Of a stretch of 64,000 nucleotides of DNA, positions 1 through 64,000 are shown in pieces. The notes under the pieces were generated by a model. It searched no databases. It saw only the letters and a list, made by a program, of their open reading frames with translations, and was not told the DNA's origin. Source of the stretch: an uncultured bacterium (GTDB taxonomy: Bacteria; Krumholzibacteriota; Krumholzibacteriia; Krumholzibacteriales; Krumholzibacteriaceae); contig CAWFAD010000011.1 in the NCBI GenBank assembly GCA_963813815.1, positions 160,001 to 224,000 on the forward strand, read 5' to 3'. The translations under genes were made by a program, and so were the position numbers. Each line of letters opens with the position of its first letter. The stretch's first letter is position 1.

Positions 1-804
1 CGCCTGCGCTGCGTGCGCATCGCCAACCCCCTGACCGAGGCGCAGTCGGCGATGCGAACGAGCCTCCTGCCGGGGCTCCTCGACGTGCTGAAGCGAAACA
101 CCCCCGCCGAGACCGAGGAAATCCGGATGTTCGAAACGGGGAAAGTGTTCATACCCTCTCCGGACGGCGAAGGGTTGCCTCGCGAGGATGTTCGCTGCAC
201 GGCGCTCCTCGCCCGGCAGGCGGTGCCGCTCCAATGGATGGAACGACAGCGGCAATGCGAGTTCTCGGACGCGAAGGGGGAGATCGAAACGCTCTTCGAG
301 AGATTCGGCCTCGGCGGGAGCGTTTCCGGAATGGAGATCGGGGGGGCGTGGGGACGCGGCATCCGCTGGCTCCGCGGGGGAAAGCCGTTCGCGGAGGCAT
401 TCGCCCTCGCGAAGGGGGTTCTCGACGCATTCGACGTCGACGGCCCCGTGTTCTGCTTCGATCTGCTCGTCGGAGGGCTTCCGGCGCTCGCGCAATGGCC
501 TCTCATGCGGCCCGTGAGCCCCTATCCGGCGGTCAAGCGAGATCTGTGCATCGTCGTCGATGATCGCGTCCGCTTCGCGGAAGTGCGGGATATCATGACG
601 TCCGAGGCGCATTTCCTTGATTCGTTGCGCCTGTTCGATTACTATCGGGGCGGCCACCTCGGCGAGGGGAAACGGAGCTTCACCTTCAGGGTCAGCTTCC
701 GCTCGCAGGAGGAAACGCTCGACAGTCTGGCGGTCGACCGCGAGGTGCAGCGAATCCTGGCGGCGCTCCAGCGGGAGCTCGGGGCGACACTGAGAACGGA
801 ATAG
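1..804 (+). CDS. pheT: Phenylalanine-tRNA ligase beta subunit, C-terminal part (5'-truncated by window)
   Basis: ANPL..QSAMRTSLLPGLL, FETGKVF and PYPAVKRDL...DYYRG anticodon-binding domain motifs. Confidence 0.95.
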   Translation, partial: RLRCVRIANPLTEAQSAMRTSLLPGLLDVLKRNTPAETEEIRMFETGKVFIPSPDGEGLPREDVRCTALLARQAVPLQWMERQRQCEFSDAKGEIETLFERFGLGGSVSGMEIGGAWGRGIRWLRGGKPFAEAFALAKGVLDAFDVDGPVFCFDLLVGGLPALAQWPLMRPVSPYPAVKRDLCIVVDDRVRFAEVRDIMTSEAHFLDSLRLFDYYRGGHLGEGKRSFTFRVSFRSQEETLDSLAVDREVQRILAALQRELGATLRTE

Positions 805-818
805 CGGAGGAGGCGCGC

Positions 819-1103
819 ATGGCTACCAGCGGCATCATCAACCTGGACGCCCTCGAGGAGAAAATCAACAAGGCGGCCGAAAGTATCGCCCGGCTGAGGG
901 CCGAGAAATCGGAGCTCGAACGCAGCAATAAGGAGTTGAAAGAAAAATTCGATTCGTTGTATATTAGAAACGAGCAGTTGTTGACGGAAATCGAACATGT
1001 GCGGGCCGAAGGGCAGCGCACCGGAGATTTCGAGAAAACGAGAGAGGAGATTAAAGGTAAGGTTGAGGAGATGCTGGCGAAGCTGGATCAGCTCGACGTC
1101 TGA
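819..1103 (+). CDS. zapB: ZapB-like coiled-coil cell division protein
   Basis: 94 aa all coiled-coil (LDALEEKINKAAESIARLRAEK), between pheT and zapA; GGAGG RBS. Confidence 0.7.
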   Translation: MATSGIINLDALEEKINKAAESIARLRAEKSELERSNKELKEKFDSLYIRNEQLLTEIEHVRAEGQRTGDFEKTREEIKGKVEEMLAKLDQLDV

Positions 1104-1178
1104 TCGCGCCGGCAGCGGAGGCTGATAGAGGGGCGGGGAGAGTGAATCCGTTGTGCGTCGATCCGGGAAGGTTGCCGA

Positions 1179-1475
1179 ATGACCGAAAGAAACACTGAAA
1201 AAGTGGAAATTTTTGGTCAGGAGTATAAGATCAAGGGTGTTGGCAACCCCCAGTATATACAGCAGATAGCTGGGTATGTCGACAAGAAAATGAGGGAAAT
1301 AGCCCATTCGAGCGGCATTATGTCGCAATCGCGCATAGCCATATTGGCTGCTCTCAATATCACGGACGAGCTCTACCAGGAGCGCGACGAACGCGAGCGC
1401 GCCAAGGCTGAGTTCGAAGGAAAGGCCGCACGGCTGGGCGAGCTTCTCGACAGCGAGATCGACGTAGAGCGCTGA
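1179..1475 (+). CDS. zapA: Cell division protein ZapA
   Basis: VEIFGQEYKI...IAGYVDKKM...IAILAALNITDEL family pattern. Confidence 0.9.
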   Translation: MTERNTEKVEIFGQEYKIKGVGNPQYIQQIAGYVDKKMREIAHSSGIMSQSRIAILAALNITDELYQERDERERAKAEFEGKAARLGELLDSEIDVER

Positions 1476-1550
1476 TTTCTCCCCGCGAACGGGTGTTGGC
1501 AGCGCAGCATGCGGGGAACAGCGGTATGAGCGTTGAACGGACACAGTGTT

Positions 1551-1734
1551 ATTCCCTACCGTGTTCGTGATGGAGAAGCGGATTATTGAGCCAACACCTT
1601 TAGCCCGGAAGTCTTATATTCGGCCGCCGATGCCATGCCCGGCCTCGCCGGGACCGCAGAATCGGTCGTGCGGACATCCACCTTGCAGAAAGGGCTTCAA
1701 AAGGTGCTTCGCCACACGGCATAGCGTGGGGAAT
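1551..1734 (+). ncRNA. ssrS: 6S RNA
   Basis: 5' ATTCCCTACCGTGTTCG pairs with 3' CGGCATAGCGTGGGGAAT; 6S-like blocks TGTTCG, TGAGCC, CATGCCCGG, ACATCCACCTTG, GGGCTTCAA; typical position after zapA. Confidence 0.88.
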
Positions 1735-1872
1735 TTTATTTAGCCCTCTACCCCGCGGCATCTCCCGCCCCGGAAGCATTTTCGAGCATTTTTCAACGCG
1801 TAACCATGCGGCGCGCGGCCATGCCGTGCAGGCGCGGAGGTGAGGAGCCCGGCGTCGATCCGGGCGGAGACC

Positions 1873-3444
1873 ATGGCACAGGCAGAACTTTTCGTCATCA
1901 TTCCGGTCGGGATCATCATCCTCATCGTGGGAAGCATCCTCGGCTGGTTCATGAACAAGAAGGTTTCGGAGACGCATCTCAAGCACACGCGAAAGCTCGC
2001 CGAGAACATCATCGCGGAGGCTCAGAGGGAAGCGGAGACGCAGAAGAAGGCGGCGATCCTCGAGGCGAAGGACGAGTGGTACCAGGCGAAGCTTCGCTTC
2101 GAGAAGGAGACGCAGGAGGGCCGCCAGGAGATCAAGAAACAGGAGCGCCGCATAGAGGAAAAGGAGCAGAACGTCAACCGCAAGGTCGATTTTCTCGACA
2201 AGCGCGAGCAGGAGCTCGGCGACCGGCAGCGGTCGCTCGACGAGAAGCTTCGAGGTGTGGCCGAGCGCAACGAGGAGCTTTCCCGGACGCTGCAGCTCCA
2301 GAACGAAAAGCTCGAGAGGATCGCCGGCATGAGCCGCGACGACGCCAAGAAGCTCCTCATCACGAATCTCGAGAACGAGGCCCGGCACGAGGCGGCGAAG
2401 CGGGTCCGCGACATTCGCGACGAGGCCGAACGCAACGCCGTCAAGGAGAGCCGCGAGATTCTCACGCTGGCGATCGAACGGTGCGCGGCCGATCACGTCG
2501 TCGAATCGACCGTGTCGGTCGTGGACCTGCCGAGCGAAGAGATGAAGGGCCGCATCATCGGCCGCGAGGGTCGGAACATCCGCGCCTTCGAGAACGCCAC
2601 GGGAATCGACGTGATCATCGACGATACGCCCGAGGCGGTCATTCTTTCCGGGTTCGATCCGGTCCGGCGCGAGGTCGCGCGGCTCAGTCTCGAAAAGCTC
2701 GTCAAGGACGGCAGGATCCATCCGGGCCGCATCGAGGAAATCGTCGAAAAGACGCGTAAGGAGCTTCTCGACGAGATTCGCGAGATCGGCGAGCAGACCT
2801 GCCTCGAGCTCAACATTCACGGCCTCCACGCGGAGCTCGTGAAGCTGCTCGGCAGGCTGAAGTACCGCACCTCGTACGGTCAGAACGTGCTGCAGCACTC
2901 GAAGGAAGTCGCGTTTCTCTCGAGCCTGCTCGCCGGGGAGCTCGGGGCCGATCCGGCTCTGGCGCGGCGCGCCGGCCTCCTCCACGACATCGGAAAGGCG
3001 ACCGATCACGAGATGGAAGGGCCGCACGCGCTCATCGGCGGCGAGCTCGCGAAGCGGTACGGGGAGGGAGAAAAGATCGTGAACGCGATCGCGGCGCACC
3101 ACGAGGACGTCGAATCGACGTCGATGATGACGCACCTCGTTTCGGCGGCGGACGCCATTTCCGGGGCCCGTCCGGGCGCGCGACGGGAGACCCTCGAGAA
3201 CTACATCCGGCGGCTCGAGAAGCTCGAGAAGATCGCCGACGCCTTCGACGCCGTCGAGAAGTCGTACGCGATCCAGGCGGGCCGCGAAATCCGGATCCTC
3301 GTCAACTTCAAGAAGGTGGACGACGCGCAGGCCGCGGATCTCTGCTCCGAGATCGCCCGAAAGATCGAAGGGGGCATGGAGTATCCCGGCCAGATCAAGG
3401 TCATCGTCATTCGGGAAACGCGGGCGGTCGATTACGCGCGCTGA
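1873..3444 (+). CDS. rny: Ribonuclease Y
   Basis: N-terminal TM, coiled coil, KH ([13 protein letters not shown]), HD (LLHDIGK). Confidence 0.97.
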
Positions 3445-3478
3445 CGGAGGCGCGGCGGTCGGGAGTTGAAACGCGGCG

Positions 3479-4276
3479 ATGCGCGTGCTGTTTCTCGGCG
3501 ATATCATAGCGAAAACGGGACGACGGGCCCTGCAGTCGACCCTCCCCGGGCTGCGCCGGCGCCTCGGCGTCGATCTCTGCGTGGCGAACGTGGAGAACGC
3601 GGCGGGGATCTTCGGCGTCACCGAACGCGTCGTGATCGATATCGTCGCCTCGGGCGTCGATGTCATGACGAGCGGGAACCACGTCTGGGACAAGCGCGAA
3701 GGGGTCGAACTTCTCGACTCGAGAACCGATCTCCTCCGTCCGGCCAACTATCCGCCCGGCGTCGCGGGCAGGGGAATCGTCGTGCGGGAAACTCCGCTCG
3801 GCCACGTCGCAGTCATGAATCTCCAGGGGCGCACCTTCATGGGCGCGATCGATTGTCCGTTCCGCGCCGCCGACGGGCTGCTGGCGGAGATTCCGTCATC
3901 GGTGCGGGTGATCTTGGTCGATTTTCACGCCGAGGCGACGAGCGAGAAGCAGGCCCTCGGGCGATACCTCGACGGACGGGTGAGCGCGGTTATCGGAACG
4001 CATACGCACGTGCAGACGGCCGACGAGCGCATCCTGCCCCGCGGCACGGCGTTCATCACCGACGCCGGCATGGTCGGTCCGATCGACTCGATCATCGGCG
4101 TGCGCAAGGAGCAGGTGATCGAGAAGTTTCTCAAGGGCATCCCCGTGAGATTCGAGGTGGCCGGGGGCACGTCGAACGTCGACGGCTGTCTCGTCGACGT
4201 CGACGAGCAGACCGGACGCGCGCGCTCCATAGAGCGCGTGCGGGAGCGCGTTGAGTCGACCGAGGGGGAATCATGA
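3479..4276 (+). CDS. ymdB: YmdB/TIGR00282 family metallophosphoesterase
   Basis: LFLGDI, NVEN, TSGNH, DFHAEATSEK, GTHTHV motifs; follows rny. Confidence 0.93.
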   Translation: MRVLFLGDIIAKTGRRALQSTLPGLRRRLGVDLCVANVENAAGIFGVTERVVIDIVASGVDVMTSGNHVWDKREGVELLDSRTDLLRPANYPPGVAGRGIVVRETPLGHVAVMNLQGRTFMGAIDCPFRAADGLLAEIPSSVRVILVDFHAEATSEKQALGRYLDGRVSAVIGTHTHVQTADERILPRGTAFITDAGMVGPIDSIIGVRKEQVIEKFLKGIPVRFEVAGGTSNVDGCLVDVDEQTGRARSIERVRERVESTEGES

Positions 4277-5190
4277 GCGAGGAGCGGGGCGTCCTCATCG
4301 ACGGCAAGGCCGTCGCGCAGCGGATACTCGCCGAGGTGGCGGCCGCCGTGGCGCGATTCAGCGCCGGCCGGCGCGGGCCGCATCTCGCCGTCGTCATCGT
4401 CGGCGAGAACCCGGCCTCGCAGTCGTACGTGAAGGGCAAGGTGGGGGCCGCCGCCCGGTGCGGGATCGAAGCGAGCCTCATAGAGATGGCCGCGAGCGCG
4501 AGCGAGGAGGCGCTTCTCGCCCGGATCGATCGGCTGAACGCGGACGACCGCGTCGACGGCATACTCGTGCAGCTTCCCCTTCCCGATCATATCGATCAGC
4601 AACTCGTCATCGAGCGTATTTCGCCCTCGAAGGATGTCGACGGGTTTCACCCCTACAACCTTGGGCGCCTCGCCGCGGATCGCCCCCGCTTCGTCGCCTG
4701 CACGCCCCTCGGAATCGTCGAGCTGCTCGATCGGTGCGGCGTGAGAACGGAGGGCGCGCGGGCCGTCGTCATCGGCAGAAGCGTCATCGTGGGCAAGCCG
4801 CTCGCGTTGCTGCTCTCGAGGAAACACGCGGGAGGAAACGCGACCGTGACGCTCTGTCATTCGCAATCGACCGGTCTCGCCTCGATCTGCCGCGAGGCCG
4901 ACATCCTCGTCGCGGCCGTGGGAAGAGCGGGAGCGGTCACCGTGGACATGGTCAAGGACGGCGCCGTCGTCATCGACGTCGGCGTCAACCGGGTAGCCGA
5001 CCCCGGCTCCCCGAAAGGGTACCGGCTCCGCGGCGACGTCGATTTCGAGGCGGTGCGGCCGCGCGCTTCGCTCATCACGCCCGTTCCCGGCGGCGTGGGC
5101 CCCATGACCGTCACGATGCTCATGCGCAACACCCTCCAGGCCGCCGAGTGGGCGCGCGGAGCGCAGCATGAAGGAAACTCCGGAGCATGA
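4273..5190 (+). CDS. folD: Methylenetetrahydrofolate dehydrogenase/cyclohydrolase
   Basis: SQSYVKGK, KDVDGFHP, GRSVIVGKP, TPVPGGVGPMT. Confidence 0.97.
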   Translation: MSEERGVLIDGKAVAQRILAEVAAAVARFSAGRRGPHLAVVIVGENPASQSYVKGKVGAAARCGIEASLIEMAASASEEALLARIDRLNADDRVDGILVQLPLPDHIDQQLVIERISPSKDVDGFHPYNLGRLAADRPRFVACTPLGIVELLDRCGVRTEGARAVVIGRSVIVGKPLALLLSRKHAGGNATVTLCHSQSTGLASICREADILVAAVGRAGAVTVDMVKDGAVVIDVGVNRVADPGSPKGYRLRGDVDFEAVRPRASLITPVPGGVGPMTVTMLMRNTLQAAEWARGAQHEGNSGA

Positions 5191-6625
5191 CGCGCCGGCG
5201 CCGTCCGCGCGCGGTTGCTACACGGTAACAGAGGTCGCCGAGGCCATCCGGCAGCACCTCGAGACCGAATTCCCCGACATCAGCGTGCTCGGCGAAGTGG
5301 CGAACTGCAAGGTTCACCAGTCCGGCCACGTGTATTTCACCCTACGCGACGGCGAGAGCATGCTGGCCGCCGCTCTCTTCCGGCGCGCGGCCTCGCGCGT
5401 CGCGGTCCAGCCCGAGAACGGAATGTCAGTGGTCGCCACGGGGCGTCTCTCGCATTTCGGGGGCGCCGGCCGCACGCAGATCATCGTGAGGGAGATCGCG
5501 GCCGCCGGAAGGGGAGGGATGGAGATGGCCTTCCGGGAGCTCCTCGAGCGGCTTCGGGCCGAGGGGCTCACGGCGGAAGAGCGGAAGCGCGAACTGCCGG
5601 CGTATCCGCGCTCGATAGCCGTCATCACGTCGCCGACGGGGGCCGTTATCAGGGACGTCCTCGACACGTTGCGCCGCCGCTGGCCGGTCGCGGAGATCGT
5701 GCACGTTCCCGTTGAGGTGCAGGGACCGTCCGCCGCGCGTTTGATCGTGCGCGCCTTCCGGCTCTGCGACGGGATGGAGCGCCTCGATGCCGTTATACTC
5801 GCGCGCGGGGGAGGTTCGGCGGAGGATCTCTGGACCTTCAACCTCGAAAGCGTGGCGCGGGCCGTCGCCGCCTCGCGGCATCCCGTCGTCACGGGGATCG
5901 GACACGAGATCGACACGACGATCTGCGATTACGTTTCCGACCTGCGCGCGGCGACGCCGACAGCCGCGGCCGAGCTCGTCGCGCCGCGTATCGAGGACGT
6001 GCGGCGCGGGCTCGAGGAGGCCCTTCGCGGGATCGCGCGACGGGCGGACGAAGGCTTGGAGAACAGGGGGCGGCTCGTCGAGTACCTCTTGAGAAGCGGC
6101 GCCCTCGCCGCGATCGCGCACCGCATGGAGCGGGCCGAGGCGGCCGTCGACGAGAGCGCCGAGCGGATCGCGGATCTGTGGCGCGAGCTCGTCGCCGGCC
6201 GCCGCGCGGAAGCGGTCTCGGTGGAAGGGGGGCTGGCCCTCGCGCTGGAGCGCGCCGTCGCGCGGGCCGGATCCCGGCGTCTCGAGGCCGCGCTCGCGCT
6301 CGCGGCGTGCAACCCGCGGATGCGGCTCGAGAGCGCGGGAAATTCACTCCACCAGATCGAACGGCTCCTGCGGTCGCGCGTGCAATCGCGGATATCGGAA
6401 GGTCGAGCCCGCTCGAGCGGGCTCGTGGGGACGCTCGGCGGTCTCGATCCGAGGAGCGTCCTCAAACGCGGCTACGCGTACTGCACGACGCCGGATGGGA
6501 GCCGTGTCGTCGCCCGGGCCGCGCGCCTGTCCAGCGGAGATGATCTGCTCGTGCAATTCATCGACGGGGGAGCCCGATGCCGGGTCGAGGAGAAGCGGAA
6601 AGGAAGGCCATGGCGAAAAAAATGA
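5168..6625 (+). CDS. xseA: Exodeoxyribonuclease VII large subunit
   Basis: SGHVYFTL, ITSPTGAVIRD, RGGGSAEDL, GIGHEID, TPTAAAE. Confidence 0.95.
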   Translation: MKETPEHDAPAPSARGCYTVTEVAEAIRQHLETEFPDISVLGEVANCKVHQSGHVYFTLRDGESMLAAALFRRAASRVAVQPENGMSVVATGRLSHFGGAGRTQIIVREIAAAGRGGMEMAFRELLERLRAEGLTAEERKRELPAYPRSIAVITSPTGAVIRDVLDTLRRRWPVAEIVHVPVEVQGPSAARLIVRAFRLCDGMERLDAVILARGGGSAEDLWTFNLESVARAVAASRHPVVTGIGHEIDTTICDYVSDLRAATPTAAAELVAPRIEDVRRGLEEALRGIARRADEGLENRGRLVEYLLRSGALAAIAHRMERAEAAVDESAERIADLWRELVAGRRAEAVSVEGGLALALERAVARAGSRRLEAALALAACNPRMRLESAGNSLHQIERLLRSRVQSRISEGRARSSGLVGTLGGLDPRSVLKRGYAYCTTPDGSRVVARAARLSSGDDLLVQFIDGGARCRVEEKRKGRPWRKK

Positions 6626-6834
6626 TGTTCGAGGACGCGATGCGGCGCCTGAACGAGATCGTGAAACGGCTCGAGGAGGGGGACGTCCCGCTCGAGGAGA
6701 GCATGACGCTCTACGAGGAGGGGATGCGGCTCGGCGCAGCGTGCCGCGGCATCCTCAAAAACGCGGAGCAGCGGATAACGCGCCTCACGAGGGAGATGGA
6801 GTCGGCGGACGCGGAGGAGGAGGGCTCGCGGTGA
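6610..6834 (+). CDS. xseB: Exodeoxyribonuclease VII small subunit
   Basis: FEDAMRRLNEIVKRLEEGDVPLEESMTLYEEG. Confidence 0.95.
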   Translation: MAKKMMFEDAMRRLNEIVKRLEEGDVPLEESMTLYEEGMRLGAACRGILKNAEQRITRLTREMESADAEEEGSR

Positions 6835-7718
6835 GCGGGAACGATTGGCCGCGGCTCCTCGAAGCCGATCGAAATCTCGTCGTCGCGCGGCTCGAAGAGC
6901 TTCTGCCTCCGGCGGCCGAGCGGCCGGAGAGCCTGCACGGCGCGATGCGCCACGCCGTGCTCGGAGGCGGAAAACGCCTTCGGGCGGTGCTTTGTCTCGC
7001 CGCCCATCGCATGTGGGGGGATCCCTTTCCGCGCTCCGCGCTCGACGCGGGCTGCGCGATCGAATGCCTCCACGCCTACACCCTCGTCCACGACGACCTG
7101 CCGGCCCTCGACGACGACGATCTGCGCCGAGGCCGGCCGACGTGCCACCGGGCGTTCGGCGAAGCGACCGCCATTCTCGCGGGCGATGCGCTGCAGGCCC
7201 GCTCCTTCGAAATTCTCGCGCGCTGCGGGGCGCCCGAGGATCGGATCGCGGAGGCTGTGGGGACGCTCGCGCGCGCGGCCGGGTCCCTGTTCCTCGTCGG
7301 GGGACAAACGGCCGACCTCGAGGGGGAGGGATCGGAGCCGACGGAGGAGCTCGTCGAGTTCATTCATCTCCGCAAAACCGCCGAGCTCATCGCCGCATCC
7401 CTTTCGATCGGGGCGGCCCTCGCCGGAGCCGGCGGGGAGGAGCGCCGGAGAATCCACGAAACCGGAAGGCTCGCCGGCCTCGCGTTCCAGATTGCCGACG
7501 ACGTGCTCGACGTCGTCGGGGAGGAAGGGATCGTGGGAAAAGGCTTGCGGAAGGATGCCGGAAGGAAGAAAATAACACATTCGGCCATTCATGGCGTGGA
7601 GCGCTCCCGCGCCGAGGCTCGGCGGCTCGCGGCGGATGCGGCGGCGCGGGCCGCGGCTCTCGGGGATCGCGGCTACGTCGGTTTTCTGTTTTCGTCTATG
7701 GCCGAGCGGAAATCGTGA
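6831..7718 (+). CDS. ispA: Farnesyl/geranyl diphosphate synthase
   Basis: GGKRLR, LVHDDLPALDDDDLRRG, FQIADDVLD; GTG start overlaps xseB stop. Confidence 0.93.
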   Translation: MSGNDWPRLLEADRNLVVARLEELLPPAAERPESLHGAMRHAVLGGGKRLRAVLCLAAHRMWGDPFPRSALDAGCAIECLHAYTLVHDDLPALDDDDLRRGRPTCHRAFGEATAILAGDALQARSFEILARCGAPEDRIAEAVGTLARAAGSLFLVGGQTADLEGEGSEPTEELVEFIHLRKTAELIAASLSIGAALAGAGGEERRRIHETGRLAGLAFQIADDVLDVVGEEGIVGKGLRKDAGRKKITHSAIHGVERSRAEARRLAADAAARAAALGDRGYVGFLFSSMAERKS

Positions 7719-7719
7719 C

Positions 7720-8157
7720 ATGCTGAAACAATACCTGTTTCGCCATATCGTGCTGGTCCCGGTGATTTGCGGTTTCTTAATCCAATGTCTAAAGGTATTG
7801 CTATATTCGATTGTATACAAAAGGGTTGCAATTTATAAATTCGTGCATCCGGACGGTTTGCCGAACCTGCATTCAGCTGTCTTCGCCGCGCTTTCGGTGA
7901 GCTTGGGCCTGAAATACGGCTTCTCATCGATCCTTTTTTCGTTCGTCGGCGTCATCAGCGTGATCGTCATTCACGATACGCTGAGGCTCAAGGGCGAAAA
8001 GGTGAAGCAGGCGAGCATACTGAAGAGAATCATAACGAGCGACGCGAGCTACCGCGACATCGCGGAGGGGGGCGGACGGCGGGCGTTGCGATTCACGCCG
8101 CTCGACGTGTTGTCGGGGGCCTTTCTCGGAGTGGCGGGAGCGTACGCGCTGCTTTAG
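7720..8157 (+). CDS. Divergent PAP2 / DUF212 (YuiD-like) membrane protein
   Basis: GLPNLHSA (cf. GMPSSHSA), LSGAFLG C-terminus; ispA-yuiD-dxs context. Confidence 0.7.
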   Translation: MLKQYLFRHIVLVPVICGFLIQCLKVLLYSIVYKRVAIYKFVHPDGLPNLHSAVFAALSVSLGLKYGFSSILFSFVGVISVIVIHDTLRLKGEKVKQASILKRIITSDASYRDIAEGGGRRALRFTPLDVLSGAFLGVAGAYALL

Positions 8158-8166
8158 CGCGAAACC

Positions 8167-10071
8167 ATGAGCCTGCTCGAGCGCATATCGTCCCCGGCGG
8201 ATCTCAAGAAGCTCTCGATAGAAGAGCTCGGGGATCTCGCCTGCGAGGTGCGGCAGTACATCATCGAGGTCGTTTCGATGCGCGGGGGGCACCTCGCCTC
8301 GAGCCTCGGCGCCGTCGAGATCGCGCTCGCGGTGCACTACGTCTTCGATTCGCCGCGGGATCGGATCCTTTGGGACGTCGGGCATCAGAGCTACGCGCAC
8401 AAGATCCTCACGGGGCGCCGCGAGGCGTTCCGGAACCTGCGGACGCAGGGCGGGATCAGCGGCTTTCCGAGCCCGGGCGAGAGCGACTACGACGCCTACG
8501 GCGTGGGCCACGCGAGCACGGCGATTTCGGCGGCCCTCGGCATCGCGGCCTCGCGCGACCTGCGCGGCGAGGATTTCTTTCTCGTGAGCGTCGTCGGCGA
8601 CGGGGCGCTCACGGGCGGGCTTTCCTTCGAGGGGATCAATCAGGCCGGCCATCTCAAAAAGAACCGGTTCATCATCATCCTGAACGACAACGAAATGTCC
8701 ATTTCGCGGAACGTCGGCGCCCTCGCCCGCTACCTCACGAAGATAACGACGAAAAAGGTCTACCTGCAGTTCGAGGCCGACGTGTGGGAGCTCTTGGGCC
8801 GCATTCCGAACGTGGGGGGCAAGGCGCGGCGCGTCGCGCGGCGCATGAAGGAGAGCATCAAGAACCTCGTCGTGCCGACGATTCTCTTTGAGGAGCTCGG
8901 TTTCCGCTATTTCGGGCCGCTCGACGGCCACGACGTCGGCCATCTCGTCGGAGCGCTCTCCCAGATACGGGAGGTGCCGGGCCCCGTTCTGCTGCACGTG
9001 ATGACGAAGAAGGGCAAGGGGTACTGCTTCGCCGAGGAGAACGCCGAGAAATTTCATGGCGTCGGAAGCTTCCATACGGGGACGGGTGGCGCCCGGGGAG
9101 GATCGGCGAGGCCGACCTACAGCGACGTGTTCGGCGACTCGCTCGTCGAACTCGCTCGGCGCGACGAACGCGTCGTGGCGATCACGGCCGCGATGACGGA
9201 GGGAACCGGCCTTGCCCCCTTCGCGCGCGCGTTCCCCGATCGATTCTTCGACGTCGGCATCGCGGAGCAGCATGCCGTGACCTTCGCCGCCGGGCTCGCG
9301 CGCGAGGGGTTCCGGCCCTTCGTCGCCATCTATTCGACGTTTCTCCAGCGCGCGTTCGACCAGCTCGTTCACGACGTCGCCCTCCAGCGCCTGCCGGTCC
9401 GCTTCGTGCTCGACCGCGCCGGCATCGTCGGCGAGGACGGACCCACGCACCACGGAGCCTTCGATCTCTCGTATCTCCGCTGCGTGCCGAATATGATCAT
9501 CATGGCGCCGCGGGACGGCGAGGATCTGCGGGCGATGATCGCGGTCGCCCGCGAGTACGACGAAGGCCCCGTCGCGATCCGCTTTCCGCGCGGGGCGATT
9601 CCCGCCATCGACGCGGGGGAGCCGCGCGCTTCCGTGACGATCGGCAGGGGCGAGCTTCTTCGGTCCGGAGGCGACGCGGTGATCGTCGCCCTCGGGTCGA
9701 TGGTGTATCCTTCGCTCGAGGCGGCCCGCTCGATCGCGCGCGAGGGGATCGAGGCCTCCGTGATCGACGCGCGATTCGCCAAGCCCCTCGACGCCGATCT
9801 CATCGCGGAAGCGACGGCCAGCGGCGCACCCGTCGTGATCGTCGAGGAGAACGCCTTGCCCGGCGGATTCGGGGAGAGCGTGATTGAAATGCTCGCCGCG
9901 CGCGGGCTCGGCAATCGGGTCGTTCCGGTTGGATTGCCCGATCGATTCGTGCCGCACGGCAAGCGCGACGAGCTCCTCGACCAGCTCGGCCTTTCGGCCG
10001 GCGGGCTCGCCGCGCGGATCGTCGGGCTCGTCGGCTCGCTCCCGCGGGGGACAACAGGAGGAGATCGATGA
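8167..10071 (+). CDS. dxs: 1-deoxy-D-xylulose-5-phosphate synthase
   Basis: GGHLASSLG, WDVGHQSYAHK, GDGALTGG, DVGIAEQHA, DRAGIVGEDGPTHH. Confidence 0.97.
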   Translation: MSLLERISSPADLKKLSIEELGDLACEVRQYIIEVVSMRGGHLASSLGAVEIALAVHYVFDSPRDRILWDVGHQSYAHKILTGRREAFRNLRTQGGISGFPSPGESDYDAYGVGHASTAISAALGIAASRDLRGEDFFLVSVVGDGALTGGLSFEGINQAGHLKKNRFIIILNDNEMSISRNVGALARYLTKITTKKVYLQFEADVWELLGRIPNVGGKARRVARRMKESIKNLVVPTILFEELGFRYFGPLDGHDVGHLVGALSQIREVPGPVLLHVMTKKGKGYCFAEENAEKFHGVGSFHTGTGGARGGSARPTYSDVFGDSLVELARRDERVVAITAAMTEGTGLAPFARAFPDRFFDVGIAEQHAVTFAAGLAREGFRPFVAIYSTFLQRAFDQLVHDVALQRLPVRFVLDRAGIVGEDGPTHHGAFDLSYLRCVPNMIIMAPRDGEDLRAMIAVAREYDEGPVAIRFPRGAIPAIDAGEPRASVTIGRGELLRSGGDAVIVALGSMVYPSLEAARSIAREGIEASVIDARFAKPLDADLIAEATASGAPVVIVEENALPGGFGESVIEMLAARGLGNRVVPVGLPDRFVPHGKRDELLDQLGLSAGGLAARIVGLVGSLPRGTTGGDR

Positions 10072-10931
10072 AGATCGCTGCGCTCGGGCTCGTCGTGAAC
10101 GTTCGGAAGCGGGAGATGAGGGAAGTCGTCGCGGCGGTGCTCGACGCCGTTCCGCGGGGAGTCGCCGTCCGGGCATTCGAGGAGGGCGCCGATCTCGCGG
10201 CCCCGGGGCGCGTGGAGCGCGTCTCGTCGCTCGGCGGATGCGACGCCGTTCTCGCGCTCGGGGGCGACGGGACGCTGCTCGTCGCGGCGCGCCTCGTCGC
10301 CGCGGAGGGCATTCCGGTCCTCGGCATCAAGGTCAGAAGTCTCGGTTTTCTCACCGAGGACGATCCGAAACGCGCCCTCGCGGAGCTCTTCGCCGGCCGG
10401 TACCGGATACAGGAGCGTATCCGCCTCGAGACGGTCGTCGAGCGCGAAGGCCGCGCCGCCGAGCGCTGGAGCGCCCTCAATGACGCCGTGGTGCACGGAG
10501 TCGGCGTTTCGCGGGTCGTCCAGCTGCGGACGACGATCGACGAGACGCTGCTCGGCGAGTATCTCGCCGACGGAGTCATCGTATCGACGCCCACGGGATC
10601 CACCGCCTATTCGCTGGCGGCCGGCGGGCCGATCGTCAACCCGACGACGCTCGAGGCATTCGTCATCACGCCGCTCTGTCCGCATTCGCTTTCGGTGCGG
10701 CCCGTGGTGGCGAGCGTGGCCGAGCGGATCTCGATAGAGATCGTGGAGGCGAGCCACGAAGCGCTGCTCACGATCGACGGGCAGCAATCGTGTCCGGTGC
10801 GAACAGGGGAGCGGATTGTCTGCCGCCGCGACGAGCATCCGACGAAGCTCATCGTGACGGAGGGCTACCGGTTCTACGACCTGGTTCGCCGCAAGCTGAA
10901 GTGGGGAGGGGTCCTGCGACAGGACCATTGA
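10068..10931 (+). CDS. nadK: NAD(+) kinase
   Basis: LGGDGTLL, ALND, DGVIVSTPTGSTAYSLAAGG. Confidence 0.96.
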   Translation: MKIAALGLVVNVRKREMREVVAAVLDAVPRGVAVRAFEEGADLAAPGRVERVSSLGGCDAVLALGGDGTLLVAARLVAAEGIPVLGIKVRSLGFLTEDDPKRALAELFAGRYRIQERIRLETVVEREGRAAERWSALNDAVVHGVGVSRVVQLRTTIDETLLGEYLADGVIVSTPTGSTAYSLAAGGPIVNPTTLEAFVITPLCPHSLSVRPVVASVAERISIEIVEASHEALLTIDGQQSCPVRTGERIVCRRDEHPTKLIVTEGYRFYDLVRRKLKWGGVLRQDH

Positions 10932-10948
10932 GCGGGGGAGGTGCGGGG

Positions 10949-12640
10949 ATGTTGATCGAGCTGCGCATTCGCAATCTCGCCGTCGTCGAGGACGCCGTCA
11001 TACGGTTCGGTCCGGGTCTCAACGCCATGACGGGATCCACGGGGGCGGGCAAATCGATCATTCTCTCGGCGGTCGAGCTGCTTTCGGGAGGACGCGCCCG
11101 GCGATCGCTCATCCGCAAGGGGGCCGCCTCGCTCGAGGTCGAGGGAGTGTTCGAGATACCGCCGGGAGAGGCGATTCGCGAATCCCTCGGCATGTCCCCG
11201 GGAGAGCGGGAGATTTCGATCCGGCGGGAGGTCGCCTCGGACGGCAGGAACCGGCTCTGGATCAACGGCATGAACGCCACGGTGGCGGCGGCGCAGGAAA
11301 CATCCGCCGCCCTCCTCGAGCTTCACGGGCAGCACCGTCAGCAGGAGTTTCTCGATCAAGAAACGCACATCGTCTATCTCGACTCGCGCGGAGACTACGG
11401 CGGTCTCCTCGACGCCTGCATGCGGGAGATCGAACGCTACGTCGGGCTTTCGCGCCGCCTCGCGGCGCTCGAGGAGGGGCGCGAGGAGCACCGGCGCCAG
11501 GAGGAGTTCCTGCGTTTTCAGCTGCGGGAGCTCGAGGCTCTTCGGCTCGAAGCGGGGCTCGATCGCGATCTCGAGGGGCGGATTCAGCGCCTCACCCACC
11601 GGCAGAGCTACGTCGGGGCGCTCGATGAGGCGCTCGAGCTCCTCGAGGGCGAGGGATCCTCGGCGATCGACCGCCTCGCGCGCGCCGCGCGCTGCCTCGA
11701 AACGCTCGCGGGGATCGATCCGGCGTGGCGGGAGAGCGCTTCCGAGCTCGCCGCCGCGCGTGTTTCGCTTCAAGAGGTCGGGCGCAAAATGGCGAGAGAG
11801 AGAAGCGGAGCGGAAGACTCGGGGGAGGATCTCGAGAGCCTGCAGGAGCGTCTCGCCGGCATCCAGCGGGCTTCGCGCAAGCACGGACTCCCGCTCGACG
11901 GGCTCATCGCGCGTCGCGAGGAGATCCGGGGCATCCTCGCCACTCTCGACGGCGGCTCGGCCGAGATCGAGGAAGCCCGTGCGGAGCGCGAGGGATCGAG
12001 ACGCAAGCTCGAGCCCCTCGTCCTCGATCTCCGTCGAAAGCGAATCGCCGCCGCGGCGTCCCTCGACCGTCTCGTGACGGCGGAGCTCGCGAAGCTCGGC
12101 ATGTCGGGGGCGCTTTTCGAGACGCGCGTCTCGCCGCTCGAAAATAGTGCTTTCCAAGACCCGTCACTTGAAATACATTTGTCTCCGAGAGGCGGCGACC
12201 GGGTCGAATTCATGATCCGAACGAACGTCGGCGAGGAGATGCATCAGCTCGCGGACGTCGTATCGGGAGGAGAACTCTCCCGGATCTCGCTCGTTCTCAA
12301 AAAACTGCAAGCCGAAGGTCGGAACATACCGACCCTCATATTCGACGAGATAGACGCCGGCCTCGGCGCGGATCTCGGTGGAGTCGTCGCGGAGCGGCTC
12401 GCGGAGCTCGCCCGGAAGTACCAGATCGTCTGCATCACGCATCTCCCGCAGGCGGCGGCACGGGCGGCGACGCACATCCGGGTCAGCAAGCGGGTGAGTG
12501 GCGGCAGGACGGTCGCGTCCGCCGCGCAGCTCTCGGGACCGGATCGGATCGCGGAGATCGCGCGCATGCTCGGCGGAGACGGGGACCTCCGAAGGGAGCT
12601 CGCCCAGGAGTTGCTCGGAAAGAAATCAGCGCGCCCGTAG
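10949..12640 (+). CDS. recN: DNA repair protein RecN
   Basis: TGSTGAGKS Walker A, SGGELSR signature, LIFDEIDAG, CITHLPQ. Confidence 0.95.
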   Translation: MLIELRIRNLAVVEDAVIRFGPGLNAMTGSTGAGKSIILSAVELLSGGRARRSLIRKGAASLEVEGVFEIPPGEAIRESLGMSPGEREISIRREVASDGRNRLWINGMNATVAAAQETSAALLELHGQHRQQEFLDQETHIVYLDSRGDYGGLLDACMREIERYVGLSRRLAALEEGREEHRRQEEFLRFQLRELEALRLEAGLDRDLEGRIQRLTHRQSYVGALDEALELLEGEGSSAIDRLARAARCLETLAGIDPAWRESASELAAARVSLQEVGRKMARERSGAEDSGEDLESLQERLAGIQRASRKHGLPLDGLIARREEIRGILATLDGGSAEIEEARAEREGSRRKLEPLVLDLRRKRIAAAASLDRLVTAELAKLGMSGALFETRVSPLENSAFQDPSLEIHLSPRGGDRVEFMIRTNVGEEMHQLADVVSGGELSRISLVLKKLQAEGRNIPTLIFDEIDAGLGADLGGVVAERLAELARKYQIVCITHLPQAAARAATHIRVSKRVSGGRTVASAAQLSGPDRIAEIARMLGGDGDLRRELAQELLGKKSARP

Positions 12641-12706
12641 CTCAGCGGATAGAGCACCAGCCTCCGGAGCTGGGTGCCAGAGGTTCAAATCCTCTCGGGC
12701 GCGCCA
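12631..12706 (+). tRNA. tRNA-Arg(CCG)
   Basis: Cloverleaf GCGCCCG...CGGGCGC G CCA; anticodon arm CCAGC-CTCCGGA-GCTGG; GGTTCAAATCC T-arm. Confidence 0.97.
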
Positions 12707-12742
12707 ATTTTAAAACCTCCGCCCACGGCGGCGAAACGTTCC

Positions 12743-14401
12743 ATGAGACGCCTCTGCTGTTTTCTCCTGCTCGCGTTCCTGCAGGTCCCGTTCGGGCGGG
12801 TTCGCGGCGGCGATTCCGACGGAGCGGTCGCCGACCGCGACTCGATCGAATCGGTCGTGCGGTGGCTCACGACGGATCCCTCGTCGGGCGAGCTTCGCAC
12901 GCGGTTCGTCCTGCGGGAAGAGCCGCTCGCCATGGTCGCCGACTCGCTCGCCTCGCGCCTTTCGCGCGCCACGGGAAATCCGGCGCGCATCATGGAGTTC
13001 TCCTTCGACAGGCAGTACGACGCGCCCGACAGCACCTACCGGGCCGAGAACATCGTGGCGCTGCTCCCCGGAACGGGAGAAGTCTCGGGCGCCTTCGTCG
13101 TATCGGCGCACTTCGACGCCATCGCGTCGAGGACGGTCGGCTGGACCGAGAATTGGGAGTCGTGGCCGGCGCCCGGCGCGGACGACGACGCCACGGGAGT
13201 GGCGGCGGTGCTGGAGGTGGCGCGCGAGTTCGGCGAGAGAGCTGAAGCGCTCCCGTTCGATCTCCTCTTTGTGCTCTTTTCCGGCGAGGAGTTCGATCGC
13301 CTCGGCAGCATCGATTTCGTCGCGCGCCTGCCGGAGGCCTACGGGGAGCGCGTCATCGGCGCGATCAACTTCGACATGCTCGGGTACCGGCCCGGCGCTT
13401 CTCCGGCCGCGAGCCTGCTCTCCAATCCGGCGTCGGGATGGCTTTCGGACTGCATCGTGGATCACGCCCGTTTCGCGCCCGAGGGGCTGCCGCTCGAGGT
13501 GTCCGTGCTCGGTCCGACGGTTTCGGATCACCAGTCCTTTTGGGAGGCCGGCATACCGGCGGTGACGATCATGGAGCCGCTTCTCGACGGTCGCGTGGCG
13601 TATCCGTACTACCATTCGGTCCTCGATACCCTCGGCCGCGTCGATATCGAGCAGACCGGCCGCATCGTCGACCTCGCCGTGGGCTTCCTCGATAGCCTCG
13701 GGGCGGCTCCCGCGGAGATCGCGATGCTTCCGTCCGACCTCCTTTTGTATTTCCGGGGATATCCGACGACTCGCAGGGTTTTCACGGCGGGGGACACGCT
13801 CGAAGTGGTCGTGCGCGCGAGAAACGTCGGATCGGCCGCGCCTCCCCCGGGGAGCACGGCGCGGGTCGCTCTTTCCCTGCAAACGAGCGCGGGTTCGAGC
13901 CTGCTGCATGAGAGCGCGACGGCGGCCCCCGGGGCCCTCGAGAGCGCGGATGTCGTCGTGACGCTCGCTCTCGGCCCCGAACACGCGGGGGCGAACGTGC
14001 TGCGCTCGTCGATCGGCGTTCTCGGCATGGAGAACGACGAGCTGAACGACGCGACCTCGCTCCAGTTCGCCGTGGAGAGCGCCGGCCAGGCCGTCCTCAT
14101 GCATTCGATGCAGCCGAATCCGATGCAGGGACCGTTCGCCGCGGGCTCGTTTTGTATGAATCTCGCTCGGGCCGTCGACGCCCATCTCGAGATCTTCACG
14201 CTGGAAGGGGAGCGGCTCGAGGCGGCCTACCTCGGGGAGAGGTGGGGAACGCCGCTCTCGGCCGGGCTCGTTTGCGTGCCGCTCGGAGGCCTATTCCCGG
14301 GCGTCGACGAGCTCGCCTCGGGAATCTATCTCTACCGCCTCGTCGTTTTCGACGGAGCCGCTCAAACGATGCTCAACGGCCGCTTCGCGATCGAGCGTTG
14401 A
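12743..14401 (+). CDS. Secreted M28 family aminopeptidase with C-terminal FlgD/T9SS-like domain
   Basis: Signal peptide; SAHFD, GADDDATG, FSGEE, NFDM, SDH, YYHS motifs; C-terminal QPNP...LEIFTLEG...LASGIYLYRL. Confidence 0.85.
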   Translation: MRRLCCFLLLAFLQVPFGRVRGGDSDGAVADRDSIESVVRWLTTDPSSGELRTRFVLREEPLAMVADSLASRLSRATGNPARIMEFSFDRQYDAPDSTYRAENIVALLPGTGEVSGAFVVSAHFDAIASRTVGWTENWESWPAPGADDDATGVAAVLEVAREFGERAEALPFDLLFVLFSGEEFDRLGSIDFVARLPEAYGERVIGAINFDMLGYRPGASPAASLLSNPASGWLSDCIVDHARFAPEGLPLEVSVLGPTVSDHQSFWEAGIPAVTIMEPLLDGRVAYPYYHSVLDTLGRVDIEQTGRIVDLAVGFLDSLGAAPAEIAMLPSDLLLYFRGYPTTRRVFTAGDTLEVVVRARNVGSAAPPPGSTARVALSLQTSAGSSLLHESATAAPGALESADVVVTLALGPEHAGANVLRSSIGVLGMENDELNDATSLQFAVESAGQAVLMHSMQPNPMQGPFAAGSFCMNLARAVDAHLEIFTLEGERLEAAYLGERWGTPLSAGLVCVPLGGLFPGVDELASGIYLYRLVVFDGAAQTMLNGRFAIER

Positions 14402-14416
14402 GAGAGGGGAGCGCCG

Positions 14417-14734
14417 GTGATACGGATCATGGGTCAGGCGCCTCGACCGCGGCGAAGGGGTTTCTCCCCCGGGAAACGGCCGCCGGGCGAGAAGGAGTAT
14501 TATTACTCGCTCGGCGCCATTATCCTGGTGAAAATCGTCCTCTTCGTTTTTCTCTGGGTCCTTTTTGCCTCTTCGATCCGTGTCATGCGGACGAGCTTCC
14601 GGGGGATCTCGCAGACGTGGCGGTTCGCGTTCCCGGTATTCATCGGCGCCGTCGCCCTCTATATTGGTTATCATATCGTAAAGAGTATCAAAGAGATAAT
14701 GCGGCGCCCGAAAGGCCCTTCGCTGAAGCCCTGA
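14417..14734 (+). CDS. Small two-TM hypothetical membrane protein
   Basis: Two hydrophobic helices, GAGGGG RBS, fills gap between genes. Confidence 0.55.
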   Translation: MIRIMGQAPRPRRRGFSPGKRPPGEKEYYYSLGAIILVKIVLFVFLWVLFASSIRVMRTSFRGISQTWRFAFPVFIGAVALYIGYHIVKSIKEIMRRPKGPSLKP

Positions 14735-14803
14735 CGCCGCGCCCGCCAGACCCCGCAACCAGCGCTCCCTATCGCGCAATTTCAATAAAATAAATGTGTT
14801 TCG

Positions 14804-14819
14804 TGGCATGCCTCTTGCA
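14804..14819 (+). promoter_or_regulatory. Sigma54 (-24/-12) promoter upstream of diguanylate cyclase
   Basis: TGGCATGCCTCTTGCA: GG-N10-GC, near consensus TGGCAC-N5-TTGCA; AT-rich tract just upstream. Confidence 0.75.
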
Positions 14820-14851
14820 ATTTTGCCACTATTTTGGGAGGACCTGGATCT

Positions 14852-15904
14852 ATGCCGAGGACCTTGGACGAAAGAGACGTTCTCTTCAAGACCTTCACCG
14901 AGATCGCGAGCCTCATCAGCTCGGGGAAGGACAACCGGATCATTTTCCAAAAAATCCTCGACAATGCGCTCGCGATCCTTCCCTCGCGAAAGGTATACCT
15001 CATTCTGCTCGATAACCACCGCATCGTGAAGTACACCGGCCAGACGCAGGAGCGCGGGAAGAAGGTGACGGTCGAGGATCTGCCGGAATCGGCCGGAATC
15101 GTCAACTGGCTGCAGCGCGAATACGAAGAATCCAAAACGGCCGAGAAGATATTTTCCCTCGATCTCTCCATTCTCGCCAATGAGTTTCTGCGCGACGACG
15201 ACGCATCGAGCACGGTCATCTCGGCGCCCCTCATGGCGAAAAACTCGCTCTTCGGCATCATCCTCGCGCTGAACGATCCGTCGCAGAGGCGATTCAACGA
15301 CGAGGATATTCACCTCCTGACCGTTATGGCGAACCACGCCGCCATCGCGTTCGAGAACTACCTGCTCTACAAGAAGCTCGAGATGGAGTCGATCACCGAC
15401 GGGCTCACGGGGATATACAACTACCGTTTTCTCATCCGTTCCCTGCATCTCGAGATCAAGCGGGCGCGCCGGTTCCACTATCAGTTTTCGTACCTCATGA
15501 TCGACGTCGACAATCTCAAGGAGTACAACGACCGCAACGGACATCTTTCGGGGAGCCGCGCCCTGCGGGAGATCGCCGGAGTCATCACGCAGAGCTGCCG
15601 CGAAATCGATCTCGTCGCGAAATACGGCGGCGACGAGTTCGCCCTGCTGCTGCCGCAAACGGGGCTCGACGGGGCGATTCGCCTCGGCGACCGCATCCTG
15701 AGGGCGGTCCGGAGGTTCCGCTTCGACGGAAAGCGGGCGGGGCTCCTGACGTGCAGCGTGGGGATCGCGGTCTATCCCGACGACGCGAGAACCGTCGAGA
15801 CCATCATCGAACGGGCCGACGCCGCCCTGTACGCCGCCAAATCCCGCGGAAAGAACGGAATCGCGAGCTGCAGCGAGCTCGACAGCGCCACCCCGCCCTC
15901 CTGA
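14852..15904 (+). CDS. GAF-GGDEF diguanylate cyclase
   Basis: TDGLTGIYN, DVDNLKEYNDRNGH, REID I-site, YGGDEF. Confidence 0.93.
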   Translation: MPRTLDERDVLFKTFTEIASLISSGKDNRIIFQKILDNALAILPSRKVYLILLDNHRIVKYTGQTQERGKKVTVEDLPESAGIVNWLQREYEESKTAEKIFSLDLSILANEFLRDDDASSTVISAPLMAKNSLFGIILALNDPSQRRFNDEDIHLLTVMANHAAIAFENYLLYKKLEMESITDGLTGIYNYRFLIRSLHLEIKRARRFHYQFSYLMIDVDNLKEYNDRNGHLSGSRALREIAGVITQSCREIDLVAKYGGDEFALLLPQTGLDGAIRLGDRILRAVRRFRFDGKRAGLLTCSVGIAVYPDDARTVETIIERADAALYAAKSRGKNGIASCSELDSATPPS

Positions 15905-16024
15905 TTCTCTTGCGAAGCGGGGCCCCGCGCTATAGTATTACACAGTCATCGTCAGCGAAAGCAATCGGGATGCCGCACCGGCCGCGTCCCGAACGTTCAT
16001 CGAAGCAGAACGCGAGGAGTGTGC

Positions 16025-16957
16025 ATGGCGCGGTATCTCGTGACCGGCGGCGCCGGATTCATCGGGTCGAATATCGCCGAGGAGCTCGTGAATCGTGGGG
16101 AGGAGGTCGTCATCCTGGACGATCTCTCCACGGGCTCGGAAAGGAATATCGCCTCCTTCCGCGACCGCGTCACGTTCATCCGCGGCGACGTTCGAGACGC
16201 CGCGACGGTGAGAGGCGCCCTCGCAGGAGTGGACTACGTGCTCCATCAGGCGGCGCTCGCCTCGGTCCCGCGAAGCATCGAGGAGCCGCTGCTCGTCACC
16301 GACGTCAATACGCGCGGGACCCTCGTCGTGCTCGACGAAGCGCGTCTGGCGGGAGTGAAGCGCGTTGTGTACGCCGCTTCGAGCTCCGCCTACGGAGACT
16401 CCGAGAGCCTTCCCAAGATCGAAACGATGCCCGCTCTTCCGCTGTCTCCGTACGCGGCGAGCAAGCTCATGGGCGAGTACTACTGCTCGGTCTACGCCCG
16501 CGTGTACGGCCTTTCGACGGTGTCGCTGAGATACTTCAATATTTTCGGGCCGCGCCAGGATCCCCGGAGCCAGTACTCCGCCGTTATTCCCATATTCGCC
16601 ACGCACCTCATCGCCGGCACGCCGCCGACGATCTTCGGGGACGGCGAGCAGAGCAGGGACTTCACCTACATCGAGAACGTGGTCGACGCCAACATACGCG
16701 CCTCCCGGTGCGAAGAAGCCCGGGGACAGGTCGTCAACGTCGCCTGCGGAGAGCGGTACACGTTGAACGAGCTCTTCCGGGTCATGTCCGGCATCATCGG
16801 CGGTTCGGTGAAGCCGCGCTATGCGCCGCCGCGCGCGGGGGACGTAAAGCACTCGCAGGCGGACATTGCGGCCGCCGGGCGCCTTTTCGGATACGGAGTC
16901 CGGGTGCCTTTCGGCGAGGGAATCGAGCGTACGCTCGCGTGGTACCAGAGGGCGTAG
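16025..16957 (+). CDS. NAD-dependent epimerase/dehydratase (UDP-sugar 4-epimerase-like SDR)
   Basis: TGGAGFIGS, YAASK, LRYFNIFGPRQDP. Confidence 0.92.
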   Translation: MARYLVTGGAGFIGSNIAEELVNRGEEVVILDDLSTGSERNIASFRDRVTFIRGDVRDAATVRGALAGVDYVLHQAALASVPRSIEEPLLVTDVNTRGTLVVLDEARLAGVKRVVYAASSSAYGDSESLPKIETMPALPLSPYAASKLMGEYYCSVYARVYGLSTVSLRYFNIFGPRQDPRSQYSAVIPIFATHLIAGTPPTIFGDGEQSRDFTYIENVVDANIRASRCEEARGQVVNVACGERYTLNELFRVMSGIIGGSVKPRYAPPRAGDVKHSQADIAAAGRLFGYGVRVPFGEGIERTLAWYQRA

Positions 16958-17034
16958 CGGGGGCCTTTTTGCTTTACAGGCTGAGCTTCGACCGGGTACG
17001 ATACGGCCGGGCACGGTGAAAGGCGGAATCCTCC

Positions 17035-17982
17035 GTGAATCAATCGAAGATCATCGTTTGGCTGGCGATCGTCGCCTCCACGCTCCTCGCCTCGGGATGG
17101 GGAGCCGCGCAAGATATCCGGCTGCGTCCGGGCGACACCGTTCGCCTCGAGGTTCCGCAGCGCGAAGACCTCACGAGACTCCTCGACCTCGACGCGCGGG
17201 GCATGGTGAACCTGCCGATCGTGGGCCAGATCGCCCTCGGGGGCCTCACGATCGAGGAGGCGCGCGGCCTGCTGCTGCGCTCGCTCCAGGAGCTCTACCC
17301 GAGCGTCAGGTCGGTCGGGCTTTCGCTCATCGGCGGAGAGGCGCGCACGTTCATCTACGTTCAGGGCCAAGTCGCCCGCCCGGACAAGTACGACCTCTCG
17401 CTCGCTTCCAACCTTTGGGACGCCATCCGGGAGGCGGGCGGGACGACGGCGGCCGCGTCCCTCGATGCCGTGCGCCTCATACGCGTGGAGCGGGACAGCA
17501 CGACGACGACGGTCGTGGACGTTCAGCGGGCCCTCGACGCGGGAGATCTCTCATCGCTCCCGCCCCTGCGGCCCGGGGATACCGTCATCGTGCCGGAGCG
17601 CGGCGTCGCGGCGCAGGCGGCCTCCGGATCGGTGCTCGTCGTCGGGGCCGTCGCGGCGCCGGCGCCGTACCGTCTCGGCGAGGGGAAACGGGTCGTCGAC
17701 GCGATACTCGCGGCGGGAGGATGGACGGAAAACGCCTCACTCGGAAAGGTCACGATCATCCGGCCGCTCGCGCGGGGGGGATCGCGGACCACGAAGGTCG
17801 ACGTCGGGAAATACCTCAAGACGGGGGACGCGCGGCACAACCCGGTCGTGCTCGCGGGCGATACGGTGAGCGTGCCGCGGAAGAGCTCGCTCATCGGGTT
17901 TTTCTTGAATCCCGCGTTCATCATCGGCCTCATCACGACGAGCGCCACCTTGATCACCATCATCATCACTACTCAAGAATAG
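17035..17982 (+). CDS. Polysaccharide export protein (Wza-like, SLBB domains)
   Basis: LRPGDTV repeats, GMVNLPIVGQI poly_export motif, AGG SLBB motifs, C-terminal hydrophobic helix. Confidence 0.85.
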   Translation: MNQSKIIVWLAIVASTLLASGWGAAQDIRLRPGDTVRLEVPQREDLTRLLDLDARGMVNLPIVGQIALGGLTIEEARGLLLRSLQELYPSVRSVGLSLIGGEARTFIYVQGQVARPDKYDLSLASNLWDAIREAGGTTAAASLDAVRLIRVERDSTTTTVVDVQRALDAGDLSSLPPLRPGDTVIVPERGVAAQAASGSVLVVGAVAAPAPYRLGEGKRVVDAILAAGGWTENASLGKVTIIRPLARGGSRTTKVDVGKYLKTGDARHNPVVLAGDTVSVPRKSSLIGFFLNPAFIIGLITTSATLITIIITTQE

Positions 17983-17991
17983 GAAGAAGCC

Positions 17992-19677
17992 GTGGAGCAG
18001 GTCAGAAAAGTGGTTCCCGAGGTCGAACCGGGCCGCGCCAACCTGCGATCCTACTGGAAGGTATTTTGGCGGAAAAAATTCTATCTCGTCGTGCCGCTCG
18101 TCCTCTCGTCGGCGATCGCCGTGGCGGGCGTACGGCGCCTGACCCCGATTTACGAATCCCGCACGATGATCGCCATTGAGGACAAGAACATTCTCGCCCC
18201 CACGATGGAGCGCTTCGTTCAGCCTTCGACCGACAACCGCGACCAGCTCCGAACGCAGCGGTACCGGGCGATGATCGAGACGAGGGTCAAGAGCAGCGAT
18301 TTCCTTCGCCTCATCGTCGAGGATCTCGGCATCGATCGCTCGCCCGAGGTGCGGCGCCGCGTCTCATCGGCCATGGGCCAGGAGATGCAGGGCATCCCGC
18401 TCGACGATCTCGTGATGCGATACCTCGTCGGCGTACTCAAGAAAAAGATCGACGTGCAAAACCCCATGGGGGATTTTTTCACCGTCGGCGTGAACGACAG
18501 CGATCCGGCGACCGCGTTCGTTCTCGCCGGCAAGATCGCCGAAAAGTTCATCGAGGTCACGCGGCAGGACCAGATTCAGGGCGTTCGTCAGGCGGGAGCC
18601 TTCAGCGACGAGCAGCTCGCCATTTACAAAGACAAGCTCGACGCATCCGAGAAAGAGCTGTCCCGCGTGAAACGCGAGATGGCCTCGGCCGAGGTCGAGA
18701 GCAATCCGGTGGACGCCGCGAATATCCATTACGCGCAGGCGCTCAAGCAGACGGCGAAGGCGGAGGCGGATCGGAGCGTCATTGCCTATCGCCGCGTGCG
18801 CGAGAGGCTCCTCGGCCTCACGAGCCTCGTGCCGACCTCCGATCGCATCACGCAGGACGAGACGATCCGAACCCTCGAGAGCAATCTCGCCGGCTACGGA
18901 GAGGAGAAGCTGCTGCGCGATCTCACGGGCGGCGAGCAGACGGAGATGCCGGTGGACCGGTACGAGAGCGCGGCCGCGGCGCTGCGCGCCCGCATCGCGC
19001 AACTCGTCGGAATCGAGTACGCCTCGGCCTCCGCGGAGCTGCATCCGCTCATCATCGAGTACTATTACCAGCGCGCGCTGAGCGAGTATTTCGCCTCCGT
19101 CGACCGGAAGCTCCAAAGCTATCTCGATCAGTATGCGAACAGCTACGCGCGCCGGCCCGCTCTCGAGCGGGAGTACAACCGGCTCGCGCAGGAGGTCGAG
19201 ACGAGCCGCGCCATATACAAGGTGTTTCTCGACTCGAAGACTTCGGCTCGGGTCACCGAGGCCGTCCAATCGACCAATCTCGGTCTCAGCATGACGATCA
19301 TCGAGCGCGCCGAGAAGCCGCTCCAACCCGTGCGGCCCGAACCGCTCAAGATCATCCTGATATCGGTGATCTTCGGAGTCGCCTGCGGCATCGGCGCGAT
19401 TCTCATCACCGAGTATCTCGACGATTCCTTCCGATCGGTCGACGAGGTGGAGCGGGAGCTCAAGGTATCTGTTCTCGGCACGGTTCCGAAGATGGTGGAG
19501 GGCTTTTCGTGGGAGCGGAGGAGGAGGGGCATCGTCATCCTGTCGTGGCTCGTCGGGATCGTCCTCTTCGCCGCGATCATGTCGGCGTCTCTCTTTTTCT
19601 ACGCCAACTCTCTGAAATCGAGCGGCCTCGGTGTCGAGCTCGTCGATGAACGTGCGCAAACGGAGGACCTGCGATGA
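17992..19677 (+). CDS. Wzz/Wzc(GumC)-like polysaccharide co-polymerase
   Basis: N-terminal TM, long coiled coils, IIERAEKPLQPVRP-TM, YLDDSFRSVDEVE. Confidence 0.85.
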   Translation: MEQVRKVVPEVEPGRANLRSYWKVFWRKKFYLVVPLVLSSAIAVAGVRRLTPIYESRTMIAIEDKNILAPTMERFVQPSTDNRDQLRTQRYRAMIETRVKSSDFLRLIVEDLGIDRSPEVRRRVSSAMGQEMQGIPLDDLVMRYLVGVLKKKIDVQNPMGDFFTVGVNDSDPATAFVLAGKIAEKFIEVTRQDQIQGVRQAGAFSDEQLAIYKDKLDASEKELSRVKREMASAEVESNPVDAANIHYAQALKQTAKAEADRSVIAYRRVRERLLGLTSLVPTSDRITQDETIRTLESNLAGYGEEKLLRDLTGGEQTEMPVDRYESAAAALRARIAQLVGIEYASASAELHPLIIEYYYQRALSEYFASVDRKLQSYLDQYANSYARRPALEREYNRLAQEVETSRAIYKVFLDSKTSARVTEAVQSTNLGLSMTIIERAEKPLQPVRPEPLKIILISVIFGVACGIGAILITEYLDDSFRSVDEVERELKVSVLGTVPKMVEGFSWERRRRGIVILSWLVGIVLFAAIMSASLFFYANSLKSSGLGVELVDERAQTEDLR

Positions 19678-20435
19678 GCGAAGCCGGGAGCAGAAACATC
19701 TACGACGTGTTCGATCAGGAGAGCCCCATGGCGACGGAGATGCGCAGGCTCTACTCGAACATCCGCCATCGGCAGGGGCGGCCCGACATGAGGAGCTTCC
19801 TCATAACGAGCGCGCACCGGGGCGAGGGAAAGAGCACGATCGCCTCGCATCTCGCTCTGACCGTCGCGCGATTCAAGGGGAAGAAGTCGCTCATCGTGGA
19901 CGCGGATCTGCGCCGTCCGCGGCTGCACGACATCTTCTCGGTGCCGCGCGAGCCGGGTCTCATCGAGTGTCTCCAGGGCAAGATCGATCCGCTCGCGGCG
20001 GTCAAGGATACGGCGGTGGAAAATCTCAAGGTGATTCCGGCCGGCGCGGCCACGGAATCGCCGGCGCACCTCTTCGAGGGAGAAATACTATCGGAGATCT
20101 TCAAGAAGATCCGCTTCTACTACGACATCGTGATCGTCGACTGCGCGCCCGTCATTCCGGTGAGCGATCCGATGCTCATCGCGAGCGAGGTGGACGGGGT
20201 CATTCTCGTGCTGCTCGCCGGAAAGACCCCTCGGAACGTGGCGCTTCGCGCCTGCGATATCCTGCGGGACGCCGAAGCGAACATCCTCGGCGTCGTGGTC
20301 AACAACCTCGCGGAGGTTCTGCCGTACTACTACGATTACAAGTACTACGGATATCGCGAGCAGGAGGGCGGCAGGGGATATTCGCATTCCGGAGAGAGAT
20401 CTCCCGCGGACGGCGGACCGGGAGGTGCGCCGTGA
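19674..20435 (+). CDS. CpsD/CapB family BY tyrosine kinase
   Basis: TSAHRGEGKST Walker A, VDADLRRP, IVDCAP, C-terminal tyrosine cluster YYYDYKYYGY. Confidence 0.92.
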   Translation: MSEAGSRNIYDVFDQESPMATEMRRLYSNIRHRQGRPDMRSFLITSAHRGEGKSTIASHLALTVARFKGKKSLIVDADLRRPRLHDIFSVPREPGLIECLQGKIDPLAAVKDTAVENLKVIPAGAATESPAHLFEGEILSEIFKKIRFYYDIVIVDCAPVIPVSDPMLIASEVDGVILVLLAGKTPRNVALRACDILRDAEANILGVVVNNLAEVLPYYYDYKYYGYREQEGGRGYSHSGERSPADGGPGGAP

Positions 20436-21526
20436 GAATCACGCGCTTCGGGGGCGCCGTCGTTCTGGCGTGCCTCGCCCTGTGGCCCGTCTCATGTCTC
20501 GCCGTCGGAGATTCGCTCTGCGTGCGCTTCACGGGGACCGGGACGGGCGAGACGATAACGCTCACGCGTGGCAGCGTGACGGCGGGGGAGCTCCCCGTCA
20601 CGCTGTGCGGGCTCGCCAGGAACGAAGTCTATCGCCTCGAGCTCGGCGGCCCCGGCTTCGAGCGCCGCGTCGGAAAGGCGCGCGTGGTCGAGGCGGGGGC
20701 GAGCATCGCGGGGATTCGGTTCGGGACGATCGCCCGGAACGCGGTTCTGCCCGGCCTCGGGTCGGCGTGGGCCGGGAGGCCGGGTGCCGCCGCCGCGGAC
20801 GGAGTATCCCTCGCGGCGTCCCTCGTCGCGCTCGCGCGCGAGCAGCGCGAGTACGAGCACCTCCGCAATCGCCTCGATATCCTGGAGTCGCTCGTGGCCT
20901 CGGCGGCCACGTACGAAGGGGCGGCGCTGGCGGAGGAGGCCGCCCACGAAACGTCGCGCATGGTGAACGTGCAGAACGCTCACCGCCGGCGTCTCGCGGC
21001 GCTCTGCGGCGCCCTCTACGGATGGCAGGCGATCGAGCCGATTCTCGCCGACGCGCCTCCGCGGTGGAAGAGAGGCGTGGAAAAATCCACGGTCAGCCTG
21101 ACCGGCGCCCGGGAATCCAGGGCGAAGGCGTTTTTCTACTCGCTCATCCGTCCCGGCCGCGGACAGCTCTATCAGGGAAAAACCGTTCGCGGGATTCTTT
21201 TTTCCACGGCGACGCTCGCCGCCGGTCTCGCGGCGCTCGATTTCCAGAACCGCTACGACGAGGCCCAGGCCGAGTACGATCTGTGCGTCGAACGATTCGA
21301 GGCCGCGGCGACCGTCGATGACAAGGTGGCGCTCGCAGCCGAGTGCGAGCTCCTGAGGGGTGACGCGGAGGATGACGGGCGGTGTCGAAACATCTCGCTC
21401 ATCGCGCTGGCCGCGATCTGGAGCTGGAACTGCGCCGACACATTCTTCGGCGGAAACGACGTCAGCGTGTCCCGCTACTCCCTCGCCGTCGATGCGCGCG
21501 GAGCGGCCGTTTCCGTTCGATTCTGA
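20432..21526 (+). CDS. Hypothetical exported/membrane protein with two PG.G helix modules
   Basis: GTG overlapping kinase stop with GGAGG RBS; signal peptide; NAVLPGLGSAWAG and SLIRPGRGQLYQG repeats; ends in F. Confidence 0.6.
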   Translation: MRITRFGGAVVLACLALWPVSCLAVGDSLCVRFTGTGTGETITLTRGSVTAGELPVTLCGLARNEVYRLELGGPGFERRVGKARVVEAGASIAGIRFGTIARNAVLPGLGSAWAGRPGAAAADGVSLAASLVALAREQREYEHLRNRLDILESLVASAATYEGAALAEEAAHETSRMVNVQNAHRRRLAALCGALYGWQAIEPILADAPPRWKRGVEKSTVSLTGARESRAKAFFYSLIRPGRGQLYQGKTVRGILFSTATLAAGLAALDFQNRYDEAQAEYDLCVERFEAAATVDDKVALAAECELLRGDAEDDGRCRNISLIALAAIWSWNCADTFFGGNDVSVSRYSLAVDARGAAVSVRF

Positions 21527-21544
21527 GGTATGGAGGTTCACGCC

Positions 21545-23083
21545 ATGAAGCGGATATCGATGCTCGCCCTATCGCTCGCCATCGCGGCCTTTTCCGCCGG
21601 TTGCCTCGACGATATCGTCGAGGCTCCTCTCGAGATCCCTGACCGGAATCTCGCGGCGCCGGAGGCTCTCGCCGCCGAGGCGGGAAACGGATCCGTCACG
21701 CTTCGCTGGCATTCCGTCGTCGGCGCGGAGTCCTACCGGGTGTACCGCGCGACCGATAATGCAACGCCCGGCGATCTCATCGCCGAAACGACCGATACGG
21801 CATACGTCGACTCGAAGGTCCAAAACGGGATCGTCTATGCTTACCGCATCGCCGGGATCGGCGCGAGCGGGCTCGAGGGGCCGCTGAGCGACGCGGTCAT
21901 AGCGCGACCCGGCATCTACGCCGTCATCGTAAACGGCGGCGAGGCCTACACGGGGGCGAGCACGGTCACGCTGTCCCTGACCGCTCCGACGACGACGGAA
22001 AACATGATGATATCGCGAAGCTCGCTCTTCGAGGGCGCGGCGTGGGAGAGCTACGCCGCCTCCCGCGTTTTCGCGATCGACGGGCCGGACGGGACAATCA
22101 CGATATACGCCAAGTTCCGCGACGCCGGGGGGGCGCTCTCTCCCGTTGTCTCGGACGACATCGAAAAGGATACCTACGCTCGCGTCGTCTCGGTGGAGAT
22201 TCTCCCCGAGCAGCCTCTCTACGCGCCCGGAGAGACCGTGCGGTTCCGCATGCGCGTCGAGGGTGACGAAACGGGGGGGAGAGGTGCCGTCTCGTTCCCG
22301 GGCCTCGATCAGGTGGTGGAGCTCCGCGATGACGGACGGGGAGGCGACGAGACGGCTGATGACGGAATCTACGAGGCGGAGTACATCCTGCCCATTTCCC
22401 TTCGGGGAATCGACATTCCCCTCACCGCGTACTTCATCGACCGCGCTTCGAACGAGGCTCCCTCCCTCGCTTCGGGAACGATATCCTTCACGGATCCCCC
22501 GGAACCGGTTACGCTTATCGGAGCCGTCGATTCAACCGAGACGAGCATCACAATCAAGTGGGTCGCCTCGGACGAGCAGTATTTCGCGAGCTATCGGATC
22601 TATCGGGCGGAGGCGCCCGGCGTGGCGGAGACGCCCGTCAACCTGGTGCGCGAGCTTTTCAGCGCCGCGCAGACGAGCTACCCGGACGGCCAGCTCATCG
22701 AGGGGAGAAGCTACTACTACCGGATTTTCGTGGTGAACGATCTCGGGGAATCGGCGGGGAGCAACGAGATAGCGGCCAGCACGTACGACGCCTACCCGAC
22801 GGTCCCCGTTCTCGACGAGCCGACCTCCGTGGGGCCGACGAGAGCGACGCTCACGTGGTCGGCGATCCCGGATACTGATTTCAAGGAGTACCGGCTCTAT
22901 CGATCGACGGAGCCCGGGGTGACGGACGCGTCGCTTCTCGTGGCGACGATCACGGATCGCGAGATCACGTACTTCGACGACGCCGGGCTTGACACGAGCT
23001 CGAATATCTACTACTATCGAGTCTACGCGGTTGATCTGGGTGAAAAGTACTCACGAAGCAATGAGGTCGACACGGAGCTATAG
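21545..23083 (+). CDS. Fibronectin type III repeat lipoprotein
   Basis: Lipobox FSAG-C; several W...YRVYR...YYYRV FN3 units; LRDDGRGGDETADDGIY acidic loop. Confidence 0.82.
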   Translation: MKRISMLALSLAIAAFSAGCLDDIVEAPLEIPDRNLAAPEALAAEAGNGSVTLRWHSVVGAESYRVYRATDNATPGDLIAETTDTAYVDSKVQNGIVYAYRIAGIGASGLEGPLSDAVIARPGIYAVIVNGGEAYTGASTVTLSLTAPTTTENMMISRSSLFEGAAWESYAASRVFAIDGPDGTITIYAKFRDAGGALSPVVSDDIEKDTYARVVSVEILPEQPLYAPGETVRFRMRVEGDETGGRGAVSFPGLDQVVELRDDGRGGDETADDGIYEAEYILPISLRGIDIPLTAYFIDRASNEAPSLASGTISFTDPPEPVTLIGAVDSTETSITIKWVASDEQYFASYRIYRAEAPGVAETPVNLVRELFSAAQTSYPDGQLIEGRSYYYRIFVVNDLGESAGSNEIAASTYDAYPTVPVLDEPTSVGPTRATLTWSAIPDTDFKEYRLYRSTEPGVTDASLLVATITDREITYFDDAGLDTSSNIYYYRVYAVDLGEKYSRSNEVDTEL

Positions 23084-23303
23084 GGGCGATTTCGATCGGT
23101 TTCGTGTAGACGCGAGTGAGTAAATTTCACCAAGCGGCTCATTAAATAGGGAAAAATCGCGCTAATTTTTTCGTACTTGGGGCGAACGGAAGCTCCTTCG
23201 GCGGGGCTACGATTGTCTGTATAGCTCGCTATCATACTATACAGCAATAGGATAGAGGTCAACATGCAAGCCATTCCTAGCACGAAAAACAATTCTTAAT
23301 TTG

Positions 23304-23319
23304 AGGAATGGAACTTGCG
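23304..23319 (+). promoter_or_regulatory. Possible sigma54 promoter for sugar transferase
   Basis: AGGAATGGAACTTGCG has GG-N10-GC spacing with TTGC at -12, but a non-consensus -24 box. Confidence 0.4.
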
Positions 23320-23336
23320 TTAGGGGGGGGTAACAA

Positions 23337-24188
23337 GTGCCAGTAGTGCGTCCGGGGAGACCGTCTCCAGAGAGCAAGCATATGTCGTTTTTCAATAGAA
23401 CTATGATTCAGCGAGAGCGCCAGTTCGAGACGTTCGAGGCGGGCGAGCCCGGCCGCATCGACGAGCTCCTCGGCCGCTCGGAGTCCCTGCGCGTTCTTGC
23501 GTCGCCTCGAACGGGCGCCTTCCCCGCCGTCAAGAGGGCATTCGACGTCGTTATCTCCTCCGCGGCGCTTCTCGCGCTCGCGCCGGTTCTCGCGCTCGCG
23601 GCGGCGGCGATAAAGATCGATTCCCCCGGGGCCGTTTTCTTCGTTCAGGAGAGGATCGGGCTCAACCGCCGGCGCGGCGAACGGCGCTCGCGCGTCGCGG
23701 GCGTCGGGAGCGAGAGCCGCTCGGGCGCCGACCGGAGAAAGAACGTGCATCCCGGCCGCCCGTTCAAAATATACAAGATGAGGACGATGGTGCAGGACGC
23801 CGAGCGGTTCGGGCCGGCGCTCGCCTACGAGAGCGATCCCCGCATCACGCGCGTGGGACGTTTCATGCGCAAGACGCGGATCGATGAGCTGCCGCAGTTC
23901 CTGAACGTGCTGCGCGGCGACATGAGCATCATCGGTCCCCGGCCGGAGCGCTCGTTCTTCATCAACCGCGTCCGCCACGAGGTGCCGCAGTTCACGATGC
24001 GCCTGCTCGTCAAGCCGGGCATCACGGGCCTCGCGCAAGTGGAAAACGGCTACACGTCGAGCATCGACGAGATGCGGAACAAGCTCTTCTACGACCTCAA
24101 GTACATCGCCGAATTCTCCCTCTGGCAGGAGATACGCATTCTCTTCAAAACGGTCTACGTGGTCGTGACGGGCAAGGGCGCCTGCTGA
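23337..24188 (+). CDS. Priming sugar transferase (Bac_transf family); start may be downstream
   Basis: [55 protein letters not shown]. Confidence 0.93.
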
Positions 24189-24240
24189 CGGCGCCACCCC
24201 CGCGTGGCCTCCGACCGCCTCCCCGGGCGGGCGGATTGTC

Positions 24241-24269
24241 TTGACCTGCCGCGCTTCGCTCCGTAAACT
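24241..24269 (+). promoter_or_regulatory. Sigma70-type promoter of histidine kinase
   Basis: TTGACC-N17-TAAACT ending 8 nt before the ATG. Confidence 0.55.
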
Positions 24270-24277
24270 CGCGTCCG

Positions 24278-26326
24278 ATGAATATCCTCAGGCGATATCG
24301 CGATCTCGTTCTCGTATGCGCCGGGTACAGCGTTCTCGTGGCGCTATCGACCGTCGTGCCGTGGTGGGTATGTCTCGCCGCCGGTCTCGTTCTCACCGCT
24401 CTCGCGATCGAGCGCCGGCGCCGCGCGCACCGGCGCAGGATCGAGGCGATCCAGCAGCGGCTCTCGAACCTGCGGAGCGAGGGGATCGTCATCGAGGAAA
24501 AGGAGAGGGGATCCGAGGACGACGTCCTGCAGCGCGTGATCATGACGCTGCTCGGCGATCTCGAGCGGACGCTCTTCAAGCTCGTCGAGAAGAACATCCA
24601 GCTTCTGAGCGTCAAGGAGATCGGGCGCACGATCATCAGCTCCCTCGATGAGCAGCGGCTCGTGGATTCCGTTTTCGAGTACCTGAACCGGGGGGTCGGG
24701 TACAAGGAAGCGGCGTTCATCATTCTCCGGAAAAAGAAGCGCACCTTTCAGGCGATCGTAACGATCGAGCAGCCCTCGCGGGTGGTGCGACGATCGCTCA
24801 CCGTCGATTATGCGGATCTCGCGAGCTCCGTGTCCCAGGCATGCCTCGCCGGCAAGTCGTTTCTCATCAAGGATGCGGCGATGCACCCTCTGTTTACGGC
24901 CGCGGGCGAGCCGCTCTTTCCGGACAGCACGATGACGTCCTACCTCTGCGTGCCCCTTCTGAAATCGGTCGAAACGGGCGTCTGCGGCGAGAGCGAGGAT
25001 TGCGTTCTCCGCAAAGGAGCCTCCCCGCCCGAGCCGGCGGCGCCGGTGTACCTGGGAAACGAGGAATGCCTCGGCTGCCCCCATATGCCGCTGCTCGGCG
25101 CGCTCGTCGTGACCGACGGATTTCGTGGCACGGCGCTCACGAACGTCGATCAGGTGACCCTCGAAACCGTGGCCTCTCTCGTGAGTTCCAACATGGAGAA
25201 CTGGTACCTCTACCAGGAGCTCCGGCAGGAGGAGCTGTTTCGCGAGCGAGTGATCGAGGGGATGCTGAACGGCGTCTTCGTCATCGATCGGGAGGGCAAC
25301 GTCACGCTTGCCAACAGAACCGCGCGGGATATGAGCCAATACAAGCAGCGGCAGGTGCGGACGCTGCGAATCGACGAGCTCTTCGTTGCGCAGGCCGGAG
25401 GGAAGGACGAGTCGTCCTCGCTTCTGCGCGTGTTCGAACGCGGATCGCCCCTCACGCACCGGGAGGCCTACCTGCGGCGGCGGGACGGGATGCACGTGCC
25501 GATCCGCATGAACGTCGCGCCGATGGCGGGCGAGGACGGGGAAGTGCAGGGGGCGATCATCGAGTTCATCGATTTGAGCGAGATGAGGCGCATGGAAGAG
25601 GAGATTCGCTACCTCGACCGGCTTGCCGTGCTCGGACGGTTCACGTCGGCGGTCGCGCACGAGATTCGGAACCCGCTGACGGGCATCGCCGCGGGCATCC
25701 AGTACATCAACCGCTCGCAGGCGCTTCCGGCCGATCAGCGGGAGAACATCGTGTTCATCCTGAACGAGGTGGATCGTCTCAATCGCATCGTGACCGATCT
25801 CTTCAAGGTCTCGAAGCCGCGCGATCTGCTCTGCCAGCCCATAGCGGTTGCGGAGCTCGTCGAACGAAGCCGCCGCTCGATCGGAAACCTTTTCGAGGGA
25901 AAGGGAATCACGCTCGCCGTGTCGATCGATGACGACGTGCCCCCCATCGATATCGATCCCGACCAGATCATTCAGGTGCTCATCAACCTTTTCAAGAACG
26001 CGATCGAGGCCTCGGCGGCCGAGAGCGAGATTCGGGTGCAGGGCCGGCGCTACGCGGGGGGCGACCCAGAAGTGGTGCGGGAACGGGATACGGAGCTCGT
26101 CTGCATCGAGGTTGCCGATAGCGGGCAGGGAATCAGCCGCGAGGACCTCGAAAAGATCTGGGAGCCGTTCTTCTCGCGGAAAAAGGGAGGAACCGGCCTC
26201 GGGCTCTTCGTCAGCCAGAGCATCGTGCTGCGCCATCAGGGCCGGCTCTCCGTGACCTCGGCGCCCGGAGAGGGCGCCACGTTCAGGGTGTATCTGCCGA
26301 TCACTCGGCCGCGAAAAGGAGGGTAG
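24278..26326 (+). CDS. Membrane GAF/PAS sensor histidine kinase
   Basis: AHEIRNPL H-box, NLFKNA, DSGQG, GGTGLGL; PAS region; N-terminal TMs. Confidence 0.93.
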   Translation: MNILRRYRDLVLVCAGYSVLVALSTVVPWWVCLAAGLVLTALAIERRRRAHRRRIEAIQQRLSNLRSEGIVIEEKERGSEDDVLQRVIMTLLGDLERTLFKLVEKNIQLLSVKEIGRTIISSLDEQRLVDSVFEYLNRGVGYKEAAFIILRKKKRTFQAIVTIEQPSRVVRRSLTVDYADLASSVSQACLAGKSFLIKDAAMHPLFTAAGEPLFPDSTMTSYLCVPLLKSVETGVCGESEDCVLRKGASPPEPAAPVYLGNEECLGCPHMPLLGALVVTDGFRGTALTNVDQVTLETVASLVSSNMENWYLYQELRQEELFRERVIEGMLNGVFVIDREGNVTLANRTARDMSQYKQRQVRTLRIDELFVAQAGGKDESSSLLRVFERGSPLTHREAYLRRRDGMHVPIRMNVAPMAGEDGEVQGAIIEFIDLSEMRRMEEEIRYLDRLAVLGRFTSAVAHEIRNPLTGIAAGIQYINRSQALPADQRENIVFILNEVDRLNRIVTDLFKVSKPRDLLCQPIAVAELVERSRRSIGNLFEGKGITLAVSIDDDVPPIDIDPDQIIQVLINLFKNAIEASAAESEIRVQGRRYAGGDPEVVRERDTELVCIEVADSGQGISREDLEKIWEPFFSRKKGGTGLGLFVSQSIVLRHQGRLSVTSAPGEGATFRVYLPITRPRKGG

Positions 26327-26327
26327 G

Positions 26328-27742
<1,415 letters not shown>

Positions 27743-27746
<4 letters not shown>

Positions 27747-28252
27747 CGGGGCGCCGGATAGGGATCATGGCCTGCGCGGCCGCGGCCCTCTCGACGCTCG
27801 TCTCCTGCGGCTATTACAGCACGAAGGGGAGGAGCGCGGGGGACATCAAGCGGATCGCGGTTCCCTACCTCGCGAACGAGACCGCGGAGCCGGAGATCGA
27901 GATCGAGATCACGCGGAGCATCATCGACGGGCTCGTCAAGGACAACACCCTCAAAGTAGTGGAGGGCGCGGAGGCGGACGCGGTCCTCGAGGGAGCGGTG
28001 GAGAGATACCAGAACATCCCGTTCACGTTCGATACGAAGCTTCAGGCGCAGCAGTACCGCCTCGTGATCGCGATCGACGTCTCTCTCTTCGATCCCAAAA
28101 CGAACGCGTACATCTGGCGGGACAAAAAAATAGAGGCCCACGGCGATTACTACCTTGAAGCGGAGGGCCAGCGGACGTACGATGAGGCGCTTGCGGACGT
28201 ATACCGGTATCTCGTGGAAGGGATTCTGAACGCGACGGTGCAGGAGTGGTAG
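27743..28252 (+). CDS. lptE: LptE family lipoprotein
   Basis: Lipobox LVS-CGY, IAVPYLANET, EADAVLEG; directly upstream of holA. Confidence 0.8.
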
Positions 28253-28256
28253 CGGC

Positions 28257-29282
28257 ATGAAGTCGGGGATGACGCATTACAAGAGGATATTCGGGGATGT
28301 CGAGCGGCGCGACATCGCGAGCCTCTACCTGCTGCAGGGAACGGAGGGCCTCATCATGGAGGAGATGGCGCAGAAGATCGTCTCCTCGCTCGTGCCCGAG
28401 GATCTCCGTGCCTTCAACCTCACGACGGCCTACGGCAGCGAGATCGACATCGAGGCGTTCGTCGCCTCGGCGGCCTCGTTTCCGTTTCTTTCGGATCACC
28501 GGGTGCTCGTGCTCAAGGAGCTCGAAAAGCTGCGCGGGGGCTGGAAGGAGCTCGTGCGGTACTGCCGCAACCCCGTGCCCACGAGCGTCGTCGTCTTCCT
28601 CTACCGGAGCGTCGACGAGCGCGGGGCGAAGCTCCGGGATCCGCGCGATTTCTCGGCCCTCGCCGAGGCCGTGCGGGCGTCGGGAAGGGTTCTGACGTTC
28701 GATTCGCTTCCCGAGCCGGACATCCTCCAGTGGGTCAGACAGAAGGCTCGACAGCTCGGTTTCGAGATCTCCCCGGAGGCGGCCGAAGCGCTCAGGAGGA
28801 GCGTCGGGGGGGATCTCTTCGATCTGCGCAACGAGCTCTCGAAGCTCGCGCTCCGCTTCGAGGGGAAAACGGTCCGCGAGGAGGACCTGGCCGCGGTCAT
28901 AGGCGGATTCCGGCTGAACTCGGTCTACGAGCTCATCGACGCGATCGAGCCCGGGAGGGAGGGGACGGCGCTGGCGATCCTCGATCGCATCCTCGCGACG
29001 GGGGCAGAGCGGCCCTCGTCGATCCTGTACCATCTCACGCGCCATTTCCTCGCGATGCTGAGGATCCGGTCTGGAGCGGCCTCGCGGGGATACGTTTCCG
29101 AGCGCCAGCGGCGCAGGGCGCAGGCGTTCGACGTCCGCGCGCTCCTCGTTTGGCTCGAGAACATACGGTGCGCTGAGCTCGCGATCAAAACGAGCTCCTT
29201 CCCCGAGGAGGCGCTGCTCGCGGCGGCGTTCGCCCACGCTTTTCGGGGAAGATGCATGAATCATCAATTTTCGGCGGCGTAG
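28257..29282 (+). CDS. holA: DNA polymerase III delta subunit
   Basis: LYLLQGTE, SFPFLSDHRVLVLK, LRNELSKL. Confidence 0.85.
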   Translation: MKSGMTHYKRIFGDVERRDIASLYLLQGTEGLIMEEMAQKIVSSLVPEDLRAFNLTTAYGSEIDIEAFVASAASFPFLSDHRVLVLKELEKLRGGWKELVRYCRNPVPTSVVVFLYRSVDERGAKLRDPRDFSALAEAVRASGRVLTFDSLPEPDILQWVRQKARQLGFEISPEAAEALRRSVGGDLFDLRNELSKLALRFEGKTVREEDLAAVIGGFRLNSVYELIDAIEPGREGTALAILDRILATGAERPSSILYHLTRHFLAMLRIRSGAASRGYVSERQRRRAQAFDVRALLVWLENIRCAELAIKTSSFPEEALLAAAFAHAFRGRCMNHQFSAA

Positions 29283-29323
29283 AATGCGCCCGCGCGGATC
29301 GCGGGCGGTGACAAAGGGGGGCT

Positions 29324-29659
29324 ATGTCGCAGGCAATCGTGAAGGTCAACGACGATGAGTTTCCGGCGGCGGTTCTCGGCGGCGGTCGCCCGAGCGTCGT
29401 GGACTTCTGGGCCACCTGGTGCGCGCCGTGCCGGCAGCTCGACGGCGTGCTCGAGGACATGGCGCGATCGTACGAGGGCAAGGTGGCCTTCTACAAGGTG
29501 GACGTGAACGAGAGCTCCAGCACCGCGTCGCGCTACGCGGTACGGAGCATTCCGACGCTGCTTTTTTTCGACGGAGGCGAGGTGGTCGATCAGGCGATCG
29601 GCGCCGTTTCGCGCGAGGACATCGAAAGCAAGGTGCGCCGGCTCATCGCCGGGGAATGA
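29324..29659 (+). CDS. trxA: Thioredoxin
   Basis: VDFWATWCAPC, VRSIPTL. Confidence 0.93.
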   Translation: MSQAIVKVNDDEFPAAVLGGGRPSVVDFWATWCAPCRQLDGVLEDMARSYEGKVAFYKVDVNESSSTASRYAVRSIPTLLFFDGGEVVDQAIGAVSREDIESKVRRLIAGE

Positions 29660-29686
29660 GGATCGGGACGCGGAGGAGCGAAACGC

Positions 29687-29934
29687 ATGAGCGGAACCAA
29701 CCATGACGAGGAGCGCATCACCGCGCGCGGACTCCGGTCGCCGGGACCGCTGCTGATCGTGAAAAAGCGGCTCCGCGAAACGGACGCGGGCCGTCTCCGG
29801 GTCATCGTGTCGAGCGCCGAAGCCGCAGAGGAAATCATTTCGTTCCTCGTCGCGCGGGGCGCCCGCGCGGAGGCCGACCGGGCGGGAGACGATTACCACG
29901 TGATCGCCGACCTCAGCGGCTACAAGGACGTGGG

Positions 29935-29938
<4 letters not shown>
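29687..29938 (+). CDS. TusA/SirA-like protein lacking the catalytic Cys
   Basis: ITARGLRSPGPLLIVKKRL matches D.RGL.CP.P with Ser for Cys; 83 aa. Confidence 0.65.
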
Positions 29939-32457
<2,519 letters not shown>

Positions 32458-32477
32458 AGAGTCGACCCCTATTTTCT

Positions 32478-32505
32478 GGTTAACATAATATATATTATGC
32501 GCCAT
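32478..32505 (-). other. dif site (XerCD chromosome dimer resolution)
   Basis: Minus strand ATGGCGCATAA-TATATA-TTATGTTAACC versus E. coli GGTGCGCATAA-TGTATA-TTATGTTAAAT; intergenic; at gene-strand convergence. Confidence 0.9.
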
Positions 32506-32521
32506 ATTTGATAAAGGGCGC

Positions 32522-32556
32522 AAAAAGACCCGCGGCCTCGCGACCGTGGGTCTTTT
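32522..32556. terminator. Bidirectional intrinsic terminator between convergent genes
   Basis: AAAAGACCCGCGG-loop-CCGTGGGTCTTTT. Confidence 0.8.
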
Positions 32557-32575
32557 CGCTTCTCTGCCCTACCGC

Positions 32576-33136
32576 TCAGCGGTAAAGCGATTTAATCGCG
32601 CCCCAGCTCGTTTCCTCGGTCGCCGGGTTGCAGGTCCCGTTGAAAACGAATGTGCCGCCGAGGACGCTATAGACCGTCTGGCCCGGGTCGCAAATCGTGA
32701 TGTTAATGGCGGGCGGAACGGAGAGCGGGTAGGCTACGACCTTTACGGTGAACATCCCGAGCTCGGTCATGTTGAACACGTAGATGTTCCCGAGATACAC
32801 GATGTTCATGCCCGATCCGAGGCAGGCAGCCGCCGTTATGGCGATACCGCTCTGAATGTCGCCGATCGTGAGGTTGACGAGCGGCGTCCATTCCGGATCC
32901 GGGGTGAAGAGCACCATTTCGGACGATTTCTCGATCCTGAACTGAGCCGCGTTCCCCATCTCGGGCCCGCTGCCCCTCACGTAAAAGAGCTGGATCGTAT
33001 CCGTCACGAACATGCCGGACGTGAGATCGCAATCCCCGATTCCCGAGTCCGTGTAGAGGGAGAGCGCCCCGTTGTGCGCGAACGCCGGCGCGCCGAGCAC
33101 CATCACGAAAAGAATTCCCAATGTCAGTGATCTCAT
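32576..33136 (-). CDS. Secreted Cys-containing protein with C-terminal SWGAIKSLYR tail
   Basis: AGGAGGAGG RBS, signal peptide ending PAFA, 186 aa; upstream TTGACA at 33191-33196 (minus). Confidence 0.8.
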   Translation of the reverse strand: MRSLTLGILFVMVLGAPAFAHNGALSLYTDSGIGDCDLTSGMFVTDTIQLFYVRGSGPEMGNAAQFRIEKSSEMVLFTPDPEWTPLVNLTIGDIQSGIAITAAACLGSGMNIVYLGNIYVFNMTELGMFTVKVVAYPLSVPPAINITICDPGQTVYSVLGGTFVFNGTCNPATEETSWGAIKSLYR

Positions 33137-33207
33137 TGTGCCTCCTCCTTGCTTACTGCCTGCCGTAGAGTAAGTACGCGTTCGAAAACGTGTCAAGATA
33201 TTTGTGC

Positions 33208-33609
33208 TTATCGATCCTCGAATCCCGGGACCCGGTCTCTCCATTCTCCGAGAAACGGCATGTTCCATCGCTCGCCGAAGAGCGCCTTTACGAAACCGAT
33301 CGCGGAGAGCACGAGCGCCGTCATGCCGGTCACGAAAACGAACACGCCGACGACGATGAGCCCGGCGATCTTTATCCTGCCAACCGTCGCCTCGAGGATG
33401 AGCGAGGCGACGAGAAACGTTATCTCCGCGAGAAAGAGCAGAAAGCCCTGCGAGGCGTGGTACCGCACGAAGGAGCTCCCCTTCGCGCGCCAGAGCGCGA
33501 AGACGCTCATGAACGACACGTACCCCACGGCGGCGAGCCAGCGCGCGCTCTCCGAGGGCTTCGTCCCCTCCATCTCCGCCCCCGCGGTTTCCATCGCGTT
33601 CTCGGTCAC
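33208..33609 (-). CDS. DUF4870-like membrane protein
   Basis: LAAVGY, FVRYHASQG, KALFGERWNMPFLG pattern; 3 TMs. Confidence 0.75.
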   Translation of the reverse strand: MTENAMETAGAEMEGTKPSESARWLAAVGYVSFMSVFALWRAKGSSFVRYHASQGFLLFLAEITFLVASLILEATVGRIKIAGLIVVGVFVFVTGMTALVLSAIGFVKALFGERWNMPFLGEWRDRVPGFEDR

Positions 33610-33627
33610 TCGGCGCTCTCCCCCGTT

Positions 33628-34293
33628 TCAGCCTTTCAGAATCTCGATCTCTATCTCGATGTCCCGCCGCTCGGTCCCAGTCGCCGTCTCGAGCAACGTG
33701 CCCAGCACCTCGGCGGCGCGCTGGGGCTGCCCCGCGAGACGGAGGTTGTCCGCGGCCCTTCTCAGGTAGACGGGCTTCATGAAGGAATTCGTCTTGGGAT
33801 GCTCCGCGAGCTCCGCGTATGCGGCGGCGGCATCCTCGTAGCGGCGCTCGTTCGAGAAGGCGACGGCCTTGCCTTCCATCGCCGCGTCGTGAAAGAAGGA
33901 ATGACGCCCGCCTTTTTCGAGGTAACGGTCGAAGGCCTCGGCCGCCTCGCCGTAGCGCCCCGTTTCGAGGGCGCATTTGCCCGCGAAATACTGCGCGTAC
34001 GCCCCCTCCCGCGTTCCGCCGTGCTCATCGGCCACGAGGCGGAAGAGCTCCTCCGCTGATTTGAGATCGCCGCTGCGGAAGACCATGATCGCGTCCGAGA
34101 ACTTGCCGGCGGCCCGCTCGGCGGATTGTCTGCGCGCGTAGGCGCCCCAGGCGCCGAGCGCGACCACGATCACGACCCCGAGCAGCGCGAGAAAGATCGC
34201 GCGCTCATGCGACCGAAAGTATTCCCATGCCCGCAGCATGGAGCTGACGAACGTATCTTCCTTCATCTGTCGTTTGGTTATTCTGCCTGACAC
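33628..34293 (-). CDS. Membrane-anchored tetratricopeptide repeat protein (YfgM-like)
   Basis: KRQMKEDTF start, single TM, TPR-like helices. Confidence 0.75.
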   Translation of the reverse strand: MSGRITKRQMKEDTFVSSMLRAWEYFRSHERAIFLALLGVVIVVALGAWGAYARRQSAERAAGKFSDAIMVFRSGDLKSAEELFRLVADEHGGTREGAYAQYFAGKCALETGRYGEAAEAFDRYLEKGGRHSFFHDAAMEGKAVAFSNERRYEDAAAAYAELAEHPKTNSFMKPVYLRRAADNLRLAGQPQRAAEVLGTLLETATGTERRDIEIEIEILKG

Positions 34294-34448
34294 GTGGGCA
34301 ACCTCCTTGCTCCACCTGTAATTAACATGGCTGCAAACGGATAATCAAGCAAAAACGGGACCGGAGCCATCCACAAAGAGTTTGACACCCCTTCTCTATT
34401 TCTGCCAAGCTCCGTGCGTAGCCGCTCCTGGCACACGGGGAGGCATCC

Positions 34449-36926
34449 TTGATCCGAACGCTGCGCACAGCCGCCCTGGCATCGGCGCTTCTGCTCATCG
34501 TGCTCGAGTTCCTCGGCATGAGGGATTTCGCCCGTTCCCCGTATACCGGCATCCAGCACAACAACCTCATCGTTCGAGCGATCGATCTCGACGGTCCCAA
34601 CCGCGATCTCGGGCTGCGGCTCGGCGACAGGATCGTTCGCGTGAACGGGACGGCGGTCCGGAACGTCAATCACTACGCCTACCTCCTCGCATCGGCCCCT
34701 CCCCCCTCGTTTCTCGATCTGACGGTCGCCCGCGGGGATTCCCTATTCGACGTATCCGTTCGGAGCATGGCTCAACCTTCAGTGCGCGTCATGGGCAAGC
34801 TCTCGATCGTAATCGTCGCCTTCACGTTCGTTCTCATCGGTTTCGTGGTGCTCTTGAAGCGGCCCGACATCCTGGGCCTGCTCTTCACGGCGAACTGCTA
34901 CATACTCTCCTTCCTCGTCTCCGAGCGCCCCGTGACTGGTTCGCCGCTCCTGCAGATCATCGGCGAGCTCGGGTACGACTTTCTCTTCATATCCCTGCCC
35001 GCCTTCTTCCTCCACTTCTTCCTCCTCTTTCCGGGGCGCGAGATCGAGCGGGGAACGCGCCGCGCGCTGCTCGCGAGGTTTCTCTACGCACCGGTCGCGA
35101 TCCTCTCCCTTCTCACCCTCGTCGCGGCGCTGAGACAATACGACGCGCCGGGGGATGCCTCGCTCGGGGGGTTCATCAACGCGATCAACGCGCTCGCCGT
35201 GTGCGTCTGGCTCGGTTACATCACGGCGAGCCTCGCCCTTTTCGTCCGGACCTATTTTCTATCGGAGAGGGTGCAGCGGATCAAGTTCCGCGTCGTCCTG
35301 CTCGGGGTGGCGGCGGGAATCGTCCCCCTCACCGTGCTCATGCTCCTCAAGCAGTTTCAGCCGTCGATGGCCGTTCCCGCGCCTTATCTCTGGCCCCTCT
35401 TTCTCTCCTTCATGCCGATCTCCTTCGCCTACGCCATTCTCAAGCACCGGGCCTACGATCTCGGACTGCTGTACCGCACGATCTTCGTCTACGCGCTCCT
35501 TCTCGCGTTCGTCCTCGGGGTGTATTTCGTCTCGGTGAACGTGCTCGGCGAAGAAATGGACCGCAGGTTCGGCGTGCCGCGCTCCGCGGTCACGGTGTTC
35601 GTCATCGTGCTGCTCGCCGTCGCCGTCATGCCGGCGCGCGCCGTATTCCAGCGGCTCGCGGACCGTCTCACGGCGGGCCGGCGCGCCGCGGCCACGAACG
35701 AGATCGTCGCCTTTTCGCGGCGGATCCAGTTCCTCCTCTCTCTCGAGGAGGTATCGTCCTTCGTCGCCGAACGGATGGCCGATATCGCGCAAGCGGAGCA
35801 TGCGTACCTATTTCTCAGGGGAGAAACGGGGGACTACGCCCTTCGGGCGAGCGCTCCAGCCGGAATGCGCACACCCCTCACGTCCTTCCCGCCCGGCACC
35901 GCCCTCATCAAGCTCATGCAGCAGGAGCGGGTTCCCGTCATGCTCGAGTACTTCGACAGGCTCTGGCTCAAGAGCAATCTCGACCGGATATCGCGCGAGC
36001 TCGTTTCGCTCTCGCAGGCCTACGCGGCCGTGCCCCTTATCGAGCAGGATGAGCTTCTGGGATTCGTGCTCATGGGCCGAAAAAGCTCGGGAAGGCCCTA
36101 TACGGGAGCCGACGCGGAGCTTCTCGAGCTTCTGGCCGAACGGAGCGCCGTCTCCATTATGAACATCAGGCTCTGCGGCGACTCGATCATCAAGGATCGT
36201 CTCGAGAAGGAGCTCCGTCTCGCGAGCGAGATACAGACCCGCCTGCTGCCCTCGCGGTTCCCGTCGCTTCGCGGAGCCGAAATCGCGGCAAAGCTCGTGA
36301 CGAGCCACGAGGTCGGCGGCGATTTCTACGATTTCGTCGAGCCGGAGCCGGGGGTCGTGGGCATCGCCGTGGCGGACGTCTCGGGAAAGGGCATCCCGGC
36401 CGCGCTCCTTATGACGACGCTCCAGGCCTCATTCCGCGCCGAGGCCGTGAAGAATCCGGCCCCCGCGGTGATCGTTTCCGCCCTCAACGCCTCCCTCTAC
36501 GAGCGGAGCGACGACGAGAAGTTCGCCACCTTCTTCTACGCCCTCTACGATGACGCGACCGGCATCGTGCGCTTCTCCAACGCGGGCTCATCCCCCCCGT
36601 TCATCATATCGGGCGAGGGACGCATCTCGCGCCTGCACCGGGGAGGCGTCCTCATCGGCGTCGAGGCGCGGAGCGATTACAGCGAGGGCGTCGTAAAGCT
36701 CCGGCAGAACGATCTCATGCTGATCTTCACCGACGGCTGCACGGATCAGGAAAGCGCGGATGGGGAGCCGTTCGAGGAGAAGAGACTGGTTGATTTTATC
36801 AGAAATAACTTAACGCTCTCAGTCGATGCGATGATTGAGAAGTTATTTGCCACGCTCATTGCATTTGGGGAAAGGAATTTGAAAGATGATATGACTGTCG
36901 TTCTTCTTCGCAGAATCCTTCCTTGA
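34449..36926 (+). CDS. PDZ-multiTM-GAF-SpoIIE (PP2C) phosphatase
   Basis: GLRLGDRIVRVNG PDZ, many TMs, GAF, VGGDFYD, ADVSGKG, FTDG, DDMT. Confidence 0.9.
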   Translation: MIRTLRTAALASALLLIVLEFLGMRDFARSPYTGIQHNNLIVRAIDLDGPNRDLGLRLGDRIVRVNGTAVRNVNHYAYLLASAPPPSFLDLTVARGDSLFDVSVRSMAQPSVRVMGKLSIVIVAFTFVLIGFVVLLKRPDILGLLFTANCYILSFLVSERPVTGSPLLQIIGELGYDFLFISLPAFFLHFFLLFPGREIERGTRRALLARFLYAPVAILSLLTLVAALRQYDAPGDASLGGFINAINALAVCVWLGYITASLALFVRTYFLSERVQRIKFRVVLLGVAAGIVPLTVLMLLKQFQPSMAVPAPYLWPLFLSFMPISFAYAILKHRAYDLGLLYRTIFVYALLLAFVLGVYFVSVNVLGEEMDRRFGVPRSAVTVFVIVLLAVAVMPARAVFQRLADRLTAGRRAAATNEIVAFSRRIQFLLSLEEVSSFVAERMADIAQAEHAYLFLRGETGDYALRASAPAGMRTPLTSFPPGTALIKLMQQERVPVMLEYFDRLWLKSNLDRISRELVSLSQAYAAVPLIEQDELLGFVLMGRKSSGRPYTGADAELLELLAERSAVSIMNIRLCGDSIIKDRLEKELRLASEIQTRLLPSRFPSLRGAEIAAKLVTSHEVGGDFYDFVEPEPGVVGIAVADVSGKGIPAALLMTTLQASFRAEAVKNPAPAVIVSALNASLYERSDDEKFATFFYALYDDATGIVRFSNAGSSPPFIISGEGRISRLHRGGVLIGVEARSDYSEGVVKLRQNDLMLIFTDGCTDQESADGEPFEEKRLVDFIRNNLTLSVDAMIEKLFATLIAFGERNLKDDMTVVLLRRILP

Positions 36927-37003
36927 TTCATAGGCCCTCCGGCAAAGTATATTTCCTTATTATGGCGTAAGATACCCAATCGTGCCCCGCTCGGGCCAAA
37001 CTG

Positions 37004-37019
37004 AGGCATGGCGTATGCT
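37004..37019 (+). promoter_or_regulatory. Candidate sigma54 promoter
   Basis: AGGCATGGCGTATGCT, GG-N10-GC spacing, about 12 nt before a hairpin-rich unit. Confidence 0.45.
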
Positions 37020-37100
37020 ATTTCAAGTGTTGCGAGACCCGCGATGCAGTTTCTCGCGGTTCTCGAGGGCAGTATGAGACCCGTTCAGGGGGTGGTTGTC

Positions 37101-37151
37101 ATGATGATTTCCTGGCTTTGGATCATTGACCTCCTGTGGTGGTTGCGCTGA
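37101..37151 (+). CDS. Candidate Trp-rich hydrophobic micropeptide MMISWLWIIDLLWWLR (in-frame ATGs also at 37074 and 37044)
   Basis: AGGGGGT RBS 7 nt upstream; followed by terminator-like hairpin. Confidence 0.4.
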   Translation: MMISWLWIIDLLWWLR

Positions 37152-37180
37152 CCCGGATAAACAGCGCTCTGTCCGCTCTA

Positions 37181-37240
37181 AAATAAATGTTCCCGTTGAT
37201 ACCAGTAATGCATCGGCGGGAACATTTATTTCCCCTTTTG
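37181..37240 (+). terminator. 20-bp hairpin terminator
   Basis: AAATAAATGTTCCCGTTGAT / ATCGGCGGGAACATTTATTT with two G-U pairs on +, then CCCCTTTT. Confidence 0.7.
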
Positions 37241-37347
37241 TCACGCTATTCCAATTCTTTAATGTTGTTTGTCACCATAGTTCTCTTAGCTCTTGCTAGG
37301 TAATAGCTTACGAATTGATAATATTTTAGTAATATTGCATTTTCCCC

Positions 37348-37375
37348 TTGACACTCCGCGGCGGTTCTCTATAAT
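37348..37375 (+). promoter_or_regulatory. Consensus sigma70 promoter
   Basis: TTGACA-N16-TATAAT with AT-rich upstream region. Confidence 0.85.
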
Positions 37376-37380
37376 TGGCG

Positions 37381-37579
37381 CAACGAGACAAAGAGCGTCT
37401 GACTATGCGGTCGTGATCCGTCTGCTCTCAAGCCTATCTTTGAAGCGAAGCGATCTTGCTGCTCAGGCCTCTGAAGGGTGCGAAGGACACGTCAGGCAAG
37501 GTAGTTGACTTCTCTGTCTCGTTGAAAAAAAAGGGAATTGTTCGGCGTTAGTCGTCGAGCAATTCCCTTCGTTATTTTT
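37381..37579 (+). ncRNA. Candidate structured small RNA of unknown family
   Basis: Starts 5 nt after TATAAT; CAACGAGACA pairs with TGTCTCGTTG (37515-37524); inner stems; terminator; no credible ORF. Confidence 0.7.
37531..37579 (+). terminator. Intrinsic terminator (possibly also serving the convergent TonB receptor gene)
   Basis: 17-bp stem AAGGGAATTGTTCGGCG / CGTCGAGCAATTCCCTT, A-run before and TTATTTTT after. Confidence 0.8.
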
Positions 37580-37612
37580 GAGCCACCGAGACGAGCTGCG
37601 CTGGATCTCTCT

Positions 37613-39685
37613 CTAGTATCTGTAAGAAACCCCCAACCAAAAGATTCTGCCCTGTGCCGGATATCCGCTCTCCGGTTCGTAGTTTTCATCGAGCAGGTTG
37701 CTCACGGTTAGATACGTCTCCCATTTTGACAGGAAGGGCTGCGAGAACTTGGCGCCGAAAACGACGTACCCCTCGTTCTTGACAACCTCCGTCTCCGGAT
37801 CGACCGCGGTCGGCAGCTGGCTGTAGGAGTCCCCGTATTTCGCCATGGTCAGCGCTATGCGCGAGCCGAGCGTCGGCGCCGTATATTCGAGCTTCGCATC
37901 AAGCTTGTATTCCGGCACATCGGTGACATTTTCCGTCGCCCGGCCGGGGCTGACGTCCTCGGCGTCGATGTACGTGAAACCGACGTTCATGGACAGGCAC
38001 TTCACGGGATCGATACCCGCGTTCACTTCAAGCCCCAGCATCTCGATCTCGGCGACGTTATAGTAGAGCTCGTCGGGTGAGGGGAAATCGCGGCTGATGC
38101 GATCCGATATGTCATGATAGAAAGGCGACACCTCGAAGCGCAGCATTCTGCTCACGACCATCGAAATGCCGGCCGTATAGTTTATGCTTCTCTCCGACTC
38201 GAGATCTATATTGCCTGATGATCCGAATAATTCGCTGAGCGTGGGGAAACGGTTCTTTTTGGCGACGGACGCGAAGAGCCTCGTCCTGTCGTTCAAGAGA
38301 AAGCTCGCCCCTATCATCGGATTGATCTCGGTCATTGTTTCAGGTGTCTCCGCGGCGACCTGTTGCACGAGATTTCCGTCATCGTCGGTTTCGTTCGTTT
38401 CCGCTTCCTTGACGTCGAACCAGTCGTAACCGACGCCCGCCACAACGGAGAGTTTCGAATCGAGAAGTATCAGCTCATCCTCGAGGCCCAGCGAACCCGT
38501 ATAGGACGCGCTCTTTTCAAAGGGCAGGTATGCGTCGTCGCGCTGCTCATGACTATCGAGCCTGAAGTTGACGGCGCCCCTGAGGACGTTCCAGCCGGAA
38601 AGGGTGTAATCACCGATCGCCATTCCGCCCGCGATGTAGTCCTGATACCGGCTCGTGGCCATCGCGGTATCGAAGCTCGCATCGGAGTAGGAAACATAGT
38701 CGTCAACGTGGTTATGATAAAAGAGCTTGCCCATCAGGCCGAATGCGCGGGCCAGCTTTTTCCTTCCGCTGAGGTCGGCGCCCCAGTTGTCGTATCTCTC
38801 TATTCTGTCGAACGAAGAAAAGGCGGGCCGGTCGGGAAATATCTTCACCAAATCGATGTTCGGCGGGTCGCCCTTTTCCGAGGCGGAATAGTGCAGGTTC
38901 AAGAAATACTCGGCGTCCTCCGAGGGCTCGAGACCGAGCTTCACATAGATATTATCGGCCCTGAAATCGGAATTGTTGCGCAGGCCGCCGTCTTCAATGA
39001 CGGTATCGACCCTCTCCGCCAATCTCCCCGCGCCCGTTTGCACCACGCCGATTCGGGGCGTGAAATCATCAGAGAGCCTCCATCCATCCCATTCCCGGTG
39101 CATGTAGGAAATCCAGTAGCTCAGACTCCCCTGCTTCATCCCATGCGACAGATAAGCCGATGCGGCGCCGTCCCGTCCGCCCTCGAGCTTTCCCGAAAAG
39201 GTCGCCCTATCGGCGGCCTTCTTCGTAATGATGTTTATGACCCCCGCTTCGGCGTTTGCGCCATAGAGCACCGATGCCGCTCCTTTGATCACGTCTATCC
39301 GCGCCACATTCTCTATCGAGAGCTGATTCATATCGAACTTGCCGTATTTCGTCTCGTAGTAGGGCACGCCGTCGATGAGAATGAGCGCCTTATCCTGAGA
39401 AAAGCCGTGTATCGAAATGCTGGCTTCCATCTTTCTTCCCATCGTCACCTGGACGCCGGGAATATATTGCAGGGCCTCCGCCACGGTGCGGCTGTTCGTC
39501 GCGGAAATATCCTCGGCCGTTATCTCAGTATTGATCGCGATGTTTTTGACGCCCGCCCTCTCGGCTAGAACCAATATCTCGCCGAGTGTGTATGTCTTAT
39601 AGTCTTCCTCGGCCCGCAGGGCGCCCGGAACAATGGACGATCCGAGGATCATCATCATGAATAGAGCTCGTGCCGGTTTCCTCAC
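37613..39685 (-). CDS. TonB-dependent receptor
   Basis: Signal peptide, TonB box-like EILVLAER, plug (LILIDG, RIDVIKGAASVLYG, GVINIITK), NLLDENY, terminal SYRY. Confidence 0.93.
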   Translation of the reverse strand: MRKPARALFMMMILGSSIVPGALRAEEDYKTYTLGEILVLAERAGVKNIAINTEITAEDISATNSRTVAEALQYIPGVQVTMGRKMEASISIHGFSQDKALILIDGVPYYETKYGKFDMNQLSIENVARIDVIKGAASVLYGANAEAGVINIITKKAADRATFSGKLEGGRDGAASAYLSHGMKQGSLSYWISYMHREWDGWRLSDDFTPRIGVVQTGAGRLAERVDTVIEDGGLRNNSDFRADNIYVKLGLEPSEDAEYFLNLHYSASEKGDPPNIDLVKIFPDRPAFSSFDRIERYDNWGADLSGRKKLARAFGLMGKLFYHNHVDDYVSYSDASFDTAMATSRYQDYIAGGMAIGDYTLSGWNVLRGAVNFRLDSHEQRDDAYLPFEKSASYTGSLGLEDELILLDSKLSVVAGVGYDWFDVKEAETNETDDDGNLVQQVAAETPETMTEINPMIGASFLLNDRTRLFASVAKKNRFPTLSELFGSSGNIDLESERSINYTAGISMVVSRMLRFEVSPFYHDISDRISRDFPSPDELYYNVAEIEMLGLEVNAGIDPVKCLSMNVGFTYIDAEDVSPGRATENVTDVPEYKLDAKLEYTAPTLGSRIALTMAKYGDSYSQLPTAVDPETEVVKNEGYVVFGAKFSQPFLSKWETYLTVSNLLDENYEPESGYPAQGRIFWLGVSYRY

Positions 39686-39707
39686 AGCTTGCGTACTCCT
39701 TTGCTCC

Positions 39708-40458
39708 TCAGCGCCCTGGACCCGAGGGCGCGGCGCCCCCGCACACGCCGCACCCCCGCCTTTTCTCGAACGTCACCGTCTCGAACGCCATCGTATCGGC
39801 GCGGAAGATCAGGAGAGCGTTCGCGTCGGGAATCTCGCCGGTCATCAGGTACCGCAGCGCCAGCGTCGTCTGAAGAGATCCGACCGCGGCCGCCAGCGCG
39901 CCGAACGCCGGCGTGGGCTCGGGGTTTCTCAGCTCCCCGGGCATGAGACAGGCGAGACAGGCGGTTTTCGGCGGATTGAAGAAGCTCAGCTGCCCCATCC
40001 ATTCTCGTATCGCCCCGTATACATAAGGGATATTGAGATCGAATGACGCCTTGTTCAGCTTCAAACGGTCGGCGTGATTGTCGAGGCCGTCGACTATCAG
40101 GTCGCATCCCGAGGCCAGCTCGCCGGCGTTGGTCTCGGTCAGCGCGTCCGAGTACGGCCTCAATTTCTATTTCTGGATTCTGCGCCGAGAGTCTCTTCGC
40201 CGCCAGAATCGCCTTGGGCTTGCCGATATCCGCATCCGTGTACAGGATCTGGCGATTCAGGTTGGACAGCTCGACCTTGTCGCCGTCGCAGATGCGCAGA
40301 TACCCGACTCCGGCCTCGGCGAGATAGGTCGCACTGACCCCGCCCAATCCTCCGACTCCGACCACCAGAACCCGCGCGCGCTTGAGCCTCTCCTGATCCC
40401 AGCCTTCGACCATGAGTTGACGTTGGTACCTCTCGATTTCGAGTTTCGATAGCGGCAT
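39708..40458 (-). pseudogene. ThiF/MoeB family adenylyltransferase, split by one frameshift near 40157-40160
   Basis: RYQRQ, GVGGLG, SNLNRQ in one frame; DLIVDGLDN, CLAC, CGVC in the next frame. Confidence 0.85.
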
Positions 40459-40471
40459 GGGAGAAATATCC

Positions 40472-40711
40472 TCAGCCGCCGGAAACGGGCGGCTGGAGGG
40501 TAATGGTCTGGCCGTCGGACGGCTTGTACGACAGGTCCTTCATCTTGCCGTCGACATGAATGAGCGCGACGAAGGCGGGATTGAGCGAAATGTGCTCGAG
40601 GATTTCACCGATCGTCTTCTCGCCCTCGATCTCGACCTTGCGGGTGTAGTGGTCGACGTCGGGTTTAATCATCGCGCGAAGCTGGCCGCCGGCTCTCAGG
40701 AAGATCGTCAT
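40472..40711 (-). CDS. MoaD/ThiS family sulfur carrier
   Basis: 79 aa ubiquitin-like protein ending PPVSGG. Confidence 0.9.
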   Translation of the reverse strand: MTIFLRAGGQLRAMIKPDVDHYTRKVEIEGEKTIGEILEHISLNPAFVALIHVDGKMKDLSYKPSDGQTITLQPPVSGG

Positions 40712-40729
40712 AGCTCATTCCATCCTCTG

Positions 40730-42669
40730 CTAGAACGCCTTCGGTTTGTACCGTTCGCCGCGGACCGCCGGAATGCCGTTCGGAAGCGGCTTTCCCAGGA
40801 GCCCGATCTTTTCGATATTATCCGCCGCGAAATCGAGCTTCAAATCGTGCAGCACCTCGCGGCTGGGATTGCCGTCGTTGTCCCATCCACGGCAGGCGTA
40901 GTATTCATCGAGCATCGTCTCGATCTGCTCCTTGGACAGCCCCTTGCCGGCGTTCGGGCCGGTCGGAATCTTGTCTTCCCAGGATCGCGCCGGCGGGTAA
41001 TCGAACGTGCGGCCGTTCGCCCGGTTGCGTTCGAGGTAATGGCATCGCACCAGATTCCAGATCTTCTCCGAGGTCTTGAACGCCTCGGCGGAATCGATAT
41101 TCCACCCGGTAATGTGGTTGAGCGACTCGACGATCTCCTCCGGCTCAATATCGAGCTCGCCCCAGAAGAGGCGGCAGATGCACCAGCAGTCGAAGAGCGG
41201 CCGGATATGCTGCAGGTAGACCACCACCTTGGCGCGTCCCTCGATCTTTTCGCGCCCCTCGGCCATGTCGACCGTGATGGTCCACGCGCGGTTGTGATGA
41301 GCGCCGATGTCGCAGGTCATGTACGAAAGCATCATCCCCGGAGCGTAGCGACCGTCGTACCCCGACATCTCCTGACCCTTGACCTGCATGGCGAATTTCT
41401 CGCTGCCCCGTCCGATTTTCTCCGCGGCCCGCTTGGTGCCGCCCGCGAAATACTCGCCGATCCCGCGGCGATGCACGATCATGTCGACGAAGTGTTCGGC
41501 GTCCTCCACCGAACCCCAGTTGAGCGTATGCCCTTCGAGATCGTCGGTGGTTATCAGCCCGCGCTGAAAGCACTCCATGCCGAACGCCACCACGCCGCCG
41601 CCCGACATGGTGTCCATGCCGACATTGTCCATCAGCCAGTTCAGATAGGCGACCTGGTTGATGTCGGTCATGCCGAGGTTCGAGCCGCACAGCGCGCCGG
41701 TCTCGTATTCGGGGCCCTCGAGATAGACCGTTTCTTTGCCCGGCAGGACCGCCTTGGTGTACTTGCCGCAGTTCATCCAGCATCCGAAACAGGCCTTGTG
41801 CGTGATGAGGCACTTCTCCACCAGCGCGTCGCCGTCGATGCCCTTGACATCCTCGAAATACGTGGTCTGGAAATTCCGCGTCGGAAGGACTGCATTTTTG
41901 TTGGACCAGTCGATGAAGAAGGCGGTGCCGTACTTCTGCCACGGAGCCATGTTGGGATGAGTCTGCGTCCGTTTGATGATGGCCGACACATGTTCGGTCA
42001 GCTTGTCGAGATCGTGCACCTTGATTCCCCTGGTGCCCCTGACGGCGATCGCCTTGAGCTTCTTCGAGCCCATGACCGCGCCCTGCCCGGTCCGTCCCGC
42101 CTGGCGGCCGTAATCGTGCGTGATACACGAGAAGCGAATGCCGTTCTCGCCGGCCGGTCCGATGGTGGCGATCTCGAAATCCTCGCCCAGGTCCTTTTTC
42201 ATCGCCGGTTCGCATTCGAGCGATCCCATGCCCCAGTATTTCGAGGCGTCGCGAAGCTCGACCTTGTCGTCGTCGATGAAGAGATAGATCGGCTTTGGGG
42301 AGATGCCGGACATAGATCACCATATCGTAGCCGGCGAACTTGAGGGTCGGGCCCAGATGGCCGCCCATATTGGAATCGCCGTGGCCGTTGGTCAGGGGGG
42401 AAATCGAGCCGAAGCCGACTTTGGCGCCCGCCGGGATAAAGCAGCCGCTCATGACTCCCGGCGCTCATGATGAAGAGATTCTCCGGCCCCAGCGGATCGG
42501 CGTCGCGGGGAACCTCGTCGTAGAGAATTTTGGCGACGACGCCTCGTCCTCCGAACCATTCGCGCATCAGCTTCTCATCGGTGGGATGTCTCTTGATCTC
42601 GCCGGTGGTGAGATTGATGCGCAGCGTCGTGCCGGCCAGTCCGTTGGAGCTCGCGGATCGTCTTGCCAT
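40730..42669 (-). pseudogene. Tungsten-type aldehyde:ferredoxin oxidoreductase family protein, frameshifts near 42458 and 42314
   Basis: LRINLT, GGRG, DPLGPEN (frame 1); SPLT, SNMGG (frame 2); GPAGE, GAVMGSKKLKAI, CFGC..NC, GPEYET (frame 3). Confidence 0.88.
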
Positions 42670-43091
42670 TACTTGCTCTCCTTTGCCGGTCTGGTATGAA
42701 CATGGTGATCGCGCCGGTGTTGCACAGATCGGTGCATTTGAAGCAGTTGTCGCAGATGATGACGTGATCGAGGTCGCGATGCTGAAATATCACGCCCGGC
42801 TTGCAGGCCGGAATACAGTCGCCGCAATTGGTGCATTTCTCGAAGTCCACGATATAGGCGCCGTCGTCGCGACGGTAGATCGCACCCTCCGGGCAGACCT
42901 CCATGCACTTGCCGCACTGCGTGCAGACCTTCGGCTTGTATACCCCCGGCTGCGGGAAAAGTGCCTCGATTCTCAAGGCGGCCTTTTTGGGATTGATTTC
43001 GTCGTAATGGGCTGATTGCGCAGATTTGCAGGCACAGGCGGCACCCGCTGCACTTGCCCGACGTTACTTTGATTCTCTTTCGTTCCATCAT
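42669..43091 (-). pseudogene. 4Fe-4S dicluster ferredoxin subunit, frameshifted near 43010 and probably near 42690
   Basis: CSGCRLC..IC in one frame; CTQCGKCMEVCP, CTNCGDCIPAC, CDNCFKC in the next. Confidence 0.8.
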
Positions 43092-43125
43092 GCTCTCGAA
43101 TGCGCGCGAGCCCGGAGTCCGCGGC

Positions 43126-43708
43126 TCACGCCGGCTTGCGCAGCGGGATAAGGGGCCGGATGGCGTTACCGAGATAATATCCGAGATGTATCGTCACCAT
43201 CGAGATGAGCGACGCGGCGACCGCGTCGGTGAGAAGGTACGATCGAATTTCCGCCCAACCGTCCGTGCCCCAGGTTCCGTCGCGGAGAACGAACGCGGCC
43301 AGAATCGCGAAGATCGCATACGATACGTAGACGATGACCGGCGCGGCTAGGGTCCTCTGCAACGCGCTGCAATCAAGGCGTCCTTTGAACGTCGAGTAGG
43401 CGATATCGAAAACGATCCCGTTGATCATCACCGCGGCGACCTGGCAGGGAAAGAAATTGTCTGGAGGCGGTCTTGAACAGGCCGGCGATGATCGCCATGA
43501 TGACGACCGAGCCGGGGAAATGGACCACGCGCTTGGATGCGTAAAGGATAATGATGCCGAGCCCGTAGAGCAGGGCCGATTTGTGCTCCACCCCCACGGC
43601 GCGCAAAGCGTCCCGTCCGAAAAGCTCCAGCATGCCGAATACCGCCCCGAACATGAGCACGAACAGGAGCTTCCTCAAGGCCTGCCGCGGCGCCTCGAGC
43701 GCCCGCAT
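43126..43708 (-). pseudogene. Multi-TM membrane protein resembling ECF S-components, frameshift near 43462
   Basis: FGAVFGMLE...PGSVVIMAIIAGLFK continues as NFFPCQVAAVMINGIVFD in another frame; about 195 aa, 5-6 TMs. Confidence 0.55.
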
Positions 43709-43843
43709 CTTTATTGTCCGGCACTCGCCACCTCCGAAAATCGACCGTCAGAGCTCAAGCCAATTGTCGCAATAATAGCACAATCTCCCTTTGCGTAAAG
43801 AAAAATTAAGCTATGTCTTACAAGGGGATCAGCCGGATCGATA

Positions 43844-46135
43844 TCAGCGAAGCAAAATCATTTTCTTCGCGAACGTCCGTTTGCCGACGGTGAGCCGGTA
43901 GAAATAAACCCCCGACGACGCCGTCCTCCCGTCGCCGTCCCGACCGTCCCACTCGATCAGGTGATGCCCCGCGCCAACCGGCTCGTCGACGAGGCGAGCC
44001 ACGAGACGCCCCCCGATGTCGTACACATCAAGGCGCACATGATCGCGAGCCTCGATAGCAAATCCGATCGAAGTCCGGGGATTGAACGGGTTCGGAACGT
44101 TTTGATCGAGCGCGAGCCGCGCGGCGAGGGTTCGCACCGTCATCTCGGTCGAGCGGATCTCCCGCCCGTCCGACGTCACGGCCGCGATGACGTAGAGGTA
44201 GTCCCGCCCGGGCTCGATCGAGCGGTCGTCGTAGCTTCGCGCCTGCGGAAGAAGGAGGACGGATGTGATGCACGAAAATTCTTCCCCGGGCGTCGAGCGA
44301 TAAATCCGAAAACCGTCGAGCGCCTCGTCCGCGAACGTCTCCCAGCGAAGCGCCACGACGCCATCCATCGCATCCGCCGCGACCGTGGCGAAGGCGACGG
44401 CAACGGGAATGTACTCTCCGAATTGCAGACCGAGACTGCTCCCGTTCCCCGCGGACAAACCGACGAAGTCCTCATTCGGCACGGAAACTGCGAGCTCGCC
44501 GGATGCGCTCCTTCCCCATGCCACGATGGTGCCGTCAGCTTTAAGACCGATACTGTGGTACGATCCCGCGGAGATTGCGGCGAAATTATTATTCGGCCAA
44601 GGAACGCTGCATTGACCCACGGCATTATCGCCCCATGCCACGATTGTGCCATCACGCTTGAGCCCGAGGCTATGATTCGCCCCGCCAGAAACGGAAACAA
44701 AATTCGCGTTCGGACCGGGAACGTCGCACTGACCGTAATCGTTGCGCCCCCAAGCCGCGATGGTGCCGCCACTCCTCAAGCCCAGGCTGTGAGAGAGGCC
44801 CGCGGAAATCGCCACGAAACCCTCGTTCGGCAACGGAATTGTGCACTGACCATCGTAATTCAATCCCCAGGCCACAATCGTGCCATCGGACTTTAAGCCC
44901 AAGCAGTGATAGACGCCCGCGCCAACCGCCACGAAACCCTCGTTCGGCAACGGGACCTCGCACTGATGATAGTAACTATTCCCCCATACCCGAATTTTGC
45001 CGTCAGACCCAAGACCCATGCTGATTTCCGATCCGCAGTCAACCGCGACGTACCACGCCGTCCCGCCGCTCAGCGGCCAAGGGACGTTGCATTCGCCATT
45101 GGGATTGTCGCCCCAGGCGATGAGCCTGCCGTCGTACTTGAGACCCAAAAAGTGGTAAGTCCCGCACGCAACCGCTCTGAAACCCTCGTTCGGCGCGGGA
45201 ACATTGCACTGACCATAGTCATTGAGCCCCCAGCACACGACGGAGCCGCTCGATTTGAGTCCGAGGCAATGAGCATCTCCTCCTGAGATCGCGATGAAAT
45301 TCTCATTCGGCTCAGGAACGCTGCACTGGCCGTAGGCATTGTAGCCCCAGGCCACAATTACGCCGTCGGACCTTAAGGCCATGCAGTGAAGGGCGCCCGC
45401 GGAAATCGCCACGAATTTCTCGTTCGGCGCGGGAACGTCGCACTCGCCGTAAGTGTTGCTTCCCCACACCACAATCGTCCCATCCGACTTGAGACCCATG
45501 CTGAAATGTCCGCCCGCGGCAATCGCTACGAAATTCTCGTTCGGCAACGGGACCGTGCATTGACCATAATAAGTTTCTCCCCACGCCACAATCGTCCCAT
45601 CCGACTTGAGACCAAGGCTGTGCCACGATCCCCCGTCAATCGCTACAAAATCCTCGTTCGGCAACGGGGCCGTGCATTGACCATAATAATTTTCTCCCCA
45701 TCCCACAATCGTCCCATCCGACTTGAGACCCAGGCTGTGAAAAAAGCCCGTAGAAACCGCAACAAAATTCTCGTTCGGCGCAGGAACGTCGCACTGGCCG
45801 TAATAGTTGCTTCCCCACGCCACAATCGTCCCATCCAACTTGAGACCCAGATTGTGCCTACTGCCCGCGGCGATCGTCGCAAAATCTTCGCCCGGCAACG
45901 GGGCGGTGCATAAGCTGCGCATTCCCCACCCCACAAGCGATCCGTCGGATTTGAAACAGATGCTGTGAGATCCGCCGGCGGCGATCGCCGTTATCCCTTC
46001 GAGAGCCGATTGCTCCACCGCAATACGACGACCCCAGCCGACGATACCCCCTCCGACCTGAGCGAATGCGCCGCCGATGCCGAGCATGGAAACCGAGACA
46101 ACGACCAAGCCCAAGAAAACGCATTTCGATCTCAT
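43844..46135 (-). CDS. Secreted RCC1/BLIP-II-like beta-propeller repeat protein with C-terminal FlgD/T9SS-like domain
   Basis: Signal peptide; 14 repeats of AG..HSLGLKSDGTIVAWG.N.YGQC; LDQNVPNPFNP...SGVYFYRL...KKMILLR. Confidence 0.9.
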   Translation of the reverse strand: MRSKCVFLGLVVVSVSMLGIGGAFAQVGGGIVGWGRRIAVEQSALEGITAIAAGGSHSICFKSDGSLVGWGMRSLCTAPLPGEDFATIAAGSRHNLGLKLDGTIVAWGSNYYGQCDVPAPNENFVAVSTGFFHSLGLKSDGTIVGWGENYYGQCTAPLPNEDFVAIDGGSWHSLGLKSDGTIVAWGETYYGQCTVPLPNENFVAIAAGGHFSMGLKSDGTIVVWGSNTYGECDVPAPNEKFVAISAGALHCMALRSDGVIVAWGYNAYGQCSVPEPNENFIAISGGDAHCLGLKSSGSVVCWGLNDYGQCNVPAPNEGFRAVACGTYHFLGLKYDGRLIAWGDNPNGECNVPWPLSGGTAWYVAVDCGSEISMGLGSDGKIRVWGNSYYHQCEVPLPNEGFVAVGAGVYHCLGLKSDGTIVAWGLNYDGQCTIPLPNEGFVAISAGLSHSLGLRSGGTIAAWGRNDYGQCDVPGPNANFVSVSGGANHSLGLKRDGTIVAWGDNAVGQCSVPWPNNNFAAISAGSYHSIGLKADGTIVAWGRSASGELAVSVPNEDFVGLSAGNGSSLGLQFGEYIPVAVAFATVAADAMDGVVALRWETFADEALDGFRIYRSTPGEEFSCITSVLLLPQARSYDDRSIEPGRDYLYVIAAVTSDGREIRSTEMTVRTLAARLALDQNVPNPFNPRTSIGFAIEARDHVRLDVYDIGGRLVARLVDEPVGAGHHLIEWDGRDGDGRTASSGVYFYRLTVGKRTFAKKMILLR
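44420..45994 (-). repeat. Intragenic tandem 117-bp (39-aa) repeats
   Basis: ACAATCGTCCCATCC recurs at 45471, 45588, 45705 and 45822 (period 117). Confidence 0.9.
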
Positions 46136-46256
46136 CTTTACCACCTCTTTGTCCCCATCGCCGCCGAATGGCTGCAAATCAGGGTCGCGCCGGCGCAAAA
46201 CGGCCGAAGCGAAACGTCTCCCTCGCAATAATTATTTGATTGAGCAACCCGTAGTT

Positions 46257-46285
46257 AGTTTATCAGATTCGGCGCAGATTATCAA
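46257..46285 (-). promoter_or_regulatory. Sigma70-type promoter of RCC1-repeat gene
   Basis: TTGATA-N17-TAAACT with TG extended -10 on minus strand. Confidence 0.55.
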
Positions 46286-46372
46286 TCTATAACGCCGCAT
46301 GAGAAGGACGACGCCAATAGCACTCCGAAGACGAGGTGGCCCCCGCCAAAGACGGGCAAGCGATTGAAAAAA

Positions 46373-46449
46373 TGGTGCCCCCGAGACGATTCGAACGTCC
46401 GACAAACGGTTTAGGAAACCGCTGCTCTATCCATCTGAGCTACGGGGGC
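46373..46449 (-). tRNA. tRNA-Arg(CCT)
   Basis: GCCCCCGTAGCTCAG...GCGGT-TTCCTAA-ACCGT...GTTCGAATC...CGGGGGCACCA. Confidence 0.96.
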
Positions 46450-46493
46450 ACATCTTTCAACGCGCGGCCGCGCGGGGCCGCTCCGATCCGACA

Positions 46494-47012
46494 CTAGAAC
46501 CGGAGCAGGCTCCAGACGCTCCGCCCCGGAAGATTCTTCCTGCCCTCGAGAGCCGCGAGCTCGATCACGAACGCGAGCTCCTCGACGACCCCTCCCTGGC
46601 GCTCGATGAGACGCGCCGCGGCCGCCGCGGTTCCGCCCGTCGCCAGCAAATCGTCGACGATGAGGACCCGCTCTCCGGCGGAGATCGCGTCGACGTGCAT
46701 TTCGATCGTCGCGTCGCCGTACTCCAGGGCGTACGTCTCCGCTATCGTCCGCCAGGGGAGCTTTCCCGCCTTGCGGAGCGGAACGAGCCCCATCCCCAGC
46801 CGGTACGCGAGAGGCGCGGCGAATATGAAGCCCCTCGATTCCATCGCGGCGATCTTGTCTATCCGGCGGCCCCTGAAGCGATCGTGCAGCTCGTCGCAGA
46901 TCCGCTGGAAGGCTCCGGGATCGAGGAGTGCCGGAGTTATGTCCTTGAAGACGATCCCCGGTTTCGGGAAATCCGGCACATCCCGTATGTAGCGATCGAG
47001 CGGTTCGGGCAC
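46494..47012 (-). CDS. apt: Adenine phosphoribosyltransferase
   Basis: DFPKPGIVFKDIT, ESRGF, RKAGKLP, YALEYG, VDDLLATGGT. Confidence 0.96.
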   Translation of the reverse strand: MPEPLDRYIRDVPDFPKPGIVFKDITPALLDPGAFQRICDELHDRFRGRRIDKIAAMESRGFIFAAPLAYRLGMGLVPLRKAGKLPWRTIAETYALEYGDATIEMHVDAISAGERVLIVDDLLATGGTAAAAARLIERQGGVVEELAFVIELAALEGRKNLPGRSVWSLLRF

Positions 47013-47014
47013 CG

Positions 47015-47860
47015 TCACTCCTTTCGGCCGGGCTTCGATCTCCGGCCGCTGGTCAGCAGAAGCCTCAGCTTTCGCAACGCGCGCAGCTCGAGCTTGCGGA
47101 CCCGCTCGCGCGAGACGTGAACCAGGGCCCCCGTCTCGGCGAGGGTATGCGGCTCTCCGTCGTAGAGGCCGTACCTGATTCTCAGTATGAGCCGCTCGCG
47201 GTCGGAGAGGCGTTCGAGAAGCTTCTCGAGATTCTCCGACTCTATCTGGCGCAGAACGACCTGCTCCGGCCCGTCGAATTGCCCTTCCGCGGCGGGGGCG
47301 GAGCGCGAGAACTGTTCGTACGCGTCGAGGCTGCTCGCCAGATCGAGCGCCCGGATGTTCCCCACGAGCCTCTCGAGCATCCGGTACCGCTTGAGCGAAA
47401 TATTGAGCTTCCCGGCCCGCTCGCTCTCCGAGAGGCGCTCGATCCCCGGCTCCTGCTCGAGCGCTATGTAGCGCATCGTCAGATGAAACACGTGGATCGG
47501 TATGCGGATCGTGCGCGACTGCTCCGCTATCGCCCGCACGATCGACTGCCGGATCCACCAGGAGGCATAGGTGCTGAAACGGAACCCCCTGTCCGGATCG
47601 AAACGGCTCACGGCCTTGATGAGCCCGAGATTTCCCTCCTCGACGAGGTCGAGGAGCGGCATTCCCGAGGAGGAATACCCGCGCGCTATGGCGATCACGA
47701 GCCTCAGGTTCGCGAGAATGAGGCGCTTGCGCGCCTCGGCGTCCCCTTCGCGCGCGGCGCGCGCCAGCGCGAACTCCTCCGGGGCCGTGAGCAGCGGATA
47801 GCGCCCGATATCGGCGAGGTACCGCTGCTCGAGGCTGCCGCTCTCCCCATTCGCCGTCAT
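47015..47860 (-). CDS. RpoS-like group 2 sigma70 factor
   Basis: NLRLVIAIAR, DLVEEGNLGLIKA, FSTYASWWIRQ, SRERVR; no region 1.1; follows surE-pcm-nlpD-like genes. Confidence 0.9.
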   Translation of the reverse strand: MTANGESGSLEQRYLADIGRYPLLTAPEEFALARAAREGDAEARKRLILANLRLVIAIARGYSSSGMPLLDLVEEGNLGLIKAVSRFDPDRGFRFSTYASWWIRQSIVRAIAEQSRTIRIPIHVFHLTMRYIALEQEPGIERLSESERAGKLNISLKRYRMLERLVGNIRALDLASSLDAYEQFSRSAPAAEGQFDGPEQVVLRQIESENLEKLLERLSDRERLILRIRYGLYDGEPHTLAETGALVHVSRERVRKLELRALRKLRLLLTSGRRSKPGRKE

Positions 47861-47870
47861 GCACCTATTA

Positions 47871-48446
47871 TTACGGCGAATGAGTCGCCGAATCAAGGCA
47901 AAGGTGCGGCGACGGATCGATTGCGCGCCCCAGATGCCGGACCTCGAAATGGAGATGGACCCCGCTCGCCCTTCCCCGCTTCCCCGCCCGGCCGATTCTC
48001 TCCCCCGCCGATATCCCCTGTCCCGCGCGCACCGTGAGGTACGATAGATGCGCATAGAGGGTCGAAACGCCGTCCGGATGATCGATGATCACGGCGGTGC
48101 CGTATCCGCGCCGCCGTCCGGCGAAGCGAACCGTTCCTGCGCAGGCGGCGTATATTGCCTCACCCCGCTCCGCGTCGATATCCACGCCCTCGTGCGGCCG
48201 CCCTCCGCCTCCGGAGGATCGCGGCCGGTATCCGAAGCCGCTCACGATCCTATCGCACCGCCAGCCCTTGACGGGAGGGCTCAGGGCTATGGAGATCGCC
48301 CGAGCCGAATCGCCTGCCGTCGCCCGCGCGGCCGCTGCGCCGCTCTCCGGCATTGCGCGGCCCCCGGGGCGATACTTCGGCGCGCTCGCGCACGAGAGGG
48401 CGCACGCGAGAGCCGCCGCCAGCGCGGCGGCCGCTCCGAGGCGCAT
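47871..48446 (-). CDS. M23 family peptidase lipoprotein (NlpD-like)
   Basis: Lipobox ALS-C, HEGVD, LYAHL, HLHFEVR. Confidence 0.88.
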   Translation of the reverse strand: MRLGAAAALAAALACALSCASAPKYRPGGRAMPESGAAAARATAGDSARAISIALSPPVKGWRCDRIVSGFGYRPRSSGGGGRPHEGVDIDAERGEAIYAACAGTVRFAGRRRGYGTAVIIDHPDGVSTLYAHLSYLTVRAGQGISAGERIGRAGKRGRASGVHLHFEVRHLGRAIDPSPHLCLDSATHSP

Positions 48447-48545
48447 ACGGGACGCCGAGACAAGGGCGTTCCCTCGATCGGCGCGCTCCGAAAAGTGCCG
48501 TGCGTTCACCGTGCTTGCCTATCCCGGATTACCGAAGAAGATAAA

Positions 48546-48623
48546 TGGTCGGGGCGAGTGGAGTTGAACCACCGACCTCCTGGTCCCGAACCAGGCGCGC
48601 TAACCGGGCTGCGCTACGCCCCG
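48546..48623 (-). tRNA. tRNA-Pro(CGG)
   Basis: CGGGGCGTAGCGCAG...CCTGG-TTCGGGA-CCAGG...CGCCCCGACCA. Confidence 0.97.
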
Positions 48624-48662
48624 ACCTGCAGGGTGTTAAGATAACACGCGGGCGCCCCAATC

Positions 48663-49172
48663 TCAACGGAATTTATCGAGGCCGCCGAAGAGGAACGCGC
48701 TCGAGATGACTCCGAGGCAAACGAGCGTCACGATGACGGCTGCGATGAGGATGCCGAGGGCGATCGACGGTATCGCGAGCCTCATTGGAATGCGGAAAAT
48801 AAAGGCCGCGATGCACCCCGACCATGCCCCCGTGAGGGGCAGCGGCACGCCGACGAAGAGGGCGAGGCCGATCGCTTCGAATCGCTCGATGACGGCGCTC
48901 CGACTCTTCGTCCGGTTGAAGGCCCAGGTGAAACAGCGGTTCCAAAACGGATAGCGCATGAGCCGGTGAGAGAAATATTCGAGGAAAAGGAGAAACGGGA
49001 TCACCGGGATGAAGTTCCCGATGATCGCGATCACGACCGCCTCGCGCCACGGCATCTTCGCGGCGAATATCGCGTACGGAATGGCGAGACGCAGCTCGCC
49101 GATCGGCGTCATCGCATAGAGCAGCGTCAGTATCCTCTGCGACGCGATGGAGAGCGCGAGAAACGTCGGCAT
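48663..49172 (-). CDS. Putative small multi-drug export family membrane protein (COG2426)
   Basis: PIGELRLAIP, GNFIPV, LFVGVPLPLTGAWSG. Confidence 0.85.
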   Translation of the reverse strand: MPTFLALSIASQRILTLLYAMTPIGELRLAIPYAIFAAKMPWREAVVIAIIGNFIPVIPFLLFLEYFSHRLMRYPFWNRCFTWAFNRTKSRSAVIERFEAIGLALFVGVPLPLTGAWSGCIAAFIFRIPMRLAIPSIALGILIAAVIVTLVCLGVISSAFLFGGLDKFR

Positions 49173-49814
49173 CTAGGCGTCTCCCTTTAGCAGCGGCACG
49201 AAGGCGCACCTCGCGATGCGCCGTTCGGTCGTCGCGCCGTTCTCCTTGACGAAGAGCACGAGATACTCGGCGCTTTCCCCGATCGGCGCGATGAGCCGCC
49301 CCCCCTCGGCGAGCTGATCGAGGAGATGCTCCGGACGCTCGCCCATCGAAGCCGACACGAGGATGCGGTCGAACGGGGCGTAGCTCTTCCATCCGAGCGA
49401 GCCGTCGCCGAGCTTGACGCGGATGCTCCCCGCCGGAATCCGCGCGAGCGATTCCTCGGCCTTGGCGAGGAGGGGCTCTATGCGCTCGATCGAAAAGACG
49501 TCCCGCGCGAGTTGGGCGAGAATCGCCGTCTGGTAGCCCGAGCCGGTGCCGATTTCCAGCACGCGGCTCTCGCGGGCGATGCCGAGCGCCTGCACGACGA
49601 AGGCGATCGTATACGGCTGGGAGATCGTCTGCTCGTACCCGATGGGAAACGAGCAGTCGTCGTAGGCACGGATGCCGAGAGCCGTGTCGACGAAGGCGTG
49701 GCGTGGCACGGCGAGGAACGCCTCGAGCACGCGCTCGTCCGTGATCCCGCGGGCGACGAGCTGCTCGGCCACCATGCGGCGACGCGCTATGGGATAATCC
49801 GTCACCGGTTCCAT
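49173..49814 (-). CDS. pcm: Protein-L-isoaspartate O-methyltransferase
   Basis: VPRHAFV, QTISQP, VLEIGTGSGYQTA, APFDRI. Confidence 0.95.
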   Translation of the reverse strand: MEPVTDYPIARRRMVAEQLVARGITDERVLEAFLAVPRHAFVDTALGIRAYDDCSFPIGYEQTISQPYTIAFVVQALGIARESRVLEIGTGSGYQTAILAQLARDVFSIERIEPLLAKAEESLARIPAGSIRVKLGDGSLGWKSYAPFDRILVSASMGERPEHLLDQLAEGGRLIAPIGESAEYLVLFVKENGATTERRIARCAFVPLLKGDA

Positions 49815-50566
49815 GCCCCTTCGAGCTCCTCGAGCGCCTGCATCCCCTGGTAGTCCGTGAGGTCGATGCGGAGCGGCGTCACCGACACGAAGCCGGCGCT
49901 CACGGCCGCGAAATCGCTGTTTGCCTCCGTGCTCCAGCCGGGCTCTCCCCCGCCGATCCAGAAGTAGTCCTTGCCGCGCGGGTCCTTTTTCCGAACGATG
50001 ATGTCGTTGTACACGCGCGAGCCGAGCTTGGTGACCTTGATCCCCTTGATGTCCGAGCTCGCTATGGCCGGCACATTGACGTTCCACAACGCCGTGCGCT
50101 CCCCCCTCCATGCGAGCAAGCGGCGGGCGAGCGTCTCCGCCGCGGCCGAAGCGCCGTCGAATTGCAGCTGCGTCCACGAGACCAGCGATACGGCCATCGC
50201 GGTGATGCCGAGGATGCATCCTTCGAGCGCGGCCGCGACCGTGCCCGAGTAGTGCACGTCCTCCCCCATGTTCGGCCCGTGATTGATTCCGGAAACGACG
50301 AGATCCGGTTTGCGATCCAGAATGCTGTGAACCGCCGCGAGCACGCAGTCGGTGGGGGTTCCGGAAACGGTGTAACGGTTCGCGGCGAATTCCTTGATGC
50401 GAAGGGGCTTGTCGAGCGTTATCGCGTGGCTCGAAGCGCTCTGCTCGAGCTCCGGGGCGACGATGACGATCCGTCCGAGGCGCTCGAGGGCCCGTTCGAG
50501 CGAGCGCAGCCCCTCGGCGGCGATGCCGTCGTCGTTTGTGAGCAATATCGTGGGGCCGTCGCTCAT
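49802..50566 (-). CDS. surE: 5'/3'-nucleotidase SurE
   Basis: LLTNDDG, SGTPTDC, SGINHGPN, YSGTVAAA. Confidence 0.96.
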   Translation of the reverse strand: MSDGPTILLTNDDGIAAEGLRSLERALERLGRIVIVAPELEQSASSHAITLDKPLRIKEFAANRYTVSGTPTDCVLAAVHSILDRKPDLVVSGINHGPNMGEDVHYSGTVAAALEGCILGITAMAVSLVSWTQLQFDGASAAAETLARRLLAWRGERTALWNVNVPAIASSDIKGIKVTKLGSRVYNDIIVRKKDPRGKDYFWIGGGEPGWSTEANSDFAAVSAGFVSVTPLRIDLTDYQGMQALEELEGAWNR

Positions 50567-50603
50567 GCGATCCTCCGCTCCGCGCGAATGGGAAGAGGGG
50601 AGA

Positions 50604-51281
50604 TTACCAGAAGAAGCTCCGGAAAACCAGCGATAAGAAGCGGATCGTGTCCCGCGCGGGATGAATCGCGCTTCGCTCGCTTCCGTAAATCGTTCTCACC
50701 GGCACCGACGAGATGCGGGCGCCGGCCCGGCTCGCCTTGATGATGAGCTCGCTCTCGATCTCGTACCGGTTCGTCACGAGGCGGATCCGGCGGAGGAGAG
50801 CGCAGGCGGCGAGCCGGTAGCCGTTTTGCGTGTCGGAAACCCGCTGCCCCGCGATGGAACCGATCACGAACGAGGTGACCCGGTTCGTAAGGACGCGGAT
50901 GGCGGGCATCTCCCCCTTCGCTCCCATGCGATCGCCGATCAAGAGCTCTCCCTCGCCCCGGTCGAAGGCCTCGACGAAGCGGGGCACCTCGGCCGGATCG
51001 TGCTGCCCGTCGGCGTCGAGCATGACGATCGCGACGACCCCCGGCAGCGACAGGGCCGTCTCGAGACCGGTCCGCAGCGCGGCCCCCTTCCCCCGGTTCG
51101 ACGGATGCCGCACGACGACTACCCCCGAGCGCGCGGCGACCGAGGCGGTATCGTCGCTCGATCCGTCGTCGACGACGACGATGTTGCGCACGGGAATGTT
51201 GACGGCGAGGCCGCCGAGGACCTCCGCGACGTGAAGAGCGGCGTTATAGGCCGGCACGACGGCCGCTATGCGATCATACAT
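50604..51281 (-). CDS. Glycosyltransferase family 2 (DPM synthase-like)
   Basis: VPAYNA, VDDGSSD, NRGKGAAL, DADGQH, DTQNGYR. Confidence 0.9.
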   Translation of the reverse strand: MYDRIAAVVPAYNAALHVAEVLGGLAVNIPVRNIVVVDDGSSDDTASVAARSGVVVVRHPSNRGKGAALRTGLETALSLPGVVAIVMLDADGQHDPAEVPRFVEAFDRGEGELLIGDRMGAKGEMPAIRVLTNRVTSFVIGSIAGQRVSDTQNGYRLAACALLRRIRLVTNRYEIESELIIKASRAGARISSVPVRTIYGSERSAIHPARDTIRFLSLVFRSFFW

Positions 51282-52116
51282 GCTCCGGCTCCTCCCAGAC
51301 GTGATCGAAGGCGAACCACTGGTCGGGATGCGCGCGGACGAACTCTTCGACGCGATCGAGGCAGGAGGCGGCGATCGCCTCGATCGATCGGGGGGGATCC
51401 CCCGTTTCGACGGGAGGGCCGATGATCCCCTCGATACGCCCGTCGGCCGCGTAATATGAGCAGCACGGCAAGAGCGGCGCTCCCGTCCGGAGCGCGAGGA
51501 CCACGTGTCCCCGCGGCACGAGCGTCTCCTCGCCGAGGAAGCTCAGACGGAGCCCTCGGTGCGAGAAATTTCTGTCGACCAGGAGGACGATCGGCTCCCC
51601 TCCCGCGAGCGCCTGAAGGAAGTTGACGGCGCAGGAGCTCGACGAGTAATCGACGACGCCCCAGGCGGCGCGCAGGGCGCTGAAGTAGAGCGTCACGCGC
51701 CTCGACGGATGCTCGAGGGCCACCGTGCTGATCCGGTAGCCGAGACTCGCGAAACGGGCCGCCGCGATCTCCCACGGGCCGAGATGCGGCGCGAAGAGGA
51801 TGGCTCCCTTGCCTCCGGCGAGCGCCCTGTCGAGGTGCTCGACGCCGCGTATGGCGCAGCGGCCGACGAGATCCTCGGGATCGAGGTGCGGCATCCGGAG
51901 GAGATCCCTCACGGCCCGCGAGAAGTTCCTGAACACGGGCCAGGTGTCGGGGGGGTCGATGCCGAGCCGCTCGAAGTTTCGTGCGACGTTTCGGCGCACG
52001 CGAGGCCTCGCCGCGTAGAAGCAGAACGCGATGCCGGTGGCGAGCGGCGCGGAAATGCGGTCGGGAACGACTCGAAGAAGCGCGGAAGCGGATCGATATA
52101 GGAGGTACGATATCAT
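51274..52116 (-). CDS. Lysophospholipid/lipid A (LpxL-like) acyltransferase
   Basis: HLGPWE, LLVDR, FLGEE, HPDQW. Confidence 0.85.
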
Positions 52117-52133
52117 GTGACTATATAAATTAT

Positions 52134-52210
<77 letters not shown>

Positions 52211-52322
52211 ACCGCGGAATACAATATCACTCATTTTTCGATGAATACAAGGGAAAAGTGCCCACGTGGCGCCCATTCGCACGCATTCCGGGCCGGCCGC
52301 CGGGCGCGGTGGAGAACCTCGC

Positions 52323-52688
52323 TCAGAGCGACTCGACGAGCTCGCGCAGGCGGACGAGATCCTTCCGCATCGACGAGATAACCCGTCGCTTTTCCGGATC
52401 GGCGAAGGGAATGCTGAGCTGCTCCGCTATCACATTGGGATCGTTGTTGAACTCCCGCAGCTTCCGCTTGGCGCCGTCGATGGTGAATCTCTTCTCGTAG
52501 AGCAGATTCTGAATGGCCATGAGCAGCTTGATGTCGCCGAGCCGGTACACCCTGTTTCCAGCTCTGTTCTTCTTCGGGTTGAGGGCCGGAAACTGGGATT
52601 CCCAGTACCGGAGAACGTGCGGCTTCACCTTGAGGAGGCCGCTCACCTCCCCGATCGAGTAATACAGCTTTTGCGTCGCCTTTGCCAT
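52323..52688 (-). CDS. MerR family transcriptional regulator
   Basis: YYSIGEVS...HVLRYWE...RAGNRVY; upstream of tRNA-Pro(GGG). Confidence 0.92.
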   Translation of the reverse strand: MAKATQKLYYSIGEVSGLLKVKPHVLRYWESQFPALNPKKNRAGNRVYRLGDIKLLMAIQNLLYEKRFTIDGAKRKLREFNNDPNVIAEQLSIPFADPEKRRVISSMRKDLVRLRELVESL

Positions 52689-52742
52689 AGCCCCATCTCC
52701 CCCGGCGCCGGGCCGCGATGAGCTCCTCGACGCCTCGAATCG

Positions 52743-53786
52743 CTACATCTCCTTCTTCGCCTTTCGCACCATGAGATCCTTCATCGCGCGCCGCGGATCC
52801 TTTCCGCGAAAGAGCACGCGGTACACCTGCTCCGCGATGGGAAGCTCGACGTCCACCCGCGCGGCGAGCCTCACCGCGGCCTTCGTCGTTTTGACCCCTT
52901 CGGCCACCATGACCATCTCAGAGAGCACCTGCGCGAGCTTCTTCCCCCTCCCGATCTCCTCTCCGACGTGACGGTTCCGGCTGTGGCGGCTCATGCACGT
53001 GACGATGAGATCCCCCACCCCCGCGAGGCCGCTCAGTGTCTCTTCCTTGCCCCCCATGCGGCAGGCGAGCCGTTTCATTTCCGCGAGCCCCCGCGTGAGG
53101 AGCGCGGCCTTCGTGTTGTCCCCGAAACCGAGCCCGTCGCAGATGCCCGCGGCTATGGCTATCGTGTTTTTGAGGGAAACGCCGAGCTCCACGCCGACGA
53201 GGTCGGTGTTCGTATAGACGCGGAAGTAGTCCGTCATGAAGAAACGCTGAATCTCGTCGAGAACCTCCTGGTCCGTTCCCGCGACCACGATCGCCGTCGG
53301 AATCCTCCGGCTGACCTCCTCGGCGTGGCTCGGGCCGAGAAGGCCGACGATACGCCGCTTCGGCGTCGGAAGCTCCTGCGAGAGCACCTCGCTCATGCGG
53401 CAGAGGCTCCGCTCCTCGATTCCCTTCGCCGCGTTGATGACGATGGCCCGGCGGTCGAGCGCGCCGCTCGACGCGGCCGCGCGGGCAACCGACCTCATGG
53501 TGTGGCTCGGCGTGACGAACACCACGCGGGAAGCCCCGTCGAGAGCGGCCTCGAGGTCGCTCGTGATCCGGATGGAGCGCGGCACGGGCACTCCCGGCAG
53601 GAAACGCCGATTCTCGCCGTCCCGCCGGATGGCCGCGGCGAGATCGGGAAAGTATTCCCAGAGCGCGACATCGTGCCCGATCTCGTCGAGGAGGACGGCG
53701 AGCGTCGTTCCCCAGCTCCCGGCCCCGAGCACCGCCGCCCGGGTTCCGGTCTTTCCCTTCCTTTTCTTTCCGGCCCCCCCCGTCAA
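52743..53786 (-). CDS. gpsA: NAD(P)H-dependent glycerol-3-phosphate dehydrogenase
   Basis: GAGSWGT, GPSHAEE, LKNTIAI, GDLIVTC.SRHSRN. Confidence 0.96.
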   Translation of the reverse strand: MTGGAGKKRKGKTGTRAAVLGAGSWGTTLAVLLDEIGHDVALWEYFPDLAAAIRRDGENRRFLPGVPVPRSIRITSDLEAALDGASRVVFVTPSHTMRSVARAAASSGALDRRAIVINAAKGIEERSLCRMSEVLSQELPTPKRRIVGLLGPSHAEEVSRRIPTAIVVAGTDQEVLDEIQRFFMTDYFRVYTNTDLVGVELGVSLKNTIAIAAGICDGLGFGDNTKAALLTRGLAEMKRLACRMGGKEETLSGLAGVGDLIVTCMSRHSRNRHVGEEIGRGKKLAQVLSEMVMVAEGVKTTKAAVRLAARVDVELPIAEQVYRVLFRGKDPRRAMKDLMVRKAKKEM

Positions 53787-54403
53787 AAGATCCTCTTTTC
53801 CGCGCCCTCGCGCAGCCGCGCGATATTGGAGCGATGCTTGACGATGACGATGACCGCCACGGCGGCGGCGAGAATCGTAACGGCGTAATGCGTCCGCGCG
53901 CCGAGGAATCGGTTGGCGAACGCTATCGATACGGGAAGGAACGCGGCCGCCGCGATGCTTGCCACCGATACGATTCGCGTCGCGAGCAGCATGGCGAGCC
54001 AGAGAGCGAAGCAGAGCGCCGTCGCCGCGGGCGCGAGAGCGAGGAACGCCCCCGCCGTCGTGCCGACGCCCTTGCCCCCGGAAAATCGCATGAAGACCGA
54101 GTAGTTGTGGCCCAGCACCACGGCGAGAGCCGCGGCGAGCGCGAGAACGGTTCCTCCCCCGCCCAGCCTCGGAAAGAGGTACACCGCCGCGAACCCCTTC
54201 CCGATGTCGAAGAGGAGCACGGGGAGGGCGGCCGTGAACCCGAGAACGCGGAACGCGTTCGCGGCGCCGAGGTTGCCGCTCCCGTGCTCGCGGAGATCGA
54301 TGCCGCGGAGCAAACGCCCCGCGATGTAGCTCGCTGGGATGGATCCGATGAGATAGCTCGACACCGAGACGATCAGGATATAGAACGGGAGCGCCGCCAT
54401 CAT
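53783..54403 (-). CDS. plsY: Glycerol-3-phosphate acyltransferase PlsY
   Basis: YLIGSIP, GSGNLGAAN, DIGKG, GHNYS, GGKGV, HRSNIARL. Confidence 0.95.
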   Translation of the reverse strand: MMAALPFYILIVSVSSYLIGSIPASYIAGRLLRGIDLREHGSGNLGAANAFRVLGFTAALPVLLFDIGKGFAAVYLFPRLGGGGTVLALAAALAVVLGHNYSVFMRFSGGKGVGTTAGAFLALAPAATALCFALWLAMLLATRIVSVASIAAAAFLPVSIAFANRFLGARTHYAVTILAAAVAVIVIVKHRSNIARLREGAEKRIF

Positions 54404-55716
54404 CTCTCCTTCGATTTGAGCAAGATTATAATGGCGGTGCCTTCGAAAGCAAACATTTTTCTGAGCTGATTGTTGATGTAACGTATATACGATCTCGGAA
54501 AATAGGCCGCTTTGTTGACAAACAGGGTGAAGGTGGGCGGTTTCACCCCCGTCTGCGTCGCATAATATATCTTGCCCGCCCCTCCCGCGTAGTAGCCGGG
54601 GGGTGTGGCGGCGGTGATCGATTCGATCGCCTTGTTGAGCCGCGCCGTGGAGACTTTCGTCTCGCGCGCCTTCTGGATCTTGGCGGCGAGCGGGAGGATT
54701 CGTTCGATGCGCTGATGCGTGAGCGCCGATATGGTCAGCACCGGAGCGTAGTAGAGAAACTGCATCGACTCGCGGACCGTCTTGATGAAGGCCGCTTCCG
54801 TCTTCGAATCCTTCTCCACGAGATCCCATTTGTTCGCGAGGACGATGATTCCCGCCCGCGCGCGATGCCCCTCGGACGCGACCCGAACGTCCTGCCGCGA
54901 TATCGGCACGGAGGCGTCGATCATGACGAGGACGACGTCCGCATGCCGCGCGCTCGAGAGGCTGCGGTGGCTCGTGATGGCCGCGAGCCCCCGCTGCGTT
55001 CGCGCGCGCCGCTTCACGCCCGCAGTGTCGATGAGGACGAAGCTGCGCCCGGCGCGCTTCACGACGACGCTCACGGAATCGCGCGTCGTCCCGGGGATCT
55101 CGGAAACGATGTTTCGCTCCTCGCCGATGAGGCCGTTCACGAGCGAGCTCTTTCCGACGTTCGGTTTGCCGACGACGGCTATCGCGAGCGGATTCTCCGG
55201 GATCTGCCCCGAGCGCCGCGGGAGGCGCGATACGACCTCGTCGAGAATGTCCCCGACGCCGTCGCCGTGAATCGCGCTCGCCGGGAGCATGGGCTCGATT
55301 CCGAGCCGGTGGAACTCGTGCATGCTCCATCGGTCGGCGTCGTTCTCAACCTTGTTCACGACGAGTATCATCTTGCTCCGCTCGCCCCGCAGCTCGCGCA
55401 GCAGCGTTTCGTCCTCGTCCGTCGGACCGGTGTCTACGTCGCCGAGAAAGAGCACGACGTCCGCTTCCCGCGCGGTGGAGAGCACGCGATCGCGAACCCC
55501 GCGCGATATGACGTCGCGCGCGCCGAAGAAATATCCGCCCGTGTCCACCAAGGTGAAAGAAACGTCGTTCCAGACCACCATTTCCTCGACGACGTCGCGC
55601 GTCACGCCGCTCGTCGCGTGGACGATGGCGCGGCGCCGCCGCACGACCCGGTTGAAAAACGTCGATTTGCCCGAGTTCGGCTTGCCGACGATTGCGACGA
55701 CGGGGAGCCGTTTCAT
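54400..55716 (-). CDS. der: Ribosome biogenesis GTPase Der (EngA)
   Basis: Two G domains: GKPNSGKS/DTGG/NKVE and GKPNVGKS/DTAG/NKWD. Confidence 0.96.
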   Translation of the reverse strand: MKRLPVVAIVGKPNSGKSTFFNRVVRRRRAIVHATSGVTRDVVEEMVVWNDVSFTLVDTGGYFFGARDVISRGVRDRVLSTAREADVVLFLGDVDTGPTDEDETLLRELRGERSKMILVVNKVENDADRWSMHEFHRLGIEPMLPASAIHGDGVGDILDEVVSRLPRRSGQIPENPLAIAVVGKPNVGKSSLVNGLIGEERNIVSEIPGTTRDSVSVVVKRAGRSFVLIDTAGVKRRARTQRGLAAITSHRSLSSARHADVVLVMIDASVPISRQDVRVASEGHRARAGIIVLANKWDLVEKDSKTEAAFIKTVRESMQFLYYAPVLTISALTHQRIERILPLAAKIQKARETKVSTARLNKAIESITAATPPGYYAGGAGKIYYATQTGVKPPTFTLFVNKAAYFPRSYIRYINNQLRKMFAFEGTAIIILLKSKER

Positions 55717-57026
55717 GAGCGCGATCCTCCTCCGCAGCGCGCAAGGACGCGGCGTTCGAGAAATGTCCCGTGCGCCGCTATCACGCGCATCCCAAGGGCG
55801 CGGCCGAGATCGGCCGGACGGAGATCGTCCAGGAAGCGTCCCTCGTGATTGAGGGCGTTTCCCGGGACCACGAGGCAGCCGGAAATCCCTCGCGCGCGAT
55901 TGACGGCGCGAATAATGTCTCTTCCGGCCAGCAGTCCGCTCACGCCGACGGCGGGACCGAAGAGCGAGTTGTCAACGCAGAGCACCCGCGGCTTGAATCC
56001 GGGCATCTCCCGCGCGAGGAGCGGCTCCGCGTACCTCCGCATGAATCGCGAGCCGAGAGCGCCCGTGACGAGCGTCATGGCGAGCCCCGGGGGCGCCTTC
56101 CGGCCAAGACGCGAGGCGTCCGCGCGAAGCTCCTCGAGGAAGTGCCGGCACATGCCCACCCCATTCGAAAGCTGCGGGTAGCCGTCGTACTCCGCCGCCT
56201 CGGGAAGCGCCCGCCCGGCCGCGAGGTAAAACTCGTCTGCGAGATGCACGAACCCCTCCCCGCCCCGGCTCTTGCGGTGCCTCTCGCGAAACCTCCGGGC
56301 CCACGCGACGGTCTCGCGCGACTGGGCCGCGCCGACGCGCCGCAGCCTCGGGAGACCGCCGCGATGCGAGGTGACGCCGACCGGCACGACGGCCACGGAG
56401 CGGCACCCCGGATACAGCTCCGCGAGCGCCGAGACGGTCCGGCGGAGGGACGGGCCGTCGTTCACCCCCGGAACGAGCACGATCTGGGCGTGCACGACGA
56501 TTCCCGCGCGGACGAGGCGCCGCAGGTCCCTTATGATGTCGCGCCTCAGGGGGCGTCCGAACACGCGTTCGCGAATGTGCGGGTCGATCGCGTGCACGGA
56601 TACGTAGAGGGGCGAAAGGCCGAGGGAAGCGACGCGCCGCAGGTCCTCGTCGGTCACGTCGTTCAGCGTGACGAAGTTGCCGTAGAGGAAGCTCAGCCGG
56701 TAATCGTCATCCTTCTCATAGAGGGAAGGGCGCATGCCTGCCGGCATCTGGTCCATGAAACAGAAGATGCAGCGGCTCCGGCACGGAATGAAGCGCATCT
56801 CCTCGAAAACGAGTCGCGCGCGCGCGAAGGCGCCGAACGACAATCTGCGGGACCGCTCCTTCCCCCCGCGCCGTACGCCGAACAAGGCGGATCCCTCGCC
56901 GGAGGTGTGAAACAGCGCGTCGAGCTGGTCCGCGACGCGGAGTCCGTCGATCGAGACGAGCTCGTCCCCCGCCCGGAAGAATCCGGATGCGCCGTCGACT
57001 CGAAGTATGCGGACCGGTTCGTTCAT
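55713..57026 (-). CDS. DUF512 / TIGR03279-like putative radical SAM protein
   Basis: CRSRCIFC, KDDDYRLSFLYGNFVTL, LADEFY, QLSNGVG. Confidence 0.88.
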   Translation of the reverse strand: MNEPVRILRVDGASGFFRAGDELVSIDGLRVADQLDALFHTSGEGSALFGVRRGGKERSRRLSFGAFARARLVFEEMRFIPCRSRCIFCFMDQMPAGMRPSLYEKDDDYRLSFLYGNFVTLNDVTDEDLRRVASLGLSPLYVSVHAIDPHIRERVFGRPLRRDIIRDLRRLVRAGIVVHAQIVLVPGVNDGPSLRRTVSALAELYPGCRSVAVVPVGVTSHRGGLPRLRRVGAAQSRETVAWARRFRERHRKSRGGEGFVHLADEFYLAAGRALPEAAEYDGYPQLSNGVGMCRHFLEELRADASRLGRKAPPGLAMTLVTGALGSRFMRRYAEPLLAREMPGFKPRVLCVDNSLFGPAVGVSGLLAGRDIIRAVNRARGISGCLVVPGNALNHEGRFLDDLRPADLGRALGMRVIAAHGTFLERRVLARCGGGSRS

Positions 57027-57032
57027 ACGACG

Positions 57033-57067
57033 AAAACCCCCCTCAAGCGCCCGCTCGAAGGGGGTTC
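57033..57067 (-). terminator. Hairpin terminator after tRNA-Gly
   Basis: Minus strand AACCCCCTTCGAGC-loop-GCTTGAGGGGGGTTTT. Confidence 0.6.
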
Positions 57068-57076
57068 ACGCGAATT

Positions 57077-57152
57077 TGGAGCGGGCAACGGGATTCGAAC
57101 CCGCGACTCTCAGCTTGGGAAGCTGATACTCTACCAGCTGAGCTATGCCCGC
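57077..57152 (-). tRNA. tRNA-Gly(CCC)
   Basis: GCGGGCATAGCTCAG...TCAGC-TTCCCAA-GCTGA...TGCCCGCTCCA. Confidence 0.97.
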
Positions 57153-57201
57153 GTGATTCCCGATGATGCACCCCGTAAGGTATCAGGTAATTCCCTAAAA
57201 G

Positions 57202-58137
57202 TCAATCGTCTTTCGCCGCGCGCGCCGTACGGGCGATGCGGGCGATCTGTTCCGCCGTCTGCGTTTCGTCGGCCCGGAACCAGACCACGTCGGGCTCCTT
57301 CTTGAACCACGTGATCTGGCGTTTGGCGTATTGATGCGTGAGCTCGCGTATGCGCCTCGCCGTTTCTTCGATCGGCGTATCCTCGAGGATGTGCGAGACG
57401 ATTTCCGGGTAGCCGAGAGTCATCATTCCGGGCCAGTCCGGATCCGCCCCTTCCTCGAGGAGCGCCCGCGCCTCGTCCACCCATCCGCGCTTCAGCATCG
57501 CCTCGACGCGCTCATCGATCCGCCGGTGCAACTCGTGCCGCGGAAGCTCGAGACCGATCTTGAGGAACCTCATCTTCGGCTCCGCGGAATCGTCTTGCCG
57601 GCGTTTGAGGTGCTCCGAAAGCGGAACGCCGGAAAGCTCGTACACCTCGAGCGCGCGGACAACGCGGTAGCGGTCGTTCGGGTGGATGCGCCTCGCGCTC
57701 TCCGGATCGACGGCGACGAGCCTGCGGCGGAGATCCTCGTCGGAGGCGTCCGCCACCGAACGCGAGAAGGCCTCGCGACCGGCGGGCGCGAGAGCGATAT
57801 CGAAGAGCCCCTCGCTCGCGGCGCGGAAATAGAGCCCCGATCCCCCGGCGAGGATCGGCAGCCTCCCCCGCCCGGCGATCGCCGCCGCGGCCTCCCGGGC
57901 CAGGCGGGCGAAAGATGCGGCGCTGCTCTTTTCGTGAAGGTCGAGAATGTCGATGAGGTGATGCGGGATCTCTTGCCTCTCCTCCGCCGTCGGCTTCGCC
58001 GTTCCGATGTCGAGGCGGCGGTACGCCTGTCTCGAATCGATGGAGACGATCTCCGCGCCGATCTGCCGGGCGACGCGCATCGCCGCGGCGCTCTTGCCGC
58101 AGCCGGTGGGACCGATGATCGCGAGCGCCGTAATCAT
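57202..58137 (-). CDS. miaA: tRNA dimethylallyltransferase
   Basis: GPTGCGKS, DSRQAY, DIGTAKP, GGSGLY, YAKRQITWF. Confidence 0.96.
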   Translation of the reverse strand: MITALAIIGPTGCGKSAAAMRVARQIGAEIVSIDSRQAYRRLDIGTAKPTAEERQEIPHHLIDILDLHEKSSAASFARLAREAAAAIAGRGRLPILAGGSGLYFRAASEGLFDIALAPAGREAFSRSVADASDEDLRRRLVAVDPESARRIHPNDRYRVVRALEVYELSGVPLSEHLKRRQDDSAEPKMRFLKIGLELPRHELHRRIDERVEAMLKRGWVDEARALLEEGADPDWPGMMTLGYPEIVSHILEDTPIEETARRIRELTHQYAKRQITWFKKEPDVVWFRADETQTAEQIARIARTARAAKDD

Positions 58138-59893
58138 GCGCGTTCCGCCGACACCCCGCGGGCAAACCGCCTCTCGAGCTCGGCGAGGCTCACCCGGAGC
58201 ATCGTCGGCCGCCCGTGGGGACAGGTGTAGGGAAGCTCCGTCGCGAAGAGCTGATCGGCGAGGCTCTCCATCTCCTCGGCGGAGAGCCTCATCCCCGCCT
58301 TGATCGCCGCCCGGCAGGCGTAGCTGCGCAGGAAGCCCTCGACTCCGCTTCGCCCTTCGCCGAGAACCTCCTGCAGCAGGCGGCCGTCGTTCCAGTTGTG
58401 CACGCCCGCCGGAATGCCCCGAACGATGATCGAGCGCGGGCCGAACGGCTCCGTGTCGAATCCGACCGACGCGAGCGAGCCCCCGAGCGACTCGTACCGC
58501 TCGAACTCGTCCGGCGAGAGCGTGATGGCGGCGGGAAAGAGAAGAGACTGGGCCAGGGCGCGCGCGCCCGAAATCGACGCCCGGGCTCGATCGAAGAGGA
58601 TACGTTCGTGAGCCGCGTGCTGATCGATGATGACGAGCCCTCCCCGGATCTGTATGAGAATGAAGCTCTGGTGGAGCTGCCAGTAGAGGCCTCCCGCCGC
58701 CGAGGCGCCGATCGCTCCTTCCGGCCCGAAGAGCGGGACGGGAGACTCGCGGAGCGCTGATTCCGCGGCGGCCGCGAGCGGCTCGCCCGCCCCCGCCGGG
58801 GAGTCGAAGAGATCCCGGGGGATCGCCGACGGCATCGCTCGCCCGCCGGGACCGCTTTCCGGAATGATGCTCCGGTATATCGATTCGACCGTTTCCGCGT
58901 ATCCGGGGCCGGGTGCGCCGAGCGCCCCCCGAATGGCCGACCGGACGATTCGGTGCATCTCCGCCTCGTCCCTGAAGCGCACCTCCGCCTTCGCGGGGTG
59001 CACGTTCACGTCGATCGCGCCGGCGGGAACGGCTATCGCCAGCACGACGGCAGGATAGGCGTTGCGCGGGATGAGCGACTCGTACGCGTGGCTCACCGCG
59101 TGCGAGAGAAGGCGGTCCTTGACGTAGCGCCTGTTCACGAAGAAATACTGCAGCGAGCGGTTCGACCGGGCGAAATCGGGCCTCGAAACATAGCCGGATA
59201 CGTGGAACGCGCCCTCTTCGTGCTCCACTCTCGCGAGATGACCGGCGAGCTCCCCCCGAGAACGAGCTCAACGCGCTCGTCGAGGCGCGACACCGGGTAC
59301 GAGCAGACGTCCCTCCCCCCTTCCCGCAGCACGAACGCCGCGGCGGGATACGAGAGCGCGTACGCCTGTACGACCCCCGCGATACGCCGGAGCTCCGATG
59401 CGCCGCTTCGCAGAAACTTTTTCCGCGCGGGGAGATTGAAGAACAGTTGCTCGACGACGACCTCCGTTCCCGGAGTCCGGACGCAGGGGGCGTCCCCGGC
59501 CGGCGTCGCGCCGCGGAAACGGAGCTCTCTCCCGATCTCCTCCTCCCTTGCGCGGGAACGAATCGTGAGCGCCGACACCGCGCGGATGCTCGCGAGCGCC
59601 TCCCCCCGGAACCCGAGGGTCTCGACGCGCGAGAGATCCGCGATCTCCCATATTTTGCTCGTGGAAAAATTCTCGACCGCGAGTGGAAGCTCCCGCGCGC
59701 GGATCCCCGCCCCGTCGTCGTCGACGCGGATGGACGTCTTGCCTCCATCGACGAGATCGATCGCGACGCGCGTCGCCCCGGCGTCGAGCGAGTTCTCGAC
59801 GAGCTCCTTCACCACGCTCGAAGGACGCTCGACGACCTCGCCGGCCGCGATGAGTGAGGATACGCCCGAATCGAGCGTGCGGATCGACGACAC
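58134..59893 (-). pseudogene. mutL: DNA mismatch repair protein MutL, frameshifted in a G6 run at 59252-59257
   Basis: IAAGEVVERP, KELVENSLDAGA, GFRGEAL in one frame; DVNVHPAK, DQHAAHER, CPHGRP in the other. Confidence 0.9.
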
Positions 59894-60012
59894 GCGCTGC
59901 TCCTTTTCCTCCGGGGCGGTCGAGCGACCGGCGACCGGCGCATGAGGCCTGAATGTGTGGGAAGATAGCACACGCCCCGCTGCCCGCGCAATCGCGAAGC
60001 GGATCGGTCCGA

Positions 60013-62364
60013 TCAGGAGCCCTGCTGCATTCTGGAGGTGGCCTCGGCGATGAGCTCGGCCGCCGTCGCGGCGCCGCCGGGGTACATGGCATAACCGTGG
60101 GAGGGATAAAACGCGGCGGGGTCATGGAGGCCCTTTTCCTTGAGCGTGTTCACGATGAACGCGCTGACGCGCTCTTCGAGGTAGGCCATCCGCTGGTGCC
60201 GTTCGATGGACAGAACGGCGAAGAGATCCGTTTCCATCCAGGAGAAGAAATCCGTTTTCCGGACCTGCCTCCTCACGCCCATGCTGAGCTCGTTGATGAG
60301 CATGAGCGCCTGCTGGTGATCGCGCTGAAAGAACCCTGCGAGGCCGTGGACGCGGAACATCGTCAGTATGAAGCCGTGATGGTACCGTTCGGCGCGCTCG
60401 ATCTCCTCGCGAATGCGCTCGAGCATGAGACGCTGGTTGTAGCGGAGAAGATCGTCGAAACTGAGCGCATCGGCGGAGGCGCGTCTCTCGTCCGGCCGCA
60501 GAAAGAGCGGCGAGAGCAGCTCTTCCGCCTTCCTGAGGAGCGAGAGCTCGTGCTCGCCGAATATCGAAGAATCGAGCGGGCTCGTCGGAACCTTGTCGTA
60601 TCCGATGAAAACCACGCTCGCCTCGCCCGATCGGTGAATCGGAAAGCCGATTACCGAGCGCGCCGGGGAGGGCTTTTCGACGAGATCCATCTCCGGCGAG
60701 AGATAGCTGAGGCACGCCGCTTCGCCGCGCGCACGCACCATCTCGAGCATCTCGGCGTCGTATTCGAGGCGCCGCCGGCGTTCCGACTCGTCCTCGGGGA
60801 ACCCGTGATAGGCCGATTCCCTGCGATCGGGGCCTTCGTAATGAACGCTTCCCATGGAGGCCTTGACGAGAGTCGCGAGAAGCGTCGGAAGGCGTCCGAT
60901 CTTGACGGAGAGGCTCTCCAGAGCGAAGAACGCGGGCGCCAGCGAAGCGAGCTCCTCGAGGCTCTCGAGCTTGCGGGCCTGCCGCGCGTCGCGGATGAGC
61001 GAGTAAGTGAAGAAACCGACCTGAAAGCGCAGCGCGTCTTTGAGTCTCAGAAACATTTGGAACGCCGGAAGGTTCGAGAACTCGAGAACGAGCACCCCGA
61101 GCGGTTCGTGGTGCACGAGCGGAACGAAGATCGAGGTAATGGCGCCGTCCGTTGTTTTCAGCCGGAGTCCCGTGTCGACGACCGCCTCGGTCATCACGAT
61201 TTCCTCGCCGTCGATGTACGCGCGCGCGAGGCTTCCCTTGTTGCACCGGATTCGCGGGCTCTGGGCATCGACGGGAATCTGCTGGTCGCTGCCTCCGAGG
61301 ATGAGCCAGTCGCCCTCATCCGTGGCCGTGTATATCGCCGCCGTGTCGGCGGAGAGCTTTCGCGCGATGAACTTGCAGAGCAGGGTGAATTTCTCGTGAA
61401 ATCCGGTCTGATTGTGAAAGAGCGTTTCGAGATACTGACGAATCTGAAATTCGAGCTCCCGAACGACCTGCGCGTCGATCATGATGTGCTGGTTGAGGAT
61501 CGGGGCGATGCGCGCGGCCAGCGCCGAAATGGTGCCCAGATCGCGATCGCGCAGCCGACGCTCGCCGAGGTTCGTCGATACGTTCAGCACGCCGAGCAGG
61601 CGCTCGTCGTGGATGATCGGGGCCGAGAGGGCGCTCTGGATGGAGTCGCGCTCCCTGCCGCCGCGGTAGAGCGGGGCGTCGACGACATCCGTGATGAGGC
61701 GCGGCTCCCTCGTCTGTCCCACGAGACCCGCTATCCCTTCGCCGAGCTTCTGGCGCGTGCGCTCGACCACGTCCGAACTCAGGCCGCTCGCGTACCCGAT
61801 GTAGAGCTCGCGCGTTTCCGGGGAGAAGAGCATGATCGAACCGCTCGACGCCCCCACGGTGCGGACGGAGATTTCGAGGAGCCACTTGAGCAGGCGCTCG
61901 CGGTCCGTAATGCGGTTCATGTACTCGAACGCTTCCTCGAGATGCACGGGCCAGGTCTCCGGGCTCCCCGTCTCCTCCTCCTCCTCCTCGGACGGCGAGA
62001 GATGGCTCACCGCCTCCGCCGGATTGACCACCCGTTTTCTCTCGGCTCCGAGCGCCATGAGCTCCTGCTCGAAGCGCTTGCGTTTCTCGGTGACGATGAT
62101 GTAGTCGGCGGCGAGAAACGCCGGGAGAAAGCCTTCGTCGGAAAAGCAGGGGATGCCGATGATCTCGGCGATCTCGAGCGCGACGGCCCGGGAATCGCGG
62201 TCATATATGCCGACGATCTCGACGCCCGGGGTGCGATTGAACTCGCTCAGTATGTTGAGCTCCTCCTCGCCGCCTCCGAGTATCGCGATTTTTATCGGCT
62301 TCCGGGATGAATCCACCTGCGGCTCCGCTCCTTGCGTTAGGGTAACCCGTTGCGAGTAAAGCAA
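60013..62364 (-). CDS. Multi-GAF protein with N-terminal Rossmann-like and C-terminal degenerate GGDEF domain (start uncertain)
   Basis: IAILGGG...VGIYD N-terminus; LGEGIAGLV GAF; EEIERAERY...RKTDFFSWMETDLF...GYAMYP. Confidence 0.75.
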   Translation of the reverse strand: MLYSQRVTLTQGAEPQVDSSRKPIKIAILGGGEEELNILSEFNRTPGVEIVGIYDRDSRAVALEIAEIIGIPCFSDEGFLPAFLAADYIIVTEKRKRFEQELMALGAERKRVVNPAEAVSHLSPSEEEEEETGSPETWPVHLEEAFEYMNRITDRERLLKWLLEISVRTVGASSGSIMLFSPETRELYIGYASGLSSDVVERTRQKLGEGIAGLVGQTREPRLITDVVDAPLYRGGRERDSIQSALSAPIIHDERLLGVLNVSTNLGERRLRDRDLGTISALAARIAPILNQHIMIDAQVVRELEFQIRQYLETLFHNQTGFHEKFTLLCKFIARKLSADTAAIYTATDEGDWLILGGSDQQIPVDAQSPRIRCNKGSLARAYIDGEEIVMTEAVVDTGLRLKTTDGAITSIFVPLVHHEPLGVLVLEFSNLPAFQMFLRLKDALRFQVGFFTYSLIRDARQARKLESLEELASLAPAFFALESLSVKIGRLPTLLATLVKASMGSVHYEGPDRRESAYHGFPEDESERRRRLEYDAEMLEMVRARGEAACLSYLSPEMDLVEKPSPARSVIGFPIHRSGEASVVFIGYDKVPTSPLDSSIFGEHELSLLRKAEELLSPLFLRPDERRASADALSFDDLLRYNQRLMLERIREEIERAERYHHGFILTMFRVHGLAGFFQRDHQQALMLINELSMGVRRQVRKTDFFSWMETDLFAVLSIERHQRMAYLEERVSAFIVNTLKEKGLHDPAAFYPSHGYAMYPGGAATAAELIAEATSRMQQGS

Positions 62365-62391
62365 AAGTTGAGCCAGAAATCGCGGCGGGTT

Positions 62392-64000
62392 TTACTCGCC
62401 CGCCATGTCCCTGAGATCGGAGAGGATTTTGAGCGCGTCGAGCGGGGTAACTCTTTCTATATCTAGGTGTTGCAATCGGCTACGGATGTGGTCGGACTGC
62501 TCGAAAAGAGAGGGTTGGGCCGCCTCCGCCCGCCCCGGAATGGAGCCGGCCGATTTCTCCTTTTCGAGCGCCGCAAGAATTTCGCCAGCGCGCCGTATCA
62601 CGGAATCGGGGATGCCGGCGAGACGGGCGACGTGTATTCCGTAGCTGCGGTCGCTCGCCCCCTCGCGAATGGCGTGCAGAAACACGATCTCATCCCCCCA
62701 CTCCCTGACGTCGACGCGGAGATTGCGGGCGTGAGGGTATCGCTCGACGAGCTGGGTCAGCTCGTGGTAATGCGTCGCGAAAAGCGTCTTGGGCCGGCGC
62801 CGCTCGTTCTCGAGCAGGTGCTCGGACACGGCGCAGGCTATGCTCAACCCGTCGAGCGTGCTCGTTCCCCTGCCGATCTCGTCGAGGATCACGAGGCTCG
62901 AAGAGGTGCACTGATGAAGGATCTTGGCCGTCTCCGCCATCTCGACGAGAAACGTGCTCTGTCCGCGCGCGAGATTGTCGCTCGATCCCACGCGCGTGAA
63001 GATGCGGTCGAGAAGCGATATCGTGGCGCGCGCGGCCGGCACGAAGCTTCCCGCGTGGGCGAGCAGGGCGATGACCGCCGTCTGCCGGATGTAGGTGGAC
63101 TTGCCCCCCATGTTGGGGCCCGTTATGAGGAGAAAGGTGCGCTCCCCGCTCCGCAGCTCCGTGTCGTTCGGTATGAAGCTCGTGCCCGGAGCGAGCTCGA
63201 CGACGGGATGGCGCCCTTCGGAGATGACGAGATCGCCCGAGTCGTTTATTTCCGGGCGGCAGTAACCGCGCTCGATCGCGATCGAGGCGAGCGAGGCGAG
63301 AACGTCGAGGTCCGCGACCGCGCCCGCGACGGTCTGCACGGCCCGTCCCTCCCGCGCGATCGACTCGCATATCTCGTCGAATATCTCGCGCTCGAGCCCG
63401 ACGCGCCGGCTCTCCGCGGAAAGGATCGCCTGCTCCCGCTCGGTGAGCTCGGGCGTCACATATCGCTGCGACGACACGAGGGTCTGCTTCCCGATATAAT
63501 CGAGCGGCGCCTTCGCCGCGTGCAGCCGGGACACCTCGATGTAGTATCCGAACACCTTGTTGTATCCGACCTTGAGCGACGGTATGCCGGTGCGCTCCCG
63601 CTCCGACTCCTGCAGGCGCGCGATCCACGCCTTTCCTCCCTCCGACTCCTCGATGAGGCGGTCGAGCTCCGGTCGGAACCCCCGTCGGATGACTCCCCCG
63701 TCGCGCAGGTGCGCCGGAGCGCCGGGTTCGATGCCGCGGACGATCGCGTCGCGCGCGTCGATCCGAAGGCCGAGACGCGCTGCCGCGTCCGCGAGGACGG
63801 GCGCGGCGAAACGCCTCGCGGCTTCCGCGATCCCCGGCACGCGTTCGAGCGCCTCGGCGAGGGCGAGGAGGTCGCGAGGCGTCGCTTTCTTCGCCGTTAT
63901 GCGGGCGAGCAGGCGCTCGATATCCGGAAACCGCCGGAGGCGCGCATCGAGATCGCGCAGCCCCGACCGGTCGGCGGCGAGCGACGCTACGGCCTCGAGA
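62392..64000 (-). CDS. mutS: DNA mismatch repair protein MutS, C-terminal part (5' end outside window)
   Basis: GYNKVFGYYIE, TGPNMGGKSTY, STFLVEM, DEIGRGTS, FATHYHEL, SYGIHVA. Confidence 0.97.
   Translation of the reverse strand, partial: LEAVASLAADRSGLRDLDARLRRFPDIERLLARITAKKATPRDLLALAEALERVPGIAEAARRFAAPVLADAAARLGLRIDARDAIVRGIEPGAPAHLRDGGVIRRGFRPELDRLIEESEGGKAWIARLQESERERTGIPSLKVGYNKVFGYYIEVSRLHAAKAPLDYIGKQTLVSSQRYVTPELTEREQAILSAESRRVGLEREIFDEICESIAREGRAVQTVAGAVADLDVLASLASIAIERGYCRPEINDSGDLVISEGRHPVVELAPGTSFIPNDTELRSGERTFLLITGPNMGGKSTYIRQTAVIALLAHAGSFVPAARATISLLDRIFTRVGSSDNLARGQSTFLVEMAETAKILHQCTSSSLVILDEIGRGTSTLDGLSIACAVSEHLLENERRRPKTLFATHYHELTQLVERYPHARNLRVDVREWGDEIVFLHAIREGASDRSYGIHVARLAGIPDSVIRRAGEILAALEKEKSAGSIPGRAEAAQPSLFEQSDHIRSRLQHLDIERVTPLDALKILSDLRDMAGE

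Follow-up and report, generated by a model that had tools for sequence, protein, structure and literature searches.

The locus described here lies in a 64,000-nt stretch of DNA (the window) from an uncultured member of the Krumholzibacteriaceae, and occupies a 686-nt gap between a plus-strand gene for a PDZ-GAF-SpoIIE protein (34449-36926) and a minus-strand gene for a TonB-dependent receptor (37613-39685). A sequence-only reading of this gap had described a hairpin-rich transcript encoding a Trp-rich hydrophobic micropeptide with a sequestered ribosome-binding site (RBS). The features of the locus are as follows:

34449-36926, plus strand: partner sensor gene, encoding 825 aa arranged as TM1, PDZ, a 7TM bundle, two further helices, GAF, and SpoIIE/PP2C (RsbU-like).
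37005-37018, plus strand: predicted sigma-54-type -24/-12 box, GG-N10-GC, with GG at 37005-6 and GC at 37017-8.
37033-37065, plus strand: 5′ leader hairpin of 11 pairs and one mismatch (-17.0 kcal/mol), present only in the source genome and its closest relatives.
37086-37094, plus strand: Shine-Dalgarno (SD) sequence, GGGGGTG or GGAGGTG, present in 20/20 loci and most other carriers.
37101-37151, plus strand: micropeptide ORF, MMISWLWIIDLLWWLR followed by a stop, 16 aa here and 15 aa in most family relatives.
37122-37151, plus strand: conserved C-terminal core, [ILV]-D-[LI]-[FLW]-W-W-L-[RK] plus 0-2 residues and the stop, presumed to be the active module.
37129-37136, plus strand: ACCTCCTG, able to pair with the RBS CAGGGGGT (37086-37093), a genus-level feature.
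37181-37231, plus strand: presumed intrinsic terminator recognized by folding, a 20-bp hairpin A/T-rich on both flanks, with arms conserved family-wide.
37348-37569, plus strand: separate noncoding RNA (ncRNA) gene, with a sigma-70 promoter (37348-37375), an RNA of approximately 37381-37524, and a terminator (37531-37569).

The intergenic region was found in 27 of 61 genomes by nucleotide search, and a set of 20 loci was defined as those returned by nucleotide similarity, the peptide having played no part in their selection. All 20 keep a sigma-54-type box, an SD sequence, an ORF ending IIDL(L/F/W)WWLR-stop, and the terminator. The box takes the form GGCA(C/T)-N5-ATGC and lies 99-129 nt upstream of the core in every one of them, and RpoN is encoded in the source genome. 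The GG-N10-GC element singled out in the sequence-only reading is where it was stated to be. The 20-bp terminator stem was likewise recovered where it had been proposed, and the 226-nt region, when its fold was checked as had been suggested, folded more strongly than shuffled versions of itself (z -3.36; 1/200 shuffles as good). The 5′ hairpin is present with its 11 pairs, but its sequence is not kept among relatives, nor is that of the leader as a whole or of the hairpin that follows the stop. In several families the terminator arms hold GTTCCC...GGGAAC, which is unusual for a plain terminator. Also, in loci of families f4, f7, and f8 a mini-ORF of free sequence, mostly 4-6 codons and most commonly exactly 5, stands directly before the terminator, either in overlap with the stop codon of the peptide (ATGA) or led by an SD of its own (e.g., L161-L165, L170, L171, L176, L179, L181, and L183); none was seen in the source window.

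Evidence that the ORF is translated comes from the way in which it changes. Pairwise comparison of the last 10 codons in the 20 loci, which are kin and do not represent independent events, gave 745 synonymous vs 92 non-synonymous differences, with third positions taking 761 of 1019 base changes. The frame is intact in all 20, which bears out the expectation of codon-level conservation, and the relatives end it with different stop codons (TGA, TAG, or TAA). The D, W, and W of the core are invariant in 88 aligned peptides, themselves gathered using the same motif, and of 93 database proteins with the core, 89 terminate 2-4 residues beyond the WW. The source genome holds a single copy of the motif. 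The ORF had also been read as extendable in frame to 25 or 35 aa; these extensions, and one of 47 aa, were rejected because several relatives, L002, L005, and L012 among them, carry stop codons within the extended frame, which leaves an SD-led frame of 15-17 aa as the conserved one. Four DNA-derived forms of the peptide had no Pfam match at E ≤ 1, NCBIfam contained no matching family, and the ESM Atlas gave nothing usable; a tblastn search of annotated phages and plasmids with a 22-aa form returned one chance match inside a primase and otherwise none. Judged by these sequence comparisons, the micropeptide ORF, hydrophobic and Trp-rich as first described and bounded by its own sigma-54-type promoter and terminator, is a genuine protein-coding gene.

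The peptide is distributed far beyond the source genus. A strict pattern matched 35 of 208 Krumholzibacteriota genomes, all in the order of the source organism, and the relaxed core pattern D[LI][FL]WWL[RK] near a stop matched 180 of the 208, including 116 of 125 high-quality ones; a reversed-pattern control matched approximately 29 of 208, and a few of the 180 matches are chance-only. Linkage was assessed from the other side at 38 loci in other families holding an orthologue of the sensor, from which downstream DNA was taken without prior search for the peptide, except for three that came from the pattern search. Downstream DNA was available for 36 of the 38, of which 35 carried the WW form and 1 a WF form. 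At all 36 the peptide comes 60-410 nt after the sensor orthologue, and six further loci (6/6) bring the count to 42/42. Behind a PDZ-TM-PP2C paralogue of the sensor the peptide was found at 0/12 loci, and a gene for a TPR protein follows there instead. The paralogue, of PDZ-TM-GAF-PP2C layout, occurs in f4 and f8 (L247-L258), and the TPR protein whose gene consistently comes next is membrane-anchored. In 3 of the 20 loci (L018-L020) the block of peptide gene and adjoining ncRNA has the opposite orientation with respect to the sensor gene, which speaks against a strict operon.

Absences follow the same pairing. In family f5, no motif match and no full-length sensor were found in any of seven genomes, three of which are 97-100% complete; a WF-tolerant pattern gave chance matches only in the 5 genomes tested with it, and both f5 genomes tested retain the neighbouring TPR gene. 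The co-absence of peptide and sensor in f5 is one evolutionary event. A search for the sensor in 27 of the 28 motif-negative genomes and in 3 chance-only genomes gave an orthologue-level match in six: at the locus in G155 a YWW variant of the peptide is present, in G001 and G192 the orthologue runs to the contig edge, and in G010, G013, and G194 the frames are truncated. G021 and G025 lack the neighbour of the sensor as well, and so look like assembly gaps. A second phylum shows the pairing as well: of its 18 genomes, 12 have a real ORF of 23-24 aa, and the sensor is next to it in every case for which upstream DNA exists. A second ORF of 32 aa follows the peptide in this phylum (L143-L145, L279, L280, and L284), with a signal-peptide-like N-terminus, a C-terminal (C/S)SW(F/Y)xxxFRx(V/I), and a hydrophobic end that make it a candidate PDZ ligand. 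Chromosomal forms of the micropeptide vary in length from 11 to 24 aa, and some N-termini in f6 are polar.

Promoters vary more than the pair that they serve. Sigma-54-like boxes lie upstream of the ORF in f1, f3, f6, f7, and some f9 loci, and TAAA/TCAAG-N16-CCGAT boxes, which from their general consensus we take to be sigma-28-like, in many f4 loci and in the second phylum. FliA/WhiG scored over the cut-off in 3/3 genomes of lineages with sigma-28-like boxes and in 0/2 of lineages with sigma-54 boxes only; STAS proteins were present in 5/5 genomes examined. Promoter type tracks sigma content while the peptide-sensor pair persists. As far as gene order and sequence can tell, the micropeptide accompanies one sensor gene almost universally and at a single locus, in a linkage that is specific and ancient.

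The sensor matches SpoIIE, GAF, and PDZ in Pfam, and HisKA_7TM was matched in 6 of 35 orthologues. An AlphaFold2 model of residues 1-430 (pLDDT 89) comprises TM1, the PDZ domain, a seven-helix bundle, and two more helices. The PDZ domain is closest in fold to DegS/HtrA, with those of DegS and AlgW among the nearest folds. A fold search with the membrane bundle returned GPCR-like 7TM matches (Z about 10, rmsd 4.4-6.8); their quality is within the range of helical bundles, and no relationship to GPCRs is claimed. Most orthologues (28-30 of 35) retain acidic residues near positions 159, 173, and 177; topology puts these on the outer side, where they are a possible site for the basic tail of the peptide. 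Complex prediction with sensor residues 1-430 and a 30-residue in-frame form of the peptide, longer than the conserved frame, gave a score of 0.14 (mark, 0.32), which is counted neither for nor against an interaction.

Copies of the micropeptide also occur in phages. Three relaxed scans of viral contigs returned 22, 18, and 18 loci, with 3 and 3 in codon-reversed controls for the first two. Among the sites, 27 on 24 viral contigs are short SD-led ORFs that end at the motif and four additional ones are longer SD-led precursors, the remaining sites reported by the scans being dropped as chance or doubtful; in a strict scan, 2 of 5 matches were real. In all, approximately 30 viral contigs and one prophage carry copies, the latter being a second copy of the peptide on a contig of G171 with terminase and portal genes. 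Viral copies lie beside genes for terminases, portals, methyltransferases, Gam, and an integrase, three contigs hold tandem copies, and the sensor was found near the peptide at 0/39 viral loci. The tails of viral peptides correspond to those of host families: -LRD is the form seen in f7, -LRRR that of f6, and -LRK that of f4/f8, with -LRR and -LR matching host-family tails too. Leaders resembling signal peptides, of basic-hydrophobic-AxA type by a crude rule rather than a trained predictor, precede the core in L220, P0072, P0098, P0123, and P0130, with L192 similar (P-numbered proteins are unplaced database entries, not assigned to viruses); by that same rule, such leaders are seen in some viral or unplaced forms only. 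In viral L198, a 40-aa polar linker precedes the core. Since the viral core stays C-terminal behind unrelated leaders and linkers, it appears to be a portable C-terminal module, and the signal-peptide-like leaders and polar linker suggest that this module is a ligand working from outside.

Outside these phyla and their viruses the peptide is sporadic. In Patescibacteria, the strict pattern was found in 2 of 301 genomes of the class, both in one family, and among 251 archaeal genomes there was 1 real ORF, on an archaeal-binned contig; wide spread in epibionts was rejected on these counts. In the Patescibacteria, dinB and ssb flank the peptide, which is preceded by two copies of a structured repeat of approximately 110 nt (L024, L033, L135, L166, and L167) and is near genes resembling those for secreted proteins of the Krumholzibacteriota type, possibly having been transferred from a host. 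Sensor-like matches in these genomes were rejected as partners; they are TM-GAF-kinase proteins 11-13 kb away without a PDZ or PP2C match.

The ncRNA gene downstream of the peptide encodes a rod-like RNA of approximately 145 nt that is highly conserved in the family, and its sigma-70 promoter is a perfect match (12 of 12). A search of the region against Rfam gave nothing at the gathering score, with only weak sub-threshold hairpin matches and the ncRNA unmatched. Loci of f2, f6, f7, and f9 were found to have the ncRNA after the peptide, against 0/13 f4, 0/4 f8, 0/3 second-phylum, and 0/42 viral or other motif sites. The linkage is confined to part of the phylum, and the ncRNA probably does not belong to the peptide circuit. 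The ncRNA travels with the peptide gene in the inverted blocks of L018-L020. The spacer between the two (37238-37350) holds the conserved motifs TTTGTCA-N9-TTAA and TGATAA, whose distance from the ncRNA promoter is constant in most members of the family; they may be a binding site for a regulator or a sigma-54 enhancer placed downstream. Relatives have a tRNA gene on the minus strand directly after the ncRNA. In the source window, an island has been inserted (within 37575-46449) between a degenerate tRNA 3′ end (approximately 37578-37600) and an intact tRNA-Arg(CCT) (46373-46449). It holds genes for the TonB receptor, ThiF, and aldehyde ferredoxin oxidoreductase, and its ThiF, aldehyde ferredoxin oxidoreductase, and ferredoxin genes appear to be split over overlapping frames (39682-43091), through sequencing indels or decay. 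The window also contains a 6S RNA at 1550-1736.

The sequence-only reading compared the locus with type I toxin loci, and a type I toxin silenced by RBS sequestration together with an antisense RNA has to be weighed. The membrane toxins Ibs, Ldr/Fst, and AapA1 are small and hydrophobic, with a basic C-end and a strong SD (PMC8309996, partial text), and the micropeptide, hydrophobic, well below 60 aa (16 aa), basic at its C-end, and led by a strong SD, resembles them; phage carriage would also suit a toxin. As for sequestration, the opening energy of the RBS (13.2 kcal/mol) is greater than at 14 of the 15 window start sites used as controls, occlusion often exceeds that of recoded controls within the source genus, and the proposed pairing partner ACCTCCTG is present in 11/11 genus members. 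The pairing itself is thus possible and its element invariant in the genus, but the element is absent from 9/9 other loci, the helix is the minimum-free-energy structure in a shorter context and has a pairing probability of approximately 0.19 in the full predicted transcript, and phylum-wide there is no excess, occlusion being above the mean of codon-matched recodings at 27 of 46 loci and in the top tenth at 7 of 46. On the antitoxin side, a sigma-70-like antisense promoter was found in none of 19 spacers scored, a duplex between the neighbouring ncRNA and the mRNA was stronger than the 5% tail of shuffles at just 4 of 19 loci with no consistent pairing, and TTTGTCA was rejected as an antisense -35, there being no -10 at the right spacing. 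Unlike the known toxins, moreover, the peptide has no antitoxin that we could find, is invariant at the level of single residues, and is a single-copy partner of one sensor gene, fixed in position and lost together with it, which makes it a poor fit to a type I toxin. With sequestration a genus-level feature and an antitoxin RNA not found, both the toxin and a noncoding sRNA acting as an anti-SD are unlikely; we regard the toxin as improbable. For the sRNA, in which the ORF would be incidental, the invariance of ACCTCCTG in the genus can be cited, but ACCTCC is missing outside the genus, and the bias toward synonymous change, the three stop codons, and the in-frame changes in length refute it, so that we give it next to no credence. 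Known leader and arrest peptides such as TrpL and TnaC raise the further idea of a cis-acting Trp-sensing leader or ribosome-arrest peptide. Tandem Trp codons close to the stop, a constant C-end after a variable N-end, a hairpin behind, and the mini-ORFs before the terminator in f4, f7, and f8 would fit such a role, but the transcript ends in a terminator followed by an independently promoted ncRNA or a convergent gene, leaving attenuation without a downstream target, and the phage contexts are unrelated to one another; it seems a shade less probable even than the toxin.

The micropeptide is therefore probably a signal or regulator for the adjacent sensor rather than a toxin, and judging from genomic context we consider it fairly likely that it acts in trans. 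The reading that we prefer is of a trans-acting peptide ligand of a ComP-like sensor, working on the periplasmic side; it is the likeliest single account, at somewhat less than even odds. The ORF would encode a diffusible or membrane-tethered ligand of the sensor phosphatase, whose hydrophobic N-terminus may carry it into or across the inner membrane and whose module (I)D(L/I)(F/L)WWL(R/K)(R/K) would engage the sensor from the periplasm, at the PDZ domain or else at the outer 7TM pocket with its conserved acidic residues near 159, 173, and 177. Engagement would alter the activity of the PP2C domain toward a STAS anti-anti-sigma protein, and with it the state of an alternative-sigma programme. 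The circuit would be a feedback loop, probable given the sigma-54- or sigma-28-type promoters of the peptide gene, in quorum-like or envelope-state signalling; phages and the two Patescibacteria, carrying the module without the sensor, would presumably push or block the switch. The linkage at 42/42 loci as against 0/12 behind the paralogue, the f5 co-absence, and the second-phylum pairing support a sensor ligand, as do the ComP-like layout of the sensor, the portable viral core, the viral tails that match host families, the prophage copy, and the agreement of promoter type with sigma content. Several points count against it. The chromosomal forms have no basic n-region or cleavage site by the crude rule used here, and under the positive-inside rule a basic C-terminus normally predicts a C-end facing the cytoplasm. 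Typical PDZ ligands end in hydrophobic residues, and R, K, D, or G tails are not typical. Two phyla share an almost unchanged core, in which the peptide differs from kin-specific pheromones; no gene for an exporter, protease, or prenyltransferase was seen adjoining the peptide locus, and the three inverted loci also weigh against this reading.

A rival is a small inner-membrane protein, N-end out and basic C-end in, that binds the transmembrane helices of the sensor as a feedback regulator of the MgrB/SafA type, is never exported, and carries no signal between cells. All linkage and co-absence data fit it, the forms of 20-24 aa resemble one TM helix with an acidic N-end, an interfacial Trp pair, and a basic C-end, and an invariant core suits a fixed binding site. 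On the other hand, forms of 11-16 aa are too short to span the membrane, some f6 N-termini are polar, and viral cores stand behind signal-peptide-like leaders or polar linkers. We consider it a rather unlikely explanation, and action on the periplasmic side is more likely than action within the membrane. The "small membrane regulator" of the sequence-only reading came close to the preferred account. Less likely again is an effector of the sensor's regulon that acts on some other conserved target, such as a membrane protease, the translocon, or a respiratory complex, and is adjacent through shared regulation. The peptide's own promoter and terminator, the tolerance of inversion in three loci, and the sensor-less copies in phages, two Patescibacteria, and one archaeal-binned contig are compatible with it, but adjacency persists across two phyla and two promoter types and is specific to one of two paralogues, and one archaeal copy in 251 genomes gives no sign of a universal target.

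Comparison with known systems places the preferred sensor-ligand reading among several precedents. MgrB and SafA, which act with PhoQ, are tiny hydrophobic membrane regulators of sensors, and the micropeptide resembles them as a tiny hydrophobic protein tied to one membrane sensor, with feedback likely; unlike theirs, its target would be a PP2C protein, phages copy it, and it has no Pfam or NCBIfam family match. The streptococcal ComS/XIP and SHP peptides derive from short hydrophobic precursors and are re-imported to bind cytoplasmic Rgg in monoderms. They share with the micropeptide an Asp followed by a C-terminal WW-containing core, a resemblance only, and differ in their re-import, Rgg binding, and monoderm hosts, no such gene having been seen here. 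In Bacillus, ComP is predicted to have a TM1-PDZ-multi-TM layout, and its PDZ domain has been proposed to bind ComX (PMC9620489, partial text). The present sensor is similar in layout, with TM1, an extracellular PDZ, and a multi-TM bundle, and a gene for a short Trp-containing peptide is adjacent. Unlike ComQXPA, its output is GAF-PP2C rather than a histidine kinase, no response regulator was seen, the host is a diderm, the precursor is 11-24 aa, and the core is invariant; the four forms of the peptide compared with Pfam did not match the ComX family. No comQ-like gene lies at the locus. Polyprenyl-synthase genes number 2 elsewhere in each of 3 peptide-bearing genomes and 2-3 in the two f5 genomes, and ComQ-type prenylation was rejected for want of a candidate gene at the locus.

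In Pseudomonas, the small exported proteins MucE and DimA act through an aromatic C-terminal motif on the PDZ-bearing AlgW, in a MucE/DimA-AlgW-MucA-AlgU pathway that leads to an alternative sigma factor and includes positive feedback (PMC3819740; bioRxiv 2025.04.28.651061; both partial text). Both cases pair a small protein with a PDZ-bearing inner-membrane sensor, and the micropeptide has aromatic residues near its C-end, but the linked PDZ protein here is a phosphatase, not an HtrA protease, and the peptide is far shorter and ends in WWL, R/K, and 0-2 residues rather than WVF/WTF. By analogy, the peptide-sensor pair would work like ComX-ComP or MucE/DimA-AlgW while belonging to neither. For phages that supply a peptide open to reading by their hosts, phiCDHM1, which carries agrBDC, is a precedent and arbitrium a further comparison (PMC7790227, partial text); unlike these, the phages here hold the peptide only, in host-lineage flavours and with rebuilt leaders. 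More speculatively, and in our view doubtfully, the sequences would allow a diderm pheromone: a PDZ-7TM receptor, coupled to a PP2C partner-switch rather than to a kinase, would read a signal of 8-9 residues, D(L/I)FWWL(R/K)(R/K), which dozens of phages and some Patescibacteria would have captured independently and, with Sec-type leaders, would use to set the alternative-sigma state of the host population.

No description of the peptide or of the peptide-sensor pair was found in the literature covered, mostly openly readable papers, and supplements of small-protein catalogues may hold unnamed members; the accessible part of a review of phage small proteins contains nothing resembling the family (PMC11323111). 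The micropeptides form a new family, apparently undescribed, and a core gene of the phylum so short that standard gene callers either lengthen it or pass over it. For the orphan PDZ/7TM membrane sensors, a large class, the micropeptide provides a candidate ligand, and it may be a case of a peptide feeding into an RsbU-type phosphatase. Repeated capture by phages in host-lineage flavour marks the switch as worth manipulating, and the 9-residue marker could assign hosts to unplaced viral contigs.

Follow-up and report, generated by a model that had tools for sequence, protein, structure and literature searches.

A conserved, phylum-restricted structured RNA of Krumholzibacteriota and its possible relationship to 6S RNA

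Among described bacterial RNAs, the nearest point of comparison for the RNA analysed here is 6S RNA (SsrS, RF00013), an unbranched rod with paired ends, generally of about 175-200 nt. According to the accessible sections of PMC8876501, its closing arm touches the beta and beta-prime subunits, its central bubble mimics an open promoter and its apical arm mimics the -35 region. The same sections describe a 78-nt version of B. subtilis 6S-1 without the -35 region (6S78), which still binds the sigma-A polymerase, with an affinity about ten times lower, and serves as a template for pRNA; in the available part of PMC8414754, the hallmarks of a pRNA template are a GG at pRNA positions 4/5 or 5/6 and an A next to the start. 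A natural 6S RNA devoid of the -35 arm was not found in the literature searched, where such a form is a laboratory construct. Other species carry more than one 6S RNA or a different polymerase-binding RNA: as far as the accessible text of PMC11077062 goes, B. subtilis has two 6S genes with different timing, and the actinobacterial Ms1 and CoRP, of about 300 and 516 nt, are stand-alone structured RNAs that escape 6S searches.

The window considered here is a stretch of 64,000 nt of an uncultured member of the phylum Krumholzibacteriota. At 37381..37524 on its + strand lies a rod-shaped RNA body of 144 nt, which an initial annotation had proposed to be a stand-alone structured RNA of a possibly undescribed family. 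Single-copy conservation, covariation, a conserved promoter and the absence of an Rfam match all back the stand-alone structured RNA, and two of the checks suggested with the proposal, a homologue search and an analysis of covariation, came out in its favour. On comparative sequence evidence, the RNA is a real, conserved, uncatalogued and phylum-restricted structured family.

With regard to its catalogue status, Rfam at the gathering level recognised in the 64-kb window only 6S RNA at 1550-1736 and five tRNAs, and at E 10 or less the locus, 20 diverse homologues and one homologue alone gave nothing but chance hairpin-type matches, so that the proposal of a possibly undescribed family passed this check. 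The failure to recognise the RNA as 6S, SRP, tmRNA, RNase P or a riboswitch in the initial annotation is likewise borne out: no such model matches, and the genes for 6S RNA, SRP RNA, RNase P RNA and tmRNA all lie elsewhere in the same genome. An identity as SRP RNA, RNase P RNA or tmRNA was thus rejected, each of these roles being filled by another gene. Bacterial Y RNAs are marked by a Ro60/TROVE gene in the genome and by a YrlA-type match; this candidate was also discarded, given that Ro60/TROVE is absent from the RNA's own genome (91% complete) and that Rfam returned no match. A partial search of the main texts of the literature on non-coding RNA of Krumholzibacteria/Krumholzibacteriota did not find the family.

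The RNA is preceded by a perfect sigma-70-type promoter (37348..37375, + strand), in which TTGACA at 37348-37353 and TATAAT at 37370-37375 are exact and separated by a 16-nt spacer, just as first annotated. This perfect promoter occurs once in the 64-kb window and in none of 100 shuffles, and it is one of only six perfect matches in the 2.5-Mb genome. It is conserved in homologues: among 61 distinct copies, picked for the presence of an upstream TTGAC, TTGACA is found in 60 and the perfect promoter in 31. The spacer varies with the family of the host, here numbered f1 to f9: it measures 16 nt in the window's family (29 of 30 copies), 18 nt in the f6/f9 type (19 of 22) and 17 nt in f7 (9 of 9). 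Upstream of the -35 box, an AT-rich stretch (37317..37347, + strand) begins with GATAAT at 37317-37322, where a 9/12 promoter match ends; on composition and this match, it represents a possible UP element or tandem promoter. The 25 nt before the -35 box average 81% AT in the 30 loci of the window's family, 24 of which have GATAA there, and no such stretch was seen in the other 31 loci. The strong expression put forward in the initial annotation is a prediction from this promoter sequence. As read from the sequence, the near-consensus promoter suggests that the RNA is made during growth and would work beside the normal 6S RNA.

Within the transcription unit, the only ATG (37405) reads M-R-S-stop, as had been noted, and no open frame is kept, since the lengths differ between families by non-multiples of three. 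Sequence and folding energy point to a terminator at 37525..37579 (+ strand), composed of an A-run, a 17-bp hairpin (37531-37569) and a T-rich tail. The initial annotation had tied this hairpin to the + strand; its 17 pairs and its preference for that strand hold (-26.7 kcal/mol against -17.4 on the - strand), but it also folds on the - strand and, with a run of eight A on its left, is likely a two-way terminator. In f6, f7 and f9 a T-run directly follows the closing stem of the RNA, and in f1 a separate hairpin does.

The closing stem, in which CAACGAGACA (37381-37390) pairs with TGTCTCGTTG (37515-37524), is present as originally described. The complete 208-nt unit folds at z -4.15, with the terminator contributing much of this value, and the 144-nt body alone is only modestly better than shuffles (z -1.83, 8/200 shuffles), so that the case for the RNA rests on comparison and not on folding energy; since the reverse strand of the 144-mer reaches z -3.69, the strand is likewise given by the conserved promoter and not by energy. 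In an alignment of 36 diverse copies, 90.8% of the cells of the rod model are paired and 17 of 28 pairs show both-side changes, counts that are not probabilities because the copies are kin. None of 500 shuffles was as good, slid registers reached 33-51%, and 40 other rows agree with the model.

From the outside inwards, the rod comprises the covarying closing stem, a variable middle stem, a near-invariant CGUG/CACG helix (37412-37415/37488-37491), an internal loop, a covarying helix (37424-37430/37472-37479), a small loop, a GCC/GGC helix (37432-37434/37466-37468) and a terminal loop of 23-32 nt, the whole measuring about 110-145 nt in 61 homologues. The conserved core (37412..37491) is formed by the last three helices, which in the 36 homologues are 97%, 84% and 91% paired, respectively, the latter two with both-side changes. 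The minimum free energy fold and the homologues agree in pairing 37401-37406 with 37501-37506 and 37412-37415 with 37488-37491. The inner stem GTCTGAC/GTCAGGC of the first reading can pair, but both halves occur together in only one of the 61 homologues, the window's own, and the several short hairpins it was thought to enclose give way, in the conserved interior, to a single rod with a terminal loop. In the window this loop has 31 nt (37435..37465) and contains a U/C-rich strand followed by the motif AGCGAAGCG..UUGCYGC (37444-37462), which recurs as AGCGAAGCG..GCYGC in the loop of most families and is referred to below as the cap. A weak cap hairpin of 3+2 bp is 96% paired with no both-side change and a shifted register is 84% paired, covariation being unable to choose between the two.

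As for its distribution, BLAST gave matches in 42 of 101 related genomes, one of them a short chance match, and a first covariance model gave matches in 62 of 151 genomes of the phylum. The final covariance model was built from 36 diverse copies, which therefore match by construction, with four f4 copies outside the training set; it finds the RNA in 70 of the 151 genomes at E 0.5 or less and in 69 at E < 1e-4, one copy each, in seven of nine families. These are 25 of 32 genomes in f1 plus the window's genome, 1/1 in f2, 3/6 in f3, 6/61 in f4, 15/17 in f6, 10/10 in f7 and 8/9 in f9, with 0/5 in f5 and 0/9 in f8. Many genomes are incomplete, so that a missed genome is no proof of absence; three f3 genomes lack the RNA at its locus, and no match came from nearly closed genomes of f3, f4, f5 and f8. 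The covariance-model search found it in none of 121 genomes of another phylum (Gemmatimonadota-titled centre), and no second copy was found in its own genome.

A pattern scan of a genome collection, blind to f4-type forms, yielded at least 119 loci, of which at least 51 scored 15 bits or more, two of these lacking the promoter; the other 68, among the matches listed, were dropped as chance. The true copies, again among the matches listed, stand in records titled Krumholzibacteriota, Krumholzibacteriia, Latescibacterota or uncultured bacterium. One Patescibacteria-titled and one Chitinivibrionia-titled record carry the same RNA together with the peptide gene described below, and these two titles are probably wrong. 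Scanning metagenomes for the basal motif gave six matches, one of them real and of the f4 type, and three exact pattern matches on viral contigs had neither promoter nor stems and were discarded as chance. The maintenance of one copy across most families of the phylum argues for a cellular role.

A normal 6S gene coexists with this RNA. Rfam identifies 6S in 133 of the 151 genomes, and of the genomes left without a 6S match by Rfam, 5 of 5 gave one with a phylum 6S model, whose training set consisted solely of 30 6S RNAs from the phylum; the normal 6S RNAs of f7 and of one further genome escape the Rfam model yet score 91-112 bits with the phylum model. In the 11 genomes tabulated, the normal 6S gene lies 19-47 kb upstream of the RNA on the same strand. 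Compared with 6S RNAs, B. subtilis 6S-2 and other second copies among them, the RNA stands apart in having its own perfect promoter beside a normal 6S. It is also shorter than the phylum's 6S (174-187 nt), it lacks the apical (-35-like) arm and consequently has a terminal loop where 6S has its central bubble, and nothing in 6S corresponds to its cap, which most families conserve better than any other part. Membership of the 6S family is thus ruled out by length, architecture and model, the Rfam 6S model (RF00013) leaving the RNA unmatched at E 10 or less.

Nevertheless, the two kinds of RNA, both unbranched rods with paired ends, show a partial likeness that the initial annotation had not pointed out. 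In the RNA, in the window's 6S and in the 30 phylum 6S RNAs, CGUGA/CACG is followed by GCC/GGC at similar spacing, a likeness first seen by eye; after GCC, both continue with AA(C/U) and then a strand rich in U and C, and both carry CUUG on the 3' side. Inspection by eye further suggests an agreement of the arm with the consensus of the Rfam 6S family (GUUCG/CGGCA, gccc/gggc, GCC/GGu), and the 23-32 nt of the loop correspond approximately to the length of the two 6S bubble strands. Unguided, the phylum 6S model aligns its closing arm and both bubble strands to the RNA and shrinks 72 apical positions to 4 nt. When this model was run against 40 homologues, 26 had a match, 22 of them best on the sense strand, with a best score of 14.7 bits; 9 bits or more were reached by seven of the 40, all in sense, and by none of 20 SRP RNAs (maximum 8.9). 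In a structure-keeping shuffle test of the RNA against 6S, 7 of 766 shuffles scored as high, a result that rests on one 4-bp helix and two bases; the controls gave 323/1030 for SRP against 6S and 198/1338 for the RNA against SRP. These comparisons are to be read bearing in mind that the motifs were first spotted by eye, that kin are not independent and that G-U pairing gives the sense strand of any RNA an advantage.

Other tests do not reach the same result. Across 31 whole loci the phylum 6S model attains no genome-scale significance, with ordinary hairpins outscoring the RNA; in the reciprocal search neither model of the RNA retrieves 6S RNA, with SRP RNA scoring equally high, and sequence profiles made from the arms of 6S miss the RNA in its own genome. 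A sequence-only profile test against 6S gave 16.8 for the RNA (6/1052) and lost most of its weight because the SRP control scored as high, at 17.4 (15/349). The template CC for the GG hallmark of pRNA, supplied by GCC, occurs in 16 of 36 homologues, and the AA(C/U) strand after GCC in most of f1 only, both under a guessed start site. Weighing these comparisons, descent of the RNA from 6S is plausible, with the chances about evenly balanced. The explanation that we tentatively place first, at somewhat less than an even chance, is that the RNA would be a shortened 6S duplicate acting as a weak RNA polymerase decoy.

In the main rival, which we consider possible though doubtful, some other protein would recognise the cap AGCGAAGCG..GCYGC, displayed on a rigid rod, and the RNA would serve it as decoy or scaffold; the resemblance to 6S would then be due to chance or be a relic of its origin. 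The failure of the reciprocal 6S tests is in line with this idea, and so is the cap itself: in f1, f2, f6, f7, f9 and one genus of f3 no other sequence is as well kept, and the outer stems are variable. On the other hand, every f4 homologue seen has other sequence in the place of the cap and two f3 genomes have a decayed one, with the basal helices remaining; the RNA also has neither a linked partner gene nor, in its own genome, Ro60/TROVE.

The conserved sequence of the weakly paired terminal loop, along with the RNA's own promoter and terminator, could also belong to a base-pairing small RNA whose loop serves as an mRNA seed. We regard this as improbable, considering that the CGUG/CACG helix, far from the loop and needless for a seed carrier, is near-invariant and that the f4 loop is wholly different. 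A ligand-binding or catalytic RNA, such as a stand-alone aptamer or small ribozyme, is quite unlikely as well: many unpaired or weakly paired bases of the cap are invariant and its two registers could act as a switch, but no Rfam riboswitch or ribozyme matches, no pseudoknot is seen, the cap is dispensable in f4 and no same-strand gene lies downstream in the window.

About 230 nt upstream of the RNA and outside its unit, a 16-codon gene (37101..37151, + strand) encodes a tryptophan-rich peptide ending in D-L-L-W-W-L-R, as judged by its ribosome-binding site and by codons that vary synonymously in 59 of 61 loci. It belongs to a phylum-wide type of micro-gene for a hydrophobic peptide of 15-22 residues with the end D-(L/I)-(L/F)-W-W-L-(R/K). 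Further upstream, at 37005-37018, is a GG-N10-GC sequence, which we take to be a sigma-54-like site; the genome has a sigma-54 gene. Type I antitoxins are marked by a long complement to the toxin mRNA and by strict linkage. That the RNA is the antitoxin, or another partner, of this peptide is very improbable: the peptide gene does lie 5' of the RNA in 59 of 61 loci, and in the remaining two the flank is too short to tell, but the longest exact complement to the peptide mRNA is 6 nt. The peptide pattern is also more widespread than the RNA, occurring far above a reversed-pattern control in 129 of 151 genomes, including 57/61 in f4 and 8/9 in f8, two families in which most genomes gave no match to the RNA; of the f4/f8 peptide loci inspected, 20 of 20 lacked the RNA. 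In three f3 genomes the peptide gene occurs without the RNA, directly beside a tRNA gene, and in three f4 genomes the RNA stands at a locus with neither the peptide gene nor the SpoIIE-family phosphatase gene that precedes the RNA in 51 of 55 loci. Either can thus be present alone, and the peptide gene and the RNA are neighbours and not obligate partners.

The surroundings of the peptide gene show further features. A second frame of 5-6 codons lies 3' of it, overlapping its stop in many f4 loci and having its own ribosome-binding site in f7; its residues vary and its length and place are kept, a sequence pattern that hints at translational control. A hairpin after the peptide gene (37181-37231) keeps GTTCCC/GGGAAC and an inner loop in f1, f3, f6 and f9, lacks a T-run in f6/f9 and may be more than a terminator.

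On the other side of the RNA, 25 of the 56 loci whose flank is long enough have a convergent tRNA-Arg(CCU) gene no more than 400 nt away, and there the terminator faces the tRNA. One relative has the peptide gene inverted next to tRNA-Arg(CCU) and no RNA at the locus, an arrangement that points to local rearrangement. In the window, the RNA terminator and tRNA-Arg(CCU) are separated by an 8.8-kb block (37582-46372) with genes for a TonB receptor, a ThiF-family protein, an aldehyde ferredoxin oxidoreductase, a ferredoxin and an RCC1-repeat protein. As 37582-37594 repeats the 3' end of the tRNA in 12 of 13 bases, the block can be read as an island integrated at the tRNA. Its ThiF-family and oxidoreductase genes (39708-40458 and 40730-42669, - strand) appear split over two frames, apparently through frameshifts or assembly errors. 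Elsewhere in the genome, a selenocysteine tRNA lies on contig C12 at 62138-62235.

Finally, a mimic of a 23S rRNA piece that titrates a ribosomal protein can be given hardly any credence, for although the genome's own 23S has AGCC, AGCGAAAGCG, GUCC and GGGCG in the order of the RNA core, the family profile, searched up to E 50, does not match the 23S gene, and the GGGC strand of the RNA pairs, with both-side changes, with an upstream GCUC strand and not in a local hairpin.

Returning to the shortened 6S duplicate, we propose that a duplicated 6S would have retained its closing arm together with both bubble strands, while a short conserved cap replaced the apical (-35-like) arm of about 70 nt. 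The rod could then lie in the downstream DNA channel of the polymerase, with the 23-32 nt loop standing for the open bubble. In the absence of a -35 mimic, binding would be weaker or another enzyme form would be preferred, the choice being set by the cap, and the RNA would act as a low-affinity or differently aimed polymerase decoy alongside the normal 6S, by analogy with 6S-2 in B. subtilis. The more specific version of this proposal, in which the RNA is a natural 'armless' 6S, a second polymerase-binding RNA whose new cap picks a different polymerase form, is offered only as a speculative possibility. The idea that UUGC in the cap mimics a sigma-54 promoter was set aside, as the spacing differs between families.

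This proposal places the RNA close to the engineered 6S78 (accessible sections of PMC8876501), which also lacks the -35 arm; 6S78 is man-made, still binds polymerase and templates pRNA, and has a bubble flanked on either side by short helices; the RNA, by contrast, has a long closing arm and only a 3+2 bp cap. With Ms1 and CoRP it shares the condition of a stand-alone structured RNA escaping 6S searches, and CoRP is also found beside tRNA genes, a likeness drawn from the descriptions in the available text of PMC11077062; there, each species has one polymerase-binding RNA type, while the RNA described here occurs beside a normal 6S. The bacterial small SRP RNA (RF00169; about 100-115 nt) is likewise a rod with internal loops, but the genome's own SRP RNA lies on another contig and has no profile likeness to the RNA.

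Taken together, our findings describe a covariation-supported, uncatalogued RNA family held in single copy across most families of an uncultured phylum. As judged from comparative data, it would be a variant of the 6S kind if the 6S link holds, and otherwise a new family of unknown kind. As a 6S derivative, it would provide a natural test of which parts of 6S are needed; it would also mean that one cell uses two differently built polymerase decoys and that other short forms may have been missed by the standard 6S model.
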